Shown piece after piece: positions 1 through 64,000 of a stretch of DNA of 64,000 nucleotides. The position numbers and the translations under genes were made by a program. Each line of letters begins with the position of its first letter. Positions within the stretch are counted from its first letter, which is position 1. The DNA lies in the IMG/VR virus record IMGVR_UViG_2778261689_000001, positions 1 through 64,000 of that record. One strand, given 5' to 3'. The notes below the pieces were generated by a model. It did not search any database. It was not told where the DNA came from and saw nothing but the letters and a program-made list of their open reading frames with translations. This stretch comes from a virus. Taxonomy: Duplodnaviria > Heunggongvirae > Uroviricota > Caudoviricetes.

Positions 1-396
1 TAGCCCCACTGTTCGTCCATTTCCGCGCAGACGATGACGTCACTGCCCGGCTGTATGCGCGAGGTTACCGACTGCGGCCTGAGTTTTTTAAGTGACGTAA
101 AATCGTGTTGAGGCCAACGCCCATAATGCGGGCGGTTGCCCGGCATCCAACGCCATTCATGGCCATATCAATGATTTTCTGGTGCGTACCGGGTTGAGAA
201 GCGGTGTAAGTGAACTGCAGTTGCCATGTTTTACGGCAGTGAGAGCAGAGATAGCGCTGATGTCCGGCAGTGCTTTTGCCGTTACGCACCACCCCGTCAG
301 TAGCTGAACAGGAGGGACAGCTGATAGAAACAGAAGCCACTGGAGCACCTCAAAAACACCATCATACACTAAATCAGTAAGTTGGCAGCATCACCC
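1..396 (-). mobile_element. IS1: IS1 insertion sequence, partial (runs off window start)
   Basis: Canonical InsA frame at 65-340; IS1 terminal inverted repeat (rc of GGTGATGCTGCCAACTTACTGAT) at 374-396; insB portion is cut by the window edge. Confidence 0.95.
65..340 (-). CDS. insA: IS1 InsA transposition regulator (91 aa)
   Basis: Protein [23 protein letters not shown]...LKNSGRSR matches the IS1 InsA sequence as I recall it. Confidence 0.95.
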
Positions 397-441
397 GATG
401 CAGCTTTCGTCAATCATGACAGTTATGAGTTTTCCGGTTAC

Positions 442-765
442 TTATCCATTTTTGCCAGCGTGTTCCGCAACATCTGTTTTACTGTTTACACAGCACTCTT
501 CACGTAAGAATTCGATGATAGCTTCCAGTATTTCGTATTGAGAGACACACATGAGCGTTCGACTCTCCCGGTTTTGTGTGACGAGCCCTACTGATACCAG
601 GGCTGAAATATGATGACTTAACGTTGATGAGGGAATGCCAAGCTGCTTTTGCAATTCACCTACAGGCAAACCTTGTTCTCCAGCTTTTACAAGATGTTTG
701 AATATGAACAAACGGGTCGGGTGACCCAGCTCTTTTAGTGCTTTAGCTACTTCTTCCAGTTGCAT
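442..765 (-). CDS. ArsR/SmtB-family HTH transcriptional regulator
   Basis: 107 aa with winged-helix segment LQKQLGIPSSTLSHHISALVSVGLV and a C-terminal Cys pair (EECCV); divergent from the adjacent permease gene. Confidence 0.7.
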   Translation of the reverse strand: MQLEEVAKALKELGHPTRLFIFKHLVKAGEQGLPVGELQKQLGIPSSTLSHHISALVSVGLVTQNRESRTLMCVSQYEILEAIIEFLREECCVNSKTDVAEHAGKNG

Positions 766-870
766 GTGACAACCCTCTGTCTAATGATATTTCGATAATA
801 CCAGAAATATCTTGACCAGAATTATATTTCGATTATTCTAGAAACGTAGATTTTGTCAAGAGGGTTTAGT
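766..870. promoter_or_regulatory. Divergent promoter/operator region between the ArsR-like and permease genes
   Basis: AT-rich intergenic region containing two copies of ATATTTCGAT(A/T)AT (about 787-800 and 825-838), plausible ArsR-family operator half-sites. Confidence 0.35.
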
Positions 871-2004
871 ATGAATAGTTGGATTTCTATGCTGCAAGAT
901 GCCGCAGAGATGTTTTTGTTTTTGGCCGTCGAGCTATCTTTGCTGTTTATTGTCATCAGTGCCGGTGTGAGCCTGATAAGGCAAAAGGTCCCGGACCATA
1001 AAATCCAGCAATTGATGGGGGCGAAAAAAGGAAAAGGCTACCTGCTGGCCTCGTTGTTGGGAGCCGTTACCCCTTTCTGTAGTTGCTCAACAATTCCAAT
1101 GCTACGAGGGTTGTTGTCGGCGAAAGCAGGGTTTGGTCCGACACTCACTTTTTTGTTTGTTTCACCGTTGCTTAATCCCATTATCGTGGGGTTAATGTGG
1201 GTTACCTTTGGCTGGAAAGTAACTTTGTTGTACGCGATCATCGCTGCCGGTGTCTCAGTCCTTGCCAGTATCGTATTGGATTTACTAGGATTTGAACGTC
1301 ATATTGTTGATCACAAAAACTCAGCATCAAGTGGTTGCACCACGAAATGCGATGATTCCGAAGCTTCGGTAAAAACGTCGGCGGGTTCCAGTTGTTGCAG
1401 CACTAGCTCGACTCAATTGCCTTTAAAAACGAGTTGCTGTACTTCATCAGCGAACCCCATAATTAACTTAAGGACGGTAAAGAACGAGCAGAACGTATCA
1501 GCGTGTTGTTCATCAATATCATCTGAACAACCAGCTGTTAGCTGTTGCAGCAGCGAGAATCTGGGCAATGTGAATCTCACAACGAATACCACCTCTGGCC
1601 CAATAAAGTTAGCTATGAAAGATGCCTTACAGCAGTTTAAGGATGTTCTGCCTTATCTTTTGTTAAGTGTATTAATAGGTTCATTTATTTATGGCTTTAT
1701 CCCTTCAGAGTGGATTGCAGCTCATGCCGGAGCAGATAATCCCTTAGCCATACCGCTGAGTGCAGTTGTTGGTATTCCGTTGTATATCCGCGCAGAGGCA
1801 GTGATACCACTTGCATCAGTGCTGATGACTAAAGGAATGGGCCTGGGGGCATTAATGGCCTTGATAATCGGTAGTGCTGGAGCGAGTTTGACAGAAGTAA
1901 TACTGCTTAAATCAATGTTCAGAATGCCTATGATAGTCGCTTTTCTGACAGTAATCCTGGGTATGGCCATACTTATGGGGTATCTGACCCAATTGCTTTT
2001 TTAA
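871..2004 (+). CDS. Cys-rich polytopic membrane permease (DUF318/ArsP-like)
   Basis: Multiple hydrophobic helices, TPFCSCS motif in an early helix, long Cys/Ser-rich central loop (SCCSTSS, SCCTSS, ACCSS, SCCSS); ATG at 871 preceded by AGAGGG; track ORF starts at 853 on TTG. Confidence 0.6.
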   Translation: MNSWISMLQDAAEMFLFLAVELSLLFIVISAGVSLIRQKVPDHKIQQLMGAKKGKGYLLASLLGAVTPFCSCSTIPMLRGLLSAKAGFGPTLTFLFVSPLLNPIIVGLMWVTFGWKVTLLYAIIAAGVSVLASIVLDLLGFERHIVDHKNSASSGCTTKCDDSEASVKTSAGSSCCSTSSTQLPLKTSCCTSSANPIINLRTVKNEQNVSACCSSISSEQPAVSCCSSENLGNVNLTTNTTSGPIKLAMKDALQQFKDVLPYLLLSVLIGSFIYGFIPSEWIAAHAGADNPLAIPLSAVVGIPLYIRAEAVIPLASVLMTKGMGLGALMALIIGSAGASLTEVILLKSMFRMPMIVAFLTVILGMAILMGYLTQLLF

Positions 2005-2131
2005 TAATAATAGTAAGGGTCTTCTGGTTTCATGTTGAACAAAGAAGACCCTTTAGCTTCTGTAATCCATTTAATCAGTCTGAATGAAATAGATTATAAA
2101 TTCTGCTCTGCATACCTGCTTAACCAAAGTC

Positions 2132-2445
2132 TCATGATTCTGATTGTCGGTACAGTGCCTGAATGTGGCATATCTGGGAGGTGCTGTACCCTGTTGCATC
2201 TGCCGTTTCTTTCTTGACCTGCCGGTAGTAAAGTACCTTTTGATGCCGTTCCTGAGCGACCTGTTTTCCCTGATATTTACCCAGCGTATGTGCGAGTTCA
2301 ACTCCCTGCTTTTGGCGCTGGCGGTCAATTTGCTCGACCAGCAAAATATCATTGCGGTGACTGTCCATCAGTAAGCGACCCAGTTCCGGTCGGTCAAGTT
2401 TTGTACCGCTGATATTCTCCCGGTAGTAACTGGCTATTTTATGCC
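2132..2445 (-). pseudogene. tnpR: Serine recombinase (Tn3-family resolvase) remnant, N-terminally truncated with in-frame stops and a frameshift
   Basis: Minus-strand translation gives ...ERGHKIASYYRENISGTKLDRPELGRLLMDSHRNDILLVEQIDR..., matching the resolvase catalytic-domain pattern (SG...RP.L..LL...D.L.V...DR); TAG codons interrupt the frame upstream and the reading frame shifts after IDR. Confidence 0.5.
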
Positions 2446-2703
2446 CCCGCTCCTAAACAAACTGCTCCAGCATCTCTTTTGCCCGATCGGTGAACTGATC
2501 TTCCGTCTATGCCCTTAAATAAGTGCTGATGAACATTTTTTCACCGCATTACCGCATTTAGGTTATTGCATTTAATCTATCGCATATAGGCTATGTCGTT
2601 CATTGTGTGCCGTCACGTTTAGATTATGGTGTCAGGGTATACCCTTATGCGATAACCATTTTTGTTAAAAATAACGCATCGAATAATTTATGAGGAAAAC
2701 TAT

Positions 2704-5691
2704 ATGGCAAGGAGGCAGATTCTTTCTCTGTCGGAAAGAGAATCATTACTGGCATTACCGGACGATGAGTTAACGCTGACCCGAATGGCCTATTTCAGTG
2801 AGCATGATCTGGCGCTTATCAGTGCTCACCGTAAACCCGCCAGCCGTTTTGGTTTTGCCGTCCTTCTTTGCTATCTGAAAAATGTCGGCTTTGCCCCGGA
2901 TAAAAAAATCTCTCCCTCTGATGCGCTGCTGAAGCATATCGCCAGCAGGCTAAAGCTTACCGGGGATCTCTGGCCTGCTTACCTTTCCGGCCGGGATACG
3001 ACCCGGCGTGAGCATTTAACCGAACTGTACCGCTATCTTGGCGTAAAGGCGTTCACCGGCAAAATACAGCAGGACTGTATTACGCACCTGTTATCGATGG
3101 CGACGCGCACCGATAAAGGCATTCTCCTAGCCGAAGAGTTACTTGTCTATCTCCGGCAGAACAACGTGATAATCCCCGCGATTGATGTCGTGGAGCGTAC
3201 CTGTGCTGAAGTCATGGCAGGCGGCGATAAAATCGTATTTCAGACCCTGAATGCCCCGTTAACTCCGGCTCACAGGGATGCCCTGGATCATTTACTTGAG
3301 TCATCAGATAATCAGCCTTCCAGGCTGACATGGCTTCTGCAACCGCCGGGTAAAATCAATGGTAAGAACGTGCTGCAACATCTTGATCGGCTCAGCAGCA
3401 TTGAATCGCTGGCATTACCTGAAGGTATAGATCGTACCATTCACCAGAACCGGTTGCTGAAACTGGCGCGGGAAGGCCGAAAGATGAGTAGCCGGGATTT
3501 GACCCGATTTTCAGCTGCCCGGCGTCATGCGATCCTGGTGTGCGTGCTGGAAGAAGCCAGAGCCACACTGACAGACGAAGTGATTGAGCTGCATGAGCGA
3601 ATGCTGAATAGTCTTTTCAGCAAAGCCAAACGAACACAGGCTGAGCGCCTTCAGCAGACCGGAAAGCTGATCCAGTCAAAACTGAGGCAGTACATCGATG
3701 TCGGTCAGGCGCTGTCTGATGCCCGTGATTCCGGTGGCGATCCCTGGCTCGCAATAGAAAACATACTCCCATGGGCTGAATTTGTCGCCAGTCTGGATGA
3801 AACACGCCATCTCGCCAGAAAAAATAATTTTGACCCGCTGCATATTATTACCGAGAAATACAGCACATTACGGAAATATGCCCCACGCATGTTGTCCGCT
3901 TTACAGTTAGTCGCAACCCCGGCAGCGCAACCTCTGGCTGATGCACTGGTTGTGATCAAGGATATGTACCGGAAGCAGTCACGTAAAGTTCCGGCGGCAG
4001 CGCCGCTTGAGTTTGTCCCTGAAAGCTGGCGCAAGGTGGTGATTACACCTGTGGGTATTGACCGGCAGTACTATGAGTTTTGTGCACTCAGCGAGCTTAA
4101 GGGGGCGTTGCGCTCCGGGGATATCTGGGTTAAAGGCTCGCGCCGCTACAAAAATTTTGATGATTACCTCATACCCGAGAAGGACTTTGACAAACTCACA
4201 CCGGCACTGCCACTGCCCGTATCTGCTGATTATCATGAGTACATTACCAGCCGTATGACCCTGCTTCAGTCCAGACTTGAAGAGGTCAATGCCATGGCTG
4301 CCCTTGGTGAACTGCCCGATGTGGAAATATCCGACAGGGGCGTAAAAGTCTCTCCGCTGGATAACTGCGTTCCGGCGCAGGTTTCACCGCTGGCAGAGCT
4401 GGTTTACAGCATGCTACCGCGACCTAAAATCACGGAAATTCTCGATGAGGTAAACAGCTGGACGACGTTTACCCGACATTTTTCGCATATAAAAAATGAC
4501 ATTACCCGTCCCGATACCCGCTTGCTCCTCACCACCATTCTTGCGGATGGCATCAATCTTGGCCTGACCAAAATGGCAGAAGCCTGCCCCGGGAGCACCA
4601 AATCATCACTCGAAGATATTCAGGCATGGTACATCCGTGACGAAACCTATTCAGCCGCTCTTGCAGAGCTGGTAAATGCGCAGGGGAAAAGACCGTTGGC
4701 GGCATTTTGGGGAGACGGAACAACGTCATCATCAGATGGACAAAATTTCAGAACCGGCAGCTCAGGCCGCTACGCAGGGCAGGTTAACCCGAAATATGGG
4801 CAAGAGCCTGGACGTCAGTTTTATACCCATATTTCGGATCAATACAGCCCGTTTTACACCTGCATAATCAGTCGGGTCAGGGATTCAACCCATGTTCTCG
4901 ATGGCTTGCTGTACCACGAAAGCGACCTGGAAATCAGGGAACATTACACCGATACCGCTGGTTTCACCGATCATGTCTTTGCCCTGATGCATCTGTTGGG
5001 ATTTGCGTTCTGTCCGCGAATCAGGGATCTCCACGACAAAAAACTGTTTATCAAAGGGAAAGCAGAGAAATACCCGGCGCTTCAGTCACTGATATCAACG
5101 ACCAGCCTGAATCTGAAAGAGATCGAAATCCACTGGCGTGAAGTGCTGCGTCTGGCAACCTCGATAAAGCAGGGAACCGTGACGGCATCCCTGATGCTGA
5201 AAAAGCTTGCCAGCTATCCCAAGCAAAACGGACTTGCCAAAGCACTGAGAGAAATTGGCCGCATTGAGCGAACCCTGTTTATGCTCGACTGGTTCCGCGA
5301 CCCGGCTCTGCGTCGGCGGGTACAGGCGGGGCTGAATAAAGGCGAAGCCCGTAACGCGCTGGCGCGTGCGGTATTTATGCACCGACTGGGAGAAATCAGG
5401 GACAGAAAACCGGAAAATCAGAGCTATCGCGCCAGTGGACTGACGCTGCTGACGGCTGCCATATCCCTGTGGAATACCGTCTATATGGAAAGAGCGGTCG
5501 ATGCCCTGAAGCGTAAAGGGGTGAAGATCAACGAGCAACTGCTGTCGCATTTGTCGCCGTTGGGCTGGGAACACATCAATCTGACAGGTGATTATATCTG
5601 GAAAAGCAACCGGATACCGGCTTCTGGTAAGTTTCGTCGGCTAAGACCAGCTAAAGTCGAAAGGTCAAAAAACAGCCTTAACGTACAATAA
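2704..5691 (+). CDS. tnpA: Tn3-family DDE transposase TnpA (995 aa)
   Basis: Size and N-terminal motif (LSERESLLALPDDELTLTRMAYFSEHDLALISAHRKPASRFGFAVLL) typical of Tn3-family TnpA; ATG at 2704 preceded by GAGGA; stop lies inside the terminal inverted repeat. Confidence 0.9.
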   Translation: MARRQILSLSERESLLALPDDELTLTRMAYFSEHDLALISAHRKPASRFGFAVLLCYLKNVGFAPDKKISPSDALLKHIASRLKLTGDLWPAYLSGRDTTRREHLTELYRYLGVKAFTGKIQQDCITHLLSMATRTDKGILLAEELLVYLRQNNVIIPAIDVVERTCAEVMAGGDKIVFQTLNAPLTPAHRDALDHLLESSDNQPSRLTWLLQPPGKINGKNVLQHLDRLSSIESLALPEGIDRTIHQNRLLKLAREGRKMSSRDLTRFSAARRHAILVCVLEEARATLTDEVIELHERMLNSLFSKAKRTQAERLQQTGKLIQSKLRQYIDVGQALSDARDSGGDPWLAIENILPWAEFVASLDETRHLARKNNFDPLHIITEKYSTLRKYAPRMLSALQLVATPAAQPLADALVVIKDMYRKQSRKVPAAAPLEFVPESWRKVVITPVGIDRQYYEFCALSELKGALRSGDIWVKGSRRYKNFDDYLIPEKDFDKLTPALPLPVSADYHEYITSRMTLLQSRLEEVNAMAALGELPDVEISDRGVKVSPLDNCVPAQVSPLAELVYSMLPRPKITEILDEVNSWTTFTRHFSHIKNDITRPDTRLLLTTILADGINLGLTKMAEACPGSTKSSLEDIQAWYIRDETYSAALAELVNAQGKRPLAAFWGDGTTSSSDGQNFRTGSSGRYAGQVNPKYGQEPGRQFYTHISDQYSPFYTCIISRVRDSTHVLDGLLYHESDLEIREHYTDTAGFTDHVFALMHLLGFAFCPRIRDLHDKKLFIKGKAEKYPALQSLISTTSLNLKEIEIHWREVLRLATSIKQGTVTASLMLKKLASYPKQNGLAKALREIGRIERTLFMLDWFRDPALRRRVQAGLNKGEARNALARAVFMHRLGEIRDRKPENQSYRASGLTLLTAAISLWNTVYMERAVDALKRKGVKINEQLLSHLSPLGWEHINLTGDYIWKSNRIPASGKFRRLRPAKVERSKNSLNVQ

Positions 5692-5714
5692 TTTTCGATA
5701 TCCAAACTGACCCC
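5677..5714. repeat. 38-bp terminal inverted repeat of the Tn3-family element (tnpA-proximal end; outer end at 5714)
   Basis: CTTAACGTACAATAATTTTCGATATCCAAACTGACCCC compared with the recalled Tn3 IR CTTAACGTGAGTTTTCGTTCCACTGAGCGTCAGACCCC: same length, shared CTTAACGT start and GACCCC end. Confidence 0.75.
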
Positions 5715-5837
5715 TGATATTGCGATTCTCGCCAGGCGGGGTCAGCCAACTTTTCCCGTTGCCGAGCGATCGCTCGTTCTCTGGCTGCCTTCTGCCACTC
5801 GCGGCGCTGTTCAAGTTTTTGTTCGATTGTTTTCATA
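5678..5837 (-). pseudogene. P1-backbone ORF whose 3' end was replaced by the transposon inverted repeat (identity unknown)
   Basis: Minus-strand frame MKTIEQKLEQRREWQKAARERAIARQREKLADPAWRESQ... runs into the Tn3-type IR at 5714, so its C-terminus is IR-encoded; a C1-operator-like site lies upstream at 5935-5951. Confidence 0.4.
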
Positions 5838-5841
5838 TGGC

Positions 5842-5867
5842 AAAAAAAAGGCGGCCTAATGGCCGCC
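5842..5867 (-). terminator. Rho-independent terminator hairpin
   Basis: GGCGGCC-TAAT-GGCCGCC stem-loop at 5851-5867 flanked by an A-run on the + strand (T-run on the minus strand). Confidence 0.5.
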
Positions 5868-5934
5868 AATGATGTCAAGGAGTGAAGTAATGGCAACGTC
5901 TTCGTAGTTGACAAAAACTGCGGCTAAATTATAG

Positions 5935-5951
5935 CAATCAATTAGAGCAAT
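5935..5951 (-). promoter_or_regulatory. C1 operator-like site (partial match)
   Basis: ATTAGAGCAAT core (rc of ATTGCTCTAAT) at 5941-5951. Confidence 0.45.
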
Positions 5952-6083
5952 GGCAGATATTTTGTTTATCGCGAATCACATTTTTTCACTTCAGTACCTG
6001 TGTGCTATACTCCTTCTTGATTGATTGGATGCGGAATACAAACCCGCTCTTTTGTGCAGCCTGGCTCCTTGCCAGGCTTTTTT

Positions 6084-6395
6084 TTATTTCATCATGGAAG
6101 CTGTTAACGCTTTGGACCTTGCTGAACTGATTGAAAGGGCATTGTTTACCTTACCCAGGAGTTCGCCAAATTCCCCCATCACTCTAGTAAGCCCGCGCCG
6201 CGCTTCCTCCTCCGTTGCATTCATCACAAAATGTTCAGCACTCCGCATGCTTTTAACGGGGAACGCAACAGATATCGAGTCGATATCAGGCATCCTATCG
6301 CTCAACTTTACGGTGACAATGACAGATGGTGACAGAATATTAGTGCTTACAGACAGCACTACATATTTTCCGTCGATGTTGAAATCCTTTCTCAT
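6084..6395 (-). CDS. Hypothetical protein, C1-operator-controlled, immediately downstream of cre
   Basis: 103-aa ORF; operator-like site directly upstream at 6412-6428. Confidence 0.4.
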   Translation of the reverse strand: MRKDFNIDGKYVVLSVSTNILSPSVIVTVKLSDRMPDIDSISVAFPVKSMRSAEHFVMNATEEEARRGLTRVMGEFGELLGKVNNALSISSARSKALTASMMK

Positions 6396-6411
6396 ATGCC
6401 ACCATAAATAT

Positions 6412-6428
6412 CAAAGAATTAGAGCAAT
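6412..6428 (-). promoter_or_regulatory. C1 operator-like site
   Basis: ATTAGAGCAAT core at 6418-6428. Confidence 0.45.
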
Positions 6429-6445
6429 CATTTACGCGTTAATGG

Positions 6446-7477
6446 CTAATCGCCATCTTCCAGCAGGCGCACCATTGCCCCTGTTTCACTATCCAGGTTA
6501 CGGATATAGTTCATGACAATATTTACATTGGTCCAGCCACCAGCTTGCATGATCTCCGGTATTGAAACTCCAGCGCGGGCCATATCTCGCGCGGCTCCGA
6601 CACGGGCACTGTGTCCAGACCAGGCCAGGTATCTCTGACCAGAGTCATCCTTAGCGCCGTAAATCAATCGATGAGTTGCTTCAAAAATCCCTTCCAGGGC
6701 GCGAGTTGATAGCTGGCTGGTGGCAGATGGCGCGGCAACACCATTTTTTCTGACCCGGCAAAACAGGTAGTTATTAGGATCATCAGCTACACCAGAGACA
6801 GAAATCCATCGCTCGACCAGTTTAGTTACCCCCAGGCTAAGTGCCTTCTCTACACCTGCGGCGCTAACCAGCGTTTTCGTTCTGCCAATATGGATTAACA
6901 TTCTCCCACCGTCAGTACGTGAGATATCTTTAACCCTGATCCTGGCAATTTCTGCTATACGTAGCAGGGTATTATAAGCAATCCCAAGAAATGCCAGATT
7001 ACGTATATCCTGGCAGCGATCGCTATTTTCCATGAGTGAACGAACCTGGTCGAAATCAGTGCGTTCGAACGCCAATGCCTGTTTTGCACGCTCACCGGCA
7101 TCAACGTTTTCTTTTCGGATCCGTCGCATGACCAGTGAAACAGCATTGCTGTCACTTGGTCGTGGCAGCCCGGACCGACGATGAAGCATATTTAGCTGGC
7201 CCAAATGTTGCTGGATAGTTTTTACTGCCAGACCGCGCGCCTGAAGATATAGAAGATAATCGCGAACATCTTCAGGTTCTGCGGGAAACCATTTCCGGTT
7301 ATTCAACTTGCACCATGCCGCCCACGACCGGCAAACGGACAGAAGCATTTTCCAGGTATGCTCAGAAAACGCCTGGCGATCCCTGAACATGTCCATCAGG
7401 TTCTTGCGAACCTCATCACTCGTTGCATCGACCGGTAATGCAGGCAAATTTTGGTGTACGGTCAGTAAATTGGACAT
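6446..7477 (-). CDS. cre: Cre site-specific tyrosine recombinase (343 aa)
   Basis: Protein MSNLLTVHQNLPALPVDATSDEVRKNLMDMFRDRQAFSEHTWKMLLSVCRSWAAWCKLNNRKWFPAEPEDVRDYLLYLQARGLAVKTIQQHLGQLNMLHRRSGLPRPSDSNAVSLVMRRIRKENVDAGERAKQALAFERTDFDQVRSLMENSDRCQDIRNLAFLGIAYNTLLRIAEIARIRVKDISRTDGGRMLIHIGRTKTLVSAAGVEKALSLGVTKLVERWISVSGVADDPNNYLFCRVRKNGVAAPSATSQLSTRALEGIFEATHRLIYGAKDDSGQRYLAWSGHSARVGAARDMARAGVSIPEIMQAGGWTNVNIVMNYIRNLDSETGAMVRLLEDGD is recognisably Cre (essentially identical to the sequence as I recall it); loxP lies 420 bp upstream. Confidence 0.97.
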   Translation of the reverse strand: MSNLLTVHQNLPALPVDATSDEVRKNLMDMFRDRQAFSEHTWKMLLSVCRSWAAWCKLNNRKWFPAEPEDVRDYLLYLQARGLAVKTIQQHLGQLNMLHRRSGLPRPSDSNAVSLVMRRIRKENVDAGERAKQALAFERTDFDQVRSLMENSDRCQDIRNLAFLGIAYNTLLRIAEIARIRVKDISRTDGGRMLIHIGRTKTLVSAAGVEKALSLGVTKLVERWISVSGVADDPNNYLFCRVRKNGVAAPSATSQLSTRALEGIFEATHRLIYGAKDDSGQRYLAWSGHSARVGAARDMARAGVSIPEIMQAGGWTNVNIVMNYIRNLDSETGAMVRLLEDGD

Positions 7478-7484
7478 TTAACAC

Positions 7485-7706
7485 TCAGATAATGGTTTTA
7501 AGTAAAGTGTACAGGATCGGCTCTGCCTTTACCTGTTTATGGTTCTCGTCATAGAAACGCCAGCGACCGCGCGTGCGTTCTATTTTCTCTTCACCGCGCG
7601 ATAATGACAGTTGACAACTATCACGATCAAACCCTTTTGCCCGCCAGTAACCACGGTTTTTCTCAAGCTCAAGATGAGTGGACACTTTAGCAGCTGAATA
7701 TCCCAT
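7485..7706 (-). CDS. cra: Small protein upstream of cre (Cra-like, 73 aa)
   Basis: Position directly upstream of cre and co-oriented, as for P1 cra; identity from position and size only. Confidence 0.45.
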   Translation of the reverse strand: MGYSAAKVSTHLELEKNRGYWRAKGFDRDSCQLSLSRGEEKIERTRGRWRFYDENHKQVKAEPILYTLLKTII

Positions 7707-7895
7707 TTTTCACCTCTGATTGATTGGTGGTGCTAAGTGCGCTACGCGAAATCTGGAGCACAAACACTGCCAACATTTCACAGATTTTACGTAGCGCAAC
7801 CTTGATCAAATGATCAAGTGATCACTATTTGACCTGATAAGGTATTGAACTGTATGGATTTACAGGTAAATTGATCATGTTCAATAACTCTTAAG

Positions 7896-7929
7896 ATAAC
7901 TTCGTATAATGTATGCTATACGAAGTTAT
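7896..7929. other. loxP: loxP recombination site (34 bp)
   Basis: Exact ATAACTTCGTATA-ATGTATGC-TATACGAAGTTAT. Confidence 0.98.
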
Positions 7930-7972
7930 CAGGTCCGAAGAGGAGTTTACGTCCAGCTGTGCACAAAAATCA

Positions 7973-7989
7973 ATAATTATTAGAGCAAT
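7973..7989 (-). promoter_or_regulatory. C1 operator (Op99-region)
   Basis: ATAATTATTAGAGCAAT, 15/17 to the rc of ATTGCTCTAATAAATTT. Confidence 0.6.
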
Positions 7990-8050
7990 AAATTTAGAGA
8001 GAAAAATCCCACTCCACCAGCTAAAAACTGGATTGTTTTTCATAGTTGTT

Positions 8051-8072
8051 TGACAATTGCTCTAATAAATTA
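8051..8072 (+). promoter_or_regulatory. C1 operator overlapping a sigma70-like promoter reading toward coi/c1
   Basis: TTGACA at 8051-8056 immediately followed by ATTGCTCTAATAAATTA (16/17 consensus) at 8056-8072. Confidence 0.65.
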
Positions 8073-8310
8073 TAGTTTTGCCGACGTTACGTAATACGAC
8101 TTTGGATTCACTATTTAATGTGTCTTCAGCGTTGTAGAGCGGCTCAGAAGGAAATGAGCAAACAGGGAAACCTTATACAACGGCATTACAGCTATGCATT
8201 GCTCATCTTACACACAGCGCAATGTTGTTAGATTACCCCAGCATGGATCATGGGTGAAACAGTAGGTCAGAGCTTCAGGCTCTGTGTTGTCAATACAGTG
8301 AGGCATAATT

Positions 8311-8520
8311 ATGGCTTTCATTCAACCAACCATCGACGACGTTAGACATTGCTCTAACGCTTTATCTGTAGACCCTGCCGAAACCGACGCTGCCCGCGCC
8401 ATTGCTGAACACTACTCAAAGATATCCAATCAGGAGTACCGCATCACCCAAGACGACCTGGATGACCTCACTGACACAATCGAATATCTCATGGCAACTA
8501 ACCAGTTGGACTCACAATAA
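8311..8520 (+). CDS. coi: Coi-like c1 inactivator (69 aa)
   Basis: 69-aa ORF immediately upstream of c1 with operators upstream, matching P1 coi in size and position. Confidence 0.65.
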   Translation: MAFIQPTIDDVRHCSNALSVDPAETDAARAIAEHYSKISNQEYRITQDDLDDLTDTIEYLMATNQLDSQ

Positions 8521-8521
8521 A

Positions 8522-8534
8522 TGCACTAATAAAT
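8522..8534 (+). promoter_or_regulatory. Variant operator-like motif TGCACTAATAAAT between coi and c1
   Basis: One of three occurrences of a TGCACTAAT(A/T)AAT motif (others near 31894 and 32801). Confidence 0.3.
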
Positions 8535-8630
8535 CTATTATTTTTGTTTGATCCCTCTATAATATAGGTCAGTAATGACCGGTTTTCTCAGCCGGGCGTT
8601 ATTGACCATGTCAATTCTGGAGGAGGATCA

Positions 8631-9482
8631 ATGATAAATTATGTCTACGGCGAACAACTGTACCAGGAGTTCGTCAGCTTCAGGGATCTCTTTCTAAAAA
8701 AAGCTGTTGCACGCGCCCAACACGTTGATACAGCCAGCGACGGTCGTCCTGTACGCCCGGTTGTCGTTCTACCGTTCAAAGAAACTGACAGCATTCAGGC
8801 TGAAATTGATAAATGGACTTTAATGGCGCGGGAACTGGAACAGTACCCAGACCTCAATATCCCAAAGACTATTTTATATCCAGTGCCTAACATCCTTCGC
8901 GGTGTGCGTAAGGTTACAACTTATCAGACAGAGGCTGTGAACAGCGTCAACATGACCGCTGGCCGCATTATTCATCTGATTGATAAGGACATTCGCATCC
9001 AAAAAAGCGCGGGGATCAATGAGCACAGTGCGAAATACATAGAGAACCTGGAAGCAACAAAAGAGCTAATGAAGCAGTACCCGGAGGATGAAAAATTCCG
9101 TATGCGCGTACACGGCTTTAGCGAAACAATGCTGCGCGTCCACTACATTTCCAGTAGCCCTAACTACAATGATGGTAAATCAGTTAGTTACCATGTGCCA
9201 CTGTGTGGCGTGTTTATCTGCGATGAAACTCTCCGTGATGGAATTATCATCAACGGTGAATTCGAAAAAGCAAAATTTAGCCTTTATGACTCCATAGAAC
9301 CGATCATCTGCGACCGCTGGCCGCAAGCAAAAATATATCGCCTGGCAGATATTGAAAATGTAAAAAAACAAATTGCCATCACTCGCGAAGAGAAAAAGGT
9401 TAAGTCAGCCGCATCAGTTACGCGCAGCCGTAAAACCAAGAAGGGGCAGCCAGTAAACGACAACCCCGAAAGCGCGCAATAA
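8631..9482 (+). CDS. c1: C1 primary immunity repressor (283 aa)
   Basis: 283 aa, starts MINYVYGEQLYQEFVSFRDLFLKK; size, N-terminus and coi-upstream/operator context match P1 C1. Confidence 0.85.
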   Translation: MINYVYGEQLYQEFVSFRDLFLKKAVARAQHVDTASDGRPVRPVVVLPFKETDSIQAEIDKWTLMARELEQYPDLNIPKTILYPVPNILRGVRKVTTYQTEAVNSVNMTAGRIIHLIDKDIRIQKSAGINEHSAKYIENLEATKELMKQYPEDEKFRMRVHGFSETMLRVHYISSSPNYNDGKSVSYHVPLCGVFICDETLRDGIIINGEFEKAKFSLYDSIEPIICDRWPQAKIYRLADIENVKKQIAITREEKKVKSAASVTRSRKTKKGQPVNDNPESAQ

Positions 9483-9485
9483 ATT

Positions 9486-9507
9486 ATGCCCGGCATCAAC
9501 CGGGCAT
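9486..9507. terminator. Bidirectional terminator hairpin between convergent c1 and ant-like genes
   Basis: ATGCCCGG-CATCAA-CCGGGCAT in the 32-bp convergent intergenic gap. Confidence 0.5.
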
Positions 9508-9514
9508 TCTTCCA

Positions 9515-10633
9515 TTATTCAGCCGCCACCGGTTTTAACAAGCCAGCATCGAGCAGTTTACGCGTCAACCACTGCTGGCCTTTACCCGTTAATTGAGGCG
9601 TCAACCGTATCTGGTAGCCATCTTCATCATCCAGCACCACTTCTTTCACCGTGAAATACCCCGCGTTGATGTACTGCTGGAACGGCACATTTTTACGTCC
9701 ACCGGACGCTATCAGGATGCCGTTCTCCCGTAACCAGACAAACAGCGCGTTTTGCTTAAGTCCAACAACCTTTGCAAAATTCCCAATCAGGATCCCTTTA
9801 GCTACTGATACCCGGTCGGCAAAATCGACCTTAGGAGCGGCGGCCACCAGCTGCTGATTTAGCTGGTGGGCTTTCTGTTCCAGAAGCTGCTTTTGTTCAG
9901 CCAGTTCGGCAGCCAGGCGTAGGGCTTCTGGTAATGTTTGGGGGATTGCAACCGGTTGCTGTTCTTTTTGCCGGAAGTAGCTGTCTTCCAGTTTTTCAAA
10001 GAATGCCCATGCCTGATCGGTTTCGAGCATTTTAGCGTGGCGGGCTGCGCCGCGTTCTGTCCAGAGGGTGAGTGAGCGAACATTGCGAGCAATTTTTACA
10101 GAGTAGTTTAAAGCTACTCTGTGCTTCAACTCGCGCAATGATTCTCCTTCAACTTTGAAAAAGTGCTTCCCTTCAACAAAGCGTACTTTGTTCTCATGAT
10201 GATTTTGGCGAATACGGATTGTTTCTGTCCCATACCCTCTAGCAAGAGTCTCGGTTGTCACTACACGCACTCCCTGCCATTCCAGAACGGGAATTTCATC
10301 AGACTGATTCTGAACAACCACCAGCTCCGATTCCTGAACTGAAGGTGCATGAATTTTTTCTGATTTAACGTTAGTTGCTTTCATTCTGTGTGCCTCCTTG
10401 CGTGCTTCGGCTGCGACGGTTGCGTAATTCAGATGACCCTGTTCGAGCAGGTATTCGCGGATATCAGACAACAGGATACGGTGAACCGCGTTCTTGTCCT
10501 TTCTCCGGTAAAGTTGTTTGGTGATCATGAAGTAGTTGGCAATAACGCCTGGTATATCCCTGGTACTGATACAGGCAGTGTGCTGTTCAATTGCCTCGAT
10601 CATCTCTTCACGGGTAACTAACGATGTTCTCAT
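9515..10633 (-). CDS. Antirepressor-like protein (372 aa): N-terminal domain paralogous to ORF 60798-61841, central Bro-N-like segment, C-terminal Ant/KilAC-type domain
   Basis: C-terminal ...IPQTLPEALRLAAELAEQKQ...KVDFADRVSVAKGILIGNFAKVVGLKQNALF...GKGQQWLTRKLLDAGLLKPVA is shared with ORFs 60798-61841 and 59833-60633; start overlaps the icd-like stop (ATGA). Confidence 0.7.
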   Translation of the reverse strand: MRTSLVTREEMIEAIEQHTACISTRDIPGVIANYFMITKQLYRRKDKNAVHRILLSDIREYLLEQGHLNYATVAAEARKEAHRMKATNVKSEKIHAPSVQESELVVVQNQSDEIPVLEWQGVRVVTTETLARGYGTETIRIRQNHHENKVRFVEGKHFFKVEGESLRELKHRVALNYSVKIARNVRSLTLWTERGAARHAKMLETDQAWAFFEKLEDSYFRQKEQQPVAIPQTLPEALRLAAELAEQKQLLEQKAHQLNQQLVAAAPKVDFADRVSVAKGILIGNFAKVVGLKQNALFVWLRENGILIASGGRKNVPFQQYINAGYFTVKEVVLDDEDGYQIRLTPQLTGKGQQWLTRKLLDAGLLKPVAAE

Positions 10634-10851
10634 AGTCCCTCCTGAGCAGAAGCGTTAACAGGGAGGCACCAGTAACTGAGAGAATTGCGTGAATCAGTGG
10701 AAAAACGGGCAGAGAAAATACATGGGGCGTCAGGAAGCTGAGAGCGGGCCTCATCTTCTGTTGGTGCAATAACGAAGTGATAGTGACGTTTTTGGCAGGA
10801 GTAAAAGCGCCAGATAAATTCAGGATGAGTTGGGGTAGGGATAGTAGCCAT
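10630..10851 (-). CDS. Icd-like small protein (73 aa)
   Basis: MATIPTPTHPEFIWRFYSCQKRHYHFVIAPTEDEARSQLPD... is paralogous to ORF 61838-62059; ATG preceded by AAGGAGG; track ORF extended to 11193 is probably over-long. Confidence 0.6.
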   Translation of the reverse strand: MATIPTPTHPEFIWRFYSCQKRHYHFVIAPTEDEARSQLPDAPCIFSARFSTDSRNSLSYWCLPVNASAQEGL

Positions 10852-10924
10852 ATTGGCAGCCTCCTTAGACGTTGGTATGTAACCACCGCAGAAGAGACCA
10901 ATCTTGCTGGCGGTGGACTGTACG

Positions 10925-11005
10925 GAGTTGGCCTTACTGGCGTCCAAGGTAACCAGCCTACCCGAAGGTAGCCCCATACAGCCCACCATTGTAGAGGTGT
11001 GCGTG
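10925..11005 (-). ncRNA. Candidate c4-like antisense RNA core (second copy)
   Basis: Segment between the operator and icd-like gene shares AACCAGC...CGAAG...CCCCA...CCCACCAT blocks with 62125-62205 but differs between them; boundaries not determined. Confidence 0.3.
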
Positions 11006-11169
11006 TACGCCGATACAAAAAAAGACGCGAGCGGCGTCTGTATCGCCTTAGACTTAAGCGGGAGGCCAATCCCGGCACCCGTTTTAATGAGGTGCCTGAT
11101 AAGCATAAACCGAAAATGCCTCAAGGCGCAAGAGGTCAGGTTCAATGTAACATCGGTAGTTAAAAAACA

Positions 11170-11186
11170 CAATTCATTAGAGCAAA
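11170..11186 (-). promoter_or_regulatory. C1 operator upstream of the second c4/icd/ant-like cassette
   Basis: CAATTCATTAGAGCAAA, 14/17 to operator consensus. Confidence 0.55.
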
Positions 11187-11189
11187 TGT

Positions 11190-12674
11190 TCATTCATTAA
11201 GCCATGCCAGAGCTTCATCAACCTGCGCTTCGTCTTCGACGCTAAGCACTTCATCCTGGGGAACATAATCCGCCAGCATAGCGAAACAATATGTATCCCA
11301 ATGGTCTGGTGAGTGCAGGTTGAGTTTTTTCTTCATATCCTCCTTACTCATCACCTTCCATTGACCTGCGGAGTTAATCCCTACAGGGATTTTCGACGCT
11401 TCCTCAATAGTTTCATTACCCTTATCCAGTCTCATACGACCAGATTTTACGGCCTCTGCGGCTTGAACATTGGCATAAGCACGTTTATCAAAGTACAGGC
11501 TCTTATCTTCACGGCTATGCATCTTTTTACCCCAGCGTATACGCTGTACGGTAATACCATAATACTCGTACATCAGATCCGCCGTTGCTTTACCCAGGCC
11601 ATCGCCGTCTATCGCTATGGTGATATTGGGGAATCGCTCAGGATTACATTCTGCGAAAATTTTGGCGGCAAGCTGCGTTTCTGTAACGTCTGTGTATTCC
11701 AGCATTCGATAGTTGATTACACGGCGTTTATTTCGCTGGCCGGACACCATCATGATATTGATAACGGACTTATCCCGTCCTGTACCACCAGCAACGTCCA
11801 CACATGCAAGCCAGCCCCATCCTTTGGCAATCTTGACTTTCCGCCGCGTCGCACGTTCAACCTCATCACGTCCAAGAAGGAAGCCATCCTGTGATTTAGG
11901 GAATAGTCCGCGTACCTTAATCATGTACATAGGGTTATCACGCCCGCCGTACTCCGCCAGCTTCATTTTGATAAATGCTGGAGTTACCAGCGGTGATTCC
12001 TCACTGTTAAGCGTGATCGCCGTATAAACGCCATCAGGGTTACCAGGACGCTTGGCCAGTTTATGGTGAGTATCGTAGAAATAGCCGCTTGGGCGTGTAG
12101 GCTGTGACAGTAATAAGATGCGGTTATCCTGTCCGGTAAGAGCACCGGTGATGATACCGAAAGCTCTATCACTGACACCGGAGGCTTCATCGATAATATA
12201 CAGAAGATGATCTGCGTGTTCACCGGCGAGAGCTTCTTCACTTCCCAGACGAAAGCCCTTCGGTACTACAGTCCATACACCTTTACCAGTAACCTCATAG
12301 AAAGCGGTTTCTGTCAGAACAAAATAATCAGCAAGCCATGGAAAACGGCTGGTGGCAGTAGCCCAGTTTATCTTGATGTACTTGAATATACCGGTCATTA
12401 CCTGCTGAATTTTGTTCGCAACGATAATGGCGCGGGCACCGGGATACATGATTATGAACAACATGATCATGATAGAAGTCATGTCTGATTTCCCGGTACC
12501 GTGACCAGACGAAACAGATGTCTTGCTACCCTGTTCCTGCACAGACTCAATAATCAGATCCTGCTGCCAGGTAGGTGTTTTGCCGAACAAAACATCAGCG
12601 GCAGCAATCCAGTCATAACGATATAGCGCCACCAGCTCGCGCCAACGTGGATCCGTTACGCAACTTCTGGCCAT
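11190..12674 (-). CDS. pacB: PacB terminase large subunit (494 aa)
   Basis: 494 aa, immediately downstream of and overlapping pacA; size and order as in P1. Confidence 0.8.
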
Positions 12675-13867
12675 TAATCATCATCCCCGTATAGCTTGCG
12701 GGTAACTTCTTCATCTTCCTCCTCGTCTTCGTCCAGGTCTTGTTCCAGCCATGGGTCGTTTGATACACCTTCAGTATCAACATCTCCATAACCGCCTGTA
12801 TCAACGATATCGGCGATTTCTTCCCTACGCTGCTCAATCCACAATGCGGCATCGGCGCGGCGGTTGGCGGCCCGTTCTCGCGCAACTTTGTCCAGATCTT
12901 CAAGAGAAGGGCCACCGACGGCTGTTTGCCTTTCCTCATCATCGGTATTGGTCTTAGGAGCACGCAGATCGGCTTTGATTTGCTCCAGCATCAGGGGCGG
13001 CACTTTTCCGCCATGCGCCTCGATGAATTCAGCTGCTTCCAGCACTGACCAGTTATTTTCACGCTTTCGTTCGTATGCCAGCTTAACAATGCCAGCTTGC
13101 CCCATAGATAAAGCGTGCTTTTCCGCCTCCCGGCTTTCTTTTCGATAGTTATTCCGGATGCTGTAAATGGTGTTGATCAGGCTGCTTATCTGCGCGGAAC
13201 AGCTGTTTAGCATGCTCGCGATACGATATTCAGGCGGAGTCCCTTCATCATCGTCTTTTTGCTGATCGCGCATTTCCTGCACCAGACGAATACACGTATC
13301 CCTGGCGTTCTCCAGCATAAGGAGATGAGAAAGAGACTTTTCCAGAAGAGTGGTTTCCAGAACATCGGCCCCGGACCGACGCAACATAGCGCGCGCGGCC
13401 TTCCGCGCTTCAACGTTATCTATCAGGTAATCGCCAGCTTCGAATTCAAAGCGTTCACCATCATCATCCAGGGTGTCGCGTTCCAGGCGATCACGTAAGG
13501 TCCGGTGGGCGCGGGTGATCACGTCATGATCATCAGAACGATCATTTATGCGCTTATTCTGGCGCTTCGCGTTCTCGACTGCGGCACTGACAACAGCATT
13601 AACTCTTTGTTTTTCAGCCATTTCAGCCACAATGTGATCACCTGCACGTTGATCATTAGCGTGATCAATGATCATGCTTTTTAGTGGTTTTCTGACAGGC
13701 TTATTTGGCTTACGGCTGTCCGCTGTTCCGGTGTCTTCTTTGAATGCACGGAGATAACGACGTGCGGTGTTTGGGTTGAGATTAAACTCGGCGGCATATT
13801 GTGCGATGGTGTAACCACCATCTCGCGCCAGGCGAGCAAAATTCTTCTTGTGATCGTCCCAGGTCAC
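12674..13867 (-). CDS. pacA: PacA terminase small/pac-recognition subunit (397 aa)
   Basis: 397 aa; contains the TGATCA-hexamer pac site internally; GTG start preceded by AAGGAAG. Confidence 0.8.
13516..13674. other. pac: pac packaging site (hexamer clusters with Dam GATC sites) inside pacA
   Basis: TGATCA/GATCAT hexamers clustered at 13516-13545 and 13635-13674, about 160 bp end to end, matching the P1 pac architecture. Confidence 0.8.
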
Positions 13868-13953
13868 TTATGCTTCCTTTCGTATAAAACTCTTTTTGAC
13901 GCGAGGGTAACGAAAGTCACATGTCAAAAGGCCCGGAACGGGCAAGCAATCAA

Positions 13954-14406
13954 TCAGATACGTGCGGATGTGGCATTACCGTAATGACGGTGCTGACGGA
14001 CCACCTTATTGAAAAGTTGACGCGCCATCACCCAAGGCTGGTGCTCCCGGCGTTCCTTTTCGTCCTGCGTCATATAGAGTTCGTTCTGGAGTTTTTCATC
14101 AAACCGGCGCGGAGCGCGGCTGCGGCGAAAGAATTCAGGATTCAGAGAGTGGATCTGAAATCTACGTGGGCGTGTACTGTCATCAATCAAAACAGACGAA
14201 TACTTAGACACAGCGATAGCCTTTAAGCGCAGATAAACATCGCGCTTATCGACATCCAGATGCGGGTATTCCTTTTCAAGAATTGCTGCGAGTTCTTTCG
14301 CTGATAGAAGAGATTTAGTGCGGATCATGTAATCCGCAATCTCGTACGATGTTATTCGTGAGTGATTTATTTCCATGAAGTGGCGTCCCTGCCAGTTAAG
14401 TAACAT
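13954..14406 (-). CDS. lpa: Lpa-like late promoter activator (150 aa)
   Basis: 150-aa basic protein directly upstream of pacA with a C1 operator upstream, as for P1 lpa; identity by position and size. Confidence 0.55.
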   Translation of the reverse strand: MLLNWQGRHFMEINHSRITSYEIADYMIRTKSLLSAKELAAILEKEYPHLDVDKRDVYLRLKAIAVSKYSSVLIDDSTRPRRFQIHSLNPEFFRRSRAPRRFDEKLQNELYMTQDEKERREHQPWVMARQLFNKVVRQHRHYGNATSARI

Positions 14407-14476
14407 CCTGTCACCTACTGATTAGCCCATGTCAACTAATCAACGTCGAATATAATACCCTCGATTAAAGAAATAG

Positions 14477-14493
14477 CAATACATTAGAGCAAT
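14477..14493 (-). promoter_or_regulatory. C1 operator upstream of lpa-like gene
   Basis: ATTAGAGCAAT core at 14483-14493. Confidence 0.55.
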
Positions 14494-14494
14494 T

Positions 14495-15538
14495 TTATCT
14501 AACGCTCGACGAGTGACTTGTGATAGCGCCGACTCCAAGCGCGTAATCAAAGAACAATCGTTGATGCATCGCCAGCCTACCGTGCGTCTTCTCCCAATTA
14601 TCGCGGTCACGCTCAATATCACGCTGGCATGACTGGCACAGAGGAATAGCATAAATGTCATGCGCGCATAATCGACTATGACGAACGATATAAGGCGTAA
14701 TGTGAGCGCCAGCTCCCGCAGCTCCACAGCCACAGCATGGACGGGAAGCCACAAAGTCCATGTACTCGGGCAATTTTAGCGATTGAAGTTTTGGTATTTT
14801 GAAATGCGCCATACCTGGGTCGGAGTCAACATCCACAGGGCATACTTTTGCACGCATCGGCGCGGCGCGTTCTTCCATCATCTGAACATATGCTGTAGCG
14901 CGATCGTCATACGGGCGAATATCCGCCTCTTTCAGAGGTCCGCTATCCTGCGGAGTAGCCTTCATCTTATTTATTGATATGCGGCAGACTTCTTCCGGCA
15001 TCAGGTGCATCATGTTGCGCATGAAAGCCCACCAGCACAGCTCCTGAATACTTAAATCATGGCTATTTGAAAGGCCCATTTCCTGACGGGCGACATCCAG
15101 TATCCAGTTAACGCGATTATTGTGCAGCGTTTCTTTCAGCTCATTAAAACCACGCATCCGGTAATGGTTATCGTGATGCCAGCACAACAACACCGCGCTA
15201 TTGTCTCGTTCTGCGTGGACAATATGGTTGTCACACCAGCTACGATCTGCGGCCTGGCATTGCCCCTCTTTCCTGCGCAACCACGCCACCAGCGAGTCAA
15301 TTCCACCAATACGGCGAAACAGTTCATCGCTGTTAAAAAACGGCTGCAACGCCTCATTTGTTGCCATGGTTTGCTCGGTAACAACGAGGCCGTCTTCCAT
15401 GTGCTCGATTAACTCACGCGGCACCGGCTCCATAATAAATTTACGGCCAGCCTCCACCAGCTTTCTGACTTCCTGATCCACTTTGAATGTGGCGACGCCA
15501 AGCTCTTTTTGTACAAAGGGAGTAATTACGGCTTTCAC
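14495..15538 (-). CDS. Cys-rich hypothetical protein (PdcB-like by position)
   Basis: 347 aa with CxxC pairs (CCGCG, CQSCQ); lies between doc and lpa. Confidence 0.4.
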
Positions 15539-15565
15539 ATCACACCTTTCATCACTGATTGGGCT

Positions 15566-15745
15566 TTATCTGCTGCCCGGCATTCTCTGTTTAAGCACAA
15601 CCATTTCCTGACGGCATAACACAGCAATAGCAGCCCTGGCTCCAATTTGCTTACCAACCAGGTATTGCTTTACCTCGCGGCGACTCACGCCATCAAGAAG
15701 CATCTTTAACGCTTCACGGGACAATTTGTTGTATTTGCGTGCCAT
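15566..15745 (-). CDS. Small hypothetical protein downstream of doc
   Basis: Internal Met start (MARKYNKLSREALK...) just after the doc stop; track ORF 15566-15766 overlaps doc. Confidence 0.3.
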   Translation of the reverse strand: MARKYNKLSREALKMLLDGVSRREVKQYLVGKQIGARAAIAVLCRQEMVVLKQRMPGSR

Positions 15746-15749
15746 TAAT

Positions 15750-16130
15750 CTACTCCGCAGAACCATACAATCTACGTAACGTGTCGGCGACAGAAGATAC
15801 AGATATCTCGCCAGTCGCAGCGCCTACAGTAAGGTCTGCCAGTTCAGGTGAATCAAATACCTGCACCCCGTTACGGCGTAGAAATAGCAGCGCGCTGTTT
15901 AGCGCGGTACGCTTATTGGCATCATTGAATATATGCCCTCTCGCTGTAGCCACCAGGTAGGTGGCGGAGACTTCGAAAAGGTCGGTGATCTCTTCGTAGG
16001 CAACTCTGGCCTGAACTCTCCCGATAATGGCCTCTGCCCTGCCCGGATCTGACATGCCAGGCAGGCCGCCGTAGCGGCTTATATTCGCATCATGAAGCGC
16101 AATAAGTTCTTCCGGTGATATATGCCTCAT
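15750..16130 (-). CDS. doc: Doc toxin (Fic-fold kinase, 126 aa)
   Basis: [126 protein letters not shown] matches P1 Doc as I recall it. Confidence 0.92.
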
Positions 16131-16351
16131 TATCGGTTAACCAGTTCCTTGTTGGTGGAGTCCAGGGTGTCAAACAGGGATGCAAATTCAGCATCCAGCG
16201 CCGCTTTTTTGTAGGCTTCGAAAGTAGCCTTGCTGACAATTACTGCTGGCTCACGGCCTCTGCGGGTGATTTCAACCTCTTCCCCGGCTTCAACATTGTT
16301 GAGCACTTCAGAAAGGTTGCCGCGCGCGGTACGGAAGTTAATGGATTGCAT
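16130..16351 (-). CDS. phd: Phd antitoxin (73 aa)
   Basis: [73 protein letters not shown]; stop overlaps doc start. Confidence 0.92.
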
Positions 16352-16357
16352 AAACAC

Positions 16358-16420
16358 CTCGTGTACTCGTTATGTGTACACAATTATAAACCTCACAGGC
16401 ATAAAGCACCAGCCCTTTGC
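16358..16420 (-). promoter_or_regulatory. phd/doc promoter-operator region
   Basis: Palindromic TGTGTACACA about 25 bp upstream of the phd start codon. Confidence 0.4.
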
Positions 16421-16701
16421 AGCTTAAATAACCGGACAATCATCAAATTCCCCACTTCGGGCATCATTGATGACATGAGTGATCACACCAAAAACAGCAT
16501 TGCTGCCCACCATCGCCCTTCTTGCTAGTGCTTAACCTCTTTAGAGGTTTAATCCACAAACACGTGATAAGTATGGGTCTTATACACAAATAGAAAATCC
16601 ATATACAAAAAAGGAACGCGCCGGCCTGACCCGGCGTGTATATAATAACCAGTAGATTAATTACCCCGTCTTTAAACTGATACCGCAGTAATTATTAATA
16701 C

Positions 16702-17106
16702 TCACTTTTTGTCCAGTAATGTGTTCAGTGACTTATTCAAAAGCTTAAATGAATCACCGGACATTTCGAAAATTTCATTTTCTATGTTAATAACCTCGCC
16801 TTTTCGGTAAAAAACTGTTCTTATCGCTGGTGACAAAAAAATATCAATCCAGAATGTAACATCATTTCGGACACCAAGTTTTTTGTATATATGTCTCTTT
16901 TGTAACGATACAGTTTTATTACTACGAGACCGGAGGTGTGATATTTTTGTAGAACTATACCCTTTCATTATTAACTCAAGAACATCACACTCAGTTTTTG
17001 TCAGCGATGCAAATACCCATAAGTGAACAGTAATATCATGTTCTTTTATTTCACTCTTTATATAGCAAATGTTTTTTTCATTTCCATATATCAATCCCCA
17101 CATCAA
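16702..17106 (-). CDS. LuxR/FixJ-family HTH regulator (134 aa)
   Basis: LuxR-type HTH segment LTKTECDVLELIMKGYSSTKISHLRSRSNKTVSLQKRHIYKKLGV; AT-rich gene. Confidence 0.6.
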   Translation of the reverse strand: MMWGLIYGNEKNICYIKSEIKEHDITVHLWVFASLTKTECDVLELIMKGYSSTKISHLRSRSNKTVSLQKRHIYKKLGVRNDVTFWIDIFLSPAIRTVFYRKGEVINIENEIFEMSGDSFKLLNKSLNTLLDKK

Positions 17107-17271
17107 AAATAAATTTTCATCTAGCTATAGATGGTATACGTTAAGTAATGCATGCCGCACATTCCTGTCATTTATCAGAATTTGAGACTGAAGATGATAA
17201 AGTTACCTAACCAGCATTCCTCCTCCTGATATTTGACGCTGTTGCCGGATTATACCCGGCCCCAACAATAA

Positions 17272-17305
17272 GCCGGTATCTGAGTGATAACAGATACCGG
17301 CTTGT
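17272..17305 (-). terminator. Strong hairpin terminator after the Skp-like gene
   Basis: 13-bp stem AAGCCGGTATCTG / CAGATACCGGCTT with 8-nt loop. Confidence 0.55.
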
Positions 17306-17340
17306 GAATCGCCTCAACAAACGTTATCGGGAACTAATGG

Positions 17341-17883
17341 TTATTTATCTTCTTCTGTTCCCTCTTTACTTGTCACCTCCTCCTGAACTTTCACTTCCAC
17401 TTTAGGTAACTGATTAAAAACCAGATGTTCTTTTTCAACCAGAGCCATAATTTCTTTTGTGATATCAGCTGAATCGTTATGTGCAAGCACAACACCTGAA
17501 GACAACACAGCAATATTTCCTGTGTTATCTTTTCTCCAGTTATTTATGGCATTATCTATTACACGGGATAACACCATTTTTGCATTGTGCTCCTCGATAA
17601 CATATTGCCTCTCCAGTTTTTGTCTGGCATCAAGAAGCAGTGCATCTTTATTTTCGTTATCTGCGAATGCTTTTAGCGCATCCTTGTATCCCTTTTCAAG
17701 AATAATCTTAACTTCACTCAGATGCGTTCTGGCCAGTTCTCCGGCAGAAGACTGATTATAAACAGCATCAATATTAACAACTGCAATTTCTTTTGATTTA
17801 TTCATATAAATAACACCAGTAAATCCAATCAGCAACAGCAACAATACTGCATTAGCAACAGAAAATTTCATTACAGAACTCAT
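17341..17883 (-). CDS. Skp/OmpH-family periplasmic chaperone-like protein (180 aa)
   Basis: Signal-anchor N-terminus; EIAVVNIDAVYNQ and IAVLSSGVVLAHNDSADITKEIMALV resemble the conserved Skp N- and C-terminal strands flanking a coiled-coil segment. Confidence 0.55.
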   Translation of the reverse strand: MSSVMKFSVANAVLLLLLIGFTGVIYMNKSKEIAVVNIDAVYNQSSAGELARTHLSEVKIILEKGYKDALKAFADNENKDALLLDARQKLERQYVIEEHNAKMVLSRVIDNAINNWRKDNTGNIAVLSSGVVLAHNDSADITKEIMALVEKEHLVFNQLPKVEVKVQEEVTSKEGTEEDK

Positions 17884-17930
17884 TATGACTACCCGGATGT
17901 GGCAGGAGGGATCCTCCTGCCACTATGTGA

Positions 17931-40961: not shown

Positions 40962-41396
40962 TTACAGATAATCTTCCACACGAAGACCTAAACGACGGCC
41001 TACTTCTTCCAGTACTTTGTGTTCTGCTGGCTCGATTTCACCGTCCGCTTCTGCAATTGTCAGCATGTTAACGAATACTTCTTCCGCTTCTTTTGGATCG
41101 TTTTTGATATCTTCAATTTCGCGAAGGATATTCATGCGACCAACACGGAAGCCAGCTTCCAGTTGCTCGGTAAAGCGGGTAATTGTTGCAGTAATTTCGT
41201 TACCAAAATGACTAAGACGCGGATTAGAGCGGACAAGCTGATCAAGTTTCGCTGTTTCTTCTTTTTCGATTTCACCATCAGCGGCAGACACCAACAAACA
41301 GCCACCGATGATGGCCTCCATCAGATCGCGATTCTCAACTTTTTTCAGCTCTACTTTTGCAGAAGCGACTTTCTTGCCGAACAATTTACCGAACAT
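40962..41396 (-). CDS. TerB-like tellurite-resistance-family protein (TciA-like, 144 aa)
   Basis: Two TerB-type repeats (AADGEIEKEE...; AEADGEIEPAEHKVLEEV). Confidence 0.6.
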   Translation of the reverse strand: MFGKLFGKKVASAKVELKKVENRDLMEAIIGGCLLVSAADGEIEKEETAKLDQLVRSNPRLSHFGNEITATITRFTEQLEAGFRVGRMNILREIEDIKNDPKEAEEVFVNMLTIAEADGEIEPAEHKVLEEVGRRLGLRVEDYL

Positions 41397-41574
41397 TGGT
41401 TATCCCTCAATAAAAGTGACATATTTATTAGATTGCGGTGCCGAGTGCCTCCCGGTGACGTTAACCAGTTAACAATTAACGTCGGAATGTTTAACCATTA
41501 AGGAGGATTGTTTTAACTGTTCCGCGTGCGCTTAGCCGCATTCACCGCAACGGAAAGAGCATTCCTGGTGGACC

Positions 41575-42320
41575 TGTAGATTGGGATATGAACCCGTTAC
41601 AGGAGAATGCTCTTACCTGTTACGTGCTCCGTTTCGTGGAGCTAACGGCGGGTGATCGGGCCGCACCAGACTGGACTTATTTCAGCGTTATGCTCATGCC
41701 AGAGAATCAAACTGTGATGGTCGGTGCTGAACTCCGACACAGGGTTGTAGCAAGCCCCGCAAAGCGCGCACTACTGTAGTTGCGGCACATCAGCCTGTGC
41801 ATTCACCACAATGTTGAGAACACTGGTTGTCACGCTGCAACGCAACATTTATTCGTAGATTGGGATATGACCCCGTTACGCCAGTGTTCTCAACGTTGTA
41901 GTGCCGGTTACGGTTCCGGCCAGGCCTCTTCCTCAACGGGGTGTTCTCCATACGGACTACCGTTTATTGGTCGTTCCTGCGGTTTATGTTGTGAAGCCAG
42001 ATGCTTATCTTCTGGTTGCTTCAAAGAGCTGCACTTCATCACAACGGTAAGAGCACTCGATGCATTTAAGCCAAGCCCCATAAGGGAGAATGCCCTTACC
42101 TGTTGTGTTGTGATGACCGGTGCTGATCTCCGGCTTGCGGTTATTTCAGACTCTCACGGGCGTTTAATTGCCCCGCCGAACAGCTCTTTTCCGCAATAGC
42201 TGCAATGTCTTTCGCGCATCAGCCTGCGCATTCATCACAACGGTAAGGGTACTTCGTAGGGATTCGAACCCTCTGCCAAGCTCGGCGATCTCCGACGTCG
42301 CAAAATACCCTTACCTGTTG
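41575..42320. repeat. Cluster of related long hairpin/inverted-repeat elements, some with tRNA T-arm-like cores
   Basis: Direct repeats of GTAGATTGGGATATGA(A/C)CCCGTTAC at ~41575 and ~41858; 20-bp IR CACAATGTTGAGAACACTGG/CCAGTGTTCTCAACGTTGTAG; repeated CACAACGGTAAG...CCCTTACCTGTTGTG hairpins at ~42044-42120 and ~42233-42320; GGGATTCGAACCC core at ~42262. Confidence 0.6.
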
Positions 42321-42323
42321 TGC

Positions 42324-42399
42324 TGGTGCCGATTAACGGACTCGAACCGCTGACATCCTGCTTACAAGGCAGGCGCTCTACCAACTGAGCTAAACCGGC
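42324..42399 (-). tRNA. tRNA-Thr (anticodon UGU)
   Basis: rc GCCGGTTTAGCTCAGTTGGTAGAGCGCCTGCCTTGTAAGCAGGATGTCAGCGGTTCGAGTCCGTTAATCGGCACCA with anticodon loop CTTGTAA. Confidence 0.85.
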
Positions 42400-42401
42400 A
42401 T

Positions 42402-42477
42402 TGGCGATGGTGGATGGATTTGAACCATCGACCCGTTGATTAACAGTCAACCGCTCTAACCGCTGAGCTACACCATC
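42402..42477 (-). tRNA. tRNA-Asn (anticodon GUU)
   Basis: rc GATGGTGTAGCTCAGCGGTTAGAGCGGTTGACTGTTAATCAACGGGTCGATGGTTCAAATCCATCCACCATCGCCA with anticodon loop CTGTTAA. Confidence 0.8.
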
Positions 42478-43143
42478 ACTTGCCGGGTACGTCTCCGGCG
42501 AGGGCTTCCACCTCCGTATGCTTTTCGGCGCACCGCGCCCTGGCTGCAATTCGGTAACAGGGGATGCATAACCCTGGCTTCCAGCGTGATTAGCGCTTTC
42601 AGCATGACGGGATATACCCGTAAATTCGTGGAACTGTACCCAAAGTGCTGTTAAGCACCGCTGTTACGCTGAAAAGAAAACGCAACAGGAAAGGACGCTG
42701 ACCAACAGATGGCCCCTTCTCGTTCATCTGGTTAATCACACCAGCGCCCTTACCTGTTGTGTCTCCCCGTTCCCTAATACACAGACGGGGACACTCTGCG
42801 GTCGATTTTTTGACGGGGGACGACTCATACCCCGTGGCGTCTGGCTTCTTAGGCCGCTACCATCATCAGATCATCGTTTGCATTTACTTTAATGGTCAGT
42901 TTCTAAACCGCCGCAAAGTCGCTAACCATGACGAAAACCCTGAAAAAAAACGCCCACCCGAAGATGGGCAAACTGGAAGCTCGTAACGCACTTCGGAGTT
43001 GCCACTTAGGCGCATGGTCAACCTGGCAACTCGGTGGTTTGTCTGGGAGGACTAGGCCCAGCCATGCTTACCGCCGCGCCTGTCGCGGCTAACAGCTAAA
43101 TCGCTCTATAAATCACGATTCATTGAGGCTATATTACACTAAT

Positions 43144-43160
43144 AAATTTATTAGAGCAAT
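43144..43160 (-). promoter_or_regulatory. C1 operator (perfect consensus) upstream of the tRNA/tciA/ban operon
   Basis: AAATTTATTAGAGCAAT is the exact rc of ATTGCTCTAATAAATTT. Confidence 0.8.
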
Positions 43161-45415
43161 ATACCTAAAACGTCATGAGCTACACCTCGAGTGTCCCCCT
43201 TACAAGACACAGAACGTCTGGCAAAAAGAGGTTCCACTCTGAAGCCACTGTCATGATAAAGCTCTCTGATATTTGGCGCGCCACTGTTAGTAATGAGAAC
43301 CTTTGCACCTCGACGATGAGCATCCGTCAACAGAGACACCAGGCGTTTTTGCTCTTCAAACTTAAAGTCATGACCGGAATAGTTCGTGAATCCCTCTGTA
43401 TTTGGAAGCGGTTCATACGGCGGATCGCAAAAGATGACATCTCCTTCTCCGGCAGCTTCAATCACCGCTGCAAAATCACCGCATACAAACTCAGACCGCC
43501 CTTCCGCACCGAGGAAGGCTTCCATCTCCTGTAATGGGAAATACGGAGTTTTATACTTCCCATAACCGACATTGAACTCACCGGCCTGGTTGTAACGCGT
43601 CAATCCGTTAAAACAATGTCGGTTCAGGAACAAAAACGCCGCTGCGCGATGTAAATCATCATAGACTTGTTTGTTAAACGCATTCCGTACTGCCAGGTAT
43701 CCTTCCTGTGTGTTGTAGTCCTGGAAGAAACGATGTGCCAGAGTGATAAGTGAATGCGCCTCGCGTTGCAGAGTCTTGTAAAAGTTAATCAGGTCAGCAT
43801 TCACATCATTTAGCAGATTTTCCTGGTATCCGGCATTCATGAAGACAGCTCCGCCACCAACGAAAGGTTCAATCAGGCGCTTCCCTTCTGGCAAATAGCG
43901 AAAGATTTGTTCCAGAACACCAAATTTTCCACCAGCCCATTTGAATATGGACCGTTCGAATTCTGCCGCTGGTTTAACTTTTCGCTCTTTTGTTTTACTT
44001 CCTTCTTTCTGCCGACATACGGCCTTAGTAATCCGATCGCCAATCCAGCGCATTACTGGTATTGCCATACTATTGCCGATCGCTTTGTAACGCGGTCCGT
44101 CAGCTGCAAGCATCGCGGCCTCTTCTTCGCTTAAATCTGGATAGTGATTGCGAAGATATGCCAGTTCATCTGAATTAACTTTTTTACGCTTTTCCGTCGG
44201 GATCAACGTATGCCCATCAGGAAAACCTTGCAGCCTTTCACATTCGACAGGGGTAAGACGGCGGACAGCTACTTCTGCGTTTCTTACTTCATAGCAAACA
44301 GCTGTTGGATTTTTAGCCATTAGAGATGGTGAAGTATTCTTAGTTGCAGCATGTTGTGTACCGCTCATACGCTCAGGAAAAGCCAATGTAACAAGATGCT
44401 CATGGCTTTCTTGCTCACGTGCCCGCAATGTACCATGCCCTTCTGACCAAAAACCTGCTCCTGTGCTGCTAAAAACGGCAAGGTCAGTGGCATCTTTAAA
44501 ATCTCTTGCCTTTACTGTCGATGCGGTTTCATCGTCAATATATTCCCCAAATGCTGCCATCCTGAAAGCGTTTACGGCTTTCGTCGATTTCATACCGGGT
44601 GGAATGTCAGCGTGTAGGCATGGATTTAGGCTTTCGCCACTGATTGCAGCGCCATTTGCAATAATGGCGGAAGCGATTTCCTTCTTTTTTCGGCTCGGCG
44701 CAATATCCCGGCGCACGCCTTCGAACTCAAAAAGTACCGTTGCGGGATCGAGGTCTGTTCGAGCACTTGCGACAACAAACACGCGTCGGCGTCGTTGTGC
44801 CACTCCGAAGTATTGGGCATCAAGGATTCTCCAGGCCACCTTTCGCTGCGGTCCATAAATACAACCACACTGCGGCCACTTTGGAGCATGGCAACCGGTT
44901 TTGCCATCCCACCGCCAGAACGCGTTACTTTTTCCTGATTCAGGTCGATCACCTGGTTCAAATGGCGCATCTTCTCCAGCCAATCCGGCAAGGAAACATC
45001 CGAAGGCGTTATCTGCCGATGACAGGACTCCTGGGACATTTTCCCAGACGATAACTGTCGGTTTGAGGAAGGACTCAGACCGTTTGTCGTCAATTGCATT
45101 TGCAAGCTCCACATACTTCAAAGTTAGCGCGCCGCGTTCATCATCAAGCCCACCACGTAAGCCCGCGATACTGAATGCCTGACAAGGTGTTCCCCCGACG
45201 AGCACATCAGGGGATTCGATTTCCCCAGCCAGGACTTTTTTGGCAAGTTTTGTCATGTCGCCAAGGTTGGCGACATGGGGCCAGCGGTGCGCAAGAACGG
45301 CAGATGGAAAAGGCTCGATTTCAGCAAACCACGCCGGACGCATACCCAACGGTTCCCAGGCAATACTCGCGGCTTCAATTCCACTGCAAACAGATCCATA
45401 GCACAGCTCTTTCAC
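43151..45415 (-). CDS. dmt: Bifunctional DNA methyltransferase (N-terminal C5-cytosine MTase domain, C-terminal Dam-like N6-adenine MTase domain; 754 aa)
   Basis: N-terminal [14 protein letters not shown] (motif I) and [11 protein letters not shown] (PC motif); C-terminal FKWAGGK and DPPY motifs. Confidence 0.85.
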
Positions 45416-46317
45416 TGCTTAGCCTCTCCACCAAGGGCATTTACCAGAGCATCAACCAGGCACGAAATTTCACTGGTTAACAGGAAGAAATCTGCGTCCA
45501 GTCGCTGCGCAACATCTTCACTATCAATATCAGAGTTCTGCTCAAGCAATTCATCCGCAAATTTGACGCTGGTAAGGCTGAAGTTATGGTCCAGTGTAAA
45601 TTTAATGCGGTTCTGCCAGTCGAGTGCCAACTTAGTGACGAGCTTGCCAGCTTCCAGGTGTGTGGAAATTTCATCGCTTCCCAAATCCTGCTTTTTCACT
45701 CGGGCAATACCGCCATCCTCAAGCACTGCCTTAAGTTCTGCCGCATCCCCCATTTGAAATCCCTGTGGAGCACTACCATCACGTACCCAGTCGGTCAGCG
45801 TTAATTCAATGGGATTTTCAACACTCAGGGGAACAACAGGAAGAGAACCAAGAGACTTACGCATAAGCGCGAGCATATCCTCTGCCTGCCGCGCGCTGGC
45901 ATTGATATAGATACGTTTAGTTGAACCGTCGTAGATCGCCTGGATAACAGAAAACTTTGAAAAAGCCCGTGGCAGAAGAGAATGCAGAACTTCGTCTTTC
46001 AGGGAGTCCTTCTCTGTTTTCTTCAGTTTACGCGCTTGTTCTTGCTCAAGTTTTTCAATTTTTTCTTGAATAGCTCGCTGGATAACCGGCGGGGGAAGAA
46101 TTTTTGTTTCGCGCTTTGCTTCAACAAGGATAAAACCATTTCCATGCATAGCGATAACTTCGGAATTATCACCAAATGGCGATACAAAACCGAACTTAGC
46201 CATATCCTGACTACCGCATGGCGTGAAAAGGATCATTTTCTTTTTATCTTCTAAGTCGGTCAGATCCGCCTCACGAGAAAGTTTATAAATAGTAATGTTT
46301 TTCCAGTGCTTAAACAT
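45412..46317 (-). CDS. RdgC-like recombination-associated protein (302 aa from internal Met)
   Basis: [13 protein letters not shown]... N-terminus resembles RdgC MLWFKNLMVYRL; track ORF extended to 46431 is probably over-long. Confidence 0.6.
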
Positions 46318-46594
46318 GTTGTAACCCTTGAATATCAACCACAGAAAGCTCGTCTTTGTAGAAAAAGGCCAGGTTGTGGCACCCCCTCGTTTGAGCGTAT
46401 GAGCTGGGACCAATTTCGTTCTTCCAGACAAATGGCTTCAAATCCGTACGGCGAAGCATAAAAACGCGATTTGTTCCGCTCTGATTCCCAATGAGGCAAA
46501 AGCCTTCTTTCACCTTGATAGCCTGCAAGTTGTCGAGTTCACCGCTGGTTACACGGCTATCGAACTCTTTGCGGCTTATTAGCTCCATCTGCAT
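46310..46594 (-). CDS. Small hypothetical protein, first gene after C1 operator (start uncertain)
   Basis: ATG at 46594 (MQMELISRK...); track ORF start at 46666 overlaps the operator. Confidence 0.35.
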
Positions 46595-46664
46595 CTGACG
46601 ACTCCAAACAAATGCCCATTGAAGGGCGATGGCTGAATGGTACCGAAAATACGACATAAAAAAC

Positions 46665-46681
46665 AATATTTATTAGAGCAA
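46665..46681 (-). promoter_or_regulatory. C1 operator upstream of the RdgC-like/dmt operon
   Basis: ATATTTATTAGAGCAAT, 16/17 to consensus. Confidence 0.7.
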
Positions 46682-46763
46682 TTTTGCAATAGTTGAACTC
46701 CATGTAGACCACAAACAACCTGAATTAAAATAACGAAAATCAGAGCAAATAATTGGTGATGAC

Positions 46764-47048
46764 GTGGCAAGTATTGCAACAAAAGACAGCATTTGTTCGG
46801 GGCACGGAGGATTCCCATCCAGGCCTCCTGTAGAGAGTGAACCACTACTTAAAGTCAACGGAGTCGAAGTGTTAGTTGATGGTAAGCAATATGCACAGCA
46901 TACCGATGGAAACAGTACGCACGGTGGGCAAGCTATATCAACCAGGGCATGGTTTACCGTCAATGGTAAAGGGATCGTATGCGTTGGTGACCCTGTTTCA
47001 TGCGGATCTACCGTAGCGTCCGGAGACGGCCTGGTTCAGGTAAGTTAG
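46764..47048 (+). CDS. PAAR-like small Gly/Cys/His-rich protein (94 aa)
   Basis: CSGHGG...HGG...CVGD...CG pattern reminiscent of PAAR spike-tip proteins; tentative. Confidence 0.35.
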   Translation: MASIATKDSICSGHGGFPSRPPVESEPLLKVNGVEVLVDGKQYAQHTDGNSTHGGQAISTRAWFTVNGKGIVCVGDPVSCGSTVASGDGLVQVS

Positions 47049-47056
47049 GAGATATC

Positions 47057-47845
47057 ATGCTGGAAAAAGACTACCAGTTATCCGCATATAAAAAATTGGC
47101 CGCCGCCGGTGGGATGAAAACACCTGGTGCCATAACATCGGCACGAAACAGTGCTAACACAGCAAAACTGCTTGCAGAAGAATTGACCGGATTAATTCTG
47201 GATACAATTGTCTATCCCGACACTATTACCAGCTATGTTTCAACGATCAGAACAACCACAACCGGCTTAACGAACATTGGAGAACTGGCAACTAAGCACG
47301 CGGACCTGTTGGCTGGTTATGCAGATCTGTCAATGCTGCTTCAACTCGATATTGGTTGGGATGTTTACTGCCGTGCTAATGAGCGAGAAGTTTCAGAACT
47401 GCCGATCTCTATTGCCATTGGTGATGTGAATATTACTAAATCGCTTGAGGACGCTGTTAACGCGCTTAATACATCAAGTTTAGTCGCTGCAATGGGGGAG
47501 ATTAACCAGACCCTTAACACTGGCTCAGGAAGCTCGCCAGGCTCTGGTTCAGGCGGCGGCACTGCCACTCCCCCACCAGCACTAACAGAAGAGCAAATTG
47601 AATCTCTGAAAGTAGCAACTGAACAGTTTGGGGTTGTTTTCAACCAGACAACAGCGCCCACAACTGCGTTACAACAGCAGTATGAACGAGCGAATGAAAG
47701 CGCCAATGTAGCCATAACTGCTTATAACCATGCTATCGGTACTGCGCTTGCGGAAGCATCAGCAAATAAGGCCAGCACAGCCAGCGCAGTTGCTGCTTTG
47801 GTTCCTGATTCTGTTCTTGATGAATTAAACAAAGCGGCACAGTAA
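47057..47845 (+). CDS. Hypothetical protein (262 aa from Met at 47057)
   Basis: ATG preceded by AGGAGAT; Ala/Thr-rich. Confidence 0.4.
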   Translation: MLEKDYQLSAYKKLAAAGGMKTPGAITSARNSANTAKLLAEELTGLILDTIVYPDTITSYVSTIRTTTTGLTNIGELATKHADLLAGYADLSMLLQLDIGWDVYCRANEREVSELPISIAIGDVNITKSLEDAVNALNTSSLVAAMGEINQTLNTGSGSSPGSGSGGGTATPPPALTEEQIESLKVATEQFGVVFNQTTAPTTALQQQYERANESANVAITAYNHAIGTALAEASANKASTASAVAALVPDSVLDELNKAAQ

Positions 47846-47884
47846 CAAAGGACTTCATTGATAATTTTTCTTCAGGAGGAAGAC

Positions 47885-48307
47885 ATGTCATTCTTTTCTA
47901 CGTTAAAAACAGCTTTGTCTTTGAAGGAGAAACTTGCTGCTACTGGTGTTCTTGTTCTGATTTGCGCACTTGTTGGTGCCGGGTTTGCATGGGAACGTCA
48001 TCAGCTAAAGCAAGCCTTGGATAAAATTGGCAGTCTTGATCAGGCTGTTAAGGAACGTGATAAGTCAATAATGGATCTTAACCAGACCATTGAGACGATG
48101 AACAAAGCAGATCAACATTTTCACAGCCAGGAAGTGAAAAATGAATCAGAACAAGCCAAATATGCTGACAGGCAAATGGAACGAAAAGCTGAAGTTCAGA
48201 AACAACTGGTTGCGGCGGGTAATGTTCGCCAGCGCATTCCTGCTGACACTCAGCGGTTGCTCTGGGAGTCGATCAGCGAATTTAACGCCGACGCCGACAA
48301 AGGTTAA
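47885..48307 (+). CDS. i-spanin-like (Rz-like) protein: N-terminal TM anchor plus coiled coil
   Basis: ATG at 47885 preceded by AGGAGGA; hydrophobic segment GVLVLICALVGAGFAW then heptad-rich region; overlapping lipoprotein frame downstream. Confidence 0.5.
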   Translation: MSFFSTLKTALSLKEKLAATGVLVLICALVGAGFAWERHQLKQALDKIGSLDQAVKERDKSIMDLNQTIETMNKADQHFHSQEVKNESEQAKYADRQMERKAEVQKQLVAAGNVRQRIPADTQRLLWESISEFNADADKG

Positions 48308-48473
48308 CCACCCTGCCCCCAAAAGTGCATTTATGTGCAGAATGCCAGAGTTTAGCAGTGAATATTTTGATGATCTGCCAGCGTATATCCTCGATACAGA
48401 AACGATGCTGATGGGGATTAACAGGAAGAATCGCAACGTTAATGATTACAACCGCGCTATCAGCGGTAACTAA
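48222..48473 (+). CDS. o-spanin-like (Rz1-like) lipoprotein in the +1 frame overlapping the i-spanin 3' end
   Basis: MFASAFLLTLSGC lipobox followed by Pro-rich TPTPTKVNHPAP; overlaps 47885-48307 out of frame. Confidence 0.5.
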   Translation: MFASAFLLTLSGCSGSRSANLTPTPTKVNHPAPKSAFMCRMPEFSSEYFDDLPAYILDTETMLMGINRKNRNVNDYNRAISGN

Positions 48474-48484
48474 AAGGGATTTTT

Positions 48485-48877
48485 ATGTCTGATAAAGTAA
48501 CAGTAAAGCAAACTATCAACAAAGCGACTTCAATCTACAAAATTGAGCACATCACTGTTGGCAAGCCAGGATCTGAACAATACCGTCATGCTTTCGAGCT
48601 TGCCGATCAGCTTGGTTTAAAACACCCAGATTGCATCGAGCATGTATTTCCGACCTATGCTGATGAGCAATGTACTCATGTTCTTACCGAAGAGGATTTT
48701 TTCAGCACTGAAGAACGAGAAGGCGTTGATCGTTGCATTGGTGTGATTTGCTCTTCAGTGAGTTATGAGTTATTCCCTAATGTTCATGAAAATGGTGGTA
48801 TTGGATACCAATTCCTGTACGAAGGCGATGAGCTTAAATGTTATGAACATGGTCTTCTTATCGAAAGCGTAGAATAA
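48485..48877 (+). CDS. Hypothetical protein (130 aa)
   Basis: ORF with GGATT... RBS context. Confidence 0.35.
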   Translation: MSDKVTVKQTINKATSIYKIEHITVGKPGSEQYRHAFELADQLGLKHPDCIEHVFPTYADEQCTHVLTEEDFFSTEEREGVDRCIGVICSSVSYELFPNVHENGGIGYQFLYEGDELKCYEHGLLIESVE

Positions 48878-48917
48878 TACCCTTCCTTCCAACCGGCTAT
48901 GTTGGCCGGTTTTTCAC

Positions 48918-49180
48918 TTATCCACATTATCCACTGGGTAGATCCAATAATTAGGTCCATACAGATCCCAATTAGATCCATATAGATCCCTGATCGTTGC
49001 AGGCCGCGCCACGTCTGGCTTAGAAGTGTATCGCGATGTGTGCTGGAGGGAAAACGATGTGTGCTGGCGGGATAAAAATGTGTGCTGACGGGTTGCTAAT
49101 GTGTGCTGGCGGGATATAGGATGTGTGCTGACGGGAAAGCCTGGGTAGTTATCACCACTTATAAAAGCTATCCACATAAT
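48918..49180. other. oriR: Plasmid replication origin oriR: tandem DnaA boxes, five GATC heptamers, five 19-bp iterons (incC), distal DnaA box
   Basis: TTATCCACA/TTATCCACT at 48918-48935; GATC at 48941, 48964, 48975, 48985, 48992; iterons GATGTGTGCTGGAGGGAAA-type at 49035-49138; CTATCCACA at 49169-49177. Confidence 0.85.
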
Positions 49181-49194
49181 TCGGAAAAAGTAAT

Positions 49195-50055
49195 ATGAAT
49201 CAATCTTTTATCTCCGATATTCTTTACGCAGACATTGAAAGTAAGGCAAAAGAACTAACAGTTAATTCAAACAACACTGTGCAGCCTGTAGCGTTGATGC
49301 GCTTGGGGGTATTCGTGCCGAAGCCATCAAAGAGCAAAGGAGAAAGTAAAGAGATTGATGCCACCAAAGCGTTTTCCCAGCTGGAGATAGCTAAAGCCGA
49401 GGGTTACGATGATATTAAAATCACCGGTCCTCGACTCGATATGGATACTGATTTCAAAACGTGGATCGGTGTCATCTACGCGTTCAGCAAATACGGCTTG
49501 TCCTCAAACACCATCCAGTTATCGTTTCAGGAATTCGCTAAAGCCTGTGGTTTCCCCTCAAAACGTCTGGATGCGAAACTGCGTTTAACCATTCATGAAT
49601 CACTTGGACGCTTGCGTAACAAGGGTATCGCTTTTAAGCGCGGAAAAGATGCTAAAGGCGGCTATCAGACTGGTCTGCTGAAGGTCGGACGTTTTGATGC
49701 TGACCTTGATCTGATAGAGCTGGAGGCTGATTCGAAGCTGTGGGAGCTGTTCCAGCTTGATTATCGCGTTCTGTTGCAACACCACGCCTTGCGTGCCCTT
49801 CCGAAGAAAGAAGCTGCACAAGCCATTTACACTTTCATCGAAAGCCTTCCGCAGAACCCGTTGCCGCTATCGTTCGCGCGAATCCGTGAGCGCCTGGCTT
49901 TGCAGTCAGCTGTTGGCGAGCAAAACCGTATCATTAAGAAAGCGATAGAACAGCTTAAAACAATCGGCTATCTCGACTGTTCAATTGAGAAGAAAGGCCG
50001 GGAAAGTTTTGTAATCGTCCATTCTCGCAATCCAAAGCTGAAACTCCCCGAATAA
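49195..50055 (+). CDS. repA: Plasmid replication initiator RepA (286 aa)
   Basis: Flanked by iteron arrays on both sides; size and context as for P1 RepA. Confidence 0.85.
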   Translation: MNQSFISDILYADIESKAKELTVNSNNTVQPVALMRLGVFVPKPSKSKGESKEIDATKAFSQLEIAKAEGYDDIKITGPRLDMDTDFKTWIGVIYAFSKYGLSSNTIQLSFQEFAKACGFPSKRLDAKLRLTIHESLGRLRNKGIAFKRGKDAKGGYQTGLLKVGRFDADLDLIELEADSKLWELFQLDYRVLLQHHALRALPKKEAAQAIYTFIESLPQNPLPLSFARIRERLALQSAVGEQNRIIKKAIEQLKTIGYLDCSIEKKGRESFVIVHSRNPKLKLPE

Positions 50056-50340
50056 GTGTGTGCTGGAGGGCAGCTGCATTCAAAAAATGTGTGCTGCCGG
50101 GAAGGCTTGTCCAATTTCCCGTTTTTGATGTGCGCTGGAGGGGGACGCCCCGCAGTTTGCTCAGACTTTCCCTCCAGCACACATCTGTCCATCCGTTTTT
50201 CCCTCCAGTGCACATGTAATTCTCTGTCTTTCCCTCCAGCACACATATTTGATACCAGCGATCCCTCCACAGCACATAATTCAATGCGACTTCCCTCTAT
50301 CGCACATTCTGGTCCTGCATCATCCCTCCAGCACACATCT
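50056..50340. repeat. incA: incA iteron array (copy-number control), iterons in both orientations
   Basis: Repeats of (A/G)TGTGTGCTGGAGGG-type 19-mers and their reverse complements TCCCTCCAGCACACAT. Confidence 0.85.
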
Positions 50341-50448
50341 AATAGCCTCATCGCCATTTCTTTACGTGCAATAATTGACGCACGAATCAAAAAAAGTTGC
50401 ACGTAGCAGAATCAAACGTACAATTCACTCATACGAAATGATAAGGAG

Positions 50449-51660
50449 ATGATGATGAAACGCGATTACGGCGGTGTCGGCACCATAGCTCTTCGTGCAA
50501 GCGCATTACTTAAGGCCATGAGTCAGGATATTGAAGATCAGCGCAAAGAGTTCAATCAGACCGAGTATTATCAGACGTTCACTCGTAACGCTGTGGCAAA
50601 GTTGCCGAAGCTGAGCCGCCGCATTGTGGAGCAGGCCATCAAAGAGATGGAAGATGATGGGTACCAGTTCAACAAGAAACAGGTCGGTAACGTTGAACAG
50701 TACGCGCTGACCATCCAGAACGTCATTGATATCTATGCCCACCGTAAGATCCCCAAATATCGCGACATTCACAAATCGCCTTACGTTATTTTTGTCGTAA
50801 ACCTGAAGGGTGGCGTATCCAAAACGGTTTCCACAGTCACGTTGGCGCACGCTCTGCGTGTGCATCAGGATTTACTGCGTCACGATCTGCGCATTCTGGT
50901 AATTGACCTTGACCCTCAGGCATCCAGCACAATGTTCCTCGACCATACTCACAGTATTGGTTCCATCCTGGAAACCGCCGCGCAGGCGATGCTGAACGAC
51001 CTGGACGCGGAGACGCTACGCAAAGAGGTGATTCGTCCGACCATCGTTCCTGGCGTAGACGTGATTCCAGCCTCTATCGACGATGGCTTTGTTGCCAGCC
51101 AATGGAAAGAGCTGGTTGAAGAGCATCTTCCCGGACAAAATCAGTACGAAATCCTTCGACGCAATATCATTGATCGTGTTGCGGATGATTATGACTTTAT
51201 CTTTATTGATACCGGTCCACACCTGGATCCGTTCCTGCTCAACGGTCTGGCGGCCAGCGATTTGCTGCTTACCCCTACCCCACCAGCCCAGGTTGACTTC
51301 CACTCAACACTGAAATATCTCACCCGTCTGCCAGAAATGCTGGAGCAACTGGAGGAGGAAGGCGTAGAACCGCGTTTGAGCGCCAGCATTGGTTTTATGT
51401 CGAAGATGACCGGCAAGCGCGATCACGAGACATCACACAGCCTTGCGCGTGAGGTTTACGCCAGCAACATTCTGGACTCTTCTCTGCCTCGTCTGGATGG
51501 CTTTGAGCGATGCGGCGAGTCTTTCGACACCGTAATCAGTGCCAACCCGCAATCGTATCCAGGCAGTGCAGAGGCGCTGAAGAAGGCACGAACCGAGGCC
51601 GAGCGTTTCACTAAGGCTGTGTTTGATCGAATTGAGTTTGTTAGGGGTGAGGCGGCATGA
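50449..51660 (+). CDS. parA: ParA partition ATPase (P1/P7 type Ia, ~400 aa)
   Basis: Deviant Walker A NLKGGVSKTVSTV; long N-terminal HTH extension typical of type Ia ParA; C-terminal LPRLDGFERCGESFDTVISANP. Confidence 0.85.
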   Translation: MMMKRDYGGVGTIALRASALLKAMSQDIEDQRKEFNQTEYYQTFTRNAVAKLPKLSRRIVEQAIKEMEDDGYQFNKKQVGNVEQYALTIQNVIDIYAHRKIPKYRDIHKSPYVIFVVNLKGGVSKTVSTVTLAHALRVHQDLLRHDLRILVIDLDPQASSTMFLDHTHSIGSILETAAQAMLNDLDAETLRKEVIRPTIVPGVDVIPASIDDGFVASQWKELVEEHLPGQNQYEILRRNIIDRVADDYDFIFIDTGPHLDPFLLNGLAASDLLLTPTPPAQVDFHSTLKYLTRLPEMLEQLEEEGVEPRLSASIGFMSKMTGKRDHETSHSLAREVYASNILDSSLPRLDGFERCGESFDTVISANPQSYPGSAEALKKARTEAERFTKAVFDRIEFVRGEAA

Positions 51661-52622
51661 AAAAAATAGTTTCCCGTGGACGAGTGCTGGGCAAGAATAG
51701 CTCCGAGTTTGCTCGCATGCTTGAAGGCAGTGAAGGCACCAAAACCTTTACCCTAAAATCTGGCCGCCAGGCTAAATTCTTGCTTACCGTCGTGCTGAGT
51801 GGTGAGATTGAGTCGCGCACGTTCGTTGACCCGGCAGTTAACGGCCGCGATCAGTCTCTGCTCACCCCTGAGTCGGTAAGCGATATTTCCCGCACCATTA
51901 AATTGCAACAGTTCTTCCCGGCTATCGGTCGTATGGTTGGGGAGCGCATTGAGGTATTGGACGGATCGCGTCGCCGTGCTGCGTGTATCTTCAATGAAAC
52001 GAAATTTGAGATTCTGGTGACGAAAGATGAGATCAGCCTGGCGGATGCCCGCCAGCTGGCCATTGATATCCAGACAGCCCGCGAACACACTCTGCGCGAG
52101 CTGGGTAAACGCTTCGAGGTTATGTACGGTAAGAATATGACCAAAGAAGAGATCGCCCGAGCTGAGAACATCTCAAAGGCTAAAGTGACGCGAGCTTTCC
52201 AGGCTGCCGCAGTGCCGGATGAGATGATTGCTGTCTTCCCCGTAGCCAGCGAGCTCGCCCTTCCAGATTACCAGTTACTGCTCCAGATCGCCGAGGATGC
52301 TAACGCTAAAAGCGTGCCGATTGAAGAGCTGGTTGATACGGTGCGCGAACGAATTGCAGAGACTGAGGGCGCGAAAGAGGATAAAGCGAAGATACTGGCT
52401 ATCTTCAAAGCGGAAAGCAAAAGCCTGAAGCCCGCGCCGGTTAAATCTGTGGTGGTTGAGAAGCTGCGAGACTTCTCTGACCGTCGCCAATATGCCCGAA
52501 AGAAGTCCGATCCGAAAAAACGGGTTGTCGCCTACGAGTTCTCCAGACTCCCGTCTGAAGTGCAAACTGAAATTGACGAAGCAATAAAAAAAATCATTGG
52601 GAAAATGTCTGCTGGGGAATAA
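51657..52622 (+). CDS. parB: ParB partition protein (321 aa)
   Basis: Overlaps the parA stop; size and position as for type Ia ParB. Confidence 0.7.
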   Translation: MKKIVSRGRVLGKNSSEFARMLEGSEGTKTFTLKSGRQAKFLLTVVLSGEIESRTFVDPAVNGRDQSLLTPESVSDISRTIKLQQFFPAIGRMVGERIEVLDGSRRRAACIFNETKFEILVTKDEISLADARQLAIDIQTAREHTLRELGKRFEVMYGKNMTKEEIARAENISKAKVTRAFQAAAVPDEMIAVFPVASELALPDYQLLLQIAEDANAKSVPIEELVDTVRERIAETEGAKEDKAKILAIFKAESKSLKPAPVKSVVVEKLRDFSDRRQYARKKSDPKKRVVAYEFSRLPSEVQTEIDEAIKKIIGKMSAGE

Positions 52623-52669
52623 TCCCGCTGGTGGGAGGCGGCTTTAGCCCCCTCCCCTGTCTAAAATGT

Positions 52670-52770
52670 CCCGCGTCTATTTCATGTATAAACATATGAT
52701 ATATATAGATATTCATGAAAAATTTCAGACTGAAATTCCCACGGTTTCACGCCTGTTTTACTTGCCCCCC
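52670..52770. other. parS: Candidate parS centromere (A-T-rich with ATTTCA-type heptamers)
   Basis: Heptamer-like repeats ATTTCAT, AATTTCAG, GAAATTC, GGTTTCAC downstream of parB; no exact TCGCCA hexamer seen. Confidence 0.45.
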
Positions 52771-52867
52771 TCCCCCGCACAAAAAATTTAAAAAATTACT
52801 TTTAGCGAGAAAGTCAACAAGTGACTTTCAATAAAATCTCTTCCGAAAAGGGATTCACACAAGTGCC

Positions 52868-54595
52868 TTGTGTTTAAGGAAGAGTAAATTGAGTAACTTA
52901 CGCGAATACCAGAATCGTATTGCAGATATCGCAAAACGCTCTAAAGCTGTGCTTGGCTGGGCAAGCACTGCGCAGTTCGGTACTGATAACCAATTCATTA
53001 AAGATGATGCCGCGCGTGCCGCATCTATCCTTGAAGCTGCACGTAAAGACCCGGTTTTTGCGGGTATCTCTGATAATGCCACCGCTCAAATCGCTACAGC
53101 GTGGGCAAGTGCACTGGCTGACTACGCCGCAGCACATAAATCTATGCCGCGTCCGGAAATTCTGGCCTCCTGCCACCAGACGCTGGAAAACTGCCTGATT
53201 GAGTCCACCCGCAATAGCATGGATGCCACTAATAAAGCGATGCTGGAATCCGTCGCAGCAGAGATGATGAGCGTTTCTGACGGTGTTATGCGTCTGCCTT
53301 TATTCCTCGCGATGATCCTGCCTGTTCAGTTGGGGGCAGCTACCGCTGATGCGTGTACCTTCATTCCGGTTACGCGTGACCAGTCCGACATCTATGAAGT
53401 CTTTAACGTGGCAGGTTCCTCTTTTGGTTCTTATGCTGCTGGTGATGTTCTGGACATGCAATCCGTCGGTGTGTACAGCCAGTTACGTCGCCGCTATGTG
53501 CTGGTGACAAGCTCCGATGGCACCAGCAAAACCGCAACCTTCAAGATGGAAGACTTCGAAGGCCAGAATGTACCAATCCGAAAAGGTCGTACTAACATCT
53601 ACGTTAACCGTATTAAGTCTGTTGTTGATAACGGTTCCGGCAGCCTACTTCACTCGTTTACTAATGCTGCTGGTGAGCAAATCACTGTTACCTGCTCTCT
53701 GAACTACAACATTGGTCAGATTGCCCTGTCGTTCTCCAAAGCGCCGGATAAAGGCACTGAGATCGCAATTGAGACGGAAATCAATATTGAAGCCGCTCCT
53801 GAGCTGATCCCGCTGATCAACCACGAAATGAAGAAATACACCCTGTTCCCAAGCCAGTTCGTTATCGCGGCTGAGCACACGGTACAGGCGGCGTATGAAG
53901 CACAGCGTGAATTTGGTCTGGACCTGGGTTCCCTACAGTTCCGCACCCTGAAAGAATACCTGTCCCATGAACAGGATATGTTGCGTCTCCGCATCATGAT
54001 CTGGCGTACTCTTGCGACCGACACCTTTGACATCGCTCTGCCGGTTAACCAGTCCTTTGATGTATGGGCAACCATCATTCGTGGCAAATTCCAGACTGTA
54101 TATCGCGACATTATTGAGCGCGTTAAATCTTCTGGTGCGATGGGGATGTTTGCTGGTGCTGATGCAGCATCTTTCTTCAAACAGTTGCCGAAGGATTTCT
54201 TCCAGCCAGCCGAAGACTATATCCAGACTCCGTATGTTCACTACATCGGTACCCTGTTCGGTAACGTGAAAGTGTACGAAGTACCTGCTGGTATTTGTAA
54301 GAACTTAACGACAGAGAACATTCAGTTCAGCTCGATGGATGTGCTGTGCTACGTCCGTGATGAAAATCCGGGTAAAGCAGGCTTCGTGACTGGTGATGCT
54401 GTCCCGGCCATCCCGTTCCAGCATCCGACCACTCCGGCGCTGGTCAACCGTACCACGCTGTGGGGTTCGGCTATCAACGATATGCACCCACGCAACGGCG
54501 CTGATTACTTCACTCGTGTAACGCTGACAATGGCCAAAAAAGGCGGGCTTAACTTCATTAGCGGCGACACGATTGATGCCGGTGACTCTGAGTAA
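52868..54595 (+). CDS. Putative major head protein (gp23-like; start uncertain, possibly TTG at 52888)
   Basis: About 62 kDa, directly adjacent to parS as for P1 gene 23; assignment by size and position. Confidence 0.45.
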   Translation: MCLRKSKLSNLREYQNRIADIAKRSKAVLGWASTAQFGTDNQFIKDDAARAASILEAARKDPVFAGISDNATAQIATAWASALADYAAAHKSMPRPEILASCHQTLENCLIESTRNSMDATNKAMLESVAAEMMSVSDGVMRLPLFLAMILPVQLGAATADACTFIPVTRDQSDIYEVFNVAGSSFGSYAAGDVLDMQSVGVYSQLRRRYVLVTSSDGTSKTATFKMEDFEGQNVPIRKGRTNIYVNRIKSVVDNGSGSLLHSFTNAAGEQITVTCSLNYNIGQIALSFSKAPDKGTEIAIETEINIEAAPELIPLINHEMKKYTLFPSQFVIAAEHTVQAAYEAQREFGLDLGSLQFRTLKEYLSHEQDMLRLRIMIWRTLATDTFDIALPVNQSFDVWATIIRGKFQTVYRDIIERVKSSGAMGMFAGADAASFFKQLPKDFFQPAEDYIQTPYVHYIGTLFGNVKVYEVPAGICKNLTTENIQFSSMDVLCYVRDENPGKAGFVTGDAVPAIPFQHPTTPALVNRTTLWGSAINDMHPRNGADYFTRVTLTMAKKGGLNFISGDTIDAGDSE

Positions 54596-54655
54596 TCAGG
54601 GGAAGTTCTCCGTTTAACATAGCGCCCCCGTGCGGGGCGCATAACAGGGAAAGTT

Positions 54656-56245
54656 ATGTCTCAATATTCAATTCAACAGTCATTAGGTAATGCATCCGGC
54701 GTCGCGGTTAGCCCGATCAATGCCGATGCGACGTTATCTACCGGTGTTGCATTAAATAGCAGCTTGTGGGCTGGTATTGGCGTATTTGCGCGTGGCAAGC
54801 CGTTTACTGTTCTTGCGGTTACTGAGTCCAATTACGAAGATGTTCTCGGCGAACCGCTGAAGCCGTCTTCCGGCTCACAGTTCGAACCAATTCGCCATGT
54901 GTACGAAGCTATTCAGCAAACGTCTGGTTATGTTGTCCGTGCTGTTCCGGATGATGCGAAGTTCCCGATTATTATGTTCGATGAATCAGGCGAACCGGCT
55001 TACAGTGCGTTGCCATACGGTTCTGAAATTGAACTTGATAGCGGCGAAGCCTTTGCTATCTACGTTGATGATGGTGATCCGTGTATTTCACCTACCCGTG
55101 AGTTAACCATCGAAACGGCAACAGCGGACAGCGCGGGTAATGAACGCTTCCTCTTAAAACTGACCCAGACGACTTCGCTCGGTGTGGTAACGACCCTGGA
55201 GACACACACTGTGTCTTTGGCGGAAGAAGCGAAAGATGACATGGGCCGCTTGTGTTATCTGCCTACGGCTCTGGAAGCCCGTTCTAAATATCTGCGCGCG
55301 GTTGTTAATGAAGAGCTGATTTCGACGGCGAAAGTAACAAATAAAAAATCGTTGGCGTTCACTGGTGGTACCAACGGTGATCAGTCGAAAATATCAACAG
55401 CTGCGTACCTGCGTGCGGTGAAAGTGCTGAACAATGCGCCGTACATGTACACCGCTGTTCTTGGCCTGGGCTGCTATGACAATGCGGCTATCACCGCATT
55501 AGGTAAAATCTGTGCAGATCGCCTTATTGATGGCTTCTTTGATGTCAAACCGACATTAACGTACGCAGAAGCACTACCAGCTGTTGAGGATACCGGTTTA
55601 CTTGGTACCGATTATGTAAGCTGTTCTGTCTATCACTACCCGTTCTCCTGCAAAGACAAATGGACCCAATCCCGTGTGGTCTTTGGTCTGTCTGGCGTGG
55701 CGTATGCGGCGAAAGCTCGTGGCGTCAAGAAAAACTCTGATGTCGGCGGTTGGCATTACTCACCGGCTGGTGAAGAACGTGCCGTCATTGCTCGTGCGTC
55801 AATTCAACCGCTGTATCCGGAAGATACCCCGGACGAAGAAGCAATGGTCAAGGGCCGTCTCAATAAAGTATCTGTTGGCACCTCTGGCCAGATGATCATC
55901 GACGATGCTTTAACTTGCTGCACGCAGGATAACTATCTGCACTTCCAGCACGTCCCATCCCTGATGAATGCAATCAGCCGTTTCTTTGTCCAGTTAGCCC
56001 GACAGATGAAGCATAGCCCGGACGGTATTACTGCGGCTGGCCTGACTAAAGGGATGACCAAACTTTTAGATCGCTTTGTCGCCTCCGGCGCTCTGGTGGC
56101 TCCTCGTGATCCTGATGCTGACGGTACAGAACCGTATGTGCTGAAAGTTACGCAGGCGGAATTCGATAAATGGGAAGTAGTCTGGGCCTGCTGCCCGACT
56201 GGCGTAGCCCGTCGTATCCAGGGCGTACCGCTGCTTATTAAGTAA
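54656..56245 (+). CDS. Putative tail sheath protein (gp22-like, 529 aa)
   Basis: About 57 kDa, follows the head gene and precedes a tube-sized gene; assignment by size and position. Confidence 0.45.
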   Translation: MSQYSIQQSLGNASGVAVSPINADATLSTGVALNSSLWAGIGVFARGKPFTVLAVTESNYEDVLGEPLKPSSGSQFEPIRHVYEAIQQTSGYVVRAVPDDAKFPIIMFDESGEPAYSALPYGSEIELDSGEAFAIYVDDGDPCISPTRELTIETATADSAGNERFLLKLTQTTSLGVVTTLETHTVSLAEEAKDDMGRLCYLPTALEARSKYLRAVVNEELISTAKVTNKKSLAFTGGTNGDQSKISTAAYLRAVKVLNNAPYMYTAVLGLGCYDNAAITALGKICADRLIDGFFDVKPTLTYAEALPAVEDTGLLGTDYVSCSVYHYPFSCKDKWTQSRVVFGLSGVAYAAKARGVKKNSDVGGWHYSPAGEERAVIARASIQPLYPEDTPDEEAMVKGRLNKVSVGTSGQMIIDDALTCCTQDNYLHFQHVPSLMNAISRFFVQLARQMKHSPDGITAAGLTKGMTKLLDRFVASGALVAPRDPDADGTEPYVLKVTQAEFDKWEVVWACCPTGVARRIQGVPLLIK

Positions 56246-56254
56246 GGGAATACA

Positions 56255-57070
56255 ATGAGCAAAAACTTTTTTCAATCCGGGGCATTTTTGGGGAATGGAC
56301 TGTCTCGTTTCGCTTTGAACTCTGATCCTGTGCAGCTGATGGAGTCTGTCCGAGCAAGCGCCGAACCGCCAACAGATCCGGTTATTAATAATAATCCGGA
56401 ACCGGCGGCACAGACTAACGATAACGTTCCATCTGCCCCGGCTCCTGAGCAAATCCTGGAAGGGAAAGACGGTAAAGAATGGACCGTCGAACAGGCGCAC
56501 CAGATGATTCTAGAAGCTGCAAATCGAAGTGCTATGCAGAATGCGTTGAGTGATGCGGCCGACGCCGTTTTCGCCTGGGCTGATAGCGGTGATCTGACTT
56601 TCGACTCCCTTGATGGTTTCGTTCAGGCTATCGCTGGTATCTCTGATGACGACGACTCCGAAGTTACAGAAGAACAGGACGATGCCTATAACGAAGCATG
56701 GGCAAATGTTGCTGACTTCCTCGCAGCATGCGGTGTAGATGATGACCTGATCGAAGCACTGGCTGACGATGAAGACGACGACGCAGCTGCTGATGTTGGT
56801 GCCTCTATCGCTGGTTTAGATAGCGACGACCGCGACGAACTGGAAGCGGCGTTTGTTGTTGCTGGCACTTCTGATGAAATGCTGACTGAAGCATTTAAGA
56901 AGGTTGTTCGTAACGGTGAGATCAAACTCATCCGTAAACGCCTGCGGAAAAAACGTCTGACTGCGGCTCAAAAATCGGCGCTGAAAAAAGCGCGTCGAAA
57001 AGCCCAGACCGGCGCGGCAAAACTTGCCCGCAAAAAGTCAATGAAACTGCGCCGTAAGCGCCTTGGCTAA
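56255..57070 (+). CDS. Hypothetical structural protein with acidic core and strongly basic C-terminus (271 aa)
   Basis: D/E-rich middle, K/R-rich tail (KRLRKKRLTAAQKSALKKARRKAQ). Confidence 0.35.
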   Translation: MSKNFFQSGAFLGNGLSRFALNSDPVQLMESVRASAEPPTDPVINNNPEPAAQTNDNVPSAPAPEQILEGKDGKEWTVEQAHQMILEAANRSAMQNALSDAADAVFAWADSGDLTFDSLDGFVQAIAGISDDDDSEVTEEQDDAYNEAWANVADFLAACGVDDDLIEALADDEDDDAAADVGASIAGLDSDDRDELEAAFVVAGTSDEMLTEAFKKVVRNGEIKLIRKRLRKKRLTAAQKSALKKARRKAQTGAAKLARKKSMKLRRKRLG

Positions 57071-57105
57071 AGGAGGAGGCCGGAGAACTCCGGCCTTTAA
57101 CTTGA

Positions 57106-57687
57106 ATGGCACCTATTCCTTATGGGGTTTACAGCCAGGCTGACGGTGTATCGCCATATCTGAAAGTTACTTTAACGAACTCTCAGTACCAGGTTACCGG
57201 ATATATCAGCCAGGGAGCGGCAATGAACATGGCCCAGAATTGGGAAGCGCCGTTTACCGGTATGTCCATGGGATCTGTTGCTGGTGCCTTCAGTGGTTTT
57301 GCGCAGGTTGGTACTGAAACAACGTCGGTTGCCCGTTGGAACAGCTTAATGGTTTGGGAAGGGGGAACACCGCCGACTTTCACGCTGCCAGTAACTTTCA
57401 TCGCTTTGTTTGACCCATTCACGGAGGTTTCAGGAGCTATCGCCGCATTGTCAGCGATGATTAGCCCGGAACTTAAAGATGCCAGTATTGGTGGTCGAAT
57501 CCCGGAGCGTGTGACGCTAAACATTGGTCGCCGGATCAACATCATTGATGTCGCTATCCAGGACATAAGTTTCGATCTCGATGCGCCCAGGGACAGCAAT
57601 GGGCATTTCCTGAAAAACACCGTCAACCTCCAGTTGACCGGTTCTTCGATATATAACAGCTCCGATATTGTTCGGGCGTTCCAGTAA
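57106..57687 (+). CDS. Putative tail tube protein (193 aa)
   Basis: Size and position after the sheath-like gene; RBS AAGGAGGAGG upstream. Confidence 0.4.
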   Translation: MAPIPYGVYSQADGVSPYLKVTLTNSQYQVTGYISQGAAMNMAQNWEAPFTGMSMGSVAGAFSGFAQVGTETTSVARWNSLMVWEGGTPPTFTLPVTFIALFDPFTEVSGAIAALSAMISPELKDASIGGRIPERVTLNIGRRINIIDVAIQDISFDLDAPRDSNGHFLKNTVNLQLTGSSIYNSSDIVRAFQ

Positions 57688-57698
57688 AAGGATTTTAT

Positions 57699-58208
57699 AT
57701 GGGGCACAATAACACTAAGGGAAACCGTAAATTTATTAAGGGCCGCTATACTGCCAACGCGGCCAAAGGCGAACGACTGGTATCTTCTGAATTCCAGCTC
57801 ACTTTTGCAGGCCATGAAGATATCAGCGTACTGGTTCGCACGTCGCAAATTCCTGAAATGACCCGCGAGGATGTGGAGGACTATGGTCCGAATGGTGTGA
57901 AGTTCAACCAGCACGGTCCAATTCGAAACTCTGGGGAAATCCAGGTCCAGTGCGTGGAGACTATCGAAGGCGATATTCTTCAGTTCATTAAAGATCGCAT
58001 TGCGGCGAAGGACTATGTTGATATCACGATGGCTGCTACCCCTGAATCCAAATCTTCCGGGGTTAACGCTGTGACAAAAGCTGCTACAACAATTGAAATG
58101 TTGGACTGCAAAATCTACAGTGATGCAATCGACTTTAGTACCGAAGATGTGACTGCCGCTGTGCGCCCGTCACTTCGTATCGTCTACAACTGGATTGAGT
58201 GGGATTAA
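57699..58208 (+). CDS. Hypothetical tail-associated protein (169 aa)
   Basis: Last gene of the rightward structural operon. Confidence 0.35.
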   Translation: MGHNNTKGNRKFIKGRYTANAAKGERLVSSEFQLTFAGHEDISVLVRTSQIPEMTREDVEDYGPNGVKFNQHGPIRNSGEIQVQCVETIEGDILQFIKDRIAAKDYVDITMAATPESKSSGVNAVTKAATTIEMLDCKIYSDAIDFSTEDVTAAVRPSLRIVYNWIEWD

Positions 58209-58231
58209 GAGTCATCCCTTGTATTTTAAAG

Positions 58232-58252
58232 CTCCTTCGGGAGCTTTTTTAT
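58232..58252. terminator. Bidirectional rho-independent terminator
   Basis: AGCTCCTTCGGGAGCT hairpin with T-run on + strand and A-run upstream. Confidence 0.65.
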
Positions 58253-58324
58253 TTGGAGAGGAAAGGGTGCATTGAGGATACCTGACACACGAAGAGTGGC
58301 GAGGATCTCTCCCCGCCAGGTCTC

Positions 58325-58480
58325 TTACCTTTCAGATTCGTAGGCTGTGAAGACAGTGACCTCCGTCTGGCCGGTTCGGATTCGTACCTCGCAGAGGTCT
58401 TTCCTCGTTACCAGTGCCGTCACAATGACGGTTAAACAGATGACGATCAGAGCGATTAACATCGCTTTTTGCTGCTTCAT
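58325..58480 (-). CDS. hok: Hok/Gef-family type I toxin (51 aa); not in ORF track
   Basis: Manual translation MKQQKAMLIALIVICLTVIVTALVTRKDLCEVRIRTGQTEVTVFTAYESER aligns with Hok (...LTRKSLCEIRYRDG.REVAAFMAYES); ATG preceded by AAGGAGAAG. Confidence 0.75.
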   Translation of the reverse strand: MKQQKAMLIALIVICLTVIVTALVTRKDLCEVRIRTGQTEVTVFTAYESER

Positions 58481-58538
58481 AGCCTGCTTCTCCTTGACCT
58501 TTTGGTCGGTAAGAGGCTAATCTACGTATGCTAAGCAT
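58332..58538 (-). CDS. mok: mok-like overlapping reading frame
   Basis: 68-aa ORF overlapping hok in another frame and starting upstream of it, as in hok/mok/sok loci. Confidence 0.45.
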   Translation of the reverse strand: MLSIRRLASYRPKGQGEAGYEAAKSDVNRSDRHLFNRHCDGTGNEERPLRGTNPNRPDGGHCLHSLRI

Positions 58539-58600
58539 AGATATGGCCTCAGATTAATGTTAAGCGTCTTGCAGGACGCGTAATGTTATCTGGGGCTTTC
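58494..58600 (+). ncRNA. Candidate Sok-like antisense RNA with its promoter
   Basis: TTGACC (58494-58499) with TAATCT 18 bp downstream, reading antisense to the mok/hok leader; boundaries not determined. Confidence 0.3.
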
Positions 58601-58661
58601 TTCTATCTGCTTTTCGGGTAATGCCTGAAGCAGATAGCCTCAAGCACCCGCAACGATTGTA

Positions 58662-58907
58662 TCAATGTCTGGCTTTTTTTCTATAGAAATCACCTGGAAG
58701 GGTGAATATCCACATCAGAAGAAATGTTGCAGCAAACATGATCCCTAATGGCCAGACCGCGCCAAAGAAAATCCATACTAAGATCTCCTCTGCTTGTTCT
58801 TTGCGGTCGATATCGACAAGCATTTTTCGGCTGAACATGTATACACAGAAGCCAATACAAACATATCCTGCAAAAGCGATCGCTAACTGTAAAAAATCAG
58901 ATTGCAT
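58662..58907 (-). CDS. Small integral membrane protein (81 aa from internal Met)
   Basis: Two hydrophobic helices; ATG at 58907 preceded by GAGGTCGGAG; track ORF start at 58988 overlaps the operator. Confidence 0.4.
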   Translation of the reverse strand: MQSDFLQLAIAFAGYVCIGFCVYMFSRKMLVDIDRKEQAEEILVWIFFGAVWPLGIMFAATFLLMWIFTLPGDFYRKKARH

Positions 58908-58937
58908 CTCCGACCTCAAACTGAAAACGCCAGGTGA

Positions 58938-58954
58938 CTCCAGATTAGAGCAAT
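58938..58954 (-). promoter_or_regulatory. C1 operator-like site
   Basis: ATTAGAGCAAT core at 58944-58954. Confidence 0.5.
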
Positions 58955-58957
58955 CTA

Positions 58958-59803
58958 TCACCCTCTGAATCCTGCCGGTATACCCCATTGTTCGTTATCT
59001 TTATTTTTGGCTAAAACCGCATTAAGAGCTTCGTTTACCGTCATGCAATGCGGCAGATTATCGAAGTTTGATACCCCGCCAATATCAGGAGAACGCTTGT
59101 TCTTCAGGTAAGCATATTTCCGCGCTGCCGCCTCTACCTTCTGCTTGAACTCATGTTTTTGAGTGCGTTTTTTGGATAACCGCAGATTGTCAGCCTTTGC
59201 TTTTGCCTCAGCGATCCATGAAGTCAATTTTTTGAGTCTGGTCGTTCCGGCACCGCCGGAAACTGATCTTTTTGTTTTTTTAACTTGTGACTTCTTATTC
59301 TTTATTGCCACGTCATCCTGACAGGGGGAGGGGGTATCATTTTGACATGGGGGTGTGGATAAAAAATTAAATAAAGCCAATGTCTTAGCGAGAACAGCTT
59401 TAACCTTGGTTGCCGCTGAAGAGATCTTTAATTTGCTTTCAATCAGCGCATTTTTGGCTTGTTGTGCGAAGGCCAAAAAGGATGGTGTAAACCGGTACAG
59501 GTTAGCGCGACGTTCACGGTGATCGCCGATAACAATCTCTACAGACAGAATTCCTTTGTTTACAGCTTCACGGAATGCACGAACGACGGTTGATTGGCTA
59601 TAACCAGTTTCTGCCGCGATCAGGCGGTGAGGCTTGTGAATGAAGTATTCACTGGTTGTTGCCGCGAGATTTGCACATTGCGACAGGATATGCCCGGCGC
59701 TACGGGATAGACCGGAGTGTGTTACAAAGCAGGCCAATTCATAGCCAGAAAAAGTAAAATCGCTCATCGTTATACAGCTCAGGAAAGTGACTTTAGCCAG
59801 CAT
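58958..59803 (-). CDS. repL: RepL lytic-replicon initiator (281 aa)
   Basis: 281 aa, downstream of the kilA-like gene in an operator-controlled operon, as for P1 kilA-repL. Confidence 0.7.
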   Translation of the reverse strand: MLAKVTFLSCITMSDFTFSGYELACFVTHSGLSRSAGHILSQCANLAATTSEYFIHKPHRLIAAETGYSQSTVVRAFREAVNKGILSVEIVIGDHRERRANLYRFTPSFLAFAQQAKNALIESKLKISSAATKVKAVLAKTLALFNFLSTPPCQNDTPSPCQDDVAIKNKKSQVKKTKRSVSGGAGTTRLKKLTSWIAEAKAKADNLRLSKKRTQKHEFKQKVEAAARKYAYLKNKRSPDIGGVSNFDNLPHCMTVNEALNAVLAKNKDNEQWGIPAGFRG

Positions 59804-59832
59804 TACAATGCTGGTGGTTCTTACTACGTCTG

Positions 59833-60633
59833 TTAGCGCGTTGCCGCGACAGGTACCAGCACACCAGCATCAAGCAATCGCTTCATCAGCCACTGCTGAC
59901 CTTTGCCGGTTATACGAGTCGTGAAAGAAATCCTGCTTCCATTGCTTGTATCGATCACGGTTTCTTTAAGGGTGAAATACCCACGGGATATGTATTCTTG
60001 TTTGGGGACGTTCCTGCGTTCACCGGTTGCGATCAGAATTCCGTTATCACGCAACCAGGTGAAGAGATAGTTTTGGCCCAGGCCGAGCACTTTGGCATAG
60101 TTGCCGATTAGAACCCCGCTGGCGGTAGCAACGCGTTCGGCGAATTCGACTTTAGGTGCATCCATCAGCATTTTTTGCTCCAGCCGTTGCTTTTGCTCTG
60201 CCAGGTCAGCAGCCAAACGGAGAGCTTCTGGGAGGCTCTTCGGAATAGCAGGTTGTAATCTTCCGGCTCGATAGTCGATAAATGTCTGGTTTACCTTCAG
60301 CCGAAACGCGGGAGAAATCCAGCCTGCGTACTCCACTGCGAGCAATTCATGGGCAAAAGTGCCGCCGCCACGGCCTTCGAACGAAACTATGCAATTCTGC
60401 ATAGTTTCTTTTTCAAGCTCTTCGATGAGCTGTTTGGCTGACAGCGTTCTTAGCCATTGAGCTGGCGCTTTATGGGCACCGAGTCCGCTCGCTCTGTGTA
60501 GAGCATTAAGGTTGTAACGGCCAGCGCGGTCGGTCGTAATTTCAACACCACAAATAACGGGCAGAGTGGTTGAAGGATCGACATTTTGATGAAGGTTTGA
60601 TATATTCATATCCGCATTGAATGTTTGTTGCAT
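59833..60633 (-). CDS. kilA: KilA-like protein (KilA-N domain plus Ant-type C-terminal domain, 266 aa)
   Basis: N-terminal KilA-N-like region; C-terminal LPEALRLAADLAEQKQ...GILIATGERRNVP...GKGQQWLMKRLLDAGVL shared with the two Ant-like proteins. Confidence 0.65.
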   Translation of the reverse strand: MQQTFNADMNISNLHQNVDPSTTLPVICGVEITTDRAGRYNLNALHRASGLGAHKAPAQWLRTLSAKQLIEELEKETMQNCIVSFEGRGGGTFAHELLAVEYAGWISPAFRLKVNQTFIDYRAGRLQPAIPKSLPEALRLAADLAEQKQRLEQKMLMDAPKVEFAERVATASGVLIGNYAKVLGLGQNYLFTWLRDNGILIATGERRNVPKQEYISRGYFTLKETVIDTSNGSRISFTTRITGKGQQWLMKRLLDAGVLVPVAATR

Positions 60634-60702
60634 TTTTTCTCCAAATTTGCATCAACCTTCAATCACCAGCTCGAAATGGTGATTCTTTGCACTTAGAAAA
60701 CG

Positions 60703-60719
60703 AAATTTATTAGAGCAAA
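60703..60719 (-). promoter_or_regulatory. C1 operator upstream of kilA-repL
   Basis: AAATTTATTAGAGCAAA, 16/17 to consensus. Confidence 0.7.
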
Positions 60720-60797
60720 TTTTTCTAACTCGATCCAGATCGGGTTGGACGATCTGCTCAGAAACCTGCCAGTTTGCTGGCAGGTTTTTTTCTTTTG

Positions 60798-64000: not shown

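Follow-up and report, generated by a model that had tools for sequence, protein, structure and literature searches.

The Campylobacter jejuni permease ArsP is an efflux permease for the trivalent organoarsenicals MAs(III) and Rox(III) (PMC6205960), and regulator-permease pairs of the kind analyzed here have already been named arsR/arsP in S. Typhimurium plasmids (PMC9484752). The As(III) ligands of the repressor AfArsR are Cys95/96 (PMC13236881). A 'delta-IS1-TnEc1' module has been described in the literature (PMC9412624), and ref belongs to the gene families that border or lie close to resistance genes inserted in P1-like phage-plasmids (PMC9600943). We analyzed a 64,000-nucleotide stretch of viral DNA (the window), whose closest relative is the P1-like Salmonella phage-plasmid SJ46, a carrier of blaCTX-M-27. 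The two backbones are 99.5-99.6% identical across ref-c8-cre, with 99.5% identity from window position 5714 onward. SJ46 also has a Tn3-family insertion (Tn1721 with CTX-M-27), between mat and ref; it is a different transposon, situated downstream of ref, whereas the insertion in the window lies inside ref.

We found that window positions 1-5714, some 5.7 kb, are likely the right part of a mosaic Tn3-family transposon of 6,394 bp, TnEc1-like in ISfinder-style naming, that interrupts ref in a P1-like phage-plasmid of the SJ46 type and carries a putative arsenical export pair. All of the features named in the preliminary description were confirmed, at its coordinates or a few bases from them. 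The complete transposon is ordered as the left inverted repeat (IRL), 269 bp found upstream of sulP in a relative, IS1, arsR2, an ArsP-type permease gene, a dead tnpR, the res region, tnpA and the right inverted repeat (IRR). The 38-bp IRR occupies 5677-5714 on the minus strand (reverse complement GGGGTCAGTTTGGATATCGAAAATTATTGTACGTTAAG) and is identical at 38/38 positions to the IRL of complete copies. Next to it, tnpA (2704-5691, plus strand) encodes an intact 995-aa Tn3-family transposase that matches DDE_Tnp_Tn3, DUF4158 and NF033527 (1129.5 bits; cutoff 500) and is identical to WP_000124023.1, a protein found in many plasmids. The resolvase gene is a pseudogene (2132-2536, minus strand). 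Relative to the intact 213-aa TnpR of a TnEc1-labelled element (L026), it has stop codons in place of Gln28 and the catalytic residue, Ser10, about 74 codons are deleted in frame and a further four codons are missing; in identical copies the gene is annotated as 'recombinase family protein, internal stop'. The intergenic region at 2537-2703 is the expected res region, based on its position and on its alignment to the same element (89% identity in a 399-bp alignment that spans it, window 2322-2720).

By comparison with its copies elsewhere, the unit in the window is an active TnEc1-like transposon and not the remnant proposed in the preliminary description, because identical copies have a left inverted repeat 307 bp past IS1 and, at several sites, are flanked by target duplications of 5-6 bp. 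Complete units all measure 6,394 bp, and both inverted repeats are present at three different sites, flanked by duplications of TCCCTG (L001), AGATA (L036) and ATAAT (L037). A fourth copy, inside ref of pLR-13_1, has both repeats and a 5-bp TTTCT duplication, its interior having later been split by other resistance DNA. TnpA acting on the two 38-bp repeats would move the unit by replicative transposition, leaving a 5-bp target duplication behind; the resulting cointegrates would need host recombination for their resolution, because the element's own resolvase is dead.

Sequence identities likewise indicate that this transposon circulates unchanged on many enterobacterial plasmids. Window 396-5714 (5,319 bp) matches the copies on an E. 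albertii IncF plasmid (NZ_CP024287; L002) and on pAPEC-O2-211A-ColV (NZ_CP030791; L037) without a single mismatch. Together with those on p4M8F, pCP53-38k and the P1-like plasmid p2017.15.03CC (NZ_LC511659), these IS1-containing 6,394-bp copies are 100.00-99.96% identical to the window over that interval, share its IS1/arsR junction, dead tnpR, tnpA and inverted repeat, and differ from it only in insertion site. In PLSDB, 115 plasmids contain at least 80% of a 5.4-kb query. TnEc1 and TnEc1-like transposons (e.g. p6BC1_mcr-9, LC735981) have the same tnpR-tnpA layout, and their tnpA, res region and inverted repeats are 92-95% identical to the window. One related element with 94.5% identity is labelled TnEc1, and the unit in the window may be TnEc1 itself or a variant; this relative differs in having the intact 213-aa TnpR and other passengers, which include a CDF transporter or, in L021, sulP-uspA.

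The passenger segment (396-2094) comprises the regulator, an operator region, the permease and a 90-bp tail. It shares 86% identity with DNA of the Salmonella chromosome that adjoins arsRDABC-arsH, and this homology ends exactly where the inverted repeat of a related transposon abuts in Salmonella. The distal end of an ars island is the probable source of the segment. The regulator gene, arsR2 (442-765, minus strand), encodes a 107-aa ArsR/SmtB-family repressor (HTH_20, 8e-15; NF033788, 63.2 bits, cutoff 55) with Cys73, Cys91 and Cys92, all three invariant in 13 homologues. Its best solved relative is AfArsR (PDB 6J05; E = 1.8e-11), with YgaV second, and its Cys91-Cys92 align with the AfArsR CC pair. 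Like SpArsR, it has no cysteine at the position of AfArsR Cys102 (PMC13236881); unlike both proteins, it has the additional invariant Cys73. Upstream, region 783-844 contains a pair of operator-like repeats of 25 nt, at 783-807 and 820-844. Both are imperfect palindromes, and they flank or overlap divergent promoter-like hexamers (TTGACC at 812-817 and TTGACA at 859-854). Both copies of the repeat motif, ATTTCGAT.AT.C.AGAAAT, are conserved from Escherichia to Desulfovibrionaceae.

The divergent permease gene (871-2004, plus strand; the ORF finder placed a TTG start at 853) encodes 377 aa that match PF03773 (ArsP_1) at 3.3e-53 and 181 bits. The cysteines of its TPFCSCS motif are Cys70 and Cys72. 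Another 10 cysteines, arranged as a CxxxC and four CC pairs, lie in a loop of about 100 residues (residues 140-245). Among homologues, the membrane core is about 70-90% conserved, and the loop varies in length while remaining Cys-rich. Judged by family membership, the permease shares PF03773 with ArsP; both have a conserved cysteine pair in the N-terminal membrane domain and are under ArsR control, and homologues are linked to ars operons. ArsP reportedly has two essential conserved cysteines, an observation attributed to Chen et al. in 2015. The differences from ArsP are the variable CC-rich loop of the window permease's clade and the separation of the transposon pair from every other ars gene: the transposon itself has no ars structural gene alongside them. 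In the PLSDB annotations, neither AMRFinderPlus nor RGI reports the two genes.

At the right end, the event was an ordinary insertion of a common transposon into the non-essential gene ref, with no replacement of the P1 restriction genes. P1 1-2199 aligns to window 7912-5714, placing the insertion point at P1 coordinate ~2199, about 122 nt into ref (P1 start 2077). The IRR abuts the gene, the first 122 nt of which lie at 5715-5836 on the minus strand, with the ref start at 5836; TGATA at 5715-5719 is the predicted target duplication. The backbone ORF into which the repeat was said to run is a 78-aa chimera (5678-5914) of ref codons and inverted-repeat sequence. This exact junction was not present in any record of PLSDB, complete E. 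coli genomes, or viral or metagenome collections. The preliminary description had placed the element where P1 carries res and mod; on the P1 map, ref and res are not neighbours, since mat (2716-3468) lies between them and res begins only at 3544. Neither can the loss of res/mod be attributed to the element. SJ46 reads lxc, a RelA/SpoT-family gene, mat and ref, with no res/mod at that locus, and two analogous plasmids retain both ref halves around the insertion and the mat-lxc-ulx-darB backbone.

The window begins inside IS1, of which the right-hand 395 bp are present (1-395, minus strand; insA at 65-340), ending at 395 with the terminal repeat ATCAGTAAGTTGGCAGCATCACC (373-395). The preliminary description had treated this IS1 as a landmark of P1. 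On that account, a remnant bounded by P1's resident IS1 would have replaced the DNA from ref to IS1, deleting EcoP1I res/mod and everything else between. IS1 elements are able to cause adjacent deletions, a search of all 64 kb that tolerated as many as 10 mismatches shows no second inverted repeat, as had been noted for the DNA before IS1, and the window has no Res homologue or other P1 1-34 kb sequence except IS1. We nonetheless consider such a deletion very improbable. The IS1 is internal to a unit with inverted repeats and target duplications, where it joins sulP-upstream DNA to arsR2-downstream DNA with no target duplication of its own, and the same IS1/arsR junction is found on non-P1 plasmids (IncF, IncX1, IncHI1B and ColV). 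P1's own IS1, which is found between isaA and isaB at 22.6 kb, would lie here in the opposite orientation and with the wrong end adjacent; the window segment has five mismatches to it and only one to the IS1 carried by the identical transposons of L002 and L037. Had P1 lost everything from ref to IS1, prt, pro and lyz would be gone as well, and SJ46-type relatives natively lack res/mod. A separate possibility is that the transposon in the window is itself truncated and immobile, like those of pPSS-04_1 and pX14-3-tetA, with other resistance modules (Tn1721, TnAs1, IS26 arrays) replacing the DNA left of IS1/arsR, so that a larger multiresistance region by ref would show only its right edge in the window. 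The copy could be truncated because its left end is outside the window and two of the eight related loci inspected have no IRL: in L019 and L034, Tn1721-type DNA replaces the sequence left of IS1/arsR, in L019 after a truncated IS1. In addition, TnAs1 cuts arsR in L020, 19 kb of resistance DNA is inserted inside the unit in L017/L038, and accretion of resistance DNA is known at the ref-region locus in P1-like plasmids (PMC9600943). Against this, the IS1 at the window edge is undamaged over at least 395 bp and has the junction seen in complete units, and the other six of the eight relatives with this junction keep an IRL 307 bp past IS1. Truncation is a real possibility, although an unlikely one. 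By analogy with these relatives, a complete insertion, with its left inverted repeat outside the window, is most probable; of the earlier alternatives for the missing end, lost or outside, the latter is thus preferred. The left repeat and the rest of ref would be expected ~680 bp to the left of position 1.

The function of the passenger pair was weighed similarly. The pair might export another thiophilic species, such as Cu/Zn/Cd/Hg cations or a reactive sulfur compound, rather than arsenicals. In NCBIfam the permease matches only SO_0444 Cu/Zn efflux (116.6 bits) and SaoE (87.2 bits), its regulator is weakly similar to BigR and CmtR and has YgaV as a near solved relative, a CC-rich loop could bind soft metal cations, and the pair occurs alone, without ars genes, in Aeromonas veronii and Desulfovibrionaceae. 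However, the SO_0444, SaoE, BigR and CmtR scores are far under their cutoffs (300, 325, 155 and 150 bits), and the regulator's closest solved relative, an ArsR that responds to As(III), has its cysteine pair aligned. Homologous pairs also turn up repeatedly beside ars genes, and the arrangements are of at least five kinds: arsRBC in Escherichia and Shigella, arsRBC with arsH in Buttiauxella, arsAB in a Pseudomonas MAG, arsDA in Aeromonas rivipollensis, arsRDABC-arsH in Salmonella and arsRDABC in a Citrobacter prophage. We therefore regard a non-arsenical substrate as improbable. Gene context and the AfArsR-like cysteine pair instead point to a putative metalloid or organoarsenical exporter as the best-supported function, in agreement with the preliminary description, and by analogy with ArsP the leading candidate substrate is MAs(III) or Rox(III). 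In the proposed mechanism, an ArsR2 dimer would bind the two conserved 25-nt repeats across the divergent promoters until a trivalent arsenical binds Cys91-Cys92, possibly together with Cys73, and ArsR2 leaves the DNA. The permease would then export the arsenical, with the Cys70-x-Cys72 motif and the Cys-rich loop probably involved.

We found that window 1–5714 is the right-hand part of a 6,394-bp TnEc1-like transposon of the Tn3 family, inserted into the ref gene of a P1-like (IncY-type) phage-plasmid. Transposons of this family carry a terminal inverted repeat (IR; GGGG...ACGTTAAG) of about 38 bp at each end, are flanked by a 5-bp target-site duplication, and encode a functional resolvase that, with a res site, resolves cointegrates. 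In the window, tnpA (2704–5691) is full length, scoring 1129.5 bits against a cutoff of 500 for NF033527 and covering profile positions 2–954 of 954, and its product has the Tn3-type DDE transposase domain (PF01526, 5e-148). The right 38-bp IR (IRR, 5677–5714) cuts ref after 122 nt. The resolvase gene tnpR (2132–2536, minus strand) is dead. Aligned with an intact 213-aa relative, it shows premature stops in place of the catalytic Ser10 and of Gln28, and it lacks about 74 codons in frame plus a further four. The transposon's res region is kept. The preliminary description had listed a regulator, a permease, a decayed resolvase, tnpA and a 38-bp IR running into ref, each of which we found, and it rightly saw no second IR before IS1; none is present anywhere in the 64-kb window with up to 10 mismatches allowed. 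Its view of the element type and likely function was partly right, and its account of the element as a transposon remnant beside P1's IS1 that replaced P1's res and mod genes was wrong on all three points, as the following comparisons show.

Complete copies elsewhere have a left IR (IRL, beginning GGGGTCAGTTTGG...) that is identical to IRR at 38 of 38 positions and is expected to the left of the window. The IR-to-IR length is 6,394 bp in every complete copy compared. Target duplications surround the unit at several sites: TCCCTG (6 bp) in the P1-like plasmid p2017.15.03CC, AGATA in p4M8F, where an HNH endonuclease gene is split, ATAAT in the ColV plasmid pAPEC-O2-211A-ColV, and TTTCT in pLR-13_1, where the copy lies inside ref and has since been interrupted by resistance DNA. 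No target duplication was present around the unit in the E. albertii IncF plasmid (L002) or in locus L035. Because identical or near-identical units with both IRs and target duplications are found at different targets, the comparison of copies establishes that the IS1-containing unit transposes as one whole and is no remnant. The window's own copy presumably still has its left end, and its cointegrates would be resolved by host recombination, as tnpR is dead.

The IS1 element, which ends at 395, had been taken as a landmark of P1. P1's own IS1 lies at 22,626–23,393, between isaA and isaB. The window's IS1 has the opposite orientation relative to the cre region, presents the wrong end for an in-situ P1 IS1, and has only one mismatch to the transposon-borne IS1 versus five to P1's. 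Since IRL lies 307 bp past IS1 in a unit of constant length, alignment of the copies places IS1 inside the transposon. The left side of IS1 carries IRL and a 269-bp stretch, which in a Citrobacter plasmid continues into sulP-uspA; to the right is DNA downstream of arsR2, the ArsR-type regulator gene, which is unrelated to the left-side sequence. No target duplication surrounds this internal IS1 in p2017.15.03CC (L001 5233–6000, the same IS1 as window 1–395). Consequently, by its flanks, IS1 joins sulP-upstream DNA to arsR2-downstream DNA and, instead of being a simple insertion, sits at a junction left by deletion or recombination. A transposon copy without IS1 was looked for and not found.

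The transposon circulates widely. Window 396–5714 has 0 mismatches over 5,319 bp to the copies in the E. albertii IncF plasmid and pAPEC-O2-211A-ColV; at least 80% of the 5.4-kb interval is present in 115 PLSDB plasmids, and 1,297 records have matches to it at ≥99% identity. The tnpR-res-tnpA-IRR part is 92–95% identical to elements whose transposase was labelled TnEc1 by one depositor, including 94.5% identity over 2322–5683 with an element so labelled. We call the element TnEc1-like, after these labelled relatives. A published account of resistance plasmids mentions a 'delta-IS1-TnEc1' module (PMC9412624); the literature's example, pKqq_18A069_2, holds just an IR beside an IS1 end and was uninformative. 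The exact junction of the window, where IRR abuts the cut ref, has no record in PLSDB, complete E. coli genomes, viral contigs or metagenome contigs.

The location of the insertion was determined by aligning the backbone to P1 and its relatives. P1 1–2199 (lox, cra, cre, c8 and the start of ref) aligns in reverse to window 7912–5714 at 96.7% identity, the Salmonella phage-plasmid SJ46 is 99.5% identical from window 5714 onward, and the window's far half matches P1-like plasmids at 98–99%. The genes cre (6446–7477), c8 (6084–6395) and ref (start at 5836) are all on the minus strand. The P1 order is cre, c8, ref (2077–2637), mat (2716–3468), res (3544–6456), mod, lxc, ulx and darB. The right junction therefore falls inside ref, at P1 coordinate ~2199, and not at the res/mod locus, where the transposon had been placed; P1 res begins at 3544, beyond mat. 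Neither a Res homologue nor further sequence from P1 0–34 kb is found in the window, which shows only that this region lies outside it.

Gene maps of relatives indicate what probably lies in that region. SJ46 has darB-like genes, ulx, lxc, a RelA/SpoT-family gene, mat, a Tn1721/CTX-M-27 insertion and ref, with no res or mod. Both ref halves flank the insertion in pLR-13_1 and in E. coli S30 plasmid C, followed by the lxc-ulx-darB backbone, again with no res or mod; mat is annotated in S30 plasmid C. The order in p2017.15.03CC is lxc, a DUF3944 gene, an HTH gene, the transposon, an icd-like gene, two more genes and ref. Judged from these relatives, the likeliest history for this molecule is that the transposon simply inserted into ref, in a lineage from which EcoP1I had always been absent at that position. 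Resistance genes inserted into P1-like phage-plasmids lie next to or near members of certain gene families, among them Ref, Icd-like proteins and restriction-modification subunits, and the insertions concentrate at few loci (PMC9600943). As the transposon is already known unchanged from many sequenced plasmids and the ref locus is a known plastic spot, the novelty is low. The value of the result is mostly corrective: the element is common mobile plasmid cargo, and its presence should not be taken as a sign of restriction-system loss in this phage-plasmid.

At least six P1-like plasmids (L017, L018, L019, L020, L001 and the window) have the transposon's right IR at differing positions in or near ref: at 15532, 15489, ~15414 and 15198 on the SJ46 locus, in the mat-ref spacer and, in one case, 2.2 kb off. 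Their shared IR orientation is a search artefact, as the query could detect that orientation only, and we claim no bias. Nested deletions running from the right IR into ref could account for the differing offsets. We rejected them as a general explanation because pLR-13_1 has a clean 5-bp duplication with ref kept on either side, and S30 plasmid C likewise has the two halves, with a flank overlap of 5–6 bp; p2017.15.03CC, with its own duplication at another site, also counts against them. The transposon in ref of S30 plasmid C (NZ_CP010234; L040 6561–6598 together with L018) is a hybrid, with tnpA and the right IR as in the window, a different left IR (GGGCTCCGTTTGGGAAACGGAAGATATTGTACGTTAAG), and cargo comprising an MBL-fold hydrolase, a GlxA regulator and an ester cyclase. 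In the window, transfer of P1 coordinates 1962–2044 places the C1-controlled promoters of ref, with the operator Oref, at 5869–5951; they are kept, and now face into the right IR and run antisense to tnpA.

The transposon's passengers are a divergent regulator-permease pair. The regulator gene arsR2 (442–765, minus strand) encodes an ArsR/SmtB-family protein with a winged helix-turn-helix (NF033788, 63.2 bits against a cutoff of 55; HTH_20 and HTH_5). Among proteins of solved structure it is closest to the As(III)-responsive AfArsR (6J05), and Cys91-Cys92 align with the CC pair of that protein. The As(III) ligands of AfArsR are Cys95, Cys96 and Cys102, and SpArsR, which has no third cysteine, is specific for methylarsenite (PMC13236881). 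Unlike AfArsR, the arsR2 product lacks a counterpart of Cys102 and has an additional Cys73. Cys73, Cys91 and Cys92 are invariant in regulator homologues from Escherichia to Desulfovibrionaceae. The intergenic region (766–870) contains two operator-like 25-nt repeats (783–807 and 820–844), each an imperfect palindrome, which flank a TTGAC −35 element and overlap promoter-like hexamers of both genes. The repeat motif, ATTTCGAT.AT.C.AGAAAT, is kept from Escherichia and Aeromonas to Desulfovibrionaceae MAGs (operator and cysteine conservation were judged on loci L007, L009–L011, L014, L024, L025, L029 and L031). Across these alignments, such conservation of repeats and cysteines is unusual for an uncharacterised two-gene module.

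The permease (871–2004, plus strand) belongs to PF03773 (ArsP_1; E-value 3.3e-53, 181.2 bits against a cutoff of 32.3) and has the cysteine pair of ArsP permeases, with Cys70 and Cys72 of its TPFCSCS motif invariant in 23 homologues. A loop at residues ~140–245 contains ten further cysteines, arranged as one CxxxC and four CC pairs; the loop length varies among homologues, and the CC pairs are always present. A sequence search of the PDB returned no solved relative at E ≤ 1, and an AlphaFold model from the 23-sequence alignment was unusable (mean pLDDT 41, pTM 0.24), suggesting in outline only two helical halves around a disordered loop. A literature search on the protein accessions found nothing. 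The ArsP of C. jejuni, which like the window's permease is a PF03773 member, reportedly has essential cysteines. It exports MAs(III) and trivalent roxarsone, and not As(III) (PMC6205960). By the proposed mechanism, ArsR2 would repress both divergent promoters, a trivalent arsenical would release it, and the permease would export the inducing arsenical.

Homologues of the permease, annotated plainly as 'permease', are located on the chromosomes of E. fergusonii, some E. coli, Salmonella, Citrobacter and Aeromonas, and the divergent regulator accompanies the permease at every homologous locus examined. The pair is beside ars genes, in no fewer than five different arrangements. It follows arsRBC in Escherichia and Shigella, arsA-arsB in a Pseudomonas MAG, arsRDABC-arsH in Salmonella and arsRDABC in a Citrobacter prophage; it adjoins arsD-arsA in Aeromonas rivipollensis; and in Buttiauxella it is convergent with arsRBC and near arsH. 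In A. veronii and Desulfovibrionaceae, the pair is alone, with no ars neighbours.

The Salmonella chromosome also suggests a route of capture. Window 395–2094 is 86% identical to a chromosomal segment with the order arsR-arsD-arsA-arsB-arsC, arsH, arsR2 and permease. The homology stops at the base matching window 2094, and the next chromosomal base is the first G of a related transposon's left IR (Salmonella locus L028, 7224–7262; also L029), followed by a TauE-family gene, tnpR and tnpA; from 2095 onward, the window instead has the 3′ end of tnpR. The left IR thus abuts the pair exactly where the homology ends, and the simplest reading, which we infer from these junctions, is that a TnEc1-like element captured the pair from a flanking ars island. 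Once beside the island, the element would have lost its own left IR and passengers, and then moved the neighbouring regulator-permease pair with another IRL, supplied via the IS1 junction.

Taken as a whole, an arsenical-responsive efflux function of the pair is probable, and a specificity for trivalent organoarsenicals is a tentative proposal. Several observations count against an arsenical role. The nearest NCBIfam models are the Cu/Zn exporter SO_0444 (116.6 bits against a cutoff of 300) and SaoE (87.2 against 325), but both are missed by a wide margin; PLSDB resistance predictions leave the pair unflagged; and no ars structural gene travels with it on the transposon. 'arsR and arsP' have already been annotated next to tet(A) in S. 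Typhimurium virulence plasmids (PMC9484752). It is conceivable, though we hold the view loosely, that the pair represents a distinct arsenical-efflux clade with a Cys-rich loop, perhaps specific for organoarsenicals (methylarsenite, reduced roxarsone), which standard resistome pipelines do not flag and which an IS1-bearing TnEc1-like transposon has spread over E. coli and Salmonella multiresistance plasmids and phage-plasmids. The pair, with its strong genomic ties to ars genes, is carried by an active transposon, and the sequenced resistance plasmids that bear this transposon number well over a hundred. Should the pair prove to give (organo)arsenical resistance, a co-selection marker would have been overlooked, and exposure to arsenicals could co-select for its carrier plasmids.

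Two other genes were observed. The P1-like backbone carries a type V autotransporter that has no counterpart in P1: a 2,635-aa ORF (17931–25838, minus strand) whose product combines an ESPR extended signal peptide, a PATR repeat and an AC_1 autochaperone domain. Directly after c1 (8631–9482), an ORF at 9515–10633 (minus strand) has ORF6N and KilAC/ANT antirepressor domains; similar genes are annotated beside c1 in related plasmids as well.

Follow-up and report, generated by a model that had tools for sequence, protein, structure and literature searches.

In E. coli and Salmonella, resistance genes often travel on P1-like phage-plasmids, and coexistence, exclusion, and induction among these elements depend on their immunity systems. 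A C4 antisense RNA (Rfam RF01695) is expected to be excised by RNase P from a longer precursor and to repress ant in trans. Gifsy-1, which carries a homologue of the cassette described below, has a locus arranged isrK - orf45/STnc1160 - anrP (Hershko-Shalev et al. 2016, PMC4825925); that IsrK binds Hfq and activates in trans the antirepressor encoded downstream has been shown for Gifsy-1 only (PMC4825925).

The window analyzed here is the whole 64,000-nucleotide stretch at positions 1 to 64,000 of virus record IMGVR_UViG_2778261689_000001. The original prediction described a canonical operator - c4 - icd - ant - operator - kilA - repL arrangement in it, and every one of these elements was found:

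62374-62390, minus strand: operator (operator scan)
62261-62313, minus strand: a1b1 leader (Rfam RF03163)
62107 to 62192, minus strand: C4 of the canonical immI (C4-1), P7-type specificity (Rfam, 69.6 bits)
61838-62059, minus strand: icd (Icd-1)
60798-61841, minus strand: ant1
60703-60719, minus strand: operator
59833-60633, minus strand: kilA
58958-59803, minus strand: repL

C4-1 has b' CACAAUC at 62143-62149 and a' CUGCUAA at 62130-62136, both identical to those of P7. A second operator, c4, icd, and ant unit, here called cassette 2, had been placed between pacB and c1, and Rfam matches, the operator scan, and the ORFs located all of its elements there:

9483 to 11189, minus strand: whole insert, between the c1 stop codon (9480-9482) and the pacB stop codon (11190-11192); junction comparison with P1, P7, and RCS47
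11170 to 11186, minus strand: C1-operator-like site TTTGCTCTAATGAATTG, 14/17 matches to ATTGCTCTAATAAATTT; aligns with Oc4/Op51 of P1
11144 to 11172, minus strand: putative upstream promoter, TTGTGT (11172-11167), 17 nt, TACATT (11149-11144); counterpart by position of P1 P2c4 (P51a)
11102 to 11131, minus strand: putative downstream promoter, TTGCGC (11131-11126), 18 nt, TATGCT (11107-11102); counterpart by position of P1 P1c4 (P51b)
11018 to 11095, minus strand: IsrK-type leader RNA (Rfam RF01394, 60.8 bits versus a gathering score of 50, model 1-77)
10906 to 10993, minus strand: C4 antisense RNA of cassette 2 (C4-2; Rfam RF01695, 75.9 bits versus a gathering score of 45, full-length model 1-87)
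10860 to 10901, minus strand: target region in the icd-2 leader (sequence, duplex energies, covariation)
10630 to 10851, minus strand: icd-like gene (Icd-2, 73 aa), 79% identical to Icd-1 over 63 aa; NCBIfam phage_ICD_like
9515 to 10633, minus strand: ant-like gene (Ant-2, 372 aa); Pfam PF10543 and PF03374, BLASTP versus Ant1
9486 to 9507, no strand assigned: hairpin ATGCCCGG-N6-CCGGGCAT, in the space between ant-2 and c1, which are convergent (terminator scan, junction comparison)

The order along the minus strand runs from the operator-like site through the IsrK-type leader, with its a1/b1 sites and terminator, to C4, a2/b2, and the icd-like and ant-like genes. The coordinates first given for the two c4 cores (10925-11005 and 62125-62205) needed correction, being off by about 12-19 nt relative to the Rfam matches. 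The 1.7-kb insert stands in place of the pacB/c1 spacer of P1 and P7, which in P1 leaves 24 bp between the two stop codons. Megablast matches to P1 and P7 covered the flanks only, their pacB/c1 junctions being empty of the cassette, in agreement with the original prediction that P1 has no ant cassette at this position. The hairpin at 9486-9507 is probably a bidirectional terminator that came with the insert. We rejected a plain tandem-type duplication of immI, since cassette 2 differs from it in leader, C4 scaffold, and Ant middle domain; its leader and C4 scaffold are of the isrK/Stx-phage type, and the icd and ant sequences to which they are joined are P1-like.

Operator-like sites with three or fewer mismatches occurred 14 times in the window versus 0.34 expected by chance. 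The site at 11170-11186 retains the TTGCTCTAAT core and has three mismatches, one more than in most relatives, with weak promoter hexamers beside it; other elements have TTTGCTCTAATAAATTG (36 loci) or CTTGCTCTAATAAATTG (16 loci) at the same position. When aligned with the annotated P1 immI, the -35 hexamer of the putative upstream promoter overlaps the operator-like site. The putative downstream promoter lies 6 nt 5' of the IsrK start and matches the consensus weakly. Both candidates were assigned purely by positional homology to P1, and neither was called by a generic promoter scan.

The leader has the traits of the IsrK family, ending in a Rho-independent terminator and being complementary to the RNA directly downstream. 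Folding placed a1 (UUGGCCU, 11063-11069) inside a hairpin loop; b1 (GUCUAAGG) occupies 11046-11053, and the terminator, for which the scan gave a 6-bp GC-rich stem, spans a stem at 11023-11039 plus a T7 run. The same family (RF01394) was also matched in RCS47, D6, and Stx phage F039. The c4-a1b1 leader of the P1/P7 type (RF03163) gave no match in cassette 2, its sole match being at 62261-62313 in the canonical immI. C4-2 has a closing stem of 17 bp and two hairpins, one the UUCG hairpin and the other exposing b' (CCUUGGAC, 10942-10949), and its a' (AGGCCAA, 10928-10934) is single-stranded. The fold (MFE -41.6 kcal/mol, z = -3.5) reproduced the family architecture, and compensatory (double) changes were present in 11 of 23 C4 stem pairs across scaffolds (10 sequences). 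In a MAFFT alignment of the three C4 scaffolds, hairpin 2 of the P1 type was one column off relative to the others; therefore, we used Rfam matches and fixed positions rather than a covariance model of our own. The icd-2 leader contains a2 (UUGGUCU, 10895-10901) and b2 (GUCUAAGG, 10863-10870), and b2 overlaps the Shine-Dalgarno sequence AAGGAGG (10860-10866), which lies 8 nt 5' of the icd ATG. Within the window, GTCTAAGG was found at b1 and b2 only. The a'/a2 pairing comprises 7 bp and the b'/b2 pairing 8 bp, with one G.U in each; one G.U is likewise present with b1.

The prediction that the two C4 RNAs would differ in their target-recognition segments, together with the folding and pairing checks proposed for it, was borne out: a' and b' both differ, C4-2 adopts the family fold, and cognate C4/target duplexes gave energies of -20 to -23 kcal/mol versus -10 to -14 across cassettes. 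For each of 10 C4 alleles in the duplex-energy matrix, the best pairing was with its own leader. When a' and b' were compared with a1/b1 and a2/b2 in 8 alleles from P1-like elements and Stx phages, 100% of the 120 cells were paired and double changes were present in 9 of 15 pairs. The observed score was reached in 0 of 500 shuffles, and slid controls were 21-53% paired. Such three-way covariation among alleles, of a' with a1 and a2 and of b' with b1 and b2, demands that pairing be under selection. We concluded that, as judged from sequence and predicted duplex energies, C4-2 and the P7-type C4 of the resident immI have mutually orthogonal a'/b' codes.

All ORFs of cassette 2 are intact, and the relatedness claimed earlier for the icd-like proteins and for the N- and C-terminal parts of the Ant proteins was confirmed, with 57% overall identity between Ant-2 and Ant1. 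Ant-2 has an Ant1-like N-terminus (84 related aa), an ORF6N middle domain (PF10543), and a KilAC C-terminus (PF03374, E = 4e-31), its C-terminal third being, as estimated from the alignment, ~90% identical to that of Ant1. By Pfam and BLASTP, the Ant1 central domain was not found in Ant-2, where ORF6N, absent from Ant1, takes its place. The icd-2 stop codon overlaps the ant-2 start (ATGA), as in P1, and a nested Ant2-like start, the ATG at codon 84 (~10382-10384) preceded by AAGGAGG, has the layout of the annotated P1 ant2; both this coupling of icd with ant and the internal start are conserved. ORF6N-type and Ant1-type middle domains are each present at both sites, immI next to kilA and pacB/c1, suggesting that the two Ants are interchangeable.

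Operator, a1b1, terminator, C4, a2b2 with the Shine-Dalgarno sequence, icd, and ant are collinear with the annotated P1 immI, and we propose the following course of events. Transcription would start just past the pacB stop codon, from a promoter under the C1 operator and a second promoter nearer the leader. Most transcripts would stop at the intrinsic terminator, yielding a ~78-nt IsrK-like RNA with decoy sites a1 and b1, and read-through transcripts would hold C4-2, presumably cut out as in P1. The b' loop and single-stranded a' would pair with b2 and a2, with the Shine-Dalgarno sequence lying under b2, and this pairing would block icd-2 translation; through the ATGA coupling (in P1, also Rho-dependent polarity) the block would reach the nested Ant1/Ant2-like antirepressor, whose target we take to be C1. 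Because the code of C4-2 appears orthogonal, the prophage would need both C4 RNAs to silence both antirepressors. It should then have immunity against incoming phages with the one or the other specificity and, as an infecting phage, should escape lysogens lacking the second C4. With the Gifsy-1 homologue, IsrK in trans raises antirepressor translation ~140-fold and an ~80-nt RNA is processed out of the read-through transcript (PMC4825925); against our proposal, however, the authors of that work read the locus as cis structural switching and not as trans repression by a processed C4 (PMC4825925). We consider it quite likely that cassette 2 is a complete second immI-type module and probably functional, and the sequence comparisons support the prediction that it may confer a second immunity specificity.

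The middle domain of Ant-2 is unlike that of Ant1, so its target could differ, which counts against C1 as the target. Cassette 2 might be regulated as proposed while Ant-2 acts not on P1 C1 but on a repressor that some other resident element encodes, for instance a lambdoid or D6-like prophage; its role would then lie in cross-induction or in competition between prophages instead of P1 immunity. The ~79% identity of the leader and C4 scaffold to modules 5' of Rha/antirepressor genes in Stx phages is consistent with such a role, as are the phage D6 immI a'/b' of the commonest scaffold-B allele at the pacB/c1 site and the reported activity of Gifsy antirepressors on prophage repressors (PMC4825925). 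We regard it as unlikely, however, as Ant-2 shares with P1 Ant1/2 its first 84 aa, the nested Ant2 start, and a C-terminal third that is ~90% identical, ORF6N-type ant genes also occur at the canonical immI by kilA and Ant1-type middles at pacB/c1, and a predicted C1 operator precedes the cassette.

We consider it very improbable that cassette 2 is carried along inert or in decay, as the scar of a recombination at an intergenic site that tolerates insertions, and no longer regulates anything. In favor of this reading, its operator has degenerated further than those of most relatives, the cassettes of some relatives are interrupted by IS elements or have a truncated ant, and about half of the P1-like plasmids lack it; on the other hand, every ORF of the cassette is intact here, recognition and target sites covary three ways across alleles, and 99-100% identity is common to many records. 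Furthermore, an antirepressor without repression would harm lysogeny, so the control elements must work if the plasmid is to persist. We rejected, as having next to no chance of being right, the reading of 10630-11193 as a gene for an 'Ash family' protein of 187 aa, an Icd extended at its N-terminus, instead of two RNAs and a 73-aa Icd. In its favor, the frame, open over the whole of 11193 to 10630, gives a translation that matches Pfam Phage_ASH (PF10554, E = 2.3e-11), and 'ash family protein' is the PGAP label here; NCBIfam gave no match for the overlapping ORFs. Against it, the ORF would cross the intrinsic terminator and highly structured RNA, RCS47-type alleles and Stx phages F039 and VT2phi_272 have stops in all three frames of the stretch, variation there obeys base-pairing rules and not codon rules, the feature is in PGAP's own annotation a pseudogene, marked incomplete, and a strong Shine-Dalgarno sequence lies 8 nt 5' of the short icd start. 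Public annotation calls the two RNA genes an 'ash family protein' pseudogene.

If cassette 2 works as a second C4-controlled immunity module, the immunity type of such an element would be a stack of orthogonal antisense codes rather than c1 plus one c4; the codes would recombine freely, also with Stx phages and D6-like plasmids, and a predictor of heteroimmunity could be read from sequence. The RCS47/D6 scaffold (B) has 2 x 2 a'/b' alleles, the P1 scaffold at least 2 x 5, and the Stx/scaffold-C type at least four a'. We suggest tentatively, at somewhat below an even chance, that the two sites of C4-type modules make up a combinatorial barcode (a' x b'), with orthogonal cassettes stacked at hot spots as an arms-race device. 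Were this so, P1-like phage-plasmids would stack two, even three, orthogonal cassettes at defined hot spots, the IsrK-type leader would be a built-in anti-antisense decoy, stacking would widen immunity and overcome that of single-cassette relatives, and the code would set the induction/exclusion network among co-resident P1-like, D6-like, and lambdoid prophages.

The novelty that the original prediction implied for cassette 2 was overstated, because the insertion is common and already in the literature: it is mentioned in Venturini 2019 (PMC6906374), and the cassette was found in at least 268 PLSDB plasmids and in three sequenced phages, RCS47, JL22, and vB_EcoM-673R5. As an insertion, therefore, cassette 2 is not new; since it is present in about 40% of P1-like plasmids and its RNAs and proteins belong to families already known, we regard it as a rather ordinary variant, though a well-supported one. 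Separately, a scan of genome contigs with Icd-2 gave 3 loci only. In RCS47, JL22, and pTZ20_1P the cassette is inserted at the same point, its operator/promoter stretch is 96-100% identical, and it likewise has a leader of the isrK type, icd, and an ant of the ORF6N type. RCS47-type elements differ in their C4, which is on scaffold B; its a' is GUCUCAA or GUUCCAA and its b' is CCUUUGAC or CCUUUUGC. For scaffold B, each of the four a'/b' combinations was seen, one identical to phage D6 immI; the cassette in the window has scaffold C, for which a single allele was seen.

Compared with immI of P1 and P7, cassette 2 is alike in part order, C4 fold, two-site (a', b') recognition, b2 lying over the icd ribosome-binding site, the ATGA overlap, the nested Ant2 start at codon 84, and the ~90% identical KilAC C-terminus; a C1-operator-like site, too, lies over the putative upstream -35. 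Unlike immI, which lies beside kilA-repL, it lies at pacB/c1; its leader matches Rfam isrK and not c4-a1b1, a strong intrinsic terminator separates b1 from C4, and it has another C4 stem scaffold, an orthogonal a'/b' code, an ORF6N Ant middle, and a first 10 Icd-2 codons that derive from a lambdoid module. Its leader is closer to the isrK-C4 modules found in Stx phages and Gifsy-1 than to P1 immI, the link to Gifsy-1 being through the Rfam family and the published description (PMC4825925). Those modules likewise have an isrK leader with terminator, a ~88-nt C4-family RNA, and an antirepressor ribosome-binding site complementary to the RNA, and those of Stx phages (among them F039, P13374, VT2phi_272, and Ss-VASD) have ~79% nucleotide identity of leaders and the same C4 stem scaffold. 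Across the stretch equivalent to 10630-11193, one frame is open in Ss-VASD, one of three Stx-phage alleles. In contrast to cassette 2, which has icd in between, a P1 Ant-like antirepressor, a predicted C1 operator, and a P1-like plasmid prophage as its host, the Gifsy-1/Stx modules run directly into the antirepressor gene and have other a'/b' alleles. The phage P4 CI RNA (seqA/seqC) is similar in being a processed small RNA between complementary sites that controls downstream genes (discussed in PMC4825925); it differs, by its description, in ending transcription of replication genes rather than controlling an antirepressor. Cassette 2 links the experimentally studied IsrK system of Gifsy-1 to the classical C4 mechanism of P1.

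The presence of Cre, C1, PacB and PacA identified the window as DNA of a P1-like phage-plasmid; its three tRNA genes were in line with such a genome. By junction comparison, the stop codons of the convergent pacB and c1 genes were 24 bp apart in P1, and likewise in P7, whereas they were 1,707 bp apart in the window. As P1 homology ended within both stop codons, window 9483-11189 was a clean spacer replacement. All elements of the predicted second operator, c4-like, icd-like and ant-like unit (cassette 2) were located in it, and P1 indeed had no such cassette at this position.

Features of the pacB/c1 region, and tRNA genes
6446-7477, Cre
8631-9482, C1
9515-10633, minus strand, Ant-like gene (Ant-2), 372 aa
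10630-10851, minus strand, Icd-like gene (Icd-2), 73 aa
10906-10993, minus strand, C4-2 RNA (Rfam C4, 75.9 bits, gathering score 45)
11018-11095, minus strand, IsrK-type RNA (Rfam isrK, 60.8 bits, gathering score 50)
11170-11186, minus strand, C1-operator-like site, 17 bp (14/17 consensus match)
11190-12674, PacB
12674-13867, PacA
40615-40687, 42327-42399 and 42405-42477, minus strand, three tRNA genes (Rfam)

The window had 14 C1-operator sites with three or fewer mismatches, where 0.34 would be expected; the 3-mismatch class includes several known P1 operators. The canonical operator, c4, icd, ant, operator, kilA, repL order described for the far end of the window was real, with all parts on the minus strand.

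Features of the canonical immI block and its neighbors, all on the minus strand
58325-58480, Hok-like ORF, 51 aa, beside sok and just past repL
58475-58649, sok antitoxin RNA (Rfam, 114.9 bits)
58958-59803, repL
59833-60633, kilA
60703-60719, second operator of the immI/lytic-replicon block
60798-61841, ant1
61838-62059, canonical icd
62107-62192, canonical C4 RNA (C4-1; Rfam, 69.6 bits)
62261-62313, canonical c4-a1b1 leader (Rfam)
62374-62390, canonical immI operator

The sok RNA and Hok-like ORF (58325-58649) constitute a hok/sok-type addiction module. Both c4 candidates of the original prediction existed as Rfam C4 RNAs, C4-2 scoring above the canonical copy, but their coordinates had been ~12-19 nt off. 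The proposed paralogy also held: Icd-2 and Icd-1 were 79% identical, and Ant-2 had the N-terminus of Ant1 and a C-terminal KilAC third ~90% identical, as estimated from the alignment. The middle of Ant-2 was an ORF6N domain, absent from Ant1.

When cassette 2 was aligned to the fully annotated P1 immI, every element had a counterpart. The operator aligned with Oc4; a putative promoter, TTGTGT-17-TACATT, aligned with P2c4, where the -35 and the operator overlap; and a second, TTGCGC-18-TATGCT, 6 nt upstream of the IsrK 5' end, aligned with P1c4. Neither was called by a generic promoter scan, both matching consensus weakly. There followed a1, b1, a hairpin with U-run, C4, a2, b2 over the Shine-Dalgarno sequence, and icd. 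The icd-2 stop and ant-2 start overlapped (ATGA), and an in-frame ATG at ant-2 codon 84, preceded by AAGGAGG, was laid out exactly as the annotated P1 ant2 start. The P1/P7-type a1b1 leader likewise ended in a hairpin and a U-run, CCGCAGAUAUCCGAUAUUGCGG UAUUUUUGUG (62225-62250, minus strand; ~1480-1515 in L004, a compared locus), which aligned with the terminator of IsrK in cassette 2, so canonical immI may make a short a1b1 RNA too.

The predicted C4-2 fold (-41.6 kcal/mol, z = -3.5) had the family architecture of a 17-bp closing stem, a UUCG hairpin, a second hairpin showing b', and a single-stranded a'. Among ten C4 sequences of three scaffolds, compensatory double changes occurred at 11 of 23 stem pairs. 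Directly after the closing stem, the C4-2 3' end (10906-10911) read G-CCA, resembling a tRNA-like discriminator plus CCA, which could suit RNase P recognition; P1-type C4 has A-CCU there.

Recognition segments (a', b') and leader sites (upstream a1, b1; icd leader a2, b2)
Cassette 2 (C4-2): a' AGGCCAA; b' CCUUGGAC; a1 UUGGCCU; a2 UUGGUCU (one G.U); b1/b2 GUCUAAGG (one G.U)
Canonical immI (C4-1): a' CUGCUAA; b' CACAAUC; a1 UUAGCAG; a2 UUAGCAG; b1/b2 GAUUGUG

The canonical code was that of P7; P1 differs (CUGUCAA and CACUAAC). In cassette 2, b2 overlapped AAGGAGG, 8 nt ahead of the icd ATG, and GUCUAAGG occurred nowhere else in the 64 kb beyond b1 and b2. Duplex energies, summed for the b' loop and a' segment, were -22 (downstream) and -23 (upstream) kcal/mol for C4-2 with its own leaders and -14 with immI leaders; C4-1 gave -20 (downstream) and -17 (upstream) with its own and -10 with those of cassette 2. 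Across a 10 x 10 matrix of alleles, each C4 had its own leader as best partner, in agreement with the prediction that the two cores specify different antisense targets.

An Icd-2 search of IMG/VR yielded 79 loci, whose upstream regions comprised 70 distinct sequences and three C4 scaffolds.

C4 scaffolds among relatives
Scaffold A, P1 immI type: two a' alleles, at least five b' alleles
Scaffold B, RCS47 cassette and phage D6 immI: two a' and two b' alleles, all four combinations seen
Scaffold C, this window: one a' and one b' (single allele, about 26 loci)

The C4 of Stx phages was scaffold-C-like and added three more a' alleles. In every case a1/a2 matched a' and b1/b2 matched b'. In a formal covariation test on an 8-allele alignment, pairing was complete (120/120 cells) with both a2/b2 and a1/b1; 9 of 15 pairs had two-sided changes (30 cells, about 9 in shuffles), no shuffle of 500 reached the covariation score, and sliding the partner 1-3 columns reduced pairing to 21-53%. 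These comparative results are strong evidence for selection on the a'/b' pairings and for the alleles being distinct specificities. The D6 immI (L088, 2544-2811) shared its scaffold and a'/b' (GUCUCAA, CCUUUUGC) with the commonest RCS47-type pacB/c1 cassette (L045-type), so that plasmid prophages otherwise distant from each other are predicted to be cross-immune. One relative (L070, IMGVR_UViG_651053023_000001) carried two divergently oriented P1-type C4 cassettes ~1.7 kb apart, at 502-587 (minus) and 2341-2426 (plus), with different b' alleles (CAUGUAC, CGUAAGU) and matching b1/b2 in each.

In P1 and P7, pairing of C4 with a2/b2 stops translation of icd and, through it, expression of ant; the two phages, having different a'/b', are heteroimmune. 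Because of this established biology, together with the pairing, orthogonality and covariation, cassette 2 is most likely a second, orthogonally addressed antirepressor switch, and the original observation and interpretation were both essentially right. We infer promoter use, processing, repression, C1 as the target of Ant-2, and the second immunity phenotype. That Ant-2 acts instead on another repressor we consider unlikely. An inert cassette, contradicted by both the a'/b' covariation and the intact genes, is very improbable. Least credible is that the stretch encodes an "Ash" protein. The icd-2 frame runs without a stop upstream across C4 and IsrK, as far as an ATG at 11193 (10630-11193, minus strand, 187 aa); its translation matches Pfam Phage_ASH (PF10554, E = 2.3e-11), and in RefSeq the stretch is labeled an "ash family protein" pseudogene. 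But sequence variation obeys pairing rules, and all frames of the stretch contain stops in alleles of the RCS47 type and in two of the three from Stx phages, Ss-VASD keeping one frame open. Given these stops, the Phage_ASH family probably represents an RNA gene in translation.

As a second switch, cassette 2 would, on termination before C4, yield an IsrK-like RNA carrying perfect a1/b1 decoys, and by analogy with Gifsy-1 this RNA, when abundant, would relieve C4 repression. A two-cassette lysogen would keep incoming ant genes silent whichever of the two codes they carry, and a two-cassette phage would derepress lysogens lacking C4-2.

The same insertion at the same point was present in phages RCS47, JL22 and vB_EcoM-673R5 and in at least 268 PLSDB plasmids (coverage 80% or more). 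Of 703 matching plasmids, 314 had the empty P1 junction as a contiguous stretch and roughly 280 had it split, indicating that about 40% of P1-like plasmids are occupied. The scaffold-C leader occurred in 131 of 5,426 complete E. coli genomes, and a 92-nt operator/promoter stretch was 96-100% conserved across scaffolds B and C. In many Stx phages, modules upstream of Rha/antirepressor genes, some already annotated "isrK" and "C4", were ~79% identical to the cassette 2 leader and C4, and the antirepressor gene start matched the first ten Icd-2 codons. By these similarities, cassette 2 is a mosaic of a lambdoid-type leader joined to a P1-type icd/ant. Middle domains and leaders were also shuffled between the pacB/c1 and canonical immI sites.

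IMGVR_UViG_2648501186_000003 (loci L015 and L072) had a pacB/c1 cassette and a further P1-type cassette ~6 kb off on the cre side; IMGVR_UViG_2698536372_000019 (L010, L076, L081) had the same layout on a contig that has Ns and may be misassembled. This layout suggests that cassettes insert at a third site as well, comparable to pSvP1 RD-1 (PMC6906374). One relative carried an IS element within its cassette (L022, 3584-3700; Rfam ALIL frameshift pseudoknot), and in NZ_CP059910.1 (L096) the ORF6N ant gene was annotated as a truncated pseudogene.

Our search, which did not extend to the RCS47 and D6 genome papers, found no paper analyzing which RNAs the pacB/c1 cassette contains or what specificity it has; this analysis adds the two-code orthogonality, isrK-type leader, mosaic origin and combinatorial allele picture. 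Though absent from P1, the cassette was not new as an insertion, being found in RCS47 and PLSDB plasmids and mentioned at this site, with RCS47 named, by Venturini et al. (PMC6906374); a D6-like plasmid with a second c4/icd region has also been reported (PMC6799933). Cassette 2 is thus a common element built from known families (C4, IsrK, Icd, Ant/KilAC), noticed before, at a known hot spot. In Gifsy-1, the IsrK terminator is partially read through into orf45-anrP, an ~80-nt IsrK-complementary RNA, STnc1160, is processed from the read-through transcript, and antirepressor translation rises about 140-fold when IsrK is supplied in trans; the authors likened that locus to P4 SeqA/CI (PMC4825925).

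What the first reader, a model, noticed from the sequence alone, without database searches (positions are those of the whole stretch)
41575..42320. Family of long hairpin repeats, some with tRNA T-arm-like cores, interleaved with the tRNA genes
Upstream of tRNA-Thr/Asn and downstream of the operator at 43144-43160 there are at least four related elements: 16-20 bp inverted repeats enclosing ~40-60 nt loops, two direct copies of a ~25-nt motif, and a GGGATTCGAACCC core. A further CCCTTACCTGTTGTG copy lies at ~42748. They could be decayed tRNA genes, processing signals or regulatory RNA structures in the ban operon leader.
Basis: seen in the sequence. Interest (0 to 1): 0.45.

Follow-up and report, generated by a model that had tools for sequence, protein, structure and literature searches.

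The report
Processing-hairpin and small-RNA array, P1 ban leader
The repeats are real: the untranslated leader of phage P1's ban operon is a string of conserved long RNA hairpins, most followed by an STnc100-like small-RNA domain and interleaved with tRNA genes, most likely RNase III processing signals rather than decayed tRNAs or the annotated "upl/plp" proteins.

Summary
The window is a P1-like phage-plasmid, and the region is the minus-strand leader of the C1-controlled ban operon. It holds five related long hairpins ("H", 19-25 bp stems with variable 34-54 nt loops). Four of them are each followed by a multi-helix domain ("S") that shares its closing helix and last hairpin with the prophage sRNA STnc100/PasD.

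Over 45 distinct homologues the H stem is 95% paired. Twelve of its 20 pairs show compensatory changes, and G·U outnumbers A·C 74 to 14, so this is an RNA structure on the ban-sense strand. All 228 neighbouring tRNAs are co-oriented, and H often starts 0-2 nt after a tRNA CCA end.

The same modules sit in early-left and late operon leaders of lambdoid phages. In E. coli K-12 Qin they flank dicF, where published RNase III-dependent DicF ends map, by my coordinates, into the H stem and the S closing helix.

The plus-strand ORFs upl and plp are not conserved and are probably spurious. "Decayed tRNA" is not supported for the hairpins, although T-arm-like hairpins are about 125-fold enriched in H loops, which remains unexplained. 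Most likely this is a polycistronic tRNA/sRNA precursor punctuated by RNase III sites.

The parts
43133..43160 (.). Oban (Op72) bivalent C1 operator overlapping the ban promoter. Context: start of the minus-strand transcription unit.
   Evidence: Perfectly adjacent 14-nt palindrome arms (I9). Corresponds to P1 Obanab/P1ban in NC_005856.
42951..42973 (-). Intrinsic-terminator-like hairpin plus U8, about 180 nt downstream of the promoter, inside P1's annotated 'dicF-like region'.
   Evidence: scan_promoters_terminators. A near-identical terminator follows an H-S unit in locus L082.
42679..42763 (-). Hairpin E, the fifth and most divergent H element.
   Evidence: R1 24.8 bits, E=0.0043 on the minus strand against 19.1 bits on the plus strand.
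42402..42477 (-). tRNA-Asn (GUU)
   Evidence: ARAGORN; Rfam tRNA 74.5 bits.
42324..42399 (-). tRNA-Thr (UGU). Its CCA end is 1 nt from hairpin A.
   Evidence: ARAGORN; Rfam tRNA 72.9 bits; sequence.
42236..42322 (-). Hairpin A: a stem of about 24 bp. The loop contains the T-arm-like AGGG-UUCGAAU-CCCU.
   Evidence: R1 71.7 bits; fold -51.3 kcal/mol, z -4.23; T-arm scan.
42110..42238 (-). S1 domain: GUGAUGAAU, hairpin GCGCAGGCUGAUGCGC, a variable core, hairpin GCCGG-AGAUCAGCA-CCGGU, then CAUCAC. It is 98% identical to a segment in lambdoid phages (mEp460, IME207, 1720a-02).
   Evidence: Not recognised by Rfam STnc100.
42040..42107 (-). Hairpin B. Absent, together with S1, from the P1 reference, which carries an A/B fusion.
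   Evidence: R1 61.4 bits; fold z -3.67; alignment.
41991..42042 (-). S_B, a minimal 52-nt S domain (GUGAUGAAG ... CCAGA-AGAUAAGCA-UCUGG-CUUCAC).
   Evidence: The same mini domain precedes a tRNA-Ser in 13+ IMG/VR loci.
41904..41990 (-). Spacer x1. It shares CCCCGUUGAGGA with the segment between the Qin hairpin and dicF. It ends in CCGUAACCGGCAC, which resembles a tRNA-Thr 3' end without CCA.
   Evidence: Sequence comparison. No significant tRNA hit.
41804..41903 (-). Hairpin C, with a compensated stem variant (GUUGAGAACACUGG / CCAGUGUUCUCAAC). The loop carries the 25-nt motif GUAACGGGGUCAUAUCCCAAUCUAC.
   Evidence: R1 65.2 bits; fold -55.6 kcal/mol, z -5.15; I1 and D6.
41714..41809 (-). S2 domain (GUGGUGAAU ... 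GUCGG-AGUUCAGCA-CCGAC-CAUCAC).
   Evidence: Replaced by another S variant in P7 and D6.
41627..41713 (-). Spacer x2, the position where P7, D6 and many IMG/VR relatives carry an 87-nt tRNA-Ser(UGA).
   Evidence: Alignment; ARAGORN on loci.
41546..41624 (-). Hairpin D. The loop carries the second copy of the 25-nt motif, followed by UCCACCA.
   Evidence: R1 66.0 bits; fold z -3.45.
41435..41548 (-). S3 domain, an STnc100-like core, ending 38 nt before the tciA start codon.
   Evidence: Rfam RF02076 42 bits (gathering score 47), E=6e-7, model positions 31-147. About 80% identical copies in 4528 of 5426 E. coli genomes.
41588..42199 (+). ORFs annotated in P1 as upl (41588-41779) and plp (41780-42199, TTG start), antisense to the RNA array. 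Probably not genes.
   Evidence: No Pfam family. Intact only in relatives at least 97% identical, truncated or stop-containing otherwise. Not annotated in P7. Non-essential by CRISPRi (PMC10695390).

Best explanation
The about 1.35-kb stretch between the ban promoter-proximal terminator and tciA is a non-coding, highly structured polycistronic RNA leader read from the minus strand.

It is built from repeated units. Each unit has a long hairpin H (a conserved 19-25 bp stem with a hypervariable loop). In units A-D this is followed by an S domain, a multi-helix junction of the STnc100/PasD prophage-sRNA type. After hairpin E only an S-like terminal hairpin is recognisable. tRNA genes are slotted between units.

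The H stems, and the closing helices of the S domains, most likely act as double-stranded RNase III entry sites. These would cut the precursor into pieces. That would free the 3' trailers of the tRNAs, which H abuts within 0-2 nt. It would release or stabilise the S-type and loop RNAs, and it would separate the untranslated array from the downstream tciABC-trnI-ban message.

Shown here: the helices exist, are under selection as RNA on this strand, and form a family shared with lambdoid and Qin/Rac prophages.

Inferred: cleavage by RNase III. This rests on homology to the Qin dicBF operon, where RNase III-dependent ends of DicF species fall in the homologous helices. What the released pieces do is also inferred.
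For: 1. Identity and strand. The window is P1-like, 97-100% identical to P1, RCS47 and JL22 here. P1 annotation places Oban/P1ban upstream and trnA, trnT, tciABC, trnI and ban on this strand.

2. Structure. Four hairpins have z-scores of -3.5 to -5.2, and all four are recovered in the MFE fold of the whole 927-nt leader.

3. Covariation. Over 45 distinct arm pairs, 95.3% of cells are paired against 86.1% in shuffles. Twelve of 20 pairs change on both sides, 0 of 500 shuffles reach the observed values, and slid registers pair at only 35-48%.

4. Strand of the RNA. G·U 74 against A·C 14. R1 scores 61-72 bits on the minus strand against 18-30 on the plus strand.

5. Linkage to tRNAs. 89 of 107 loci have tRNAs within 2.5 kb, and 228 of 228 are co-oriented. 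81 of 234 H copies start within a few nt of a tRNA-Thr, -Asn or -Ser 3' end.

6. Context elsewhere. H-S units lie in early-left leaders after cI-like repressors and in late leaders after Q antiterminator genes. In the late leaders examined (L044, L073, L088) a terminator follows the unit.

7. S domains. Twenty variants, including canonical STnc100, share P1 GYGRUG/CAYCRC, the AAU junction, and a 5-bp last hairpin whose loop ends (A)GCA. Both helices show covariation.

8. Link to RNase III. In K-12 Qin an H hairpin (R1 24.5 bits, E=2e-4) lies at L155 1674-1758, dicF at 1883-1935, and an S domain with a closing helix of about 17 bp follows. The literature reports an RNase III-dependent 5' end of a 190-nt DicF species (bioRxiv 10.1101/2023.04.14.536235) and an RNase III-made 3' end of a 72-nt DicF (PMC5069750). 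These map to L155 1746, inside the H 3' arm, and to L155 1954, inside the S closing helix. Gordon et al. 2017 Table S1 also lists an RNase III site in the dicF-dicB spacer.

9. Same order in a Rac-like prophage: H at 34.3 bits, DicF at 76.7 bits, an STnc100-like domain at 39 bits, then kil.
Against: - No cleavage data exist for P1 itself. The RNase III link rests on my mapping of gel-sized species (190 and 72 nt, a few nt uncertain) onto a Qin hairpin that scores only 24.5 bits with the model.
- E. coli RNase III specificity cannot be predicted from sequence with these tools.
- If the stems were only cleavage sites, the strong conservation of stem sequence (not merely of pairing) would be unexpected. 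So would the conserved loop motifs (GGGKUCAUAUCCC-AAUC in C, D, mEp460 and L044) and the enrichment of T-arm-like hairpins.
- Stem sequence conservation could partly reflect gene conversion between copies. Recombinant deletions between copies are seen.
- S1 and S2 are not detected by the Rfam STnc100 model even at E<=10. Their assignment to that family rests on shared end architecture.
- The covariation sample was partly ascertained with a pattern that fixes 12 nt of the 3' arm.
Confidence: 0.6

Rival explanations
1. The hairpins are decayed or truncated tRNA genes, or functional tRNA mimics. In this reading a long 'acceptor-like' stem carries a T-arm, so that tRNA-handling factors (RNase P, TruB/TrmA, CCA-adding enzyme, or tRNA-targeting defence nucleases) recognise them as substrates or decoys.
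For: - Element A has a canonical T-arm-like hairpin one nucleotide from the 3' strand of the long stem.
- T-arm-like hairpins (stem >=4 bp, loop UUCRANY) occur at 3.9 per kb in H loops against 0.03 per kb in the rest of the loci. They appear in at least four unrelated loop types (A; L073; L085/L112; L009/L017/L063).
- Loop D ends UCCACCA, and spacer x1 ends like a tRNA-Thr 3' end.
- H elements sit directly next to tRNAs.
- From my own knowledge, not tested here: P1's C4 RNA precursor is an RNase P substrate.
Against: - ARAGORN and the Rfam tRNA model find nothing beyond the three real tRNAs.
- The best tRNA-like scores on A are 14.6-14.9 bits with E>5. The YrlA model hits only the true tRNAs.
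- Most loop types (B, E and more than 12 others) have no T-arm.
- The T-arm position within the loop is not fixed. It is next to the 3' arm in A and L073 but next to the 5' arm in L112.
- The C/D loop UUCAUAU lacks the A58 equivalent.
- The conserved part of the family is the stem, not the loop.
Confidence: 0.15
2. The units are cis-acting transcription-elongation elements: nut-like or boxA-like antitermination sites, or simply Rho-proof structure. They would let RNA polymerase cross a long untranslated leader and downstream terminators.
For: - The 3' arm consensus UGCUCUUAC(C) / UGCUCUUUC(C) in B and D equals the boxA consensus (lambda nutR CGCUCUUAC, rrn UGCUCUUUAACA; from my own knowledge). 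It is followed about 13 nt later by a 5-bp hairpin.
- In lambdoid phages the units sit where nutL would be, and in the late leaders examined (L044, L073, L088) they lie next to terminators. The first early-left genes checked show no recognisable N.
- The ban leader is more than 1.3 kb untranslated and begins with a strong terminator.
Against: - The boxA-like segment is base-paired in a 20-bp helix, and its complement co-varies with it. NusB/E needs single-stranded RNA.
- Elements A, C and E lack the boxA consensus.
- The units lie downstream of the leader terminator, so they cannot act on it.
- The following hairpin differs between S types.
- The HK022 put region gives no hit with R1.
Confidence: 0.1
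3. The repeats act at the DNA level. They would be imperfect palindromes serving as recombination or insertion sites (cassette boundaries, MITE-like selfish elements) that shuffle tRNA and sRNA cargo between phages.
For: - Structural variants among P1-like phages have end points in the repeats. P1 reference carries an A/B fusion that removes 215 bp, and SJ46 carries a C-loop/D-loop fusion.
- Loops and the tRNA complement are highly variable between otherwise near-identical phages.
- The family is spread over unrelated phage types.
Against: - The G·U over A·C excess (74 to 14) and the 30-45 bit strand asymmetry of the covariance model indicate selection on one RNA strand, not on a DNA cruciform.
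- The elements are always co-oriented with tRNAs and with the flanking operon.
- No associated recombinase was seen next to the units.
- The observed deletions are what ordinary homologous recombination between repeats would give.
Confidence: 0.07
4. The region encodes the small proteins Upl (63 aa) and Plp (139 aa here, 'putative lipoprotein') on the plus strand, as annotated in P1. The repeats would then be repeats within coding sequence.
For: The ORFs are open in the window, are annotated in NC_005856 and RCS47, and are intact in 30-40 near-identical relatives.
Against: - No Pfam family.
- plp starts with TTG and in P1 overlaps trnT.
- The ORFs are truncated, frame-broken or stop-containing in every relative below about 97% identity. 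They are absent from the P7 annotation.
- The unit-sized indels change Plp length and C-terminus.
- The conservation pattern follows RNA pairing on the opposite strand.
- CRISPRi scores both as non-essential.
Confidence: 0.03

Closest known systems
[quoted passage not shown]
   Same: It is also a repressor-controlled early operon of a temperate phage with an untranslated stretch. That stretch holds an H-family hairpin, an sRNA and an STnc100-like S domain before the first downstream protein gene. R1 hits at L155 1674-1758 and L154 2909-2818, and DicF and STnc100-like hits follow in the same order. Spacer x1 shares CCCCGUUGAGGA with it. Published RNase III-dependent ends fall in the homologous helices.
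   Different: Qin has one H and one S unit and no tRNAs. P1 has five H elements, four of them followed by S domains, interleaved with two tRNAs (three or four in relatives). The window gives no significant Rfam DicF hit. P1's 'dicF-like region' lies upstream of the array.
STnc100 (Rfam RF02076) / PasD prophage sRNAs
   Same: S3 aligns to model positions 31-147 at 42 bits. All S domains share the GGUGAAU 5' strand, the CCGGGAGGCACCCGG-type last hairpin and the CACC closing strand. Both are prophage-borne and found downstream of Q or next to terB-like genes.
   Different: Canonical STnc100 is a free-standing, Hfq-associated sRNA with its own 5' leader and rho-independent terminator (206-nt model, 207.7 bits in phage PA2). 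It has no H hairpin. The P1 copies lack the terminator, are chained, score below the gathering threshold (S3) or not at all (S1, S2), and have unrelated cores.
RNase III processing hairpins of phage and rRNA polycistronic transcripts (T7 early mRNA sites R0.3-R1.3; rrn processing stalks)
   Same: Several stems of about 20 bp or more are placed between functional RNAs in one transcript of a phage early operon. The stems directly flank structured RNAs. (The T7 and rrn comparison is from my own knowledge.)
   Different: Those sites separate mRNAs or rRNAs and have small loops or enclose the mature RNA. Here the loops are 34-100 nt, hypervariable and sometimes T-arm-like, and the stem sequence itself is conserved across phage families.
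tRNA-like RNAs with extended stems (bacterial Y RNA YrlA, mascRNA, P1 C4 precursor)
   Same: Element A and several relatives combine a long terminal helix with a T-arm-like hairpin.
   Different: There is no D-arm or anticodon-arm equivalent and no significant match to the YrlA, tRNA or mascRNA models. The T-arm is absent from most family members.
lambda nut sites / rrn boxA
   Same: Position in the early-left leader, and a boxA-like octamer followed by a short hairpin in elements B and D.
   Different: The octamer is sequestered in a conserved helix, is missing from A, C and E, and no N-like gene was seen among the downstream genes checked.

Membership tests
tRNA gene / tRNA pseudogene | Cloverleaf detectable by ARAGORN or the Rfam tRNA covariance model (RF00005, gathering score 29 bits) | tested here: not met
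   Only Asn, Thr and Met/Ile2 are found in the window. On element A the best clan hit is tRNA-Sec at 14.6 bits, E=7.6.
tRNA gene / tRNA pseudogene | T-arm: a 4-5 bp stem with a UUCRANY loop | tested here: inconclusive
   Present in element A and in 11 of 55 distinct H loops of the family, an enrichment of about 125-fold. Degenerate in C and D, absent in B and E.
STnc100 (RF02076) | Score at or above the Rfam gathering threshold (47 bits) | tested here: not met
   S3 scores 42 bits, E=6e-7, covering model positions 31-147 only. S1 and S2 give no hit at E<=10.
STnc100 (RF02076) | Core architecture: closing helix GGUG/CACC, AAU junction, terminal 5-bp hairpin adjacent to the 3' closing strand | tested here: met
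   Shared by 20 S variants, including window S1, S2, S3 and S_B and canonical STnc100, with covariation in both helices.
STnc100 (RF02076) | Own rho-independent terminator (model positions about 170-206) making a discrete sRNA | tested here: not met
   No terminator after any S domain in the window. A terminator is present after H-S units in several lambdoid loci.
DicF (RF00039) | Match to the DicF covariance model (gathering score 48 bits) | tested here: not met
   No DicF hit at E<=1 in window 40000-44000, against 76.7 bits in the Rac-like locus L154.
RNase III processing site | Continuous or near-continuous dsRNA of about two helical turns (>=20 bp) | tested here: met
   19-25 bp stems with one bulged A.
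RNase III processing site | rnc-dependent cleavage within the helix | not testable with these tools
   Only indirect evidence. Published RNase III-dependent 190-nt and 72-nt DicF ends map into the homologous Qin helices by my coordinates. An RNase III site is also listed in the dicF-dicB spacer.
Bacterial Y RNA (YrlA, RF02553) | Match to the YrlA model: a tRNA-like module plus a Ro-binding stem | tested here: not met
   The only YrlA hit (25.6 bits against a gathering score of 69) lies on the true tRNA pair, not on any hairpin.
lambda-type nut site | Single-stranded boxA (YGCUCUUWA) followed by a boxB hairpin, with an N-type protein encoded downstream | tested here: inconclusive
   A boxA-like octamer is present in B and D only and is paired in the stem. 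No N-like family was found among the first downstream genes of the lambdoid loci checked.
HK022 put antiterminator RNA | Sequence or structure similarity to putL/putR | tested here: not met
   R1 finds nothing in the HK022 nun-cI-cro region. A put model as such was not available.
Protein-coding genes upl / plp | ORF conserved across diverged relatives, or membership in a protein family | tested here: not met
   No Pfam match. ORFs are intact only at >=97% identity and otherwise truncated or interrupted.

The most novel reading that the evidence does not exclude
The H and S elements may be a general scaffold-and-payload system of enterobacterial temperate phages. Conserved helices would act as RNase III-cut frames, and their hypervariable interiors (loops of 34-100 nt, some built from one or two T-arm mimics, and S cores) would be the functional cargo. 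On this reading P1's ban leader is a polycistronic precursor, analogous to a microRNA cluster. On prophage induction it would release a set of small RNAs or tRNA-elbow decoys that target host factors. Candidates are Hfq-dependent mRNA targets, tRNA-modifying or processing enzymes, and tRNA-directed defence nucleases. The accompanying phage tRNAs (Asn, Thr, Tyr, Ser, Arg, Ile) might also counter those nucleases.
Probability: 0.15. Interest if true: 0.7.

Novelty: new variant of a known kind. Interest (0 to 1): 0.5.

Why it matters
It re-reads about 1.3 kb of one of the best-known phage genomes. The two P1 'genes' upl and plp are probably annotation artefacts lying antisense to a conserved structured RNA array.

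It also links three things that are catalogued separately: the P1 tRNA region, the DicF locus of Qin and Rac, and the STnc100/PasD prophage sRNAs. All three appear to be built from one modular RNA architecture. The long-hairpin module has no Rfam family (no family reached its gathering score on 14 H-S loci or on the window region).

The S-type module has similar copies in 4528 of 5426 complete E. coli genomes. A defined processing scaffold would therefore help annotate prophage non-coding RNA and explain how phage tRNAs and sRNAs are matured from operon leaders. It would also supply testable RNase III substrates.

The unexplained enrichment of T-arm mimics inside the hairpins is a concrete lead for phage-host RNA biology.

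Tried and rejected
- Rfam scans. Nothing reaches a gathering score on the hairpins. The miRNA-precursor hits (mir-142, mir-5985, mir-465) only reflect long hairpins.
- HK022 put. I fetched the nun-cI region. R1 gives no hit and there is no similarity, so I dropped it.
- Integron attC, box C/D k-turn and ERIC readings were considered from the sequence alone. They were rejected because the R/Y core motifs do not fit. GUGAUGA also co-varies with its partner as a plain helix (GUGGUG/CACCAC), and the G·U bias points to RNA.
- The genome-contig scan with the junction pattern gave 38 hits, close to the roughly 35 I estimated by chance. Only one (an Escherichia sp. P1-like contig) is real. It therefore gave no taxonomic breadth beyond Enterobacteriaceae phages.
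- BLAST of loops and spacers against the phage tRNAs returned only the shared T-loop 12-mer and 7-9-mers.
- Lobocka 2004 and Faubladier & Bouché 1994 are not held. A literature search for P1 transcriptome data found nothing useful.
- The supplement of Altuvia 2018 is not held.
- My first automatic S-domain boundary finder was too permissive. I replaced it with hand-checked ends.
- MAFFT put the last hairpin of the two S types in different registers, so I tallied those pairs with a script instead of the pair-count tool.
Full report
**What the window is.** The 1.76 kb around the finding is 97-100% identical to phage P1 and P1-like phage-plasmids such as RCS47, JL22, P7, D6 and SJ46. In the P1 reference the bivalent C1 operator Oban and the ban promoter lie at the position of window 43133-43160. 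The operon runs on the window's minus strand through trnA (Asn), trnT (Thr), tciA, tciB, tciC, trnI and ban. The finding lies between trnT and tciA. P1 annotates this stretch only as two plus-strand ORFs: upl, and plp ("putative lipoprotein", overlapping trnT in P1), plus a "dicF-like region" further upstream.

**Observation check.** All the reported features are there.
- Folded as minus-strand RNA, four elements form stems of 19-25 bp with one bulged A and loops of 34-54 nt. Their energies are 3.5-5.2 SD below dinucleotide shuffles.
- I built a covariance model (R1) from 25 diverse homologues found elsewhere. In the window it scores A at 71.7, D at 66.0, C at 65.2 and B at 61.4 bits.
- R1 also finds a fifth element E at 42763-42679 (24.8 bits, E=0.004).
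- The plus strand scores 18-30 bits at the same places, and nothing else in the 64 kb matches.
- The two 25-nt direct copies are the loop motifs of C and D.
- GGGATTCGAACCC is a canonical T-arm-like hairpin in loop A only.

**Anatomy.** Read 5'→3' on the minus strand, the order is:
- promoter/operator
- a strong intrinsic terminator at 42973-42951
- hairpin E and a structured segment
- tRNA-Asn, then tRNA-Thr
- H_A and S1
- H_B and S_B
- spacer x1
- H_C and S2
- spacer x2
- H_D and S3
- 38 nt, then the tciA start

Each S domain begins with GYGRUGAAU, which overlaps the last 3 nt of the H stem. It continues with a short hairpin and a variable core. It ends with a 5-bp hairpin whose loop ends (A)GCA, followed at once by the closing strand CAYCRC. 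This end architecture is shared by 20 different S variants, including canonical STnc100 from an Stx2 phage, and both helices show compensatory changes. Rfam recognises only S3, at 42 bits against a gathering score of 47. It does not recognise S1 or S2.

**Family and covariation.** An exact scan of IMG/VR for the H/S junction (CTTACCGTTGTGRTGAAT) returned 101 stretches.
- These loci hold about 50 distinct stem pairs and dozens of unrelated loops.
- On 45 distinct arm pairs the proposed 20-bp helix is 95.3% paired. Twelve pairs change on both sides and the covariation score is 0.356 against 0.178 in shuffles. None of 500 shuffles reaches the observed values, and slid registers give 35-48% pairing.
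- G·U pairs outnumber A·C 74 to 14. Together with the strand asymmetry of R1, this assigns the structure to RNA of the ban-sense strand.
- One caveat applies. The search pattern fixes 12 nt of the 3' arm, so part of the sample is ascertained. The C-, D-, Qin- and mEp460-type stems were found independently of that pattern, and they carry most of the compensatory changes.
- R1 finds 211 hits at E<=0.001 in 80 IMG/VR loci.

**Context.**
- Of 107 loci, 89 have tRNAs within 2.5 kb. All 228 of these tRNAs are on the same strand as H.
- 81 of 234 H copies begin within a few nucleotides of the CCA end of tRNA-Thr, -Asn or -Ser. Another 54 follow an S closing strand.
- P1-like relatives differ by whole modules. 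The P1 reference lacks S1 and B through an A/B fusion. SJ46 fuses the C and D loops. P7 and D6 carry another S variant plus an 87-nt tRNA-Ser in place of x2. Others add tRNA-Tyr or tRNA-Arg.
- In lambdoid phages the units lie in two places. One is the early-left leader just after the cI-like repressor gene, where the first downstream genes I checked show no recognisable N. The other is the late leader just after a Q antiterminator gene. In the late leaders examined (L044, L073, L088) a terminator follows the unit, and in L044 and L088 another immediately precedes it.

**Link to DicF and RNase III.**
- A megablast of the region against 5,426 complete E. coli genomes hit 4,528 of them. Most hits are to S3 at about 80% identity, in chromosomal Qin/Rac-type prophages next to dicB or kil.
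- In a Rac-like prophage the order is H (R1 34.3 bits), DicF (Rfam 76.7 bits), an STnc100-like domain (39 bits), then kil.
- In K-12 Qin, H is at L155 1674-1758 (24.5 bits, E=2e-4) and dicF at 1883-1935. An S domain with a closing helix of about 17 bp follows, then dicB.
- Published work shows that RNase III creates the 5' end of a 190-nt DicF species and the 3' end of a 72-nt DicF.
- Counting from the annotated dicF ends, these fall at L155 1746, inside the 3' arm of the H stem, and at L155 1954, inside the S closing helix.
- A transcriptome study also lists an RNase III site in the dicF-dicB spacer, a known site supported by only 26 reads.
- This mapping is my inference from fragment sizes. 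It is the only experimental anchor, and it fits the "processing signal" reading.

**Coding alternative.** Upl and Plp have no Pfam family. tblastn over the collected loci shows full-length, stop-free copies only in relatives at least 97% identical. More distant relatives have fragments or stops. Module-sized indels change Plp, and P7 does not annotate either ORF. CRISPRi scored both as non-essential. I regard them as antisense artefacts of a structured RNA region.

**tRNA alternative.** No tRNA model matches the hairpins. Even so, T-arm-like hairpins are about 125 times more frequent in H loops than in the surrounding DNA and occur in at least four unrelated loop types, two of them with two T-arms. 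The C/D loop motif (a stem, AC, a 3-bp hairpin with a YUCAUAW loop, AAUC, a stem) recurs with compensatory changes in mEp460 and L044. These loop features are not explained by a pure cleavage-site model and are recorded as unexplained.

**Other readings.**
- A boxA/nut-like role is suggested by the UGCUCUUAC/UGCUCUUUC 3' arms and by the nutL-like position. But the octamer is paired, it is absent from three of the five elements, and the units lie downstream of the leader terminator.
- HK022 put shows no relation.
- A DNA-level recombination role is contradicted by the strand-specific signals, although the repeats clearly do drive homologous deletions.

**Verdict.** The finding is real. It is a modular, conserved non-coding RNA array in the ban leader made of a long-hairpin family with no Rfam match, STnc100/PasD-type domains and tRNAs. 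Most likely (about 0.6) it works as a polycistronic precursor cut at the helices by RNase III. What the released pieces and the T-arm-like loops do is open. It is a new variant of a known kind (phage polycistronic RNA processing and prophage sRNA loci), of moderate interest.

Noticed in passing
window 42951-42973 (minus strand): A strong intrinsic terminator (8-bp GC-rich stem plus U8) lies only about 180 nt downstream of the C1-controlled ban promoter, inside P1's 'dicF-like region'. Transcription of the tRNAs, tciABC and ban must therefore read through it or start elsewhere. A near-identical terminator follows an H-S unit in IMG/VR locus L082 (3880-3899).
   Followed up: partly
window 41435-41548; L155 1953-2086; L154 2459-2644: The STnc100-like S3 domain directly upstream of tciA (TerB family) has copies about 80% identical in 4528 of 5426 complete E. 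coli genomes. These are mostly in Qin/Rac-type prophages between dicF and dicB or kil, where PGAP sometimes annotates a partial 'DicB' pseudogene over it.
   Followed up: partly
L006 1760-1846, L005 1765-1851, L010 2226-2310 and many IMG/VR loci: An 87-nt tRNA-Ser(UGA) in P7, D6 and relatives scores better against the Rfam tRNA-Sec model (43-47 bits, at or just under the gathering score) than as an ordinary tRNA. The D6 record notes that tRNAscan-SE would not call its amino acid. It is an unusual phage tRNA, and the window lacks it.
   Followed up: no
window 40612-40687 (minus strand): ARAGORN calls this tRNA-Met(CAU), whereas P1 annotates it as trnI (tRNA-Ile2, presumably lysidine-modified). 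This is the usual CAU ambiguity.
   Followed up: no
L004 (phage Ro157c2YLVW), about 160 nt inserted between spacer x1 and hairpin C: One P1-like phage has an extra insert of about 160 nt, annotated as a 42-aa hypothetical protein, exactly at the x1/H_C junction. It also has a 13-nt deletion in loop D that removes the T-arm-like hairpin. This shows that the loop motif is dispensable in at least one natural isolate.
   Followed up: no
L088 8132-8159 and 8390-8406; L044 3488-3515 and 3840-3857: In lambdoid late leaders the H-S unit is bracketed by two intrinsic terminators. The first is presumably tR' after the Q-modified promoter. The unit would therefore be transcribed only under Q antitermination and would end as a discrete RNA.
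   Followed up: partly
L070 8733-9166; L029 3780-4106: In Klebsiella/Salmonella IME207-type phages an H-S unit sits between genes of the opposite orientation in the structural module. In L070 it is followed by tRNA-Ile(AAU) and a terminator. It looks like a free-standing ncRNA transcription unit.
   Followed up: no
window 41562-41607 (loop D) and 42697-42746 (loop E): Loop D contains ...UACAGG-U-CCA-CCA directly after a short helix that encloses the T-arm-like hairpin, giving a minihelix-like arrangement with a CCACCA tail. Loop E contains AGGGGCCA, identical to the 3' end of the phage tRNA-Met/Ile. Both are short matches of uncertain meaning.
   Followed up: partly
window 43151-45415 (minus strand): The 754-aa dmt methyltransferase ORF, as listed, starts with GTG inside the Oban operator region and overlaps the divergent ban promoter, as in P1.
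   Followed up: no

What the first reader, a model, noticed from the sequence alone, without database searches (positions are those of the whole stretch)
58325..58600. Unannotated hok/mok/sok-type type I toxin-antitoxin locus next to the tail operon
A 51-aa minus-strand ORF (58325-58480) with a strong RBS encodes a clear Hok-family peptide and is overlapped by a mok-like frame. A candidate antisense promoter lies on the opposite strand. It is below the ORF-track size cut-off. The element would then carry two addiction systems (phd/doc and hok), and I do not recall a hok locus in P1.
Basis: partly seen in the sequence, partly recalled or inferred. Interest (0 to 1): 0.55.

Follow-up and report, generated by a model that had tools for sequence, protein, structure and literature searches.

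The report
Intact hok/sok toxin-antitoxin in P1-like plasmid
This P1-type phage-plasmid carries a complete, textbook hok/mok/sok killer-peptide and antisense-RNA module where laboratory phage P1 has three other genes; the module is real, but public databases already annotate it in hundreds of identical plasmids, so it is ordinary.

Summary
The 51-aa minus-strand ORF at 58325-58480 is a full-length Hok/Gef peptide (Pfam E 2.4e-22). It is 47/51 identical to HokW, which has been tested experimentally. An overlapping 68-codon mok frame starts at 58538. The leader matches Rfam RF01794 at 114.9 bits against a gathering score of 59. An antisense Sok unit can be placed by homology: promoter 58494-58523 (+), RNA about 58530-58600 (+).

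The full transcript (58649 to about 58226) folds with z = -8.5. Its 5' end pairs with a segment 47 nt after the hok stop codon (tac/fbi). Covariation across 28 loci from six genera supports that fold.

The locus lies in a 693-bp segment (58251-58943) that replaces pmgF-rlfB-rlfA of reference P1. Classical P1 has no hok at all. phd/doc is also present in the window, so the element carries two addiction systems.

The exact arrangement occurs in 216 PLSDB plasmids and 199 complete E. coli genomes, where PGAP calls the gene hokD. That is about twice as many plasmids as carry the reference P1 arrangement.

Verdict: a genuine and apparently intact hok/sok locus, most likely a post-segregational killing module. 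It is already known and of low interest.

The parts
58656..58683 (-). Candidate hok mRNA promoter: -35 TAGAAA (58683-58678), 16-nt spacer, extended -10 TGaTACAAT (-10 hexamer 58661-58656).
   Evidence: Consensus scan, 9/12 matches with TG. The -10 aligns with TAGAAT of 933W at the same distance from GGGTGC. Homology to other hok loci begins at the -10/+1. Promoter activity was not tested.
58226..58649 (-). Predicted full-length hok mRNA, about 424 nt. The +1 is at GGGUGC; the 3' end lies after the hairpin at 58228-58247.
   Evidence: Rfam model position 1 maps to 58649. Homology with 40+ hok loci starts at +1 and ends just after fbi. MFE -165.7 kcal/mol, z -8.46, 0/100 shuffles as stable. The 3' end is inferred.
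58638..58649 (-). tac element: the 5'-terminal GGGUGCUUGAGG, which pairs with fbi.
   Evidence: MFE helices 1-6/380-385 and 7-12/373-378. Duplex -21.0 kcal/mol, 0/200 shuffles as good. Compensatory U-A to C-G change in 6 sequences.
58530..58600 (+). Predicted Sok antisense RNA, about 71 nt: a single-stranded 5' tail, a long hairpin and a CUUUCUU tail. It is complementary to hok mRNA nt 50-120, which includes the mok SD and AUG.
   Evidence: Ends placed by alignment to the annotated 71-nt sokW of phage 933W. Fold -31.8 kcal/mol, z -5.3. Six compensatory pairs in the hairpin (helix 5). No transcript was observed here.
58494..58523 (+). Sok promoter: -35 TTGACC, 18-nt spacer, -10 TAATCT.
   Evidence: Aligns with TTGCCT-17-TAACCT (sokW, shown active by mutation in PMC8621323) and TTGCGC-17-TATCCT (R1 type). 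The TAnnnT pattern is kept in 23 of the 28 loci; the five gef-type loci read CACTCT. The generic scan did not call it, because the -10 matches only 3 of 6.
58332..58538 (-). mok reading frame, 68 codons, +1 frame relative to hok. SD GAGG at 58550-58547, 8 nt before the ATG.
   Evidence: ORF list. The ATG is conserved in 27 of 28 loci. SD and ATG both lie inside the Sok-complementary stretch.
58325..58480 (-). hok toxin gene, 51 aa, with SD AAGGAG at 58495-58490.
   Evidence: Pfam PF01848 78.7 bits (cut-off 22), profile 1-42/42. 47/51 identical to HokW. 96% identical to HokD/RelF, using a sequence recalled from memory. PHROG 251.
58265..58277 (-). fbi (fold-back inhibition) element CCUCAAUGCACCC, 47 nt after the hok stop codon.
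   Evidence: Pairs with tac in the MFE structure. A partner is found 45-56 nt after the stop codon in the 27 Gef/HokW-type loci; the duplex search did not cleanly resolve the partner in the R1-type locus.
58228..58247 (.). Hairpin AAAGCUCC-N4-GGAGCUUU shared with the P1 backbone. It is the bplB terminator on the + strand and the probable 3' hairpin of hok mRNA on the - strand.
   Evidence: Terminator scan, + strand only. The same hairpin is present in reference P1. On the - strand only three U follow the stem, so termination efficiency there is uncertain.
58251..58943 (.). 693-bp segment that replaces the 1826-bp pmgF-rlfB-rlfA segment of reference P1. It contains the hok/sok module (58265-58661) and a small membrane ORF.
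   Evidence: BLAST of the window against NC_005856. Junction sequences.
58662..58907 (-). Context only, not part of the TA: an 81-aa ORF with two hydrophobic stretches that look like TM segments (108 aa if started at 58988). The hok -35 lies in its 3' end.
   Evidence: ORF list. PGAP annotates an 81-aa hypothetical protein. phrog_3772, unknown function, E 1e-53. Present in 524 E. coli genomes, almost always on plasmids.
15753..16351 (-). Context: the phd/doc type II addiction operon, the element's second addiction system.
   Evidence: tblastn with Phd (100%) and Doc (97.6%) sequences recalled from memory.

Best explanation
This is an intact hok/mok/sok type I toxin-antitoxin locus of the Gef/HokD/HokW branch, carried by a natural P1-family phage-plasmid.

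Proposed mechanism, following the R1 paradigm:
1. A constitutive promoter (58683-58656) produces a stable hok mRNA of about 424 nt.
2. That mRNA is translationally inert because its 5' end (tac) is paired with the fbi element downstream of hok, and the mok and hok ribosome-binding regions are buried in long-range helices.
3. Slow 3' trimming removes fbi and lets the RNA refold into a translatable form.
4. While the plasmid is present, the short-lived 71-nt Sok RNA is made from the opposite strand. It pairs across the mok SD and AUG, blocks mok translation (to which hok translation is coupled) and marks the duplex for RNase III.
5. In a cell that loses the plasmid, Sok decays first. Mok and Hok are then translated from the remaining stable mRNA, and the 51-aa Hok peptide inserts into the inner membrane and kills the cell.

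The locus therefore acts as a second post-segregational killing system alongside phd/doc for a one-to-two-copy plasmid prophage.

Shown here: sequence identity of all parts, the fold, covariation, the context and the distribution.
Inferred from homologues: transcription, RNA half-lives, toxicity and plasmid stabilisation.
For: - Hok peptide: Pfam E 2.4e-22 over the full profile; PHROG 251 E 4.9e-32; 47/51 identical to HokW. HokW is toxic, locates to the inner membrane and is neutralised by sokW RNA made from its own promoter (PMC8621323).
- Leader: Rfam RF01794 at 114.9 bits against a gathering score of 59, covering model positions 1-157.
- DNA: 86.5% identical to 933W hokW/sokW over exactly +1 to fbi.
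- Fold: z -8.46. The tac/fbi duplex is -21.0 kcal/mol with 0/200 shuffles as good, and its partner lies at a conserved distance in the 27 Gef/HokW-type loci.
- Covariation: 85.6% of cells paired against about 41% when partners are slid; 40 pairs with changes on both sides against about 18.
- Sok: the promoter aligns with the experimentally mutated sokW promoter and with R1's. The hairpin plus U tail folds with z -5.3. Sok covers the mok SD and AUG.
- mok: the ATG is conserved in 27 of 28 loci.
- No IS or frameshift disrupts any element, and the segment is 99.8-100% conserved in 216 plasmids and 199 E. coli genomes.
- Isolated, propagating phages such as phi456 and vB_EcoM-Ro157c2YLVW carry it.
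Against: - There is no experimental evidence for this locus.
- The Sok -10 (TAATCT) matches only 3 of 6 consensus positions, the spacer is 18 nt rather than 17, and the generic promoter scan missed it.
- On the minus strand the 3' hairpin is followed by only three U, so the 3' end of the mRNA is uncertain.
- The mok frame differs from that of its nearest relative, hokW: +1 here, in frame there.
- The truncated-RNA refolding I computed shows a new 5' hairpin, but I could not confirm the R1-style target hairpin.
- The peptide scores below the cut-offs of two narrower NCBIfam models.
- With phd/doc and par already present, the added stabilisation may be small.
- The one prophage homologue that has been studied, hokW, was reported to help phage release rather than maintenance.
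Confidence: 0.8

Rival explanations
1. Induction-coupled killing or lysis helper. The locus mainly serves the lytic cycle, as reported for hokW-sokW of prophage Sp5. After derepression, Sok falls and Hok is made, which damages the membrane early and increases or accelerates phage release. In this element the trigger could be read-through from the C1-controlled kilA-repL operon into hok and across the convergent Sok promoter.
For: - hokW-sokW is 87% identical in DNA. In Sp5, sokW disappears and HokW appears on induction, and deleting the locus halves phage yield (PMC8621323).
- In the window, hok lies directly downstream of kilA-repL and in the same orientation. Only a weak terminator-like hairpin (5-bp stem, 58705-58690) lies between them.
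- The replacement removed PrlfA and cut the C1 operator Orlf.
Against: - Read-through is not shown.
- The locus has its own promoter and the full R1-type set of elements for post-segregational control.
- P1 already has a dedicated holin, antiholin and endolysin (lydA, lydB and lyz are annotated in P1).
- This role is not exclusive of post-segregational killing.
Confidence: 0.2
2. Anti-phage exclusion module. Infection by a lytic phage shuts off host and plasmid transcription, Sok decays, Hok kills the cell early, and the lysogen population is protected.
For: R1 hok/sok on a high-copy plasmid reduced T4 plating efficiency and plaque size, as cited in the discussion of PMC8621323. Variable regions of P1-like elements often hold defence cargo (general knowledge, not tested here).
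Against: The effect reported for R1 is modest and needed a high copy number, whereas P1-like plasmids are low copy. I ran no PADLOC or defence-context analysis, and no neighbouring defence genes stood out.
Confidence: 0.1
3. Decayed, non-functional hok remnant, like several chromosomal hok loci of E. coli K-12.
For: Some chromosomal relatives found here keep only the hok coding part and lack the leader (L009, L013 and L040 match only from query position about 207 onward). The Sok -10 is weak.
Against: Every regulatory element is present and uninterrupted. tac/fbi complementarity is preserved. The ORFs are open. The sequence is nearly invariant in hundreds of plasmids.
Confidence: 0.05

Closest known systems
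hokW-mokW-sokW of Stx2 phages 933W / Sakai prophage 5
   Same: - 86.5-87.6% DNA identity over the whole transcript from +1 to fbi.
- Hok 47/51 identical.
- Same tac and fbi sequences apart from the bulged base.
- Same Sok hairpin, including the 18-nt extension relative to the Rfam consensus.
- Located on a temperate phage.
- Experimentally shown to be a type I TA (PMC8621323).
   Different: - A 1-nt insertion (GGUCAAGG) puts mok in the +1 frame (68 aa) instead of in frame with hok (70 aa). The same base gives the Sok promoter an 18-nt spacer and a TTGACC -35.
- The Sok 5' tail and its target differ at several positions, so cross-recognition is doubtful.
- The host element is a plasmid prophage rather than an integrated lambdoid one.
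- The neighbours differ: the lytic replicon and a tail gene.
hok/sok (parB) of plasmid R1, the prototype
   Same: - Same architecture and order: promoter, tac, Sok terminator/target hairpin, mok ATG, AGCCUCUUACC box, hok SD, hok, GC-rich hairpin, fbi, terminator hairpin.
- The Sok promoter is at the same position.
- The replicon is a plasmid, so post-segregational killing is the expected role.
   Different: - Hok is only 42% identical.
- No nucleotide BLAST similarity; the relationship shows only in the alignment and the covariance model.
- R1 has a longer 5' hairpin and lacks the 18-nt hairpin extension.
- fbi and tac have the R1-specific sequence GGCGCUUGAGG/GAAGCGCC.
hokD (relF) and hokC (gef) chromosomal loci of E. 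coli
   Same: The peptide is 96% identical to HokD/RelF and 82% to Gef (sequences recalled from memory). PGAP names the identical plasmid protein WP_001313475.1 'HokD'.
   Different: The hokD-type chromosomal copies found here match only the coding part and the 3' region and lack the mok/Sok leader (L009, L013, L040), in line with what is known of K-12 hokD. The window locus has the full regulatory set. The label 'hokD' therefore describes the peptide, not the locus type.
phd/doc of P1 (type II addiction system)
   Same: Same presumed biological job, killing or arresting plasmid-free segregants. It is present on the same element at 15753-16351.
   Different: The antitoxin is a protein degraded by ClpXP and the toxin is a Fic-family kinase (established knowledge). 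It is unrelated in sequence and mechanism to the RNA-controlled membrane peptide.

Membership tests
Hok/Gef toxin family (Pfam PF01848) | Peptide of about 50 aa that matches the family HMM above its gathering score over the full length. | tested here: met
   78.7 bits against a cut-off of 22, E 2.4e-22, profile 1-42/42. PHROG 251 E 4.9e-32.
Hok/Gef toxin family (Pfam PF01848) | Hydrophobic N-terminal transmembrane segment followed by the conserved TRKxLCE motif and a polar C-terminal part. | tested here: met
   LIALIVICLTVIVTALV followed by TRKDLCEV. The motif is invariant across the 28 aligned loci, with TRKSLCEI in R1.
Hok/Gef toxin family (Pfam PF01848) | Membrane-damaging toxicity on expression. 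| not testable with these tools
   Shown only for the 47/51-identical HokW (PMC8621323).
NCBIfam NF007279 (Hok subfamily) and NF007290 (HokA equivalog) | Score at or above the curated cut-off. | tested here: not met
   49.5 bits against 73, and 38.1 against 89. These are narrower models, so failing them does not affect membership of the Pfam family. PGAP nevertheless names the identical protein HokD.
hok/sok-type type I TA locus (R1 parB paradigm) | Leader RNA matching the curated covariance model. | tested here: met
   RF01794 at 114.9 bits against a gathering score of 59, model 1-157/157. The match is on the hok-sense strand; the + strand scores only 21 bits. The model therefore describes the hok leader, and Sok is the complement of part of it.
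hok/sok-type type I TA locus (R1 parB paradigm) | mok reading frame that starts upstream of hok and runs across its start region, with its SD and AUG inside the Sok-complementary stretch. | tested here: met
   ATG at 58538, 68 codons, SD GAGG at 58550-58547. Sok is the complement of mRNA nt 50-120.
hok/sok-type type I TA locus (R1 parB paradigm) | cis-antisense Sok gene with its own promoter and an intrinsic terminator-type hairpin. | tested here: met
   The promoter aligns with the sokW and R1 promoters. Hairpin plus U tail, z -5.3. Six compensatory pairs. This is sequence-level evidence only; the transcript was not observed.
hok/sok-type type I TA locus (R1 parB paradigm) | Long-range 5'-3' pairing (tac/fbi) that locks the full-length mRNA. 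| tested here: met
   12 bp with one bulge in the MFE structure. -21.0 kcal/mol, 0/200 shuffles as good. 90.7% of cells paired, with compensatory changes.
hok/sok-type type I TA locus (R1 parB paradigm) | Activation by 3' processing and refolding into a form that is translatable and binds Sok. | tested here: inconclusive
   Removing fbi in silico makes the 5' end refold into a local hairpin, but the rest of the MFE structure changes little. The R1-style target hairpin was not verified.
hok/sok-type type I TA locus (R1 parB paradigm) | Unstable antitoxin RNA with a stable toxin mRNA; post-segregational killing and plasmid stabilisation. | not testable with these tools
   Needs rifampicin chase Northern blots and plasmid-loss assays.

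The most novel reading that the evidence does not exclude
In P1-like phage-plasmids the hok/sok module may be wired to the lytic switch. It sits at the 3' end of the C1-repressed kilA-repL operon and in the same orientation, with only a weak hairpin between. The recombination that brought it in removed PrlfA and cut the C1 operator Orlf.

On induction, read-through transcription would flood the cell with hok-containing RNA and collide with the convergent Sok promoter. An addiction module would then become an induction-coupled membrane-damaging helper or a fail-safe, generalising the hokW/Sp5 observation to plasmid prophages.
Probability: 0.12. Interest if true: 0.45.

Novelty: already known. 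Interest (0 to 1): 0.15.

Why it matters
The practical value is modest.

- Laboratory P1 is not representative of wild P1-like phage-plasmids at this position. In PLSDB the hok-bearing form is about twice as frequent as the pmgF-rlfB-rlfA form: 216 plasmids against 99.
- These elements therefore usually carry two unrelated addiction systems, which is relevant to how persistently they are maintained. [quoted passage not shown]
- Comparative papers on P1-like elements list rlfA-rlfB-pmgF as a hypervariable region but do not say that a hok/sok module commonly occupies it (PMC9603915).
- None of this changes what is understood about hok/sok or about P1.

Tried and rejected
- The generic sigma-70 scan did not call the Sok promoter, because its -10 matches only 3 of 6. 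The promoter was placed by alignment to sokW and R1 instead.
- NCBIfam models for the Hok subfamily and for HokA scored below their cut-offs. They are not used as evidence.
- The Rfam 'sok' match is on the hok-sense strand, and the antisense strand scores only 21 bits. The Rfam strand therefore cannot be used to orient Sok.
- Nucleotide BLAST finds no similarity to the R1-type locus. The R1 row in alignment A1 was also cut before its fbi. I repaired this with a separate duplex analysis, in which RNAduplex picked a split partner for R1 that includes GAAGCGCC.
- In-silico 3' truncation did not reproduce the full R1 refolding pathway. This remains inconclusive.
- Literature searches for hok on P1-like elements found only hok on other plasmids of the same strains, or nothing. 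The P1 genome paper (PMC523184) is not held.
- To avoid the 535-feature table of NC_005856, I tested absence of hok on the lab P1 record OP279344, which is deleted for res and mod. The deleted res-mod stretch itself was therefore not scanned. For NC_005856, megablast of window 56000-61000 found only one matching place.
- Pfam, NCBIfam and PHROGs give no function for the 81-aa upstream ORF or for Mok.
- I did not use the large protein-homology searches or structure prediction. They were not needed.

Full report
**1. The observation**

The minus strand of 58325-58480 carries an ATG-initiated ORF of 51 codons, MKQQKAMLIALIVICLTVIVTALVTRKDLCEVRIRTGQTEVTVFTAYESER. AAGGAG lies 9 nt upstream of its ATG. 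A 68-codon ORF (58332-58538, minus strand) overlaps it in another frame.

The peptide matches Pfam HOK_GEF over the whole profile: 78.7 bits against a cut-off of 22, E 2.4e-22. It also matches PHROG 251 'MokW-like host killing' at E 4.9e-32. The upstream leader (58475-58649, minus strand) matches Rfam RF01794 at 114.9 bits against a gathering score of 59.

One caveat concerns the Rfam hit. It lies on the hok-sense strand and runs from the mRNA 5' end to the hok AUG. The model named 'sok' is in effect a model of the hok leader.

**2. The replicon and the context**

The window is a P1-family phage-plasmid, 99.6% identical over 56000-61000 to GenBank MH422554 'Punavirus P1'. On the minus strand the gene order is kilA (59833-60633), repL (58958-59803), a small membrane ORF, then hok. 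The tail gene bplB (57699-58208, + strand) converges on hok.

Reference P1 (NC_005856) is collinear up to 58250 and again from 58944. Between those points it has 1826 bp encoding pmgF, rlfB and rlfA, where the window has 693 bp.

- The left junction lies just after the bplB terminator hairpin, which both genomes share.
- The right junction lies inside the C1 operator Orlf. P1 reads ATTGCTCTAATTATAAC and the window reads ATTGCTCTAATCTGGAG.

A lab P1 genome (OP279344) has no Hok-like ORF. Its best tblastn E-value is 0.14, against 1e-29 for the window as positive control. It also has no Rfam sok hit.

**3. Anatomy of the locus**

Homology to more than 40 hok loci from Escherichia, Shigella, Kluyvera, Citrobacter, Photorhabdus, Erwinia and relatives starts within three bases of 58649 and ends at about 58265. 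The conserved unit is therefore the transcript.

- *hok promoter.* A promoter-like site lies at the right distance from the +1 GGGUGC: TAGAAA, 16 nt, then TGaTACAAT, spanning 58683-58656. Its -10 aligns with TAGAAT of phage 933W.
- *mRNA fold.* The 424-nt RNA from 58649 to 58226 folds to -165.7 kcal/mol, z -8.46. In that fold nucleotides 1-12 (GGGUGCUUGAGG, 'tac') pair with CCUCAAUGCACCC at 58277-58265 ('fbi'), 47 nt after the hok stop codon. The mok start region (58538-58521) pairs with 58295-58278. The conserved CUCUUACC box (58515-58508) pairs with GGUAAGAG across the hok stop codon.
- *Sok.* On the + strand, TTGACC (58494-58499), 18 nt, TAATCT (58518-58523) aligns with the sokW promoter (TTGCCT-17-TAACCT) and the R1 Sok promoter (TTGCGC-17-TATCCT). 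By homology with the annotated 71-nt sokW, Sok would run from about 58530 to 58600. That RNA has a free 5' tail, a long hairpin and a CUUUCUU tail: -31.8 kcal/mol, z -5.3. It is complementary to mRNA nucleotides 50-120, which include the mok SD (GAGG, 58550-58547) and AUG (58538).

**4. Comparative support**

I projected the window's MFE structure onto a 28-sequence alignment. It is 85.6% paired, against about 41% when partners are slid by 1-3 columns. It has 40 pairs with changes on both sides, against 11-21 in the slid versions.

- The tac/fbi helix is 90.7% paired and shows a U-A to C-G exchange in Photorhabdus.
- The Sok hairpin has six compensatory pairs.

Because MAFFT offset some fbi elements, I also scored the duplex sequence by sequence. 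In the 27 Gef/HokW-type loci the 5' 12-13 nt find a partner 45-56 nt after the hok stop codon. For the window the duplex is -21.0 kcal/mol, and 0 of 200 shuffles do as well. The R1-type row is the weakest: its duplex is split, and 24 of 200 shuffles do as well.

The mok ATG is conserved in 27 of 28 loci. Its frame varies:

- in frame with hok in most loci, including hokW and the R1-type locus I fetched;
- a short 19-codon frame in some;
- the +1 frame here and in three others.

In the window this results from a single inserted base (GGUCAAGG). The same base also lengthens the Sok promoter spacer to 18 nt and creates the TTGACC -35.

**5. Mechanism**

The closest characterised relative is hokW-sokW of Stx2 phage Sp5/933W, at about 87% DNA identity and 47/51 peptide identity. 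In that system (PMC8621323):

- HokW arrests growth and locates to the inner membrane;
- sokW, expressed from its own promoter, neutralises it, partly through RNase III and Hfq;
- mutating the sokW promoter unmasks toxicity.

All the elements of the R1 paradigm are present here in the same order. The best-supported reading is therefore a functional post-segregational killing module:

1. A stable mRNA is kept inert by the tac/fbi lock.
2. It is slowly activated by 3' trimming.
3. Sok covers the mok start and so represses hok.
4. Sok decays first in plasmid-free cells, and Hok is then made.

Transcription, RNA half-lives, toxicity and stabilisation are inferred, not shown.

Weak points:

- The Sok -10 is poor; the generic scan did not call it.
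- The U-tract after the 3' hairpin on the minus strand is short.
- The in-silico refolding of the 3'-trimmed RNA was inconclusive.

**6. Rivals**

The Sp5 study found that hokW-sokW increases phage release after induction rather than serving maintenance. In the window, hok lies downstream of the C1-controlled kilA-repL operon and in the same orientation. Only a weak hairpin (58705-58690) lies between them, and the Orlf operator is truncated. An induction-coupled role driven by read-through is therefore conceivable but unproven.

Phage exclusion, reported for R1 hok/sok against T4 and cited in PMC8621323, and inactivity are less likely. Nothing in the locus looks decayed.

**7. Novelty**

The exact arrangement bplB-hok-ORF-repL occurs at 99.8-100% identity in 216 PLSDB plasmids and 199 of 5426 complete E. 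coli genomes. PGAP annotates the ORF there as 'type I toxin-antitoxin system toxin HokD'. MH422554 labels it 'MokW'. Isolated phages such as phi456 and vB_EcoM-Ro157c2YLVW carry it. The reference P1 cassette occurs in only 99 PLSDB plasmids.

A comparative paper lists rlfA-rlfB-pmgF as one of eight hypervariable regions of P1-like phage-plasmids and does not mention hok (PMC9603915). I found no paper that discusses hok on a P1-like element.

The finding is a correct identification of a known kind of system that the databases already annotate. Only the literature commentary is missing.

**8. Verdict**

The locus is already known and of low interest (0.15).

Noticed in passing
window 9482-11187: A 1.7-kb segment between c1 (8631-9482) and pacB (11190-12674) has no match of 400 bp or more in lab P1. 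It carries a second C4 antisense RNA hit (10906-10993, 75.9 bits), an adjacent isrK hit (11018-11095, 60.8 bits) and a 372-aa ORF (9515-10633, -) whose C-terminal part resembles KilA. This looks like a second immI-type antisense-RNA and antirepressor module, in addition to the canonical c4/ant at about 62100-62300.
   Followed up: partly
window 58943/58944: The repL-side junction of the hok-bearing replacement falls inside P1's C1 operator Orlf (Op55). 11 of its 17 nt are kept and the rest replaced, and the PrlfA promoter is lost. The DNA downstream of repL has probably lost its own C1-controlled promoter and operator.
   Followed up: partly
window 58662-58907 (or to 58988): An 81-aa ORF with two hydrophobic stretches that look like TM segments lies between repL and hok (phrog_3772, unknown function; no Pfam or NCBIfam hit). 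It occurs in 524 complete E. coli genomes, almost always on plasmids, and in more genomes (309 with full length) than the complete hok arrangement (199). It therefore also occurs in other cassette variants.
   Followed up: partly
window 58497 (the extra A on the + strand, T in GGTCAAGG on the - strand): One inserted base relative to hokW has three effects at once. It shifts mok from in frame to the +1 frame relative to hok, widens the Sok promoter spacer from 17 to 18 nt, and turns the -35 into TTGACC. The same variant occurs in Kluyvera (L027), an Enterobacteriaceae isolate (L025) and a soil MAG (L024).
   Followed up: yes
alignment A1 columns about 124-150 (window about 58545-58522): The least conserved part of the hok leader across 28 loci is the stretch around the mok ATG that is complementary to the Sok 5' tail; only the ATG itself is fixed. 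This fits diversification of Sok/target specificity between co-resident hok loci. E. coli genomes with any match to the 901-nt query have a median of 2 and up to 10 matching places, most of them hok loci.
   Followed up: no
window 16505-27425: About 11 kb next to phd/doc has no megablast match of 400 bp or more to the lab P1 genome. It is probably the variable cargo region (pmgT to humD, 'region 8' of PMC9603915). I did not examine its content.
   Followed up: no
L014 (Acinetobacter idrijaensis, 275-bp contig) and L026 (Xanthomonas pisi, 431-bp contig): Tiny contigs in assemblies of non-enteric species are 100% and 88% identical to this hok locus. L014 includes the P1-backbone junction. These are most likely contamination of those assemblies with E. 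coli or P1-like DNA. Kluyvera cryocrescens L006 (16.7-kb contig) carries the same P1-type arrangement at 98.5%.
   Followed up: no
Rfam RF01794 match, window 58475-58649 (-): The Rfam family called 'sok antitoxin' matches the hok-sense strand, from the mRNA 5' end through the hok AUG, at 114.9 bits. The true Sok strand scores only 21 bits. Automated annotation based on this model would place 'sok' on the wrong strand and make it about twice too long.
   Followed up: yes
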